Of a stretch of 35,236 nt of DNA, positions 1 to 35,236 are shown piece by piece. The stretch is from Piromyces finnis finn (taxonomy: Eukaryota > Fungi > Neocallimastigomycota), in assembly GCA_002104945.1 (NCBI GenBank), contig MCFH01000124.1:1-35236 (forward strand), read 5' to 3'. Position numbers and translations under genes: made by a program. Position 1 is the first letter of the stretch, and each line of letters starts with the position of its first letter. The notes below the pieces were generated by a model that was given only the letters and a program-made list of their open reading frames with translations, was not told the DNA's origin and did no database searches.

Positions 1-1
1 A

Positions 2-259
2 AAATTTATTGATACTTATAATATATTAATAAAAGAAACTGTTGATGTTAATCTAGTGAATAAAGAAGGTAATAGTTTATTAATTTTAATTGCCAAAGAA
101 CTCAATTTAAAATGGAATGATTTTGGAAAATGCTATATTGAACTTCTCAGGAAAGGAGCAGATCTTTCTATCAAAAATAATAAGAAAAAGAATGTTTTAT
201 ATTATGCTAAACAACAGTATCCAGAGGATGCTATCATGGGATTAGTAGATTATCTATAA
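2..259 (+). CDS. Ankyrin-repeat protein, C-terminal part (gene begins before the window)
   Basis: Frame is open from position 2 to the TAA at 257-259: KFIDTYNILIKETVDVNLVNKEGNSLLILIAKE...IELLRKGADLSIKNNKKKNVLYYA. The DVNLVNKEGNSLL and LLRKGADLSIKN..K.NVLYYA segments match the ankyrin consensus. Confidence 0.75.
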   Translation, partial: KFIDTYNILIKETVDVNLVNKEGNSLLILIAKELNLKWNDFGKCYIELLRKGADLSIKNNKKKNVLYYAKQQYPEDAIMGLVDYL

Positions 260-1221
260 TTTTTTATTAAAAAAGATAATAAATTATTATTTTTGGATAT
301 TTTCCTAAATAAATAAATATCAACAGCATTCTTTCTTTAAACTCAATTTTGTTATTTTTTCTAAACATTGCACAGAAAACCAGCCAGAAAAAAAAAAGAA
401 AGAAAAACTATTGTTTTTTTTTTTTTTTTTTTTTTTTAATAATTTCGTACATTTTTTTTTAAACAATTTATTATAATAAATAAATGATAAAAGTAAAAAC
501 AAAAACAAAAAAAAAAAAAAAAACAAAAACAAAATCAACAAAATTAAAAAATAAAAAAAAAAAAATAAAAATTATCAAATATCAAATATATAAAACAATA
601 ATATTAAAAACAAAACAAAACAAAACAAACAAACAAACAAATCAATATATCAAGTTAAAAATAAAAAAATAGAATAATTAAATAAGAAATTAAAGTATAT
701 CATATTAAGAAAATGTAATAGTAATAGTATTTTTTTTTTTTTTTTTATTTAAATGTAAATAATTTCTATTTAACTAAATAAAATTTTGGCAAAGTATTAA
801 AAAAAATAAAAATAAAATAAAATTAAAAAATAAAAACGAAATTAAGTAGTTATATAATAAAAACCGTAATATAAATATACCATTTTTATTAGTAGATATG
901 CCTTTTACATAATGTGCCTCTGTGCCTTGATTAAAAAAAAATAATTTTTTTTAATATATTAAGAAATTTTAATTTAATTTGTAATTAAATTTATTTAATT
1001 AAAATTCTTAAAATAATACTATTTTTCCAAAATTTAAAATATTTTTTGTATAAGCAACAGATTGATTTTTTTTTTTTTTTTTACTTCTCCTACTGTATAA
1101 AAAAAAAAAAAAAGAGATTTGATAGTTTTGTATATATAGTCAATTTATAGATTTTTTTTTTTTTTTATAATTTTTATTTTTATTTTATTTTTCTATTACA
1201 TATTAATTTAAATTAATAAAC

Positions 1222-4200
1222 ATGGAAGATATATCAGAAAAAGTATTATTTATTTTATTGAAAGAAATTATCCAGGTTTCTTTTCAAAGTCAACTTTATT
1301 CTAATGCTCAATTTTTCTCGGAGCGTCTTTGTGCTTATTTTCCATATTCACAAGAAGCTAAATATTTTTTGGCTAAATCTTATTTCCATAGAGAACAATA
1401 CTATGCAACAAAAGAAATTCTTGTCAATACCAATTATGAACCCTCAAAACTTTTATTAGCTCAAGCTTATATGAAATTAAATGATTTTCATTCTGCAAAT
1501 ATTGTATTTGAAAGCATAGATAATATGAATGACCAAACAAATATTAAAATTTGTAAAGTATTAATTTTTTATAATTAAAAAAAAAAAAAAAAAAGTATAT
1601 ATATATGTAGAATTTTATTTTTTTTTAAACCTCGAAATATTATTTTAATTATATAAATTAAAAAAAAAAAAAAGAATAATTGATTTCAATTCCATCAAAT
1701 TAACATAATATATACCCTCCTTCTTTTTTTCTTTTTCTTTTTTTCTTTTTTTCTTTTTTTTTTTTTTTTTTTCTTTCTTTCTTTCTTTTTTTTTAACAAT
1801 GAAATTTCAAATGTCAATTATTTTCAACATCATACATTTTATCTAACCTTAGCTGAATTCATAGTTATACCCAATAAAGCCATTGTATTATGTTTAAAAG
1901 GACTTTCATATCAGTAAATATTATTATATATACACAACATTTATTAAAATGTTTAATATATATTATAATTTAAAATTTAGAATTTTTTAATTCAAAAATT
2001 TTTATTTTATAATGTTCTTTATGTATTATTAAATTCTGGATGAAATTTAAAATTCAATAATTTTAACAGGAGAGACAATCAAATACAAAAAGCAATACGT
2101 TGTTTCACTGAAAGTTTAGAGTATTTTCCATTCTTATGGACTTCATATGAAAATTTGTGTAAATTGGGTAAATTATTAAATAAATCTGAATATGTTAATC
2201 ATATTATACTGAAACAATTAAATTATTATTACTATTATTATCATGATAATAATACTAACAATAATAGTAATAGTAATGAAATTTAAATTCTAAAATTTGA
2301 ATTATAACCTATTTATACATTAAATTCAAAATGATTTTTTTTTTTTTTTTAATATTCATATCTACATAGGTGCTGAAGTTGAAGCTCCTACAGAAATATT
2401 TAGTTTTGCAAAAGTTGAAGAATCGTCTATAATGAAACAACTTATAGAAATTGTTATTCAACAAGCCATGTAAGTTTAATAAATTGATAGATATCTTTAT
2501 TCATTTGAAATTACATGTACATTTTAATTATTTTTATTTTTATTTTTTATTATGTGCATATAAATTTTTTAAGATACACAACATATTCTATAATACAATA
2601 ATTTTAAATTTTCTAATTTTTAATTCAAATTGTTTTTTTATAATATTGTATATATATATATATATTATTATTATTATTATTATGATTATATTCTATTTGA
2701 TATATTATTTTGATATACACCGTCATAAATAGTAAGGATGTTATACCAGTAAGTATGAAACAAGCTTTAACAGTATCTTCTGTATTAGAAGGTATGAATT
2801 AAAAAGTATAAATAATATTATTTTTTATTCATATACTTTTTTATTAAAATTAATAATATTATGAATAATGATGGTTTATGTTTATGATATTATTCTTTAT
2901 GTCCTTTCCTTTTTTAACATTAATAATAGAAAAAGCTCATAACAAAATTAACAACAAAATTAAAAAAAAGTCTACTGTCAAGATCAAAGTAATTATTATA
3001 AGCGTGATTAAAATTTTTATAGAGTATTATTAAAAAGTATATACTAATCTAAAACATTTTCCATATATAATTCAAAATATTTTAACTATTTTTTAAATAA
3101 ACAATTAATTAAAAATATATTATTTCCTTTAAATCAACCAAAATTTTAGAAACATATACGAGATGTAATTATAATACAGCCATTCATTATTTTTTTTTTT
3201 TTGTATTTTGATATTAAAATCATATCAAAAATTATAAAAAGAATAATATTCATATTTTCTTTCTTTCTTTCTTTCTTTTTTTTTTTTTTAATTTTTATAT
3301 ATAAACATTATTTTAATTTATTTAGACTACAGGCGATTCTCTTAAAGGAAATGAAAATGTAAATAAGTAATAAATAAACAATACAATTGTAGTATTTGTA
3401 AAATGAATTTAAATATAAGTTTCTATTTTTATTTTGTTTTTACTAAACTAATTGTTTTTTTAATTATTTTAGTAACAATATTATAAACAATTTATACTAA
3501 TTTATTTATCCAATTCCCCCTTTACTTTATATTAATAAAAGGCAGATCCCCAAGATGTTAACCAACATTGTAGAGAAACGGTATATTCTTGTGTTAAAAA
3601 AGTGTTAGATTTATTAGCTTTAATTGGTTCTGGTTTCTGGGAACTTACACAATATAGATTGAAACGATCTCTTAAATTCTTCCAAAAATTAACAAGTGAT
3701 CAATTTAATACTGGAAGAGTTCTTTGTTTAGTAGCTTTGGCAAATTTAGAAATGTCTAATTATAAAGAGGTAGGTTTAAACGCGTAAAAGATAAAGTAAA
3801 AATAATGTCGTAATAATAATTATAATAGTGGTAAAAAGGTGAATTAATAAATATTAATTTTAATTTAATTTTTTTTTTCATTAATAACAATAACCATAGG
3901 CAGAACAATATTTTCAAAAAGCAAGGTAAATTACTTTTTTTTTTTTTCTAATTTTCAATATATATATATATATAAATTATTCAAATATATAAAAGTATTA
4001 TTTATTTATTTTTTTAATTCATTCATTTATTTATATCTATTTATATTTATTTTCTTTTTAAATATAGAAAATTGGAACCTTATCTATTAGATTATATGGA
4101 AAAATATTCTATTATTCTATGGCATTTGAAAAAGGAAGTTGAATTAAGTTATTTAGCCCATCTTTTAACAATTATTGATCGTAAGGCACCTCAAACATTG

Positions 4201-4990
4201 TAAGTATTTAATATTCACTTAAATTTATTCTATAATCTATTGATATAATGGTTTTCTTTTATCTATATATATTTCAATATGATAAAATAATATTATGTTA
4301 TTCATACACATGCATATTAATATACTATTTATTTAAAGATGCTCTGTTGGTAATTGCTTTTCACTTAAACAAGATCATGATAGTGCATTAAAGTGCTTTA
4401 AACGAGCCATTCAAGTTGATCCTAATTTTCATTATGCTTATACATTAGCAGGTCATGAATATCTTGCTAATGAAGATTTAGAAAAAGCAGAAAATTGTTT
4501 TAGAAAAGCTATTCGCTTAAATGATAGACATTATAATGCTTGGTAAGTCAAAAGAAAGAAAAATAAATTATAGTACAAATTGTAAAAAGTATATATATGT
4601 ATTTTTGCCCCAATAGATATAGAATAGTATTACAATCGATAATTAGAATAATAAGCAATAGTGAAATTTATTTATTGGAAACAAAATATAAATATATATT
4701 TAAGAGTTTTCTTTTGATTGTTATTATCCTATCAATAATTATAACTTTATAAATATGGAAAAATTCAGAACTTCCTTAAAGGAAAATTGAAGATATATTT
4801 TAAGTAATAATTTTTTTTATTATTTTTTATTTTATTTTTAATTTAGGTATGGATTGGGCTATTTATTCTATCGACAAGAAAAATATCAGTTAGCTGAATT
4901 TCATTATCGCAAAGCACAAAAAATTAATCAAAGTAATCCATTGTTAACATGTTATATAGGAATGGTAAGTCTTATTATTTCTTATCAAAT

Positions 4991-5026
<36 letters not shown>

Positions 5027-5095
5027 TACAGAAATTTGCCAATATTGTAGTTTATTATTTATTTTTCTTTGAAAAAAAAAAAATACCAATAATAG

Positions 5096-5128
<33 letters not shown>

Positions 5129-6103
5129 GCATGCGGAAGCTTTTTTATTATTTTAATTTTTTATATTAAAATTTTTTCAAAGTTTATATCGAAAAAAAAA
5201 TAAGGGAGAAAATCAATGACCAAAAAAGGATAAACCATTTTTTTTTTTTAAAAAAAAAAATTAAAATGTTTTAAAATAGTAAAATAGTTTGTAAAAGGAT
5301 ACAATTCATTAAATATTCATAAAATCAAATTTTCATGATGTGAAATAATACTTAATACCTACTACTACTACTACTACTACTACTAATAATAATAATAAAT
5401 CCATTAAATCATTTATCTAACTACCTTTTTTTTTATATTAAAATAAATAAAAAATGAAATAGGTTTTCCAAAAAATGAATAAAAACCAGGAAGCTCTTAC
5501 AATGTATAACCTAGCTCAGGAAATTTCCAAAGATAATCCTTTAATTCGTTTCCGTAAGGCACATTTATTGACCATCATGAAGAGATATAAGGTAAATTAA
5601 AGAAATTTTTGATAAAAAAAAAAAAGTAACAAATAAAAAAATTAAAATTTATATGTATATTATGTAGGAGGCACTTGAACAGTTATTATATCTTAAAGAT
5701 ATCATTCAAGAATGCAATGTTTTCTTTTTAATGGGTAAAATTTATGCTAAATTAGGTGATACTAAAAATGCACTCCTAGTGTATACCCAGGCTCAAGACT
5801 ATTTGAAACCAAAATCTTCTAATATGGTAAAGGAAGCCATTGGTAAGTTTTACTTCCAGATAAAGATTTAATAAAATAAATTTTATTTATTATTAATTTT
5901 CTTTAATAGATTTAAACATTTAATACTAATAATAATTTTTATTCTTTATATTTTATTTTTTCTTTCTTTTTTTTTTTTCTTTATTTCTTCATATAAAATG
6001 CTTTATATTATTTCCTATGATAGAGCAAGTGTATGAACCTCAAACTGCAGATGATATTTTTGCTTCAGTGTCTAATGATTTCAAGATATTTTTAGATCCA
6101 TAA
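1222..6103 (+). CDS. CDC27: Anaphase-promoting complex TPR subunit Cdc27/APC3 (Nuc2), 15 exons, ~610 aa
   Basis: Manual GT-AG model with consistent phases: 1222-1552, 1853-1913, 2070-2167, 2370-2469, 2733-2791, 2930-2988, 3326-3358, 3542-3769, 3900-3925, 4068-4199, 4339-4542, 4847-4964, 5463-5591, 5668-5842, 6024-6103 (1833 nt). Cdc27-type motifs: NAQFFSERL, PNKAIVLCLKG, PFLWTSYENLCKLG, YSIILWHLKKEVELSYLA, VGNCFSLKQDHDSALKCFKRAIQVDPNFHYAYTLAGHEY, RHYNAWYGLG, AEFHYRKAQKIN. Confidence 0.93.
5360..5398 (+). repeat. Compound microsatellite (TAC)8(TAA)5 inside a CDC27 intron
   Basis: Read directly from the sequence. Confidence 0.85.
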
Positions 6104-6710
6104 GCAATTTAAAAAAATAGAAATGGATAACGCCGATAAATAAATAAAAAGCAAATTTTTTTTTTTTAAAAAAAAAGTGAGAGTAATTAAATTATATTAA
6201 TAACAATGATATTTATTTATTATTTTTTATTCTTATTTTCCTTTAATTTAGTACAAAAATGAAACGAAACATAAACTTTTTATTGTTTTTGAACATATTA
6301 ATAAAAAAAAAATAAAAAATAAAATTTAAATATGAAACAAAATATAAATAACCAAACCATTTATAATTAAAGTAACCATTATTATTATGTAACCAAATAT
6401 AAAATACTTTTATTGAGATAGAATAATAATAAACTTGGGAGAAAATAAATTATAATGGATTAATATTAATAATTAATATTTTATTAGTTTAAAATAGAAT
6501 AAAGATAGAATGGTTTAAATATCATATAAACAAAACTTTTTAATCATTGTAAACTTTTAAAATTTATAAAATTTTTATTTGATTATAATTATCAAATTTA
6601 TCATATACTATATAATAAATTAATGGGATAAAATTATTCATTAATACCATTTTAATATTTGAATTTAATGTTGTTATTGTATTGTATATTGTATTGAATA
6701 AATAAAATTA

Positions 6711-6796
6711 TGCATAGTATTTATGTATTTTTTTTTTTCTTTTTAAAAATTAAAACCTGCATAGTATTTATGTATTTTTTTTTTTCTTTTTAAAAA
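6711..6796. repeat. Direct tandem duplication of a ~39-bp unit (period 47 bp)
   Basis: tgcatagtatttatgtatt(t)nctttttaaaaa starts at both 6711 and 6758. Confidence 0.85.
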
Positions 6797-9546
6797 AATC
6801 ATGACATGAACCAATTAGGCATGCATAATAAAATTGTTTCCTGTAATTTTTTTTAATAGATTTTTATGTTTTATATGATAAGAAGTCGGAATTTCTTATT
6901 GATGAAATATTGTTCTTTTATTTTATATATTTTTAAAACAATTATAAGAACAGCAAAAGTATTGAATTAAAGATACTTTTATTATTATTATTAGTGATTT
7001 CTTTTTTGGTAATTAATAATACAATTCTTTCTATTATTGTTATCCATTCTTTTTTTTATTTTCTTTTTCATTTTTTTTTAATTTAAATATCATTAATTTT
7101 AAAAAATAAACTAATTTGTGTAACATTAGAAATAAATTAACATATTTTCTTTTAATTAAAATTTATTAAAATTAGAAATTATTATATTTAACTTAAAAAA
7201 AAAAGATTTCAAATCCTTTTTAATTAATACAACTTTTTATTATGTATTAAAGTTTATATTTTAATATAATATTCAAATATATTTACAATAAAATAATCTA
7301 GTATTTTATTAAATCGTTTTTATATATTAAATAAATATATAATTTAATCTTAAAAATAAAACAATAATTTATTTAATTAAAAATAATTTTAAACTTTCCC
7401 AATACAGAAATATTTAGTTCAAATATATGACTAAATTCGACAAGAAAGGAAACTAGAAAAAAATAATTATACATTAATAGAACTTTTTAATAAACTTGAA
7501 ATTTTCAAATTTTTATTAAATAAATAAATACTATTTTATTAATAATATATAATAATATGTAAATATTATTTCCTGTTTAATAATGAAATCTAGTATTACA
7601 TTTTGTTTTAAGTAATGATCAAAAATTTTTAATAGTACAAAAACAGAATGCTAATCCATTTGTTAAGAAAAATTATATATACTAATTTTTATTACCTAAA
7701 AGACTTTATATATTTAGAAAATAGTAAAGTTAAACTTGTATTTCAATACTCGTTTGACATTTGCTTTTATTTTCTATTTTTTTATAATAGTCTGACTTTA
7801 TTTTCTTTTTCTTTTACAGAAACAAATAATTTATAAATTATTTAATTTAATAAATAATAAAGTTTAAATATTAGTGGATTATTTTTCATTTTACTATAAA
7901 AAATGAACAACTTTTGAAATTATTGGTTTCATTTTAATTTAATTGTTGGTATTATATTAAATTGATTAATAATTATATAAATTAAATATTTATTTTTTTT
8001 TCAGAAAAAATGTCTTTAAAAAAAATTTTTTTTAAAAGATAAACAAGCATAGAAAATAATATTAAAAAAAAAAAAATAATTGAATACGTATTATGCATTA
8101 TAGAAATAAAAATGAATAATATTACATTTTATACTTCATTATACCTATCTATTTTAAATGAAATGAATTAGTAAATTTATATATGATTTTCAATAAAGAC
8201 TTTTTCAAGTATAATAATTAATTATTCTTGAATAGTATCAAATTTTATTATACTTTTTTTTTATATTATAATAGTTATCAATTGAAAAAAAAAAGTGATA
8301 TTCAACATTTATTAAAAAAATTTTTTTTTAATTTGTTTATCATTTTTAATATGGTTGATCATCAACTATAAAATAATTTATTCATTGTTTTATTCCTACC
8401 TGCCTAAATGAATCCATTCTTTTTATGATTTTTTTATTATAATTAAATAAAATCTTTTAATTAATAATATCACATTTTTATTTATTTAAACTAATAGTTG
8501 CAAATACCTTTTTTTAATTCTTTATTCTAAATAGAAATTAAATAAATAAATAAAACAACTTTAATTAAATATATATCTATTTAATTAAATATTTATTTAT
8601 CTTAAATTTATCTTTTTTTAGTTATTCGTTTGTTATTTTGCATTATTAGGCATTGATTCTTTTAAATTGAATTAAGGATTAAAAATATAATTTTAATATT
8701 AATTTAAATTTCTTTTTGGATTAAAAAATCAAAAGTTATTTTATACAAAATAAAAAAAATAGACCTAAATTCTATGCTTTCTTTTATTTAAATATATCCA
8801 ATATTTTTCATATTTTTAGGTATTTAATGTACTTTTTGTATGAAATATTAAATTTTTATTTATCTATATTAAATAAATTTAATATATTAGTGATATATGG
8901 TAAAATAAAATTATATTATTAAAAAACCATTTAATAAAATTGGCAGTATTATATATTACACCTAAAAATTATAATTGAAACATTATTAATAAAAATAAAT
9001 TAAATCATTTAGATTTTTATAAATGGATCATGGAAAAAAAAAATAATTTAAAAGTATATTATTAAATGTGAACTTATTGTTCATATAAATAAAGTAGTAA
9101 GGACAATAGAGTATAATACAAAGTTAATGTCTTTGCAATATATTATATAATGTACAAATATTATAAAAAACCATATAGAAATCATTTTATTTCTTTATAC
9201 CAATTTAAAAACTGATAAATTGATCATTTAAATAATACTTTTATTTTTATCTTTTTTTGAAACAAGAAAATAATAAAAAAACTTAATCATGGATTTTATA
9301 TTATTTATTTTATTATTTTTTTTTCCTTTTGATGTTTTAATATGATCTTCATATTTTACTTTTTGGCTGATGAAATAATAATAAATCATCAATTGTTTAA
9401 AAATTTAATCTTAATATGATATTTATTTACCAATAAGCCAATTTGTTTTTTTTTTATTTATTTTTTTTTATTAAAATTATTATTTAATTTAATAATTGAA
9501 AACTTTTTTTTTCTTTATATAATTAAACATTAATAATAATATATAA

Positions 9547-9886
<340 letters not shown>

Positions 9887-12800
9887 TTTCCAATATTTAA
9901 ACAATTTAAACTTTTTCAGATATTATAATTACTTCAAGTATGGTTACATTTTAATGTAATATGGAATATATATGGTTATATTAAAATGTAACCAATTTTT
10001 ACTTGAAATATTATATAAATAATATATTATCCTATTATATTTCAATATATTATTAAATCATATTAATTTATAAAACGAATTAAAATTAAATTCATGTTTA
10101 TATTTCTATTAAAGTTAAAAGAAAAAAAAATATTTTTTTTTGCTTTTATAAAAATTTCTTTCTTTCAAATTATTTTAATTAAATTTATTTTGGTTAAATT
10201 CTCCCAAATTTATTATCTTTGATTGTATATTATAACAGATATAATTAATAATCCAAAATAATAAATATTATATTGTTATAATATACAATCTATTATTAAT
10301 TTATTATATAACTTTCACTTTATTTTTTAGCTTGTAAAAAATTATTATTGGTATTCATTTCACAGGTATATAAATGTAGAAGTTATTAAAATTAATTATT
10401 TTTCATACTAAAAAAAAAAAACACTTGATATCATTTAGCATCTTTTTTTTCTTTCTTTTACAAAAAGTATCATATGAATATTTAAAGAATCAACACCATG
10501 GAATACTTATCATTAAGTTCTTTATTATTGCTGTTTTATATATGTACATCTTTTTATTATTTTTTATTATAAAGTCTATTTTTTTTGTATTATAATTTTA
10601 AAACTAGTATTTTTAAGCATTTGTTTAAATAATATTTATTTCTTAACTATGATGATAATTAAATTATAAGTATTATAATTTTTTTTTAAAAGAAAGTAAA
10701 ACAAAAAATAACATTCAATATAAAAGATGAAAGAGTATGGTGTTATATTTTCATTTAACTTTTGATACAAGAAAATTATCTATCAATATAATTTTTAAAT
10801 TTCTTTATTACTTTTAAAATAACTACTTTGTTATTAATAGTATGTAAACATTATTCCTTTTATTTTATTGTATTAAAAATTTGTTTTTAATTTTAATTTA
10901 TTTTTTGTACAAACTAAATTAAATATCTTTTGTATATTCCATATAAATGCATTGAATTTATAGATTAAATTAAAAATTATATAATTTTATAAATAAAAAT
11001 AATTATATGAAAATAATATATTGAAAAATATACTTATTTTATGTAGCAGTCACCTCCTCTTTTCTATTATTCTTTTTAATTTTGAATAAAGTATTGTAAA
11101 TAAATAATATATGATATGTTAAAACATGAAATTAATTATTTATTAATAAATATAATTTATTTTAACATATTTATATTTAACATAATTATATTTATTAATA
11201 AATAATTAATTTCATGTTCTAAGATTTATATCACATAGTTCATAATATAATAAATTATGCTAAGATTTTGTTTGTTGTAATATACTAATTTTTAAACTTT
11301 TTCCTCATACACATATTAACCACATTAACAAGGTAATATCTAACCTTTTTTTTTTTCCTTTTCTTTAAGAATGCGTAAATTAAAACACAATTTCAATTTT
11401 TATATATTCTATTAAATGATGATGTTAAATTCATAAATTGCTCTATTTCTATGATTTAGTATAATGAATTACTTCTAAAGTTATGTATAACAACAATAAT
11501 TATAAATATTGTTATGCCTTTTTTTTTTTTTTTATTTCTATAAAATCTATGTATTAATAGTAGCTAATTTTTGCCACAGTACTATATTCATCTATGGTTT
11601 TTGATAAAAGAATATATATATTATTTATTTTATGATTTAGTTATATCCTTTTAACAATATCTTCACAAACAATTAATAATATTATCTAAAAATACTATTA
11701 TACTTTTATTTGATTAACTTTTTTTTTTATAGGCATTTATCATCTAATAATTTATTTACACTGATCTTTAATCAATTCTATATAACTAATTTTATAAAAT
11801 AATAAATATTCTTTTTCAAACATCATTTAGAAATTAAATATATAGATTCATACATCATTATATTTAACATATAGAACAATCCAACTATTATTAATATTCT
11901 ATATTTAGTTATTGTTTTATACCATAATAACCCTTTTTCTTTTATTCTAGCACCAATACCAATATATTAAAAAATAACATGTAATTTTCTTTATATTAAT
12001 GTCTATCTAGAATTTACTAATGAGTATCATTAAAATACATATTAATTAGTATTTTCATATCTTTGGTTGTACTATAACTATTCATGATTATAAAGTTTTA
12101 TATAATAATAGAGTTTTATTAGGTTTATATTAAATGTATTAAATATATTAATGAAATTTTTATTTCTAATAATTTAATTTATTATATAATGAAGCAATAT
12201 AGGATTACCACTATTTTAGATATTTTACCAATTCATTAACATATATTAACATTATATTCCAACATATAGTGATATTAATTAAATATATCAAAAAGATATT
12301 TATATAAACATATTATATGTTTATATATATTAATAATATTAAATAAATAGATCTTCATTTTATTTAAATGTACTGTAATATATATATAATTTATTAATTA
12401 TTATTTATAATTTACATTATTAATTTTAAAACAAATTTTTTAGACTTAGTTTTTCTTTCATTTAATTTTATTTATTATGAGATTATCCGTATTTTATTAA
12501 TGAAATTAATAATAAATTATAAATACATGTGTAATATATAATAAATATTAATGTAAATATAACAGAATATAATATATATCTGTATCACCATATATTAACA
12601 AATTATAATAAAATTAATCTAAATTTGTGTATATTCTTTTAAAATTATTATTACATATATTATTCTTTATCATTAATAATTAATATAAATATACAGTAAT
12701 ATAGTTTCAATATATAACCAATAAGTAACAAAAAACATTTTGTATATATTAAAATAAATAATAAAATGAAATATTTCAATACAAAAATTTATTTTGATTC

Positions 12801-13994
12801 TATTGTTAAAATAAATGTTAATATATAAATGCTATAAAATTATACAGCTTGAAAATAACCAATATTTTGAAGTATCAATATTAAAAAGTTTATTTTATTA
12901 TTAATATATTATGAATCTATTTATTCAATAATTCTTAATAGTATTGTTGGAAGAATATGAAATAATAAAAAATTTTTTAATAAAAATTAAACTTTTTTCT
13001 ATTTTAATTTTTATTACATTTTAAACTTTATTTAATAATAAAATTAATTAAAAAAGAATAACATTTTCAAATTAATATTAGAATCTTTTATAACTTTTTT
13101 CAAAAGAAAAAAAGTAATAAAATGTAATATTAAATCATAATTTAATATAATTTTTTTCATTTTTTTTTATTTTATTCAAATATTAAAAATATATTTAAGT
13201 ATTTATTTTCCCCTCTTTACTTTATTTTTTTTTTAAAATTAATTTTTTTTTTGTTTTTAGAATTTATTTTTTTTTATATTTTCTTCTTCTTTTTTTGTAT
13301 AAATGTATGTTTAAAACTATTTTTCAAATTTTAAACAACAATTGATACTTTGTAAAATAAAGGTATATAAAACAGTGAAATTGTGAGAAAAAGAATAAAT
13401 ACGTAAAAACAAGAAAAAAAAAAGAAGAAAGAAAGAATAAGAAAAAAAAAACAAACAAAAACAATAAAGACGAAAAACAACAAAAGAAAATTACAGTAAA
13501 AATAAAAAGAATAAAGTTCAAAAATATAAAAAGGAACAATTTTTTTTTTAAAAAAATATAAATTCAAAATCTAATATCAACATTAATATTTCTTTAAAAA
13601 AGTATTGTTTTGATATATTCATTATTCTTCAAATAAATAAATAGTATATAATATTTTTCTTTAATTTTTATTATTATAACTAAAAATTGGGAAAGAAAAG
13701 TATATATTATTTAAAATTGCATAATTTTATTTTTATTAATTAAAAGTAAGTAAATAAGATCATAGATAATGATAAAAATAATAAGCTTTTACCAATGTCA
13801 AAAAAAGTAAATAAATAAATTATTTATAGTATACTAATTTCAATTTAAAATATAAAAATATAGGACACAAATTTATTTACAATCAACTATCTGGAAATAA
13901 TAAATGTATTTTTATTAACAAATATCTATAAATATATAAAGATAATAGAAAATACCATTAAAAATTACATAGAAAATTAATAAACGTTCAAAAA

Positions 13995-14440
13995 AAGCAA
14001 TTGTATATATGTTTCTTTTTTTTTTATTGTTATTATTTGATTCATTTTAAAAAAAGTTAATAATAAATATAAAAAGAAAAACACCATCAATTAATTTTTC
14101 AACTATCATATTACGCAGAATATTCAATTCAAATTAAAAACTTTTGGAACATTACCAAAGCAATACAAAAATTTTCCACTAAAAAGATTATATATTATTA
14201 ATAGCAAAATAAGGAAGCAATTGTATATATATTTCTTCTTTTATTAATATTATTTTATTATTTTAAAAAGGAAAAATAAATAATAAATACATAAAACAGA
14301 GAACACTAATTCAATCGTAAATTATAAACTATCACTTTACGCAGAATATTTAATTCAATTTATAAAGACTGGAACATTAATATATATATTTACCAAAAAC
14401 AAAAACAACAAAGTAAAAATCCTTTTGCCAAAAAGATAAT
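13995..14440 (+). repeat. Diverged ~220-bp tandem duplication upstream of the Ras GEF start codon
   Basis: Both units (starting ~13995 and ~14215) contain, in order, aagcaattgtatatat, aactatca..ttacgcagaatatt.aattcaa, ggaacatta and aaaaagat.a. Confidence 0.75.
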
Positions 14441-14652
14441 TTAATTTAAAAACAAAAAAGGAAAAGGGTTTTAATTGTAAATATAATTCATTTTCACATA
14501 TATATATTATGTTTCTCGAATTAAAGTAAAAAAAAAAGAAAAACTAAATCAAAAAACGATTCAATTAATAGATAAAAACAAAAAATAAATAATTTTTTTA
14601 GAATACACATTTATTAAAGTAGATATTTTCTCTAATTTTTATATAATCAAAA

Positions 14653-17600
14653 ATGGTATCTCATGTTGAAGCAATATTCGACTTTTATGGTCAAGATGAT
14701 TCCCAACTTTCTTTTAAGAAAGGTGATCATATTCAAGTTATTAGTCGATTGAATTCAGGTTGGTGGGATGGTATATGTAAAGGAAAAAGAGGATGGTTCC
14801 CATCAAATTATGTTGTTGAAACCTATATTGAGGAAAACCAAACCGTTCCATGGATTCCACAGTTAGATGCTCAAGGAAAACAATATTATGTAGATTCCAA
14901 GACTAAAGAAGCTTCTTATTATCCTATAATGAAGAATTTAAATGAAAAAGTAAGCAATAGTGGAATGGAACCTCTTCCAAGAAATTGGGGAATAAAATAT
15001 ACACATGATAGTAAACCATATTACTATAATAAGGAAACTGATGAAACTTGTTGGTCTTTGGATGAAATTAATTTAGAAACAGGGCTTTTAAAGAAACGCA
15101 GTAATTCAAACTCTTTTGGATCAATTAATGAAGAAATAAGTTATTCTACAAGTCCAAAGGCTGGTGAGTTAACTTGGGAAAAAATCTCTAATGATATTTA
15201 TTATTGTCTTCAACAACTTTATAAATCTGCTCGCTTAAATAAAAAGGAATCCTATATTAGTCATTCTGCCTCTATAGTAGAAACCATTCGTACAATGCTA
15301 TATGCCTCAAATACAGCTAAACGTGATTGCCAAATCTTTACTAATAATAAGGCTTTAAAACAACTTTATAGACATATAATGGATTCTTTATCTGAGTTAG
15401 TTGTTACTACAAAGACAGCTTCACAAATTTGGCCACCACCAGATGCTGTATCAAAAATGCAACAGGCTGCCAACAATGTACATCTTAGCGTTAAAAACTT
15501 TATTAAAATGTCTAAAGAATTAAATTTACCATTAGATATTGGACTTGTCGAAGATAGTAATAGTGATGATAAAAATGATGGTGATAGAGCTGATGAAACA
15601 CAACAAAATTCATCAAAGATTATTTCCCAATTAGAAGAATATTCTCGAACTATTAGTGAAAGTACACAAAAACTTAACAAAACAGTTCGTACTCAAGAAA
15701 ATGTTTCTAGCGAGTTAATTATTACTGAAACTAGAAACATTGTAATTGATGTTGGTGATTTCCTTACTGTTATTGATGAAATTAATTATGATATGTTAAA
15801 TAATGAAATTGTTGTTGATTTCAAGACAAATCGTTTAACTGTATGTAATAGAATCTACGGCTTAGTTATGACTACACAAAATATTGTTAATACTTTAAGA
15901 CCAAGTAATTTTGAGGAACAGATTCTTTTAAGTACTGAATTAATTGAAAAGGCTATTAAAGAACTTGTAATTTCCACAAAATGTCTACTTCAAGAAAAAG
16001 AAAATGTTGATCAATATCAAAAAATATATTATGACTATAACCGTAGGGCGTCTGCTTCATCTGAAGCATCTCTTGTAAATTCTTCTGCTTCTTCAAACGA
16101 TACAAATAACTTTTCTTCTCCTGCCAGTGTTAATGTTGCTTCAATAAATAATAATACATCAATAAATAATACTGCTTCGTTAACACGTAATCGTAGAGCT
16201 ATGTCAATGGACGTTCCAGATACTGAATACCCAGATTTTGAAGAAAATGGTCAAGCTAGAAATAGAACCTTTTCTCAACGATCATTACCAAGTAAACTTA
16301 CCGAGAATTTTAACAATATGTACATTACTAATCCACATCCACGTAAGAGTTCTTCTCATTCTGTCTCACCAATACAACCACCACCATTATATTATGATCA
16401 AAATGGTGTTCAAGTTGAAATTGATCAGTTTAGTGAACGTAAGACTTCAGCTAAATTAATGCAACTTTTAGGTTCAGAGGTAACAAATGCTCCTCCTAAG
16501 AAGAAGTGGTATTTAGAATATGATTATGATGTAAAAGATCTTTTATTTAATATGGATGGAAAGGTTAAAGGTGGAACATTTGAAGCTCTTGTTGAACGAT
16601 TAACTTGTCATGATTCCTTTGATGCTAATTTTACAAATACTTTCCTTTTAACTTACCGTTCTTTTTGTACTACTATACAATTCATGTCTGAGTTATTAAA
16701 GAGATATTTACTTCCACAACCAGCAGGTCTTACAGATATTAATGAAGTTAATGAATGGCATGAAAAGAAATTAAAACCAATTCGTCTTCGTGTATGTAAT
16801 GTTGTAAAAAGTTGGTTAGAATATGCTATTGAAACTGATGAAGAAGATCAAAAAGCTTTCAATATGGCAAAGGAATTCTTTGATAGACAAATTCAAAGTG
16901 ATCCAACCTTCCTTACTGTATCAAAACTTCTTGATAGATTTGATAAAGGTTTTACTAAGGGAATTGCTCCATCTCCTGGTCGTGAAGCTCCAGTTCCAAT
17001 CATACCGAAATCTTTTCGTCATATACGTTTCAATGAACTTGATCCAACAGAAATAGCTAGACAATTAACATTAATGTGCTCTAAATTGTATAACCAAATT
17101 CAACCAGTAGAATGTCTTAATAAAGCATGGTCACAAAAAATTAATTCACCAGCCGTAAATATTAAGATGATGATTGAAATGTCAAACCAAGTTACTGGAT
17201 GGGTTGCAATTACAATTTTGAAAGAAACTGATTTAAAGAAGCGTGCATCTATAATGAAGCATTTTATATATATTGCTGAAAAATGTTATGCATTAAATAA
17301 CTTTAATACTTTAATGTCTATTTTAGCTGGTTTTAGTTCAGCTCCAATTCATCGTTTAAGAAGAACCTGGGACTTTTTAAGTAATAAAAATATAGCTACT
17401 TTGGACTCATTAAATAAGACTATGGATAGAAACAAAAACTTTTCTACTTATCGTGAACAACTTCACTCAGTAAACCCACCATGTGTTCCATTTTTAGGTG
17501 TTTATCTTACTGATTTAACTTTCATTGATGATGGTAACTCAAATAATCTTAAGAATGCTGATGGTGAGGTTAATGAAAAGTTAATTAACTTTAGTAAGAG

Positions 17601-17814
17601 AAGTAAAACTGCCGATGTAATTCGTGAAATTCAACAATATCAAAATCAAGTTTACTGTTTACAGGATGTTCCAGAATTACAAAATTGGTTAAAGGAATCT
17701 TTAGTAAGAATTGAGGATGAATCTGATATGTATAATATGTCTTTAAGTTTAGAACCAATAGAACGTGAAGATGAAAAGCTTGCTAGATTGTTAATTGAAT
17801 CTGGTTTTATTTAA
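14653..17814 (+). CDS. CDC25: Ras guanine-nucleotide exchange factor (Cdc25/Ste6-like): SH3, two WW, helical region, REM, CDC25 catalytic domain; 1053 aa, intronless
   Basis: SH3: VEAIFDFYGQDDSQLSFKKGDHIQV...SGWWDGICKGKRGWFPSNYV. WW-like: PWIPQLDAQGKQYYVD and LPRNWGIKYTHDSKPYYYNKETDETCW. REM: VKGGTFEALVERLT..FLLTYRSF..RLRVCNVVKSWLE. CDC25 domain: EIARQLTL, NNFNTLMSILAG, RLRRTW, PPCVPFLGVYLTDLTFIDDGN, INFSKR. Confidence 0.95.
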   Translation: MVSHVEAIFDFYGQDDSQLSFKKGDHIQVISRLNSGWWDGICKGKRGWFPSNYVVETYIEENQTVPWIPQLDAQGKQYYVDSKTKEASYYPIMKNLNEKVSNSGMEPLPRNWGIKYTHDSKPYYYNKETDETCWSLDEINLETGLLKKRSNSNSFGSINEEISYSTSPKAGELTWEKISNDIYYCLQQLYKSARLNKKESYISHSASIVETIRTMLYASNTAKRDCQIFTNNKALKQLYRHIMDSLSELVVTTKTASQIWPPPDAVSKMQQAANNVHLSVKNFIKMSKELNLPLDIGLVEDSNSDDKNDGDRADETQQNSSKIISQLEEYSRTISESTQKLNKTVRTQENVSSELIITETRNIVIDVGDFLTVIDEINYDMLNNEIVVDFKTNRLTVCNRIYGLVMTTQNIVNTLRPSNFEEQILLSTELIEKAIKELVISTKCLLQEKENVDQYQKIYYDYNRRASASSEASLVNSSASSNDTNNFSSPASVNVASINNNTSINNTASLTRNRRAMSMDVPDTEYPDFEENGQARNRTFSQRSLPSKLTENFNNMYITNPHPRKSSSHSVSPIQPPPLYYDQNGVQVEIDQFSERKTSAKLMQLLGSEVTNAPPKKKWYLEYDYDVKDLLFNMDGKVKGGTFEALVERLTCHDSFDANFTNTFLLTYRSFCTTIQFMSELLKRYLLPQPAGLTDINEVNEWHEKKLKPIRLRVCNVVKSWLEYAIETDEEDQKAFNMAKEFFDRQIQSDPTFLTVSKLLDRFDKGFTKGIAPSPGREAPVPIIPKSFRHIRFNELDPTEIARQLTLMCSKLYNQIQPVECLNKAWSQKINSPAVNIKMMIEMSNQVTGWVAITILKETDLKKRASIMKHFIYIAEKCYALNNFNTLMSILAGFSSAPIHRLRRTWDFLSNKNIATLDSLNKTMDRNKNFSTYREQLHSVNPPCVPFLGVYLTDLTFIDDGNSNNLKNADGEVNEKLINFSKRSKTADVIREIQQYQNQVYCLQDVPELQNWLKESLVRIEDESDMYNMSLSLEPIEREDEKLARLLIESGFI

Positions 17815-18848
17815 TCAAAATAAGATATTATCATAATTTAACTCTTCATAAATAATGTTTTTTTTTTTTTTTTTAATAAATTCAATAAATTATTTTAAAA
17901 TCATTACATAGCCATATATACTTTAAAAATGATTTATTGACAAAAGTAAATTTATAAAAACAATGAATTTTATATTTGTATTTTTTAAAAGAAAAAAAAT
18001 TATAATTATTAATTTTTCTATCAGTTAAAAATTACATATAATCATATATAAAAAAGTTATATATTTTAATCATTTATATTAATTTATTTTTTTTTTTGAA
18101 TAATAAAATAAAAATAAAAACAAAAATTAGTAAAAATGATATTAAATCTTTTGGTTTTGTTAATTTGATGAAAGTAATTAAATATATGTAATAAAAATAG
18201 GATACTTGATAATATATTTAATTTAATATAAAATACACAAAGTTCCTTTTCTTTTTTCTAAATAAAAAGAAATTAATAATAAAATCACTAAAAAATCAAT
18301 AACCAAAATTATATTTTCTAATAAAATAAAATAAAAAATTTTATACAACCATTTCCAACTTTAATTTTTAAATTAAATATTTATTTTCATACTTATTGTT
18401 ATCATATTCAGTGTAACTATGACTATAAATTTTTTCTGATTCATTGCAGTGAAACAACTAACACAGCGTTTCTATTCCACTCAAAAAAAATAAAAGTTAT
18501 CATCACCATATGTTAACAATAAATAATATTTTTTTTAAATCTTATTTAAAAAAGAAATTTACCATTAATACAACTAGTATTAATAATTATTTTCTTTTTT
18601 AACAACTTTTTGCTTAATGATTAATTAAAAAAAACTTGGAAAAAAACTATTATTTATATATCATTAAAAAAATTAGTGGCTTTTTATTACCAATAAAATC
18701 TTATGAATATCATTCATTTAAAGATATGATTGGCTAATTACTTAAAAATCTTATTGGATATTCTATATATAAATAGTGCTAATTTTCCATGCCAGAATTT
18801 TTATTTTTATCTTTTAGTAAAACTGAAAAAAAGTATTTATTAATAAAG

Positions 18849-19375
18849 CTTAAATTATATAGTATTTAAGAAATTATTAATAAAGTATCAAGAAGTTTTA
18901 TTAGATTTCTAATATAGATGAGTAGTAACGATGATTAAGGATGTAGGTAGCATTAGATTAGTGTATCCTTATGTATTTTCATACATTTGGTAGGCACTAA
19001 TCACCCAAGGTGATGTATAATACTATCCTTAATATCGAAGATAGAAGTATTATTTTGAAGGATTGGTAGTTATAGTGTATTATAGCTTCTTTTAGCGTAT
19101 CCTTGAGCAGTCTTTACATTTGGATTTTTTTCCATGTTTAGACCGTTCGGAGAAACTGAAAGGTTCCAGGTTATTTTATGCTTATCGATTTTTCAAAGTA
19201 ATTGTTACCATATATTCTATATCTTTTCGGAAAAGTACAAGGTAACGCAGTTATCAGTACTGACTCGTCACTATGTGGCGTTGATCGTTGAGGTAAACCA
19301 TATGGAAAACATCTCATTATTAAAACAACAAATTATAAAATTAATTAATTTAAAAATTTTATATGAAAAATATTT
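18849..19375 (+). repeat. Left arm of 527-bp near-perfect inverted repeat
   Basis: Reverse complement of 20976-21502 with no indels (paired coordinates sum to 40351). One mismatch seen (18896 vs 21455). Weaker similarity extends to ~18834/21518 outward and a few tens of bp inward. Confidence 0.97.
18915..19314 (+). ncRNA. snR30: snR30/U17 (SNORA73)-family H/ACA snoRNA, copy 1 (5' end approximate)
   Basis: 3' end reads AAACCAU(19295-19301)-auggaaa-ACA(19309-19311)-UCU, i.e. the m2 motif 7 nt before the ACA box as in yeast snR30 and vertebrate U17. An m1-like AUAUUCUAU (19212-19220) lies opposite it, closed by stems uuaccau/auggaaa and aucuu/gaggu. Candidate H box AAAGUA at 19195-19200. The body is GC-richer than its flanks and has many hairpins (auguau-uuuc-auacau, aucacc-caa-ggugau, aguuauag-ugua-uuauagcu). 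Confidence 0.8.
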
Positions 19376-19458
19376 ATTTTTTTGATATATGTTATTATTT
19401 GTTAATTTTATTAAAATTTTGATTAATTTAAATATAAATTTGTAAAAGCAATTTAGTT

Positions 19459-20430
19459 TTATACTACTTTAGTTAAATTTTGAGTTTTAGTATTTTCAAG
19501 TTTATGATATTCTCCATATTCTCTATCCTTTATATATAATTTTACTTTTCTAACAATGTATCGAGAAATGAAATAGAAAACTAGTGCTGAGGCAATGCTT
19601 AAAGCAAATAATGAAAATAAATTCTGTACCATTCTTTTCATAAATGGAGTATGAATTAATATATATTTCTGATATTCTTCTTGATAAATATTCATCATTA
19701 TATTTTTTGGTTTAAATTTTACAGGTTCTGGCACACCCCATTCGTGCATTGAAACAACCACTTTTATATATATTTATTTTAACAAGGAATATAAAAATAA
19801 TTTATAAATCATAGTATTCATGTTATATTTTTAATTAAAAAATAGGAAATTTAAATTTTATTATATTTATTTATTTTTATTTTATGAGGAAAAAAAAAAA
19901 AAAAAATAATTACCTAAACCTCTTACTACACCATTAAAATCATTTTCAAAATCAAAAACATTGCTTAGAGTCCAGGTAAAAGTTTGTGGAAGAGGTTTAT
20001 CTTTTCCATTAAAATGTTCCAAAGTACTATTAATAGGCGACTTTACACCACATTTTTTTGGTCTAAAATATTGATCGTTAATATTTATAAACTGACCAAT
20101 TCTTAAATTAAGATCCTCCTCTTCCGTAAAATGGGTTTGATTTTCATGTTCAACATAAAGGATAAGACCTTTGATACTTTTATATTTTGAACCAAAAAGT
20201 GTAATGGTAAAATCGGGTGAAAACTTTATATTATTTTTTAATTTTGGTTGAATGGTGAGCATAAATCCACCAGTTGGATCATCAATATTTTCAGAAACAA
20301 AATGATTTCTGGTATTTATGCTATCAAGCTCAGCTGAGCAATAAGGTGATTCGTATGAATGACATTGACCATTATTTATATAAAATATATAAAATAATAA
20401 TATTATTTTATATAGACAACTTTTAATCAT
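19459..20430 (-). CDS. Signal peptide + Reeler-like domain + C-terminal transmembrane helix protein; 2 exons (20430-19914, 19760-19459)
   Basis: Hydrophobic N-terminus MIKSCLYKIILLFYIFYINNGQC. Reeler-like motifs include PYC, FTITLFGSKYKSIKGLILYVE, RIGQF, KKC, STLEHFNGKDK and FTWT, with GL|VVVSMHEWG joined across a phase-1 GT-AG intron. TM segment LFSLFALSIASALVFYFI, followed by a basic stop-transfer stretch. Confidence 0.7.
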
Positions 20431-20975
20431 TTTTTTTTTTAATTTTTATTTTTATTAAAATATATTATATATACAAAGTTATTTTATACAAGCAACATAA
20501 ATAAATGGATAGTATGAAAAATTTTAAAATTCAAATTTAAAATCAATAAATTAGAAATTTTAAAAAAAAATAAAATAAAAATTATATATTAAAAATTTTC
20601 TTTTATTATTATTTAATTTTTATATATATTATAATCTTTTATCTATTAATTATGTATGATACATGTATTTATAAATAAAAATAATTAATTAAAATAGGTT
20701 TAAATAAATATAAAAGAATAAAAATGGATATATTGTAATTATAATTAAAATAAGGCACTATTATAATATAATAATTGTTCTTTAATGGAGCAAATAAACA
20801 TATACCAAACTTTTCCAGGACAGAATTATAACTCTATCTATTGATTGCACTAATCCTAATGGTCAAAAGTTCCCGTTGATTGTTATAATATGTATCTTTC
20901 GGAATTTCCTTGATTAAATTTGAAACTCTTTCCATATATATATATTTTTTTAATCAGAAAAATTAATAAAAAAAC

Positions 20976-21502
20976 AAATATTTTTCATATAAAATTTTTA
21001 AATTAATTAATTTTATAATTTGTTGTTTTAATAATGAGATGTTTTCCATATGGTTTACCTCAACGATCAACGCCACATAGTGACGAGTCAGTACTGATAA
21101 CTGCGTTACCTTGTACTTTTCCGAAAAGATATAGAATATATGGTAACAATTACTTTGAAAAATCGATAAGCATAAAATAACCTGGAACCTTTCAGTTTCT
21201 CCGAACGGTCTAAACATGGAAAAAAATCCAAATGTAAAGACTGCTCAAGGATACGCTAAAAGAAGCTATAATACACTATAACTACCAATCCTTCAAAATA
21301 ATACTTCTATCTTCGATATTAAGGATAGTATTATACATCACCTTGGGTGATTAGTGCCTACCAAATGTATGAAAATACATAAGGATACACTAATCTAATG
21401 CTACCTACATCCTTAATCATCGTTACTACTCATCTATATTAGAAATCTAATAAACCTTCTTGATACTTTATTAATAATTTCTTAAATACTATATAATTTA
21501 AG
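20976..21502 (-). repeat. Right arm of 527-bp near-perfect inverted repeat
   Basis: Reverse complement of 18849-19375. The ORF track shows the same MFRPFGETERF... translation on opposite strands. Confidence 0.97.
21037..21436 (-). ncRNA. snR30: snR30/U17-family H/ACA snoRNA, copy 2 (5' end approximate)
   Basis: Identical to copy 1 over the predicted RNA: ACA box at 21042-21040, m2 at 21056-21050, m1-like motif at 21139-21131. Confidence 0.8.
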
Positions 21503-21942
21503 TTTTTATTAATAAATAATTAATTTTTAAAATAAAAACATTACCATATATTTAAAAATTTTGAATGTTATTGAGTTTATATACAAAACTTTTTTTGATT
21601 TTTAACCAATCAAATTATTTCATTTTAATGATTCTTAAAATATTATTGGATGTATAACTATTAATATTTATTATTGAGTTTTCTGTATTTTTTTATTTAT
21701 AATAATTAATAATTAATATATAATTTTTATTAGAGAAGAGATAAATTATAAATATAAAATAAAAGTACTAATTAATTAGTATTAATTAGTAGTATTACTA
21801 TTACTTTTATTTTTATAATTTATAATTTTTTTTAATATTATTATTATTGTTAAATATTTATTTAGATATATCAATGACAATATTTTATTTTTTATTATCT
21901 GTTTTACTTTTTATTATAAATAAAATATTTTTATGCATTTCT

Positions 21943-24669
21943 TTAAAATATATCTTCATTAGGGAAAAATATTTCTTTGAAATTTTTAAATATACCATAG
22001 TTATAGTGATTTTGAACATCTTCAAAACTAGATATTGTAGTATAACGATAACCATTCTTTATCATACCATCATAGTATTCATCCATATCTAATGCAGATG
22101 ATTTATTCTTTTTTTCTTCTTCATTCATATTGCTTTTTTCATTAGATGTGTTTCCTTTTCTATTTCTTATTCCATCTTTTTTTTCTTCTTGTTGCTGTTG
22201 TATTTTTTTACCTTCTTCTGTGATTTGATCACCAACATATGTTTTTGTAATAAAGGTTTCTCCATTGTCTAAACGTCCTTCTAGTCTTCCCCATTTGGCT
22301 AATTCATTAGCTAATATAACAATAATATGAAATAATATTAGTAAACATAATAAAAGAAAATATGTTTGAAAGAATAATATATATTCTATTCATTAAATTT
22401 TATACTTTAATAGTTAATCATGAAAAATCTTACTTGTCATTCCTGCAACAATAGAAAGATATGATTGATAGCCAGCAAAACCAATGACCACAAAGGCAGA
22501 AGCGCCTAAAAATAAAAATAAAGCACAAAGAATTGGCTCTTCATTAATCATAATCTATATTATTAAAAACATTTTTTTATTCTTAGTGTTAATTATAAAT
22601 TTAATAAAAATATTAAAGTACTATTATTTAAATATTTACCAAGAATAATTGCTTAAGATGAATTTCTTCATATTGATGAGTATAACGATTGAATGCATAA
22701 CCATTATCTATTCCCATAACGTGGGCTTTATCTTTCATAATATAAAAGGAAAGGTAACAACCATAGAAACTAATTATAATATTCGAAATAAGGAAAGTAA
22801 GGAACCATCTAAAATTTAAATATCCAACTAATATAAATATGGAAAGGGATTTTAAGTTAATTTGTGATAATAATTATATAAAAAATGAATAATTATTATA
22901 ATGAAGTTTAAGATATTGTCTATTTACCACAATTATTAATCCATGAACAGTGATGACTTTCATTTTCATTTATTTTATATTTATATAATAAAATGGAATA
23001 TTTATTACTTTTAATTCAACTTTTTTTTATAAAATAATTCATAAGAAAATATATTAATTACTCGGATTTAGCTACACAATGTCCACAAGTACTGCAATGT
23101 TTTGATCTTGCTGGTCTAATAATATGAATATTTTTTTTATAAAAATAAATAATTAAACTTAAACTGATAAAAAATATTTTATTTTATATATAAAATTTTC
23201 TTTCTCATTACTTATTAAATTGGCACGTTTTACATGTTCTTTCAGATACAAAATGTGGTCATATTTGAAATGTTTACAAATTTTGTCAACATTTTCTTTT
23301 GTAATAAAACCTGGATCCGATACACAAGCAATATAGAATGAAACATAAATAAATCCAATAACAACAGGCATAATAAAGCTATTCCCCAAAAAAATTTGAT
23401 AGAATATATATATAAATTAATAATACTTTTGAATTTTATCTTTGATATTCGATATGAATATATATTATTTAATGTTAATAATAAGATATATATTACAAAT
23501 GAATTGGGCCTAAATATCTATTTGGAAGACGACTAAGAGCTGTATAGAAAAAGAGAACGATACCTCCTGAGGAAATTGATAAATAAAACAACTATTATTT
23601 TATTTTTTTTTTATTAATTATTAGTAATATTATTATTTTAAAATGGAATTAAATGAATATATTTAATATATGATTAAATTTAAAAATGAGTTTTTAATTT
23701 AAAAGATAACATTATAAATTAAAAAAAAAAAAAATTATAAATAAATAAATGATTTTATGTTTTATATTATATTTAAAAGATTTGTTAATTAAATATTATC
23801 AATAATATTAAAATTGCATATAAAATTTCATACTTGGATAAATCTATGTCTAAAACCATATATGGCTTTGAAAATTTTGTTTTCTGTATTAAATTCTTTT
23901 CCAAAGATATATTTATATAATTGTCTTTAAAATAGAAAATTATTGAAATTAGTTACTATTCATTTAAATATTGGAAATAAAATATATAATATGTATTTTT
24001 CTTAAATTTTCAATAAAATATATACAAGAGATATTGACGAGCGCCAATAGTTAAGAACCAATGTATTTTTTCAATTATTGTTCCTTTGAACATCTAGCAA
24101 TAATGAAATTAATAATAAAATGTAAATGATATACGTATGTGAATATAAACAATTTTAAATTTTAATATTTTAATTAAAAAAAAAAAAAAAAAAAAAAAAA
24201 AGGAATTTCCTTAATTAATCATTATGAAATTAAAAACATTTGTATAGAAATATAGAAAAAAATATAAAATGGAGAAATTTAAGACTTAAAATTATAATGA
24301 ATTGAATTATAGGTGCCATAAAATATTACTTCATTTGGTCCAAATAACATAATAAATATGAAGCTGCATATTATAAAAACGTATATACCAAGTATATAGA
24401 GTACAGACTATATGACAGTTCAGTTTAAAAAATTGTATTAAAGATATTTAAGTAGAAAATAAAAATAAATGAGTTAATATTTAAAATGCAATTTTATGAT
24501 TTTTGAATGAAACTTTATTAAACGATTTTTTTTAAATAAATAAATAAATGATAAAATAATAATAAAATAAAAGGATTTGTCGAATTTGTATATAACATAA
24601 CATATTGATAAACTGTTTTAACAATTGATTTTTTTAAATTTCATAATGTATAATATTTTATTTTACCAT
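21943..24669 (-). CDS. SWF1: DHHC palmitoyltransferase, Swf1-like; 11 exons, ~420 aa, with a 1-nt frame break in exon 6
   Basis: Exons (minus strand): 24669-24667 (ATG only, tentative), 24407-24330, 24093-24026, 23924-23834, 23591-23497, 23378-23212, 23115-23062, 22956-22928, 22827-22640, 22554-22434, 22310-21943. Motifs: [87 protein letters not shown] (TTxE) and NHYNYGIFKNFKEIFFP (PaCCT-like). Confidence 0.88.
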
Positions 24670-25787
24670 CTTTGATGAAGTTTTATTATAATATATGATT
24701 TTATATTTTTTATTTTATTTATTATTATATTAATAACGTTTATAATTCATAATTAATTCATTTATGAAATTTTGAATTAGAATAATTTAATTTGAAATGT
24801 TTTTTATTTTTATTTTAATTTTTTTTTTAAAAAAAAAATTAAAAACTGTATTAATTTTTAAATTTTTTATTGTGTAATGAAGTTAATTAAATAATTTTAA
24901 ATATAGGAATATTAAATCAATATTGTTACATTATAAAATATATATTGCTTATTTTTATAAATAAATATAATGTTATGAAAGGAGATTAGAACAATTGTTT
25001 ATCATAAACATTTTTCTATTTTCTATATAGTAATATAACGATAAAAGGACTAAAATGTAATAATAGTATTATAAAAAATGATTATAATCGAAGGTAATAA
25101 TAAAGTGGTGGTAAATTAAATCAACAAACTATAAAAATTATAATTAAAATAATAATAATAATAATTAAAAAAAAAGAAAAAAAAAACTCGGAAATTTTTT
25201 ATTTTATGAAATTATATATATACTTTTCCCATGAAATTAAAATAAAGAATAAAACTTTTTTAATAATATTAATATAAAATTAAAACAAAATTACTACGGG
25301 GTCCTTTGATATTCAATACAATAATACATTTATTAAAAATATTTTTTATTTTATTAAAGTATTAAATATTAATATCTTTAATTTTTATTAAAATTTCTAC
25401 TTTAGTATATTTTTTATGGTTTTTAAAATTATTACTTAATTTATAATATAAATAAATTAATATTAAGGTATTGAAAAAAAAATATACTTTTTTTTTAAAG
25501 TTAGTATATAGTGCTTGAAGAAGTTAAAATAGTTATTATATTAATATAAAGGTTCATATGTATAATTAAGTAGAACCAATTAACATTAGAAGAAGAATAA
25601 TACAAAATAAAATAATTATAAATAATATATTAGTGTGGATTAAATTGCTTTAAATTTTATATACAATAAATAATTTATAATTGGAAGATTCTACTGAATT
25701 ATATATTAAATATATAAAATTTATTAAACAATTACTAATGAAATTTATAAAATTAGCAAAGTTGTAAAAAGAATATAAATATATAAA

Positions 25788-28700
25788 ATGTTGGCACAAT
25801 CGTTAAATACAAATGCTCTAGATACATCTGCTTATTCTAATATATATAATCAACCATTACCAAATGAAAGTGATTTTCAAGAACAATCTATATATTGTAC
25901 TAATGATAAGACAATTGACGAACTTATTACAGAATTAGGAAATAAAATTGTGAATAATCCATCGAATTCTAAAGAGAGTAATACAGAAAATACTTCTAAT
26001 ATAACAGAAAATGATATCCATCCTCATATACAAATGAGAATCATACCCATGATCCAATATTAAAAAGTAATAAAGAATCTAATAAAGTAACACCGAAAAT
26101 TCTGAAGATTATTTAAAGCATGGACTCATTAAAACTATGGATGTTAAAAAAAATGACTAATAATAGCAATCCTTTTCACTTGGAGGGTCATGAAGAATCT
26201 CCATTAGAAAAACAATATAATGATATGGTCTTTAATAAATTTGACTTAATGAAAGATGACAATATTGAAAATCTAAATTTAAATAATTCAAATTTACATC
26301 CTTCAATTCAACGAGTTCATGTTTTTACCACAAATGAAATGTGTGCTAATTCTAATTCTAGGCCTTCTTCGGCTGATAGCTCAAATTCAATTGGTCATTG
26401 TCAAAACAATGATTAATGAACATATATGTCCGGAATGCCAGGAACAACTTTTAAAAATATATACACATTGCTTAGATCATAAGGAATACATTTATCCTGC
26501 TTTAAATTCTTGTAATGAAAATAAATTAGGAAAATACCTAACTTGCCCCCGTACTTTGAATATTATGATAAAAAAGCAAATCCATTTACTCAGCTGAACT
26601 TAGAGTATGGGAAAAGAGGAAAGGGCAAAAAGTCGAAAAATAAAACTCAGGACAAATTTATACACAAATCAATAATAAATCAAGATTATGTTCAAGAGCA
26701 AAAACAGATTTCCAGTAATGATTGTAACTATGAAAATCAATATTAGGTATATCTAATTCATCTATTAATGCACCGGTTATCATCAATTGCCAATCCTATC
26801 CCTTCTTCTATTTCCTCTGTTAATATTCAGTCATTCCTGAAAATAGTTTACATCCACCAGACACAACCACAGCCAATGTCTAATCAAAATCATAATTTAA
26901 ACTCAATAACAAAACCAACTACTCAGCAATAATGGAAATATTCAACCCTCAACTTTTAACAGTTCAAATAATAGAAAATTAAAAAAATCATCATAGACGA
27001 AACGATTGATAAATATTCCAATACATTTTAAAAGAAACTATAAAAGAGGGGAAGAATATTAAAGGTCAAAAAAATCAACTCTATTACTTAGATTTACCAA
27101 ATTGTCCGTATTATAATGATTCTGTTCATAGAGTATTAGGGAAAAAACGACAACGTGAGGATGAAAATGAAAAAATGGATAATGAGGGTGGATATCGGAA
27201 TGGTATTATTGGGGAATTAGGTTTAAGCGGGTTTAAACATGGTGGTGTATTTTCAGGAGCATTAGCTAAATCGTATATAGCATTAAAAAAAAAGAAATAA
27301 TATGATTAAAGATCAATATTATGAATTAAAAAAAGGTTACAGAGATGAAATTATTACTTCGGGTTCTTTAGAAAGCGCTTTGAAAAAATCAATGAAATAT
27401 TATATCTTTGCAGAAGAATGGCAAGAATTGCAAAGTGAACGCTTAAAGGATTATATTAGACTTTTAAAAGTTGAGCTTTCTAGTCTTTTGGCATTTTTAA
27501 TTAATTCAGAATCAAAACTATCAAAGGTAATAATAATATATAATAATATATTATTCTCAATATTGTAATAGCTTAGAAATTTAATTAAAAATATTTATTA
27601 CTATTTTTTATTTAATAATGATGATTTAGACAACCTATATTTTGGAAAGTGAAAAAGAAAAAGCAAGAGAAAGAGATTCTCAAATTATTCAATTACAAAA
27701 ATGAACTTATTTCAGTAAAAGAAAAACTTAAGAACACTTATAAAGAATGTTTAGATTTAAATGCAACAATTTGTATTTTACAAGATGAAGCAAAAAATGG
27801 TACAAAAATTTTACAAGAAAAGAATGATATTTTAAGAAATTCAATGAAAAAAATATCAAAAAACTACACGATTTGTGAAAATATTTTAAAAACAAAAGTA
27901 AATGCAATCAAAGACTTGGAATTTGAATTAAGTCAATTAGTAATTCAATGTAATGAACAAAGTAAAGATATTATTTATTGGAAGAAAGCTAAGTATGAGT
28001 CAGATGGGAAAAATTATTTCTGTAAAAAACGATCTAGAAATTCTTCAGGATAAATATAATAAAGAATTAGAAAGATACAGTCAACTAAAAAGACAAAAAG
28101 AATCTCTTGAAACTTCTTTATTAAGAGAACAAAAACAACATCAAAGTGATAATGAAATTAATGAAAAAGAAATTTCTGATCTTAGAACAGAATTATTAGA
28201 TAAAAAAAATAATATTAAAGTATTGTTGATTGAAAGAGATAGAGAACGTTTAGATCTTCAAAGAATAACATCGGAAAAAAAATAAATTAGATGAAACTTT
28301 AATTGCACAACGTGAAAAATATACTAAAGAGATTAAGGCATATATGACTGAAATTAAAAAATACAAAGAAAAAATAGAAGATGATCGTGAAGCTATAAAA
28401 AATTTCAGTGAAAAAATTACCAAATTAGAGAATCAAGCTGCTATTTTAGTGGCTCAACATGCTAAAGATATTGTTAACAATGCTAAAATGAGTATTGATT
28501 ATACTACTATAAAAAAAATGAATTCTGATTTGAAGAAGTCTTTCCAATGATTATATACGTAAAAATAATCAAGGAAAAGCAGCAGAAGTAAAAGAAAAAA
28601 AAACAGTTATTAGAAATAATCAAAATATTGAAAGAAAAAAATAATAAAAAACAGAAGAATATAATCTTCTTAAATTAAAAAATAGTGAAAATAGTGAACA

Positions 28701-29531
28701 AATTAAAAATATGAAGGAAAAATATGAGAAAATTATTGAAGAAAAGGAACATATTTTTGAAGAGAAAGAAATTCAAATTCAAAAAGAAAAGCAAAAGATT
28801 GAAGAAATTATTGAAAAGGAAGTTCAGGAGCAACTTCAGAATAGTAATAATGAAATTTATCCAGAAGATTATGAGGAAATCAAGGAGCAAAATATTAATT
28901 TAGAAAATACAATAAAACAAAAGGAACAAGAAATAGAAAATTATGAATCTCAAATTAAGATACTTGAGAGTGAGAAAGACGATTCACAAAGAAAATATAA
29001 TTCTTTAAATATGAAAATTAATGATGTATTAGGAGAACTAACTAAACTAAAGGATGAGCATGATGCTTATGTTAAGGAAAAACATGATGAAATATTAAAA
29101 TATACCAAAAAAATAAATGAATTAGAAGAAAACACTGAATTTTATAAGAATGACTATGTTAAAAAGGTGAAAGAAAACGATTGGTTAATTAAAACTTAAA
29201 GTTCACTAAAGATATTATAACTCAGGAAGTATTGATTAAAGAGAACATGAAGTCACGTTATCTTGAAATGGATGAATTATTAAGAGAGAAAGGTTAGAAA
29301 ATATTGAAAATAATACTATTAAAAGAAGGTCAAATCGTATTTATGATGATGTTAAATATGGGATATGTGCAAAAAATGGAAGAAAGAAACAAACGTTTAG
29401 AATACATTACTAATTATCTTAGTAAGGAAAAAGAACGCCTTGTTTCTATTATAAATTTCTTACCTGAATCTCTTCGACAAGAACAAAAAGATACAAAAGA
29501 AGAACTTAAAAAGTTAATGAAATCAACTTAA
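25788..29531 (+). pseudogene. Large coiled-coil protein gene broken into many frames (pseudogene or assembly indels)
   Basis: A chain of protein-like ORF fragments alternates frames (25788, 26120, 26319, 26543, 27302, 27649, 27953, 28344, 28711, 29304). The N-terminal half is N/S-rich and low complexity; the C-terminal half is E/K/Q-rich heptad-like. A likely intron donor occurs at ~27526. No family recognised. Confidence 0.6.
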
Positions 29532-29933
29532 CAAATATAATAAATTTACTGATTTCAATATATATATTTTAATATTAACTATTATTTAATAATAAAAAAA
29601 AAATAAGTAATAAAAAAAAAAAAAAAACTATCATATATAGTAAAATTTAAACATTTATATTTTAACATATTTAATAGGTGTATCTATTATATTATAAAAT
29701 AATTGTAAAAATTATAATTGAAATATAAAATAATAAAATTTAAAAATCTTACTGGATATTAATATTTTTACTATATATAAAAATTTATTATATAATAAAA
29801 TTTTTTTGATTTATTTAAAATTTTTTTTATATATTTTTATTTTTTTTTTTTTTTTTTCATATTTTTAAATATATTTATCATTTTGTATAGATAAGCTATA
29901 TATAGTTATTTTATAAAATAGCAATATATCAAG

Positions 29934-31791
29934 ATGATAGAAGCAGATGTTAATGAATTTAAAACAATAAAGCATATATTTGATCCAAAATGCGAACATG
30001 ATGGAGGATTCAATAAATCTAATGATGCAGATTGGTGCTATAGATGGGATTCGACTTTTATTGAAATAAGAGATCTTCGTTCCTCAGAAGTTATGGCTTT
30101 TTTACCAATTGAAAATTTACAAAATTATCATCAAAATGTAAAGTGATGTAAAAATATTAATAATCAATTAATATATAAATAGCTATATTACGAAGCTTTA
30201 ATAAATTATTATATGTTGAATAAACCACCAAAGAAATATTACAATAAACTTAAAATGAATTCAAAAGCAATTTTTTAAAAAGCATTGAATATTATTTATA
30301 TAATTTAAAATATAATACACTTAAATTTAAAAAATAGTATTTTCAAAATAAAGAAGAAATCTCATAAAATATATTTTTTACTTTTAATATGAAACAACAA
30401 CGATAACAATAAAAAGAAAAGGAAATTGAATGAAATAATCAATTTACATTTTAAATTAGTTAATAATATATTGTAATAAGTAATGCTAATGTTATTTTTT
30501 TTCTTTTGTTAAATACTTATTTATATATAAATGTAATATAATTCCTTTTTGGATAAATCATAATGGAACTACAAACAGAAATCATTTACTCAAGTTACCG
30601 TCGTTTTATCAGGAAATAAATATCTTTTAGTTGTATGTGTGGAAGATAATAATCAAAATTCAGAATTATTTATTTTTGATCCATTAATAAAAATCACAGT
30701 TAAAGTTGGAAATACATTTAATGCTAAAACACTAAACTCAAAGTTTCGGACTCTTTTGATATTGTAATTAACTATATTTAATATCGAATAAAGCTTTAAA
30801 ATAATGAAAATTTAAAAAGAAATGATTTAAAAATCTTTAAAATTAAAATCATTATACTTGTATTTTTAATTAAATATAGAATGGTATTGAAAGCTCAGAT
30901 ATTATGTACCATTTTATTATTATGAGTACATCTTCAAATGAAATTGTTTCAGATTTATTACAAATTCCAAGAAGAATTAGAAGCAATTCAATTATTTTAG
31001 AAAAGGTATTTTTTATCATATAGAAAAAAAGTCAAGCAAATGAAATTTAATTAATTCAAAATTATATAAATTAATAGAATTCTTGGTCTTTCTATAAATT
31101 GATGAAGAAAATGGAAATGTAATATTAAAAAAAAAAAATTAAAATTAAAATTTAAATAAATTTCAATATAATTTATTAAATATTTTTGTTTAATTAAAAT
31201 AAAGATTTCTGCATTAGAAACTTGCATTGAAGAAAATCATCCAATTTTATTTGCTGGATTTACTCAAGGAAAAATCATTTCTTACTATCTTGTTGTTGAT
31301 AATGAATTAAATACATCATTAGAAATGAATAAAGAATATTCTACATCTGATATTTTATGTAAGTTGATATTATTAATGTTACATATAAAAATATAAATTT
31401 ATTAATATATTATTTTTTTGTATTTTAATTTATATATTAAAGCCTCAGTTTGTTCAATTATATATAAAAATAAGAAACTTTTTGTTGCTAGTGGTTCTTA
31501 TACAGAATTTGATTATTCTAGAAAGTAATTTTTTTTTATTATTTTTATATTATTAAAGAAAAGAAAGATTTCTAATATATAAAAAATTCACACATATATA
31601 TATGTTGACAACATTATGAATAAAAGTATTTATGTAAGTGTTTTAAATTTAACGGATGAAACTATTTCAAGTATTGATTTTCCAAACACACCAGGGAAGA
31701 TTGAAAGTGTTTCATTATCATCAAGTAAGTATGATTATGAATAAATATATAAAAATATTGATCATCATATTTAGTAAATCATTTACCTAAT

Positions 31792-31830
<39 letters not shown>

Positions 31831-34819
31831 TATTATGTAAAAGATGAATTATTTTATATATTGTTTATATTCATAAATCAAAAACTGTATTAAAGGTTAT
31901 ATCTATAGAAATTATGAGAGAAGTTTCTGAAATTGATATTACTCAAACATACTTTACACCAGCAACAACTGCTGTATCATTAAGAGTCTTGGTAATTAAT
32001 GTTTAAAATTATGAATTATTAAATAAAGAAACAACATGTTAATTTTGTATTTACCTTTATATGTATTTATATTTAAATAGGATATTAATTCATATTCTAA
32101 TGGAATCTGCTGTGATGTATTATATTTAACTAAATATATTGGTTATACAGATGATGAATATTCTCAAACTGCTAGTTTAAAAGTAAAGATAATATAAAGT
32201 TAATAAATTGTTTTAAATAATTTAAAAATAAGAATTTTAGTAAATAAAATTGAAACATAAAAATGAATAATAAATAATAATATAATATTAAAAAATAGAT
32301 ACCAAGGGCAAATATACCACAAGAATTAAGAGAAGCTCCATCCTTATATACTGAAGAACAAAAAAATTCAATTAATATTGTAAGAGAAAAAATGCATGAT
32401 TCTAAATTATTTATTGAATTATTATTAGAAACAATGGATATAGGTAAATTTATATTTAAATGTATCTAAAAATGATAATATTAATATCCTAATATAACTA
32501 ATTTTTTATATATAAACGTAGATGTAAGATATCCATTTAATACTTATGATGATTTAAAAGAAGTTCAAAATCAATTATTTAAAAATGATACATATCATAT
32601 TACTGGCCATTGCATTGTATGCACTAATATTTAACAACTATTACAAATTATCTTATAATATTAATGTTAATATTTTTTTTAAACTGTAGATATACTATGT
32701 ATTAAAAGATTTAAATTGCAATTATGAAGAATATGCTCAACAATGGTCTATTTTGCCACAGTATTTAATTGCTATCAATGGTTACTGGGCTTTAGATCAT
32801 CAAAACATAAAAGTATGTTTATGCTTTTATTATTAATAAAAAAATCATGTATGAACTTATTTTTTTTTTTCTAAATACTCTATTATTTCAAATATATATA
32901 CAGGAAGCATTTAATTATTTATGGAATCCATTAATTGAAATTGATTGGCCAGAAAAAATTATTCAACTCTTATTTGATCAAAAGTATTATAACGAAGCAT
33001 GTCGTTTTATTCAAATCACTAAAACATCAATAACTTCCGATATTGGTATTGAGCTTCAAATGAAACTTTATTTAAAGACAAATATTTTAGATGCTTTCTT
33101 ATTCCAAGTAATTTATTATATATATTTTTTATATCTTATAAATTATTTAGTTATATAATAAAACCATTAATGTTTAATGTTTTTCATTAAAAAATAATTA
33201 TTTATAGAGAAGATATAATTATTTCAAGAATAAAGAAGGATCTAATTTATTTACATTCTTTTTAAAATATTGTTTTGAAGAAGGTTGGTGTCATTATCCT
33301 TATATATATATATTATCAATAATTATTATTTATTATTTATTATATTATATATTTATGATTATAAATATTTAATATCATATTAATTTTTATAATTATAAAA
33401 CCTATTCTGAATTAAAATTCTAGAAATACCAAATAGTTCTTTAATAAATAAGATTCGTAAATTTCCATATAATAAAGAAGAAGAGGCACAATTAGTAAGA
33501 TATACAAAGGAATCAAATAAAAAGTTATGTAGAGACTTTTTATTAATGTATTACATATATCATGGTAAATATATTGAAGCTATAAAGCTCTATGAAGAAA
33601 ATAAAGCATCTGGAATTTTCATTAATGATACTCACCAAGAAGAAAGAGAAGCTCTTATTCAAAATTTAAAACTTTTGTTACCAAAGGTCCAACGTACTAT
33701 GTTAGAAATTGAAAAAGAAGAGAAATTGAATAATTCATTAAATGATGATGCAATGGATATTGATAATAATAATAGTGATGTTCCAATTCCTACTGAGAAA
33801 GGTAGTATAATAAAATAAATAAACAAAAATAAAAGTTTAATAATTTTTAATTATTTAATTAATTTTTATTTTTGAAAAAACTATTATTGAATTTTGTTAA
33901 ATTTGTATAAATTATTATAATTTACTTATAAAAAGAAAATCCAGTACCACTTTCTGCATCAAGTTTAATTCATGATGCAAGCGAATATGATGAAAAATTA
34001 TTATTAAAGGCATTAAAGAGTCAAATGTTATCAGGTTCAACTAAAAGTTCTCAATCAGGTCCATTCATTTTACCGCCATCAATTTCAGAAACAAATTTAA
34101 TTATGTATGTCTTCATAATTTTTATTCATTCAATTTTTTATTTTTTTTATTTTATTTATTTGTGGATAAATATATATATTTATTTTATTTTATGAAATAA
34201 TTATTTAATTTTTTATATTTATATATATATATAATTTTAGTGATGAAATCGATGAGAGCGTAGCTAATTCTGAAATTAATCAACCAAATTACACAAACTC
34301 AGTATTAAATAATTTATCACCATTTTCTTTAAAACAAAATAAAGAAATTAAAGGTATTTTATTTATTAGTTTATAATTTTTATATTATTATTATATTTTA
34401 CTAAAATAGATTGTTATTATATATTTGTTATTAGAAAATTTAAAACAAATACCTTTAATATCAAAACAAGCTAATGAAAACACCCAGAGTTCAAAGATGT
34501 ATTCTAATGCATTAAAGAGATCATGGATGATGAAGATTTTGAAATGAATTTAAACAATGAATCAATAGATGATGCCCCAATGGAAATTAAAAAGATAGAT
34601 GACTATGATGGCAGAATCAAAAAATATTATGCCTCATCTGAAGTTAATAAATCAAAGACATCAAGCCATATCAATGAAAGTAGTCATATAGAGGCCTCAA
34701 ATGCAGAAGAAGTTATTGAATCAAAAAATTCTAAATCTATTGGTACCAATGATAACACTTCCCTTTTCTCATCATCAACACAAAAATCATCTCGCAAAAC
34801 TTTAAAAATATCCAATTAA
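29934..34819 (+). CDS. ELYS: ELYS/AHCTF1-like nucleoporin, multi-exon (N-terminal exon structure only partly resolved)
   Basis: Central exons translate to ELYS-helical-domain-like sequence: YVLKDLNCNYEEYAQQWSILPQYLIAINGYWALDHQNIK|EAFNYLW..DWPEKIIQLL, ILDAFLFQ|RRY and KFPYNKEEEAQLVRY..RDFLLMYYIYHGKYIEAIKLY. Beta-rich N-terminal exons precede it and a disordered S/N/E-rich tail follows. Apparent 1-nt frame break near 34520. Confidence 0.72.
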
Positions 34820-35236
34820 ACAGTAATAATTTAATTAGATTAAGTAGTTTTTATATTTTTGGAAATGAAAAATTAAATAATTCCTAAAAACTATAATTAT
34901 AGTTTTTAGGAATTATTTTATTTTATTACACTTTTATAGTTAATTTTCATTTACTTTTTTTTTTATTCCATTTCTGTTTCTATTTCTTTTATAACTTACT
35001 ATTTAATAATTCCATTTTTTTTTTATAAACAATATATATATATTATTATTATTAATATTTATTTTTATTAATATTTTTTTATTATTTTATTATTTTATTT
35101 TATTTTATTTTTTTATTTTTTTATTCAATTTAATTCTAGAATATAATAAAATTAAATAAACATAAAATTTCAAATGAATTATAATAACATAATATGTTGT
35201 TTTATAATTTTTATTAATATGATAAATTTTATTGAT

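Follow-up and report, generated by a model that had tools for sequence, protein, structure and literature searches.

A probable snR30/U17-type H/ACA RNA encoded by twin convergent genes in the anaerobic gut fungus Piromyces finnis

What kind of gene occupies the hairpin-rich island that lies, without annotation, inside an inverted repeat on a Piromyces finnis contig? The initial annotation of this DNA proposed an orthologue of snR30/U17, the snoRNA that all eukaryotes need for the production of 18S rRNA and one of the few essential snoRNAs. We analysed the window, that is, the whole contig of 35,236 nt (MCFH01000124.1), together with the genome it belongs to, and found this proposal supported by the motifs and their geometry, the fold and hairpin layout, covariation, conservation boundaries including one at the ACA box, detection in RNA libraries and genomic uniqueness, no competing candidate having been found in the genome. 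In our judgement the locus is very probably an unannotated snR30/U17 orthologue, with twin convergent genes and one diverged paralogue.

The window is strongly AT-rich, with a GC content of 19%. In the conserved unit on the forward strand (388 nt) it rises to 33.8%, while the 400 nt upstream have 16.5% and the downstream flank has 8.3%. Folding of the segment 18915-19317 was compared with that of shuffled sequences, which gave z = -6.8 with none of 100 shuffles folding equally well. The description of a GC-enriched, hairpin-rich island of about 400 nt was thus borne out, and so was its position in an inverted repeat (Table 1), the arms of which (555 nt) show 98% complementarity along their length, without a single difference within the RNA itself. 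Searching the genome (56.46 Mb, 232 contigs) returned seven matches to the RNA unit. Six of the seven are identical and form three inverted pairs, on contigs C29, C64 and C113, and these loci share at least 99.2% identity across 3.4 kb, flanks included. Hence they represent one locus, redundantly assembled or very recently duplicated, and the six matches are not independent evidence. The seventh match, on contig C146, is a paralogue with 87% identity and is the informative comparator.

Identity with this paralogue sets in abruptly at 18927 and ends precisely at the ACA box (19311), and neither flank can be aligned. Copy A and the paralogue show no difference in the unit's first 105 nt and last 54 nt. 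Similar limits were obtained from public sequencing data, in which 20 runs from 15 studies, including gut, faeces and bovine-gut metatranscriptomes, carry at least part of the stretch, and several further organisms known by code have 10-20% of the sampled words in common with it. Four runs were aligned to 18600-19600 at 80% similarity. Relatives are known here as difference tables from assembled contigs, among the rows listed, and therefore inform on presence and boundaries rather than on true RNA ends. Homology extends over 18927-19311 in organism D (run X9), and over 18926-19051 and 19200-19317 in organism C (run X5), where the central 148 nt are swapped for 146 unalignable letters; the limits in the two relatives are accordingly 18926/18927 and 19311-19317. 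In a run from the same organism (X1), transcriptome-sized contigs span 18897-19311, depth is zero at 18600-18871 and 19314-19347, and the C146 paralogue has a separate contig. A declared RNA-Seq metatranscriptome (X4) contains 19006-19312 without the flanks. The ends of the RNA-library contigs at 19311/19312 are those of assembled contigs and not mapped ends of the molecule.

The 5′ end had been placed at 18915, a position that found no support: the conserved unit begins at 18927 and the RNA-library contigs extend to 18897. The 5′ end may lie anywhere within 18897-18927, i.e. up to 30 nt upstream of the conserved unit, and the mature 3′ end is predicted at 19314, 3 nt past the ACA, for an RNA of about 390-420 nt. 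An A/T element, AATTATTAATA, is common to the otherwise unalignable upstream flank of the paralogue and is a possible candidate for a TATA-like promoter element, chance identity also being possible in such AT-rich DNA.

The unconstrained MFE fold comprises a 5′ hairpin, an internal hairpin and a 3′ hairpin (Table 1). The terminus AAACCAU-N7-ACA-UCU, which the initial annotation had reported, was found at exactly 19295-19314, with the 7-nt spacer AUGGAAA at 19302-19308. Across animals, fungi and a ciliate, the core of m1 (AUAUUCCU, followed by A, G or U) is invariant, and so is m2, AAACCAU (PMC7601244, Table 1). In the snR30/U17 family the m1/m2 element invariably precedes the ACA by 7 nt (PMC2664660). 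The m2 of the gut-fungus RNA is exact. The proposed m1-like element opposite m2 across an internal loop was also recovered, the two motifs lying on opposing strands between helices P1 and P2, which are paired at 6 of 7 and 5 of 6 positions, respectively. This element, hereafter m1′, reads AUAUUCUAU and does not match the family consensus AUAUUCCUA exactly: it agrees at 6 of 9 positions in register, or at 8 of 9 with a one-base deletion, and can be described as lacking one C or as carrying three substitutions. The last P2 base of the 3′ strand, 19294, pairs with 19221, and the distance from the top of the loop to the ACA at 19309 is 15 nt; the H/ACA rule is 14-16 nt (PMC7601244).

Table 1. Features of the locus and its surroundings (window coordinates)
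Feature	Position	Strand	Remarks
Inverted repeat, left arm	18845..19399	.	RNA plus about 80 nt on either side
A/T element AATTATTAATA	18873..18883	+	44-54 nt upstream; common to the paralogue's upstream flank
Copy A of the snR30/U17-like H/ACA RNA	18927..19314	+	Conserved unit, 388 nt; from paralogue identity (18927 to 19311), homology in relatives and same-organism contigs
5′ hairpin	18929..19037	+	MFE fold; identical in both paralogues and near-invariant in relatives; pair 18933:19033 G·U to G-C
H box AUAGAA, most likely	19041..19046	+	Fits ANANNA; single-stranded in the MFE fold; follows the 5′ hairpin immediately, as the H box of U17 does
Internal (central) hairpin	19049..19202	+	Nine pairs doubly changed between paralogues; sequence fast-evolving, structure and length conserved
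Spurious 83-aa ORF	19134..19385	+	Overlaps the RNA and the AT-rich 3′ flank
AAAGUA, ANANNA box of the initial annotation	19195..19200	+	Base-paired; part of the internal hairpin's basal helix
3′ hairpin	19205..19308	+	P1 19205-19211/19302-19308; m1/m2 internal loop; P2 19220-19225/19290-19295; branched distal part
m1-like element (m1′) AUAUUCUAU	19212..19220	+	DNA ATATTCTAT; same in paralogue; over 19200-19228 same in organism C
m2 AAACCAU	19295..19301	+	Exact consensus; unpaired between P2 and P1; identical in paralogue
ACA box	19309..19311	+	7 nt past m2; paralogue identity stops here; followed by UCU 19312-19314
Inverted repeat, right arm	20952..21506	.	Partner of 18845-19399
Copy B	21037..21424	-	Identical to copy A, convergent; AAACCAT...ACA at 21040-21056, minus strand

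An ANANNA box just upstream had also been described. The string AAAGTA indeed exists there; however, it is base-paired in a covarying helix, where 19199 changes together with 19052 (both the paralogue and organism D have U-A in place of A-U), and is therefore probably not the H box. ANANNA strings are trivial in DNA with 80% A+T. The hinge 19038-19048 is single-stranded in the MFE fold, and AUAGAA within it is shared unchanged by the paralogue and organism C, with 19043 A>T in organism D. We take AUAGAA as the likely H box, a placement that is not secure. Two other structural ideas were dismissed: a closing helix 18929-34/19182-87, in which 19187 would be uncompensated while it covaries with 19064, and a telomerase template in the loop 19003-19010, which is variable among relatives.

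Selection on this fold is indicated by covariation. Copy A and the C146 paralogue differ by 49 substitutions, all within 19032-19257, and m1′, m2, the N7 spacer and the ACA show no change. When the substitutions are laid on the unconstrained MFE structure, ten base pairs are changed on both sides yet still pair, and a further four carry one-sided, pairing-compatible changes. Doubly changed pairs numbered 0-2 when partners were slid by 1-3 positions, and averaged 1.2-1.5 with a maximum of 7 when the substitutions were placed at random (20,000 trials). Such an excess over both controls indicates selection on RNA structure in both lineages. The apical pair 19238:19257 turns from C-G to U-A in the paralogue. 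Nine pairs were scored as broken in the paralogue, three of them through an alignment artefact near a 2-nt insertion in the stem-loop 19241-19255, and this apical stem was re-formed when aligned by hand. Covariation in related genomes, which the initial annotation had named as a check, was also seen in the contigs of organisms C and D. Their differences include compensatory changes on predicted helices, at 18973:18984 (G-C to A-U, organism D), 19052:19199, 19064:19187, 19124:19131 and 19236:19259 (U-A to C-G, organism C). Variation of the 5′ hairpin in organisms C and D is otherwise limited to the loop 19006-19009. Two scans of metagenome contigs, with a 5′ pattern and with an m1-side pattern, gave no matches.

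The specificity of these motifs depends on their combination. AAACCAT-N7-ACA alone has 266 matches genome-wide against 228 for the control, i.e. chance level. A composite pattern, ATATTCYWW followed after a gap of 25-115 nt by AAACCAT-N7-ACA, has 13 matches in the 56-Mb genome, of which 7 are this RNA family. Five others, including those on C90, C167 and C175, are AT-rich, unstructured and without flanking P1/P2 helices, and one on C180 falls inside a 339-aa ORF. Pattern and covariance-model searches of the genome thus gave no other snR30 candidate, and outside this family the composite signature is absent from structured non-coding DNA.

Rfam did not confirm the assignment. At gathering thresholds the whole window has no matches. 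The SNORA73 model (RF00045) scores 14.1 bits at the locus against a threshold of 74, with E = 0.52 on an 801-nt stretch, and its alignment picks exactly m1, P2, m2, P1 and the ACA. The yeast snR30 model (RF01271), which is built for Saccharomycetes, has no match at E ≤ 10 in the whole genome. Since both models stay below threshold, we assign the RNA to the biological snR30/U17 class and not as an Rfam match. The best SNORA73 match genome-wide, C154 (21 bits), covers only the 5′ hairpin/H-box part, is without m1/m2 and is not snR30; it is a candidate for a small ordinary H/ACA RNA of ~150 nt. Weak matches in a permissive scan (ToxI, rliE, Fungi_U3 with 14.7 bits, Ysr197 and snoZ242) were taken as noise.

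The fungus's own 18S rRNA (L012) carries both target elements of the family in ES6, rm1 (AUGGAAUA) at 810-817 and rm2 (UGGUUU) at 846-851, 36 nt apart, and the 28 nt between them fold into a 12-bp hairpin of -10.6 kcal/mol. The segment UAUUCUAU of m1′ can form 8 bp with AUGGAAUA, 7 Watson-Crick and 1 G·U, and AAACCA of m2 can form 6 bp with UGGUUU. When G·U pairs are permitted, a bipartite 18S site of some kind exists for 69% of shuffled motif pairs; as the target is moreover conserved across eukaryotes, the 18S pairing shows compatibility and does not discriminate. Additionally, UAUUCUAU is fully Watson-Crick complementary to AUAGAAUA in the 18S, 8 nt downstream of rm1, which leaves m1′ two possible pairing registers. 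A search for extra complementarity of the RNA to 5′ETS plus 18S gave no outlier relative to shuffles. Positions 19189-19201 match ES6 perfectly over 13 nt (p about 0.02), but neither the paralogue nor organism D retains this match, which is probably coincidental.

Going by yeast and human, both terminal hairpins would carry a Cbf5-Nop10-Nhp2(-Gar1) set of their own. The basal portion of the 3′ hairpin's internal loop, with m1′ AUAUUCUAU and m2, would base-pair with nascent 18S rRNA at the rm1 and rm2 sites of ES6; this pairing would dock the particle on the small-subunit processome and let the early, 18S-producing cleavages go ahead. Protein partners, pairing with ES6 in vivo and a function in 18S processing are all attributes that the RNA would share with its family.

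How else might these data be read? The strongest competitor is a lineage-specific structured non-coding RNA of other function, orphan H/ACA-like or otherwise nucleolar or nuclear, whose likeness to snR30 is coincidental. The far sub-threshold Rfam scores, the non-consensus m1, the chance frequency of AAACCAT-N7-ACA alone and the statistical weakness of the 18S complementarity would all suit such an RNA, and so would a 5′ hairpin conserved beyond what is expected for snR30, where it is dispensable in yeast. However, the coincidence would have to span the exact m2, its 7-nt spacing and opposed motifs in a P1/P2 loop 15 nt from the ACA, as well as a conservation end at the ACA and a three-hairpin layout, all at the sole such locus of the genome, and the essential snR30 would then be absent from the assembly. 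We therefore regard this explanation as unlikely.

Very unlikely, in our view, is an ordinary pseudouridylation-guide H/ACA snoRNA with a 3′ pocket that modifies rRNA or snRNA. The succession of hairpin, hinge, hairpin and ACA would fit a guide, as would a pocket lying at the canonical distance (14-16 nt) from the ACA, but a length of ~390 nt with a 150-nt internal hairpin is unlike compact guides, e.g. the ~150-nt C154 candidate. Moreover, the strands of the pocket are those of snR30, with m2 exact, and their basal halves match ES6 at two target sites separated by a hairpin, an arrangement incompatible with modification (PMC2664660, PMC7601244). The 5′ hairpin is equally unsuited as a guide pocket, because its first internal loop is >20 nt from the hinge, which is too distant.

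Seven genomic matches in an inverted-repeat arrangement might suggest a repeat, a mobile element or decaying pseudogene copies without RNA function. This is highly improbable: six of the matches are a single twin locus assembled three times, the diverged copy keeps its helices through the ten compensatory changes with motifs and termini unchanged, and the unit, which has neither terminal repeats nor coding capacity, is conserved in other organisms and found in RNA libraries.

That the open frame of 83 codons on the forward strand is a real small protein gene is barely conceivable, and the initial annotation was right to call it spurious: no homologue was found among 5.8 billion clustered proteins, the frame is interrupted in the C146 paralogue with a 29-aa remnant left, conservation starts 207 nt upstream of its ATG and ends 74 nt short of its stop codon, and substitutions across it track RNA pairing and not codon positions.

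With the snR30/U17 orthologue as the preferred reading, annotation of the locus removes a spurious protein model and offers a marker RNA for the nucleolar machinery of biotechnologically important fibre-degrading fungi. In the literature searched, no snoRNA is described in Neocallimastigomycota, and a survey of the fungal snoRNAome is without that phylum. The present RNA is a deep-branching fungal sequence missed by the existing Rfam models, and should aid a broader snR30/U17 model. In addition, the non-consensus m1, with its 18S target unchanged, offers a small natural test of how far the m1-rm1 helix can drift. It is conceivable, though somewhat unlikely, that the m1 variant alters the docking of snR30 on ES6 in anaerobic gut fungi. 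If so, pairing in the shifted register would intrude into the 5′ strand of the stem-loop by which rm1 and rm2 are normally bridged, and a different transient fold of ES6 during 18S maturation would be implied. It would also be the first natural m1 change without co-variation of rm1, against the stated rule that variants of m1 and m2 are invariably accompanied by compensatory rRNA changes.

Among known systems, U17/SNORA73 (RF00045) of vertebrates and S. pombe has its H box directly after the 5′ domain, where the likely H box of the gut-fungus RNA also lies, and agrees with that RNA in the internal hairpin before the 3′ hairpin, the exact m2, m1 and m2 on opposing strands of the loop, the 7 nt before the ACA and, in the model alignment, an identical P1/P2 register. 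At 325 nt, S. pombe U17 is also near the gut-fungus RNA in size (PMC7601244, Table 1). The differences are that the gut-fungus m1 is AUAUUCUAU and not AUAUUCCUA, that the distal part of its 3′ hairpin is branched, that its model score is only 14.1 bits, and that its gene is free-standing and multi-copy rather than intronic. The internal hairpin, ~150 nt in the gut fungus, is small in human U17.

Yeast snR30 (606 nt, RF01271) is an essential-type processing H/ACA RNA with the same 5′, internal and 3′ hairpins, whereas the gut-fungus RNA is much shorter. The targets of yeast snR30 in ES6, rm1 (GGAAUA) and rm2 (UGGUUU), are both identical in the gut-fungus 18S rRNA. The C2/C3 contacts of yeast snR30 with pre-rRNA have no significant counterpart in extra complementarity of the gut-fungus RNA. 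Neither RNA has a suitably positioned pseudouridylation pocket in its 5′ hairpin, as is stated for snR30 (PMC7601244). This hairpin is dispensable in yeast (PMC7601244), whereas it is the most conserved part of the gut-fungus RNA.

A precedent for an invariant m2 combined with a non-consensus m1, as in the gut-fungus RNA, is T. brucei snR30, in which an altered m1 still pairs with 18S rRNA over an extended helix and m2 is invariant (PMC2664660). In T. brucei, rm1 has co-varied with m1, whereas in the gut fungus rm1 is unchanged. Pairing of the gut-fungus m1′ would rely on one G·U together with two extra A-U pairs, or on a register displaced by 8 nt.

The 3.4-kb neighbourhood of the snoRNA genes (loci L001-L006) is present on contigs C29, C64 and C113 with 99.2-99.8% identity, one of them in reverse orientation, and this identity points to haplotigs, assembly redundancy or very recent segmental duplication. 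Contig C29, taken whole, appears to be the window itself. Neighbouring features are collected in the table below.

Features accompanying the snoRNA locus in the window
Feature	Window coordinates	Strand	Setting
Trinucleotide microsatellite, long: (TAC)n, then about 250 nt of (TAA)n	9534-9900		
Uninterrupted ORF, 1,053 aa	14653-17814	+	Block of higher GC content (27-34%), shortly before the snoRNA locus
Two ORFs, 100 aa and 182 aa	19459-20430	-	Between the convergent snoRNA copies

The two short ORFs probably belong as exons to a single gene, whose beginning resembles a signal peptide, and since contigs from the same organism cover 19447-19600, this gene is probably expressed. Judged by eye from its sequence, the product of the long ORF looks like an SH3-plus-RasGEF signalling protein. 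The microsatellite sits within a stretch of 6% GC.

Within the snoRNA, positions 19189-19201 form a 13-nt perfect Watson-Crick match, UUUUUCAAAGUAA, with the 18S of the organism itself (L012, about 756-768). This match joins the base of the internal hairpin, on its 3′ strand, to a site in ES6 that precedes rm1, the m1 target, by about 50 nt. About 2% of shuffle trials attain 13 nt, and the match is not kept in the paralogue, which has three mismatches, or in organism D. Two 18S starts lie on contig C153 (G000:C153:7580 and 16114; L010 and L011), and the 8,534 nt between them is the rDNA repeat unit. Because the universal 5′ primer site of 18S has only two exact matches in the assembly, most of the rDNA array must be collapsed or absent there.

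A compact snoRNA candidate of the H/ACA type, about 150 nt long, was found on contig C154 (L008 1501-1650; G000:C154:529731-529880, + strand), scoring 21 bits with SNORA73, the Rfam U17 model, and 15 bits with SNORA2. Its hinge reads AGAUAA, it ends in ACA, and both m1 and m2 are lacking; it is therefore probably an unannotated pseudouridylation guide.

In the metatranscriptome run X4, a contig of 337 nt (307 + 30) corresponds to window 19006-19312, and 19312 runs straight back into 19006, giving a cyclic assembly path. Such a path means that the final 307 nt of the snoRNA form a circular or permuted RNA species, or else that the organism of that sample carries a truncated tandem arrangement. 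In two related organisms (runs X5 and X9; window 18926-19317), units follow one another head-to-tail, the 3′ end of one leading into the 5′ start of another, with junctions from 19317 to 18926, 86 letters lying in between, and from 19312 to 18927. Hence, the snoRNA gene in these relatives appears to be repeated directly in tandem or to be transcribed dicistronically, whereas in the genome of Piromyces finnis the snoRNA copies are inverted and enclose a gene.
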